Source: Amoeboradix gromovi X-113
Lineage: Eukaryota > Fungi > Sanchytriomycota
NCBI GenBank assembly: GCA_018985225.1
Contig: JADGIF010000638.1
Coordinates: 1-5,642 of the forward strand
Length of the DNA: 5,642 nucleotides
Direction of reading: 5' to 3'
In this document: positions 1 through 5,642 of the stretch, piece by piece
Layout: each line of letters opens with the position of its first letter
Position numbering within the stretch: the first letter of the stretch is position 1
Notes under the pieces: model-generated
The model's database searches: none
Seen by the model: the letters and a program-made list of their open reading frames with translations, nothing else
Told to the model about the DNA's origin: nothing
Position numbers and translations under genes: made by a program

Positions 1-104
1 AAGGGTGGTCTGCTCTCTTCATCAGCGGAATTGCGCTCTCTTTTCATGTTTTGTAAGTGGCAATCCTCTTCTTTCAACTCTGATTCAATTGTATTTGAAA
101 TCAT
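1..104 (-). CDS. Possible 5' portion of an unidentified gene running off the left edge (MISNTIESELKEEDCHLQNMKRERNSADEESRPP...)
   Basis: ATG at 104-102 on the minus strand opens a frame with no stop for 34 codons to the window edge. The peptide is charged and protein-like but too short to assign. Confidence 0.4.
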   Translation of the reverse strand, partial: MISNTIESELKEEDCHLQNMKRERNSADEESRPP

Positions 105-405
105 AAAGTCAGTAGTTACCGTACAAATCTAAAATAAAGACTGGATGAAAGAGCAAGAGAATAGCTGTACAAAATATTTATTTTTGAAATTTCGAGACAA
201 ATTGTCTAGTCTAGTTTTTACAGAGCATGTCCCATATGTTCCTTGCTGCCATATGGTATTTATCCAATTGTAAATTACCACTTCTTATGTCTTAGGTGTT
301 CGTCAGTCATATAAACTATAGTTCTTCAAAAGTAGACAGTCACTAGAGCTTTTACCGCAGCTGGCCCAGGAAAGAGTTACAAATTCAAAAGAGTTAAATT
401 AAAAT

Positions 406-1218
406 TTACTTTTGATGCCTATTTACCAGCTCAAGAGCTTTAGTTAGCAGTTTCTCACAAGTCACCAAGTCATCATATTCTACAGCAGATGAGATGTGCT
501 TGCATAGTTTTTGAATTTCGCGTTGATCTTCTACATAGGTGCTGCTCATCTTTACGTTTGAAATAACTGGATCATAAACCGGTACATGCTTATGCGTAGC
601 GGGACTCTTAACTGGTTTCTTTTCAATTTGCTGGATTTTTGGCGACGAAATTGGCTCATCTTGAGGTTCAACTTGAGTTACTGGCTGAGCAGTAAAATCC
701 ATCATAACAGGGGCGCTGGGCTGTATGATCGAGCTATCTATGGTGTTGGATTCACTTTTAAATGGTTCAGAGGTCCCTTTTGTCTTTAAATCACTTAGAA
801 TAGTTCTTGATCGAAATTTCGAGAACTTGGCCATTTCTTTGTATTTTTCAATGTTTTCAATATTTTCGAAAACAGATAAGCACTCTAGCAATACACTTGC
901 GTTGAGATATTGCTTGGCAGTAATCGCAGTTGGTTGAATTTCATCTTGTTTGACACTGAGAGTAAACAAACCAATTGCCTGTTGTTCCATTTGTTCGCCA
1001 GTCTTCTTTTGGTCTAAATCCGGTACACTTGGCTTGTTTTGCTCTAAATAAGAAATGATTTTAGTTGAAAATACTTGCTCTATGGAAATGCACTGCATAG
1101 CAGTATGGAGCAAGATATAATAAGATATGTTAGGCAAATTAGTATATTCATTCGCTAAATTGATAAATCTTTTATACTGCACGCAACTTGTTGGAACTTC
1201 AATCTCAAGGCTCTGCAT
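406..1218 (-). CDS. VTA1: Vta1/LIP5 homolog (Vps4 activator, ESCRT/MVB sorting), 270 aa
   Basis: C-terminal EIQKLCKHISSAVEYDDLVTCEKLLTKALELV closely resembles the Vta1 VSL domain (QKxxKxAISALxxEDxxTAxxxLxKALxLL). The N-terminal ~150 aa has Vta1 MIT-region-like segments (FINLANEY, ISYYILLH, YLEQNK, AKQYLNASVLLECLSVF, KFSKFRSRTILSDLK). A Pro/Ser/Gln-rich linker joins them. The ORF-track start at 1221 is TTG; the first ATG is 1218-1216. Stop TAA at 408-406. Confidence 0.9.
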   Translation of the reverse strand: MQSLEIEVPTSCVQYKRFINLANEYTNLPNISYYILLHTAMQCISIEQVFSTKIISYLEQNKPSVPDLDQKKTGEQMEQQAIGLFTLSVKQDEIQPTAITAKQYLNASVLLECLSVFENIENIEKYKEMAKFSKFRSRTILSDLKTKGTSEPFKSESNTIDSSIIQPSAPVMMDFTAQPVTQVEPQDEPISSPKIQQIEKKPVKSPATHKHVPVYDPVISNVKMSSTYVEDQREIQKLCKHISSAVEYDDLVTCEKLLTKALELVNRHQK

Positions 1219-1644
1219 CAAAAATTAAAAAAATAAACATAATATAATTTATTTTCTTTATGAGCCGAAAGCAAACATACCCTTGATTTTAAGTGGATCA
1301 AGTCTCTAATAGAAAAGGGTGAAATAATGGATAACTTGGATACGCAAATTTAAGTAGACGTAAATTGATCGTAGAGAAAGCGGTTATGCAGCTAAGCAGA
1401 ATAAATAATTTTGATTGAATTGTAATCCAAGAGCATTCTTTCGTAATTAGGCTGAACATGATGCTCTAGAGCACAGATTATATAATACCAGTCCAAATGT
1501 AGTAGGACCATCATCAGAAAAAGACATATAAGCTATATTTCCATTGCTGATCATACAAATAGCTTATTCAGATTTTGTTGCTTTTGGTTGATTTTCATGA
1601 CTGGGTGAAATCTAGTTTGAAACCATAAACAAAAAAAGTGGATC
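1219..1644. promoter_or_regulatory. Divergent intergenic region, probable shared or back-to-back promoters for VTA1 and the formin
   Basis: 426 bp between two divergent ATGs. Very AT-rich next to the VTA1 start (1221-1260) and A-rich just upstream of the formin ATG (aaacaaaaaaagtggatcATG). No specific sites can be assigned. Confidence 0.5.
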
Positions 1645-4600
1645 ATGTTTCCATCTCTTTCTTCATTATTTGGATCGTATTCGAGCACAAACGAGTCACT
1701 GAAAAAAGGGCAGATTCAGGTTAAGAACATGTCAATTACAACTGATGATATATGGACTATGGATCAACTTACAGATTATTTAAATGTTCAAGCACCGTCT
1801 CAACAAATTCAACTAAAACCCTTAGACCTGAAGACAGAACTAGACATTATAAATATAACTTCTCAAGTCTGGGTGTCTGGAGCACCGTGGTCTCGTAGAA
1901 CGGAAACTCAAATATATCGTAACAACTTTAAAGAGTTGGGAGAGTTTTTAAGTAAAAAGAAGAAGAACTACTTGATATTCAATCTTAGCGATATAGATTA
2001 TCCTCTTGATTTCAAAGTTATTCATCAGGAGTTTCATTATCAACTTATTGAAATATTTCAATTAATGCGGGCAATTTCTGGTTGGATTAAACTTAATGAT
2101 CAACATATTGCTATAGTTCATTGCAGCAATGGTATAAAGCATACGAGTATACTTGTTTCTGCGCTTTTAAAATATTTGGATATCTTTCCCACAACATTAG
2201 AGGCATTTGATTACTTTGTTCTTCGCCGTTGTCCCTTTGACCAGGACTGGATATCTTGCAAACACACCCGGTATATCCATTATATTAATGACATATTCAA
2301 CTTTAATGGCCAGGTCCCCAATCCTAATCTAATCGTTTTACGTAAAATCATTCTTAACAGTGTGCCAATGTACCAATTTAGTCCAATTATTCCAATCATT
2401 GAAATTATATCGAATAATAAGAAGATTTACTCCAGTTCAGATAACATATTTATTGATGAATACAATATCGTTGTCAACTTCACTGATGACATTTTATTGG
2501 ACCAAGATGTTGAAATAAAATTTCTACATGATCAAGAGATTCCTATAAACATCGTCAAGTTTTCATTTAATACTGGGTTTACAAGCGCGGGTTTAGTTAG
2601 ATTACTGCCGAGTGAGTTAGAATTTCCAAATCACAAGAATTGCACCTTTCACAGTGATTTTAGCATAGATTTAGTGTTCATGGAAACCTTGAACGTTAAG
2701 AAGCTCAATTACTCCAAGTATTTAGACGTGTTGCTGCACAAGCAACTATATCAACTGTCATTGGCAATTCCTATACCTTTGGATTTAGAAAAGTGTCATA
2801 TTTTGCAATCTCAATCATACAACAAGATCAGTTATGAGTTAGCTCTAAAGCTGGCGAACAACGATCTTCATTTAGCTACGGAACTACTATTATCGGTCTT
2901 CAGTAAAATTAACAATCAATTACAACAGGAATTGGTTGAAATGGGCAAAAAACACTTAAAGCATAAGGTTGTTAACAAACTGAAGAGATCAAGCGGCTAT
3001 AACCAGTTCATTCAAGCTGACGAGGATGGTTTTATTGATTTGTTTGAAACTCCTCATGTCAGTGAGGATGAAATAAATTCTCCACCAAGCACAAAGACTA
3101 CGATTAAGGGTATCAATACCATTAATACTCGCAAAAAGAGAAGAGACAACAAATATGCAGATTATGCTCTTGTTAACTCACCAGATAAGGATTTAGAGGA
3201 GAAAAGCAACTCCTTACTAGATGATACTCCAACAGATGAGAGCAAGAACAAAATAGTCGACCAGGAGAAGATTATTGACAAGCTAGATGATACTCCAACA
3301 GATGAGAGCAAGAACAAAATAGTCGACCAGGAGAAGATTATTGACAATAAAGTAGAGCACTTAGAGGCCGTAAAAGATAACAAAGTGGGCATAAATGCAG
3401 GTATGGATACAGTAGAAGTCAGTAACGCGCTTGAAAAGAAGATGGACAAGGATATTATAGAAAAGATTAATTTATTAGAAAGGCATAGGAACAACAGTAT
3501 AAATGAAAAGAGAAATGACCTGGATGCCGAAGAAAAAGAAGCAATAGCACCCGCACTAGAAGAAGCAAAAGACACGCCAACTGTATCAGATTCGAGAAAA
3601 GACTCGCCCTCTAATTCCTCATCCAATGTCTCTACCATTTCGAGATCACTCACCATCAACAGAAGAAAGAACAGGGATGCCACAATAGACCTGTCTACCA
3701 TAGATAATGCTATGGACATCATAGAGCCTGTAGTGCAACAAACAGGTGTACCACCGCCTCCCCCACCGCCTCCATTTGGTAATATACCACCGCCGCCGCC
3801 TATCCCTGCCGCACCTGGCGTTCCACCACCACCACCACCACCAGGTATGGGACCTGTTGTGAACAAGCCCCGAATACGCAACAAAATGCACTTCGAACAA
3901 CCTGCTACAATTAATAGGAACTCGATATGGGATGGGCCTGAAGATGACTATAAAATAGAAAACAACATGATGCAAGGTAATAGTATCGTAGATTTGGATT
4001 TAAACAAGTTTGAAGATTTATTTTGTGTGACTGAGAATCAGCCAAAGCCTATTGTAAGAACGCCTGTTGTTCAATCCGCTGTTACTACAATATTGGATGT
4101 TAGAAGAGCAAACAATGTAGCTATAGGCCTTAGTAAATACAAGAATTATTCATTTTTAGAGCTAAGAACCATGTTGGCCACTTTTAAAATGGATAATTTG
4201 GATGATTTAATTCACATTCAATCACTCTTACCAAATGAAGAGGATATAAAACTTATCAACAATTTTAAAAGAACCAACAAATCAACAGATGTTGAATATG
4301 GTAAAGCAGAGGAATTCATGATGGTCATGATGGAGGACCCTAATATTGAGCAATTCACTAGCATAATGATTTATAAATCATCCTTTACTGAGCAGACAGT
4401 GCAAATAAAATCTAAATTACAAGAAATTATCAAAGTTTCATCTGAACTGGTCACCAGCAAGGAGTTTAAAATTTTATTAAAAACCGTTTTAAATCTTGGT
4501 AATAGCTACAATAGGCAGCAAATCAAAGGTTTTAAAATCAACAACTTGTTGAAATTGAACACAATAAAATCTTCCGATAAAAAAACTAATTTGCTAAATT

Positions 4601-5190
4601 ATTTATGTCTAATGACTGTTCAAGGATGTCCAGAGATACTTAAATTACCTGATCAATTTTCAGCACTAGAAGAACTGCAGTTTATTAATATGAACGAGAT
4701 CAGCTTGAAGATCAAGCAATTAGATGACGAACTAATTAGAATTGAGAAATACTCACCATTAAATGTTCCATTAGAAATTAAGGAAACCTATGGTGAATTT
4801 GACTACAAAGTTTTTATAACTGAGTTTATAAACAGCAGTATAGATGTAATGGATGATATATTAGATTTGCAAGAGGAATATCAAAGAACTTGGATTAAAA
4901 CGGCATTGTACTTTGGCGAAGATTTACAAGGAGATATAAAAATACCCAGTGATTTGTTTGTTATACTAAATGAGTTTTTTAAGATGCTTCACAAAGCAAA
5001 TAAAGAGAATGAATTAGAACAAGAGAGAATTGAGAGAATGGCTCGCAAAAAACAACTCAGTAATAGACCTGATGACATAGCAAGCGTGTTGACACGAACA
5101 GCTAATGAAGGTACTATAGCTGCTAAATTTATAAACATAAGAAGAGCGGTCGAAGGAGAGGAAGACGAGGATGATTCCTGGAAAGACTAA
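1645..5190 (+). CDS. Multidomain formin: PTEN-like/C2 - UBA-like - FH1 - FH2 - acidic Trp tail, 1181 aa
   Basis: Uninterrupted 3546-nt ORF. An in-frame TGA at 1618-1620 precedes the ATG. Polyproline FH1 is followed by FH2 hallmarks (SIW, FEDLF, ILDVRRANNVAIGL, LLPNEED, AEEF, LNLGNSYN, GFKINNLLKLNTIKSSDKKTNLLNYL, YFGED). PTEN/tensin/auxilin-type motifs lie at the N-terminus. Confidence 0.93.
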   Translation: MFPSLSSLFGSYSSTNESLKKGQIQVKNMSITTDDIWTMDQLTDYLNVQAPSQQIQLKPLDLKTELDIINITSQVWVSGAPWSRRTETQIYRNNFKELGEFLSKKKKNYLIFNLSDIDYPLDFKVIHQEFHYQLIEIFQLMRAISGWIKLNDQHIAIVHCSNGIKHTSILVSALLKYLDIFPTTLEAFDYFVLRRCPFDQDWISCKHTRYIHYINDIFNFNGQVPNPNLIVLRKIILNSVPMYQFSPIIPIIEIISNNKKIYSSSDNIFIDEYNIVVNFTDDILLDQDVEIKFLHDQEIPINIVKFSFNTGFTSAGLVRLLPSELEFPNHKNCTFHSDFSIDLVFMETLNVKKLNYSKYLDVLLHKQLYQLSLAIPIPLDLEKCHILQSQSYNKISYELALKLANNDLHLATELLLSVFSKINNQLQQELVEMGKKHLKHKVVNKLKRSSGYNQFIQADEDGFIDLFETPHVSEDEINSPPSTKTTIKGINTINTRKKRRDNKYADYALVNSPDKDLEEKSNSLLDDTPTDESKNKIVDQEKIIDKLDDTPTDESKNKIVDQEKIIDNKVEHLEAVKDNKVGINAGMDTVEVSNALEKKMDKDIIEKINLLERHRNNSINEKRNDLDAEEKEAIAPALEEAKDTPTVSDSRKDSPSNSSSNVSTISRSLTINRRKNRDATIDLSTIDNAMDIIEPVVQQTGVPPPPPPPPFGNIPPPPPIPAAPGVPPPPPPPGMGPVVNKPRIRNKMHFEQPATINRNSIWDGPEDDYKIENNMMQGNSIVDLDLNKFEDLFCVTENQPKPIVRTPVVQSAVTTILDVRRANNVAIGLSKYKNYSFLELRTMLATFKMDNLDDLIHIQSLLPNEEDIKLINNFKRTNKSTDVEYGKAEEFMMVMMEDPNIEQFTSIMIYKSSFTEQTVQIKSKLQEIIKVSSELVTSKEFKILLKTVLNLGNSYNRQQIKGFKINNLLKLNTIKSSDKKTNLLNYLCLMTVQGCPEILKLPDQFSALEELQFINMNEISLKIKQLDDELIRIEKYSPLNVPLEIKETYGEFDYKVFITEFINSSIDVMDDILDLQEEYQRTWIKTALYFGEDLQGDIKIPSDLFVILNEFFKMLHKANKENELEQERIERMARKKQLSNRPDDIASVLTRTANEGTIAAKFINIRRAVEGEEDEDDSWKD
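1834..2310 (+). other. PTEN/tensin-type phosphatase-fold domain (approx. aa 64-222), probably catalytically dead
   Basis: LDIINIT, YRNNFKELGEFL, NYLIFNLS, W...HIAIVHCSNGIKHT, EAFDYF and RYIHY parallel PTEN LDLTYI, YRNNIDDVVRFL, YKIYNL, HVAAIHCKAGKGRT, EALDFY and RYVYY. Boundaries are approximate. Confidence 0.85.
2317..2685 (+). other. PTEN/tensin-type C2 domain (approx. aa 225-347)
   Basis: Beta-rich segment with LRKIILNSVP, DVEIKFLH, KFSFNTGF and FHSDFSIDLVF, matching the PTEN-C2 pattern (DIKVEFFH, FWVNTFF, FSPNFKVKLYF). It directly follows the phosphatase fold. Confidence 0.8.
2776..2898 (+). other. UBA-like three-helix domain (approx. aa 378-418)
   Basis: DLEKCHILQSQSYNKISYELALKLANNDLHLATELLL matches the UBA pattern L..MGF......AL....ND...A...L. 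The MGF loop is replaced by QSY. Confidence 0.6.
3217..3348 (+). repeat. In-frame tandem duplication, 2 x 66 bp (LDDTPTDESKNKIVDQEKIID[K/N])
   Basis: 3217-3281 is identical to 3283-3347. Only the last base of the unit differs (g3282 vs t3348). Confidence 0.97.
3745..3855 (+). other. FH1 polyproline domain (tracts P8, P5, P7), including a (CCA)7 run at 3823-3843
   Basis: GVPPPPPPPPFGNIPPPPPIPAAPGVPPPPPPPGMGP immediately upstream of FH2; forms a local C-rich island. Confidence 0.92.
3865..5010 (+). other. FH2 actin nucleation/elongation domain (approx. aa 741-1122)
   Basis: Conserved actin-contact Ile (NVAIGL, I827, nt 4123-4125) and Lys (TIKS, K975, nt 4567-4569). GN(Y/F)MN-equivalent GNSYN at 4498-4512. 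Lasso Trp at 3928-3930. Confidence 0.92.
5071..5187 (+). other. C-terminal amphipathic + basic + acidic-Trp tail resembling the WASP/SCAR CA motif
   Basis: DDIASVLTR...IAAKFINIRRAVEGEEDEDDSWKD-stop, with Trp third from the C-terminus after an acidic run. Confidence 0.65.
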
Positions 5191-5229
5191 ATGATGTTGG
5201 GCGTCAATTGATTCTTTCATACGATGAGG

Positions 5230-5266
5230 AATAAAGTGTTGTCTAAAATCTGTTTGTTTCTGTGTT
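5230..5266 (+). terminator. Putative polyadenylation signal of the formin gene
   Basis: AATAAA at 5230-5235, 40 nt after the stop, followed by a GT/T-rich stretch (gtgttgtc...tgtttgtttctgtgtt). A second AATAAA lies at 5421-5426. Such hexamers are common by chance in AT-rich DNA. Confidence 0.4.
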
Positions 5267-5642
5267 AATTACCCGTCCACGTATCCTCGCATTAATATTT
5301 AAGTGTGCTTGTTGTTTACTAAAACGCACTCCATATATGTTGCTTGCGATTGAAGGTACGTGACATTGCGTGATGCATTTAATTTTCTTCCCAAAGCCAG
5401 CTGAGCAAGACGCTACTAGAAATAAAGTGAAATTTTTCCCTAGTTTGTACAGCGGCTATACGGAATCAGAAGTATTTGAATAGCCGTAAGTGCCTGTTTG
5501 ACACTCTTGCAAATACGTCTAAGATTGTGAAAGACCATTCAAGTTTACTAAATACACTCATGGGGCACCAAATATAAAAACTAGACTAACTCGTTTTTAA
5601 AGGAGGTGCTCCATACGGAGGAAATCATTAATAAAAGATCTT

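What the first reader, a model, noticed from the sequence alone, without database searches (positions are those of the whole stretch)
5071..5190. Formin ending in a WASP/SCAR-like CA (Arp2/3-binding) motif: candidate hybrid linear + branched actin nucleator
Seen: after FH2 and a charged helix, the protein ends DDIASVLTRTANEGTIAAKFINIRRAVEGEEDEDDSWKD*. Known: Arp2/3 nucleation-promoting factors (WASP, SCAR/WAVE, WASH, fungal myosin-I, Pan1) end in an acidic stretch with a Trp 1-3 residues from the C-terminus. In WASP/WAVE this follows an amphipathic helix closing with basic residues (WAVE-type DVATILSRRIAVE...DW). Typical formin tails instead carry DAD/WH2-like or basic segments. Inference: this formin may recruit or activate Arp2/3 while FH1-FH2 builds the mother filament or supplies monomer, putting two normally separate nucleation systems in one chain. 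I do not recall a characterised formin with a functional terminal CA motif, but I cannot search the literature.
Basis: partly seen in the sequence, partly recalled or inferred. Interest (0 to 1): 0.85.

Follow-up and report, generated by a model that had tools for sequence, protein, structure and literature searches.

The report
Fungal formin with Arp2/3-binding-like tail
A small group of crawling, alga-parasitising fungi has an actin-filament-building protein (a formin) that ends in a conserved tail resembling the handle other proteins use to grip the filament-branching machine Arp2/3, so one protein may link straight and branched actin growth; binding is untested.

Summary
Observation confirmed. 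Window 1645-5190 encodes a 1181-aa formin (PTEN-like phosphatase, C2, UBA-like, FH1, FH2) of a sanchytrid fungus, probably Amoeboradix gromovi; one orthologue is from Sanchytrium tribonematis. In five orthologues the tail keeps a short hydrophobic helix, a second amphipathic helix (8 of 16 positions invariant, above FH2's 33%), an acidic run and a Trp 1-3 residues from the end. None of about 122 other formins meets that terminal criterion. Related PTEN-formins of Paraphysoderma, chytrids, aphelids and Rozella end in a four-Cys motif, acidic-Tyr or other tails, so this tail is a sanchytrid innovation. It meets the A definition, meets the C definition only in part (the usual Arg three residues after the last core hydrophobic is I/L/V; short linker), and has no WH2. 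Best reading: an Arp2/3-binding CA module (about 0.65) on a membrane-anchored formin dimer; net activation about 0.4, Arpin-like inhibition about 0.2, another partner about 0.35. No formin with a CA tail turned up in the papers searched. Nothing was tested biochemically and no RNA data exist. The scan noted this only on the same window.

The parts
1645..5190 (+). Whole gene, single ORF, 1181 aa PTEN-type formin
1822..2316 (+). PTEN-like phosphatase fold (about aa 60-224); P-loop at 2119-2145 is C-x5-H in all four full-length sanchytrid proteins, not C-x5-R, so probably inactive (inferred)
   Evidence: PDB sequence hits to PTEN E 3e-14; model pLDDT 88, Foldseek 1d5r E 1.6e-18; P-loop list
2317..2688 (+). 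PTEN-type C2 domain (aa 225-348)
   Evidence: Pfam PTEN_C2 E 1e-12
2776..2904 (+). UBA-like three-helix unit (aa 378-420)
   Evidence: Pfam UBA E 0.31 here, E 0.004 in orthologue P0003, both below the curated cut-off; confident helices 381-389, 394-403, 408 onward
3748..3843 (+). FH1, three polyproline tracts (aa 702-733)
3862..5010 (+). FH2 domain (aa 740-1122); conserved actin-contact residues Ile827 and Lys975 present (Arg in Sanchytrium)
   Evidence: Pfam FH2 E 3e-49; Foldseek DAAM1/mDia1 E 1e-11 to 1e-12; residues (equivalence to Bni1 I1431/K1601 from my own knowledge)
5011..5073 (+). Charged helical extension after FH2, not conserved in sequence
   Evidence: 0% invariant; helix to residue 1139 in the model
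5074..5100 (+). Tail helix 1 (aa 1144-1152), pattern [DNG]-[IV]-x-[SE]-[VL]-[LM] in 5 of 5; resembles the start of the WAVE C helix
   Evidence: WAVE rows
5110..5157 (+). Tail helix 2 (aa 1156-1171), amphipathic, invariant G1156, I1158, K1161, F1162, R1166, A1168, V1169, G1171; candidate C helix
5158..5190 (+). Acidic run with Trp1179 (5179-5181) three residues from the end, then stop; candidate A motif
   Evidence: weak Pfam Myo1_CA match E 0.11-0.16 in orthologue P0056

Best explanation
A sanchytrid-specific variant of the opisthokont PTEN-formin whose ancestral C-terminal end was replaced by a CA-type Arp2/3-binding module. Shown here: architecture, intact FH1-FH2, lineage-restricted conservation of two tail helices plus acidic-Trp, no WH2. 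Inferred mechanism: the PTEN-like/C2 unit holds the protein at a membrane; FH2 dimerises and nucleates or elongates a linear filament fed by FH1-profilin-actin; each subunit displays a tail whose Trp and acidic run dock in the basic Trp pockets of Arp3 and ArpC1 while helix 2 lies in the barbed-end cleft of Arp3 or Arp2. The dimer would thus tether Arp2/3 next to a fresh mother filament. Lacking WH2, it should behave like fungal myosin-I or a type II factor (recruiter, weak activator, dependent on actin supplied by FH1, helix 1 or a partner), seeding branches from formin-made filaments at the zoospore's leading edge or at endocytic patches. Probability that the tail binds Arp2/3 at all is about 0.65; that the net effect is recruitment or activation about 0.4.
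For: Tail conserved in 5 of 5 orthologues, helix 2 more than FH2. Trp position floats between -1 and -3 and the acidic linker varies from 9 to 20 residues, as described for A regions (PMC3298513; PMC7274804). Two tail helices predicted, though at pLDDT about 50. By eye, helix 2 aligns without gaps to WASH, N-WASP and WAWH C regions at two core hydrophobics four apart, a following basic pair and a closing hydrophobic; in Sanchytrium all three core hydrophobics are present. Helix 1 of the window shares 6 of 11 residues with a WAVE C helix from the record before Spizellomyces WAVE (rough chance 0.01-0.2 after allowing for positions and templates). Only Pfam match to any tail is Myo1_CA. Arp2 and Arp3 present in both sanchytrids. 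Zoospores crawl with a lamellipodium that sprouts subfilopodia. Searching for terminal A motifs has found a true binder before (Arpin).
Against: No significant profile match to any CA family: Myo1_CA E 0.11 in one of five, nothing in PDB or the Atlas. The Arg found three residues after the last core hydrophobic in the WASP, WAVE, WASH and WAWH rows read is I/L/V here. Phe-to-Trp distance is 16-18 residues in four of five, against 21-22 in the WAVE and WAWH rows read. First core hydrophobic is absent in four of five. No WH2, which class I activators need. 21 of 33 sister PTEN-formins also end in an aromatic residue, so the Trp may be an inherited terminal-aromatic signal for another partner. 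No binding, activity or expression data.
Confidence: 0.4

Rival explanations
1. Arpin-like brake: the tail binds Arp2/3 (probably the Arp3 site only) but, with no WH2 and a divergent C helix, competes with WAVE/WASP. The formin then clears branching around the filament it elongates, turning lamellipodial network into filopodia.
For: Arpin has C helix plus A, no WH2, and inhibits; C-helix sequence alone decides inhibitor versus activator (PMC8810855). Helix 2 departs from activator C helices at the conserved Arg and the first core hydrophobic. Sanchytrid zoospores are rich in filopodia.
Against: No Trp at the start of helix 2 like Arpin W195; helix 1 could extend the helix N-terminally, as in activators, and is contiguous with helix 2 in Sanchytrium. 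A dimer next to F-actin favours type II activation (PMC6057921).
Confidence: 0.2
2. The tail is the sanchytrid form of a terminal acidic-aromatic ligand ancestral to PTEN-formins and binds something other than Arp2/3 (for example a CAP-Gly or adaptor domain); helix 2 is a diverged WH2/DAD-type helix that binds actin for the FH2.
For: 21 of 33 sister proteins end in F, W or Y at -1 or -2 against 7 of 54 other formins; chytrid members often end acidic-Tyr. Helix 2 starts 33-46 residues after FH2, where DAD (35-51) and the WH2-like helix of aphelid PTEN-formins (33-38) sit.
Against: Helix 2 scores at background against DAD, WH2-like and chytrid-tail profiles. Trp is followed by 0-2 residues, whereas CAP-Gly ligands need a terminal aromatic with the free carboxylate (own knowledge). 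No LKK-type WH2 half.
Confidence: 0.22
3. Intramolecular switch: the acidic tail and helix 2 fold back on the basic PTEN-like/C2 or UBA face, as PTEN's own acidic tail does, and gate membrane binding or FH2 activity. The likeness to CA is incidental.
For: The protein has no DID, so it lacks the usual autoinhibition. The N-terminal unit is highly conserved (54% invariant in the phosphatase fold) and carries a sanchytrid-specific P-loop change. PTEN tail-bound structures are top structural matches.
Against: Sister PTEN-formins have the same N-terminal unit without this tail. It does not account for a floating subterminal Trp. Not exclusive with Arp2/3 binding.
Confidence: 0.13
4. Chance look-alike or wrong C-terminus (artefact or hidden short intron).
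For: This genome has 19-nt introns by first-stage notes; several GT-AG pairs 15-40 nt apart exist in the last 400 nt; no RNA run.
Against: Same frame and motif in five genomes at 49-59% identity; DNA confirmed; 0 of 24 other ORFs on sanchytrid-like contigs have such an end.
Confidence: 0.05

Closest known systems
Opisthokont (non-plant) PTEN-formins (Pruyne 2017 PMC5628938; Prostak et al. bioRxiv 10.1101/2020.06.12.142943)
   Same: PTP-C2-FH1-FH2 order; FH2 falls within the clade holding Paraphysoderma, chytrid, aphelid and Rozella PTEN-formins
   Different: Ends in helix-helix-acidic-Trp instead of a four-Cys motif, acidic-Tyr or other tails; P-loop Arg replaced by His; neither paper mentions an acidic tail or UBA
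WASP-family class I NPFs (WASP, WAVE, WASH, WAWH; PMC3298513)
   Same: Polyproline upstream; amphipathic helix, basic pair, closing hydrophobic, acidic run, subterminal Trp
   Different: No WH2; a 380-residue FH2 lies between polyproline and tail; conserved C-helix Arg missing; two helices; shorter helix-to-Trp distance
Fungal type I myosin tail (Pfam Myo1_CA)
   Same: Membrane-binding, F-actin-engaging machine with a terminal CA and no WH2 of its own (own knowledge); weak Pfam match E 0.11 in one orthologue
   Different: Engine is a formin, not a motor; match is far below the curated cut-off
Type II NPFs Abp1 and cortactin (PMC6057921)
   Same: F-actin binding plus acidic motif; dimeric engagement; weak activators that hold Arp2/3 on filaments
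   Different: They bind filament sides; FH2 rides the barbed end and makes the filament
Arpin (PMC8810855)
   Same: C helix plus A at the C-terminus with no WH2
   Different: Arpin has a small globular head, not a nucleator; has a Trp at the start of its C helix
JMY, and SPIN90 with mDia1 and Arp2/3
   Same: JMY joins a linear nucleator (tandem WH2) and a CA in one chain; SPIN90 bridges a formin and Arp2/3 (both from own knowledge; the primary papers were not held; SPIN90-Arp2/3 linear filaments cited in PMC10330494)
   Different: No FH2 in JMY; the SPIN90 link is made by three separate proteins

Membership tests
Formin | FH2 domain with conserved actin-contact Ile and Lys | tested here: met
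Formin | FH1 polyproline before FH2 | tested here: met
Formin | Nucleates or processively elongates actin | not testable with these tools
   needs pyrene or TIRF assay
Opisthokont PTEN-formin | N-terminal PTP-like plus C2 fold | tested here: met
Opisthokont PTEN-formin | FH2 groups with fungal PTEN-formins, not plant class II or Drfs | tested here: met
   FastTree SH 97 for the 68-row clade; IQ-TREE 91/90 for the 21-row set, midpoint root only
WASP-family class I NPF | WH2 (helix plus LKK-type motif) directly before C | tested here: not met
   no Pfam WH2 on any sanchytrid tail; background score against WH2-like profile
WASP-family class I NPF | C region: three large hydrophobics four apart, then 2-3 Arg/Lys, then a hydrophobic | tested here: inconclusive
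   two of three hydrophobics in all five, three in Sanchytrium; basic pair and closing Val present but one position later; compared by eye
WASP-family class I NPF | A region: acidic run with Trp at or near the C-terminus | tested here: met
   5-8 D/E in the last 14 residues, Trp at -1 to -3 in 5 of 5
WASP-family class I NPF | Binds and activates Arp2/3 | not testable with these tools
   single-chain folding only; no complex prediction or assay
Diaphanous-related formin | N-terminal GBD/DID | tested here: not met
   no Drf_GBD or FH3 hit; N-terminus is PTEN-like
Diaphanous-related formin | C-terminal DAD core plus basic run | tested here: not met
   DAD profile from 10 formins: helix 2 is never the best window; window protein p 0.38; one orthologue p 0.02 on helix 1; run after the helix is acidic
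Active PTEN-type phosphatase | C-x5-R P-loop | tested here: not met
   C-x5-H in four sanchytrid proteins; most relatives keep Arg

The most novel reading that the evidence does not exclude
The first formin that is also an Arp2/3 activator: an FH2 dimer builds the mother filament while its two CA tails fill both activator sites of one Arp2/3 complex, with FH1-profilin or helix 1 standing in for WH2, so one membrane-bound protein starts linear and branched actin together. It arose in the lineage that gave up swimming for crawling.
Probability: 0.3. Interest if true: 0.85.

Novelty: new variant of a known kind. Interest (0 to 1): 0.62.

Why it matters
Formins and Arp2/3 are treated as separate nucleation systems that compete for actin monomer and cooperate through third proteins. 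A natural FH2-CA chain would make two open questions testable in one purified protein: where the first mother filament for branching comes from, and whether a CA can work without WH2 when profilin-actin or an FH2-held seed is next door. If it inhibits instead, it is a built-in switch from lamellipodium to filopodium. The tail appeared on the sanchytrid stem, which also lost flagellar swimming and adopted amoeboid zoospores, so it is a candidate molecular correlate of that change. The first test needs only a 40-residue peptide and purified Arp2/3.

Tried and rejected
Tail against PDB sequences, single and profile: no hit to E 10. ESM Atlas on the tail: nothing at 0.9 or above; weak FH2/DAD clusters at 0.84-0.86, then no usable named hit. 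Tail-only homologue search: only itself among 78 candidates, too insensitive to mean anything. More orthologues: JGI metagenome scan gave two distant formins at 24%; profile search gave only P0056 again. DAD, WH2-like and chytrid-tail profiles do not recognise helix 2, so 'just a DAD' was rejected as membership, though kept as a possible origin. First tree run timed out and was replaced. Literature: ten searches found no formin with a CA tail, but phrases written with a space for the slash in Arp2/3 matched nothing, so those were weaker than meant, and most subscription papers are not covered. The las17 row of the Galindo table scores both sanchytrids 0, but also Allomyces and choanoflagellates, so I did not take it as loss of WASP. 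The orthologue on L003 is in pieces and was used piece by piece, not joined.

Full report
Observation. The window holds one long gene, 1645-5190 on the + strand, 1181 codons, next to a divergently read Vta1 gene. Contigs from the only run that holds the locus agree in this stretch. No RNA run is on record.

What the protein is. Pfam gives PTEN_C2, FH1 and FH2. PDB sequence hits add the PTEN phosphatase fold, and folded models confirm both halves (PTEN E 1.6e-18, DAAM1 FH2 E 4.5e-12). A UBA-like unit follows C2. The actin-contact Ile and Lys of FH2 are kept. The nearest named relative, 49% identical, is from Sanchytrium tribonematis; the window's own protein is also an EukProt entry, so the source is most likely the other sequenced sanchytrid, Amoeboradix gromovi (inference). 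PTEN-formins of fungi and choanoflagellates are a described subtype (PMC5628938; bioRxiv 10.1101/2020.06.12.142943); neither text mentions an acidic tail.

Conservation of the tail. Five orthologues were found: the window, Sanchytrium, two full-length metagenome proteins and one C-terminal piece. All keep four elements after a non-conserved charged helix: helix 1 (1144-1152, a loose hydrophobic pattern), helix 2 (1156-1171, eight invariant residues), an acidic run and a Trp at -1 to -3. Helix 2 is 50% invariant against 33% for the adjoining FH2 and 0% for the coil. The model puts helices at 1144-1152 and 1161-1169 at low confidence, as expected for a flexible tail. The acidic-Trp end is absent from about 122 other formins and from 24 other ORFs on the sanchytrid-like contigs.

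Evolution. The five form one clade with full support inside the fungal PTEN-formins. Their relatives end otherwise: Paraphysoderma (Blastocladiomycota, the sister phylum), Amoeboaphelidium, Rozella and many chytrids carry a terminal C-x2-C-x6-C-x-C motif, other chytrids an acidic-Tyr end, and others neither. Aphelid-like members have a WH2-like helix at the distance from FH2 where helix 2 sits. The simplest history is that the sanchytrid stem replaced the four-Cys end with an acidic-Trp end and remodelled the post-FH2 helix; capture of a WAVE-type segment is possible but not shown. The trees are midpoint-rooted and give no donor.

Is it a CA? The A definition is met (PMC3298513; PMC7274804). 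The C definition, three large hydrophobics four apart, then two or three basics, then a hydrophobic, is met in part. Read against the WASH, N-WASP and WAWH rows of that paper's supplement, I1158 and F1162 take the second and third core positions, R1166 and the next residue the basic pair, V1169 the closing hydrophobic; K1161 and G1171 match WASH. Missing are the first core hydrophobic (present only in Sanchytrium) and the Arg three residues after the last core position, which is I, L or V here. The distance from that Phe to the Trp is 16-18 residues in four proteins and 27 in one, against 21-22 in the WAVE and WAWH rows read. Helix 1 is the part that looks like WAVE: 6 of 11 identical to one fungal-type WAVE row, rough chance 0.01-0.2, but it is the less conserved helix. 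These comparisons are by eye. Profile tools give only a weak Myo1_CA match in one orthologue. Helix 2 is not recognised as DAD, WH2 or the chytrid tail motif. There is no WH2, so this is not a WASP-family protein.

How it most likely works. The partner exists: Arp2 and Arp3 are scored present in both sanchytrids, whose zoospores crawl with a lamellipodium bearing subfilopodia. Inferred: PTEN-C2 anchors at a membrane, FH1-FH2 builds a filament as a dimer, and the two tails hold Arp2/3 through the Trp pockets of Arp3 and ArpC1 and the barbed-end clefts (geometry from PMC7274804). With no WH2 the closest working analogies are fungal myosin-I and type II factors (PMC6057921): recruit, activate weakly, rely on another source of monomer. 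I put Arp2/3 binding at about 0.65, split into recruitment or activation (0.4), Arpin-like inhibition (0.2; PMC8810855) and binding without clear effect. Non-Arp2/3 readings take the rest: an inherited terminal-aromatic ligand (21 of 33 sister proteins end in an aromatic), or a fold-back switch on the PTEN-like head.

Novelty and verdict. The formin subtype is known and the CA module is known; their union was not found in ten literature searches, with the limits stated. JMY and the SPIN90-mDia1-Arp2/3 assembly are functional precedents from my own knowledge. I rate it a new variant of a known kind, interest 0.62: real, conserved, lineage-specific, cheap to test, but with the key interaction and its sign unproven. 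Earlier scan notes on this feature come from the same window only and are not independent support.

Noticed in passing
P0017, P0019, P0020, P0021, P0037 and about 14 more relatives: Fungal, aphelid and Rozella PTEN-formins end in an undescribed C-x2-C-x6-C-x-C motif, usually closed by F or W; no Pfam match. Probably a small zinc knuckle; recalls the CLIP-170 end (from memory).
   Followed up: partly
chytrid PTEN-formins P0020, P0024, P0030, P0032, P0033, P0053, P0055, P0057 and others: A separate conserved tail helix ending in a K/R-R-x-S kinase-site-like motif, often followed by an acidic run and terminal Tyr; helix-basic-acidic-aromatic order is loosely CA-like too, but it does not match the sanchytrid helix by profile.
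   Followed up: partly
window 2776-2904: UBA-like unit after C2 is shared with other fungal PTEN-formins (profile scores 17-28 bits in several) and is not mentioned in the two formin surveys read.
   Followed up: partly
window 2119-2145: P-loop is C-x5-H in sanchytrids, while most other fungal PTEN-formins keep C-x5-R and may be active phosphatases, unlike the usual view of PTEN-like formin heads.
   Followed up: partly
window about 3016-3072 (aa 458-476): Conserved island in the otherwise variable linker: an acidic, clathrin-box-like hydrophobic-hydrophobic-D-L stretch followed by invariant T-P-H-x-S. With PTEN-C2 and UBA it hints at an endocytic site.
   Followed up: no
window 1645-1680: The first 11 residues are nearly identical in four orthologues although predicted unstructured; possible amphipathic membrane anchor.
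   Followed up: no
window 3217-3347: Exact 66-bp tandem duplication in the linker; doubled contig depth there suggests it is real.
   Followed up: partly
window 5560-5625: Very high summed contig depth and many loose ends mark a high-copy repeat at the window's 3' end.
   Followed up: no
window 406-1221 (-); L001:21508-22335; L001:7001-8217 and L002:59-963: Vta1 lies beside the formin in the window and 8 kb from it in L001; an acyl-CoA dehydrogenase precedes it in L001 and L002. Partial synteny supports orthology.
   Followed up: partly
L003:28-2385: The fifth orthologue is split over three ORFs, by short introns or assembly errors.
   Followed up: no
P0005: A 2031-aa metagenome formin with many repeats matching Pfam PF10152 (CCDC53, a WASH-complex subunit) before FH2.
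   Followed up: no
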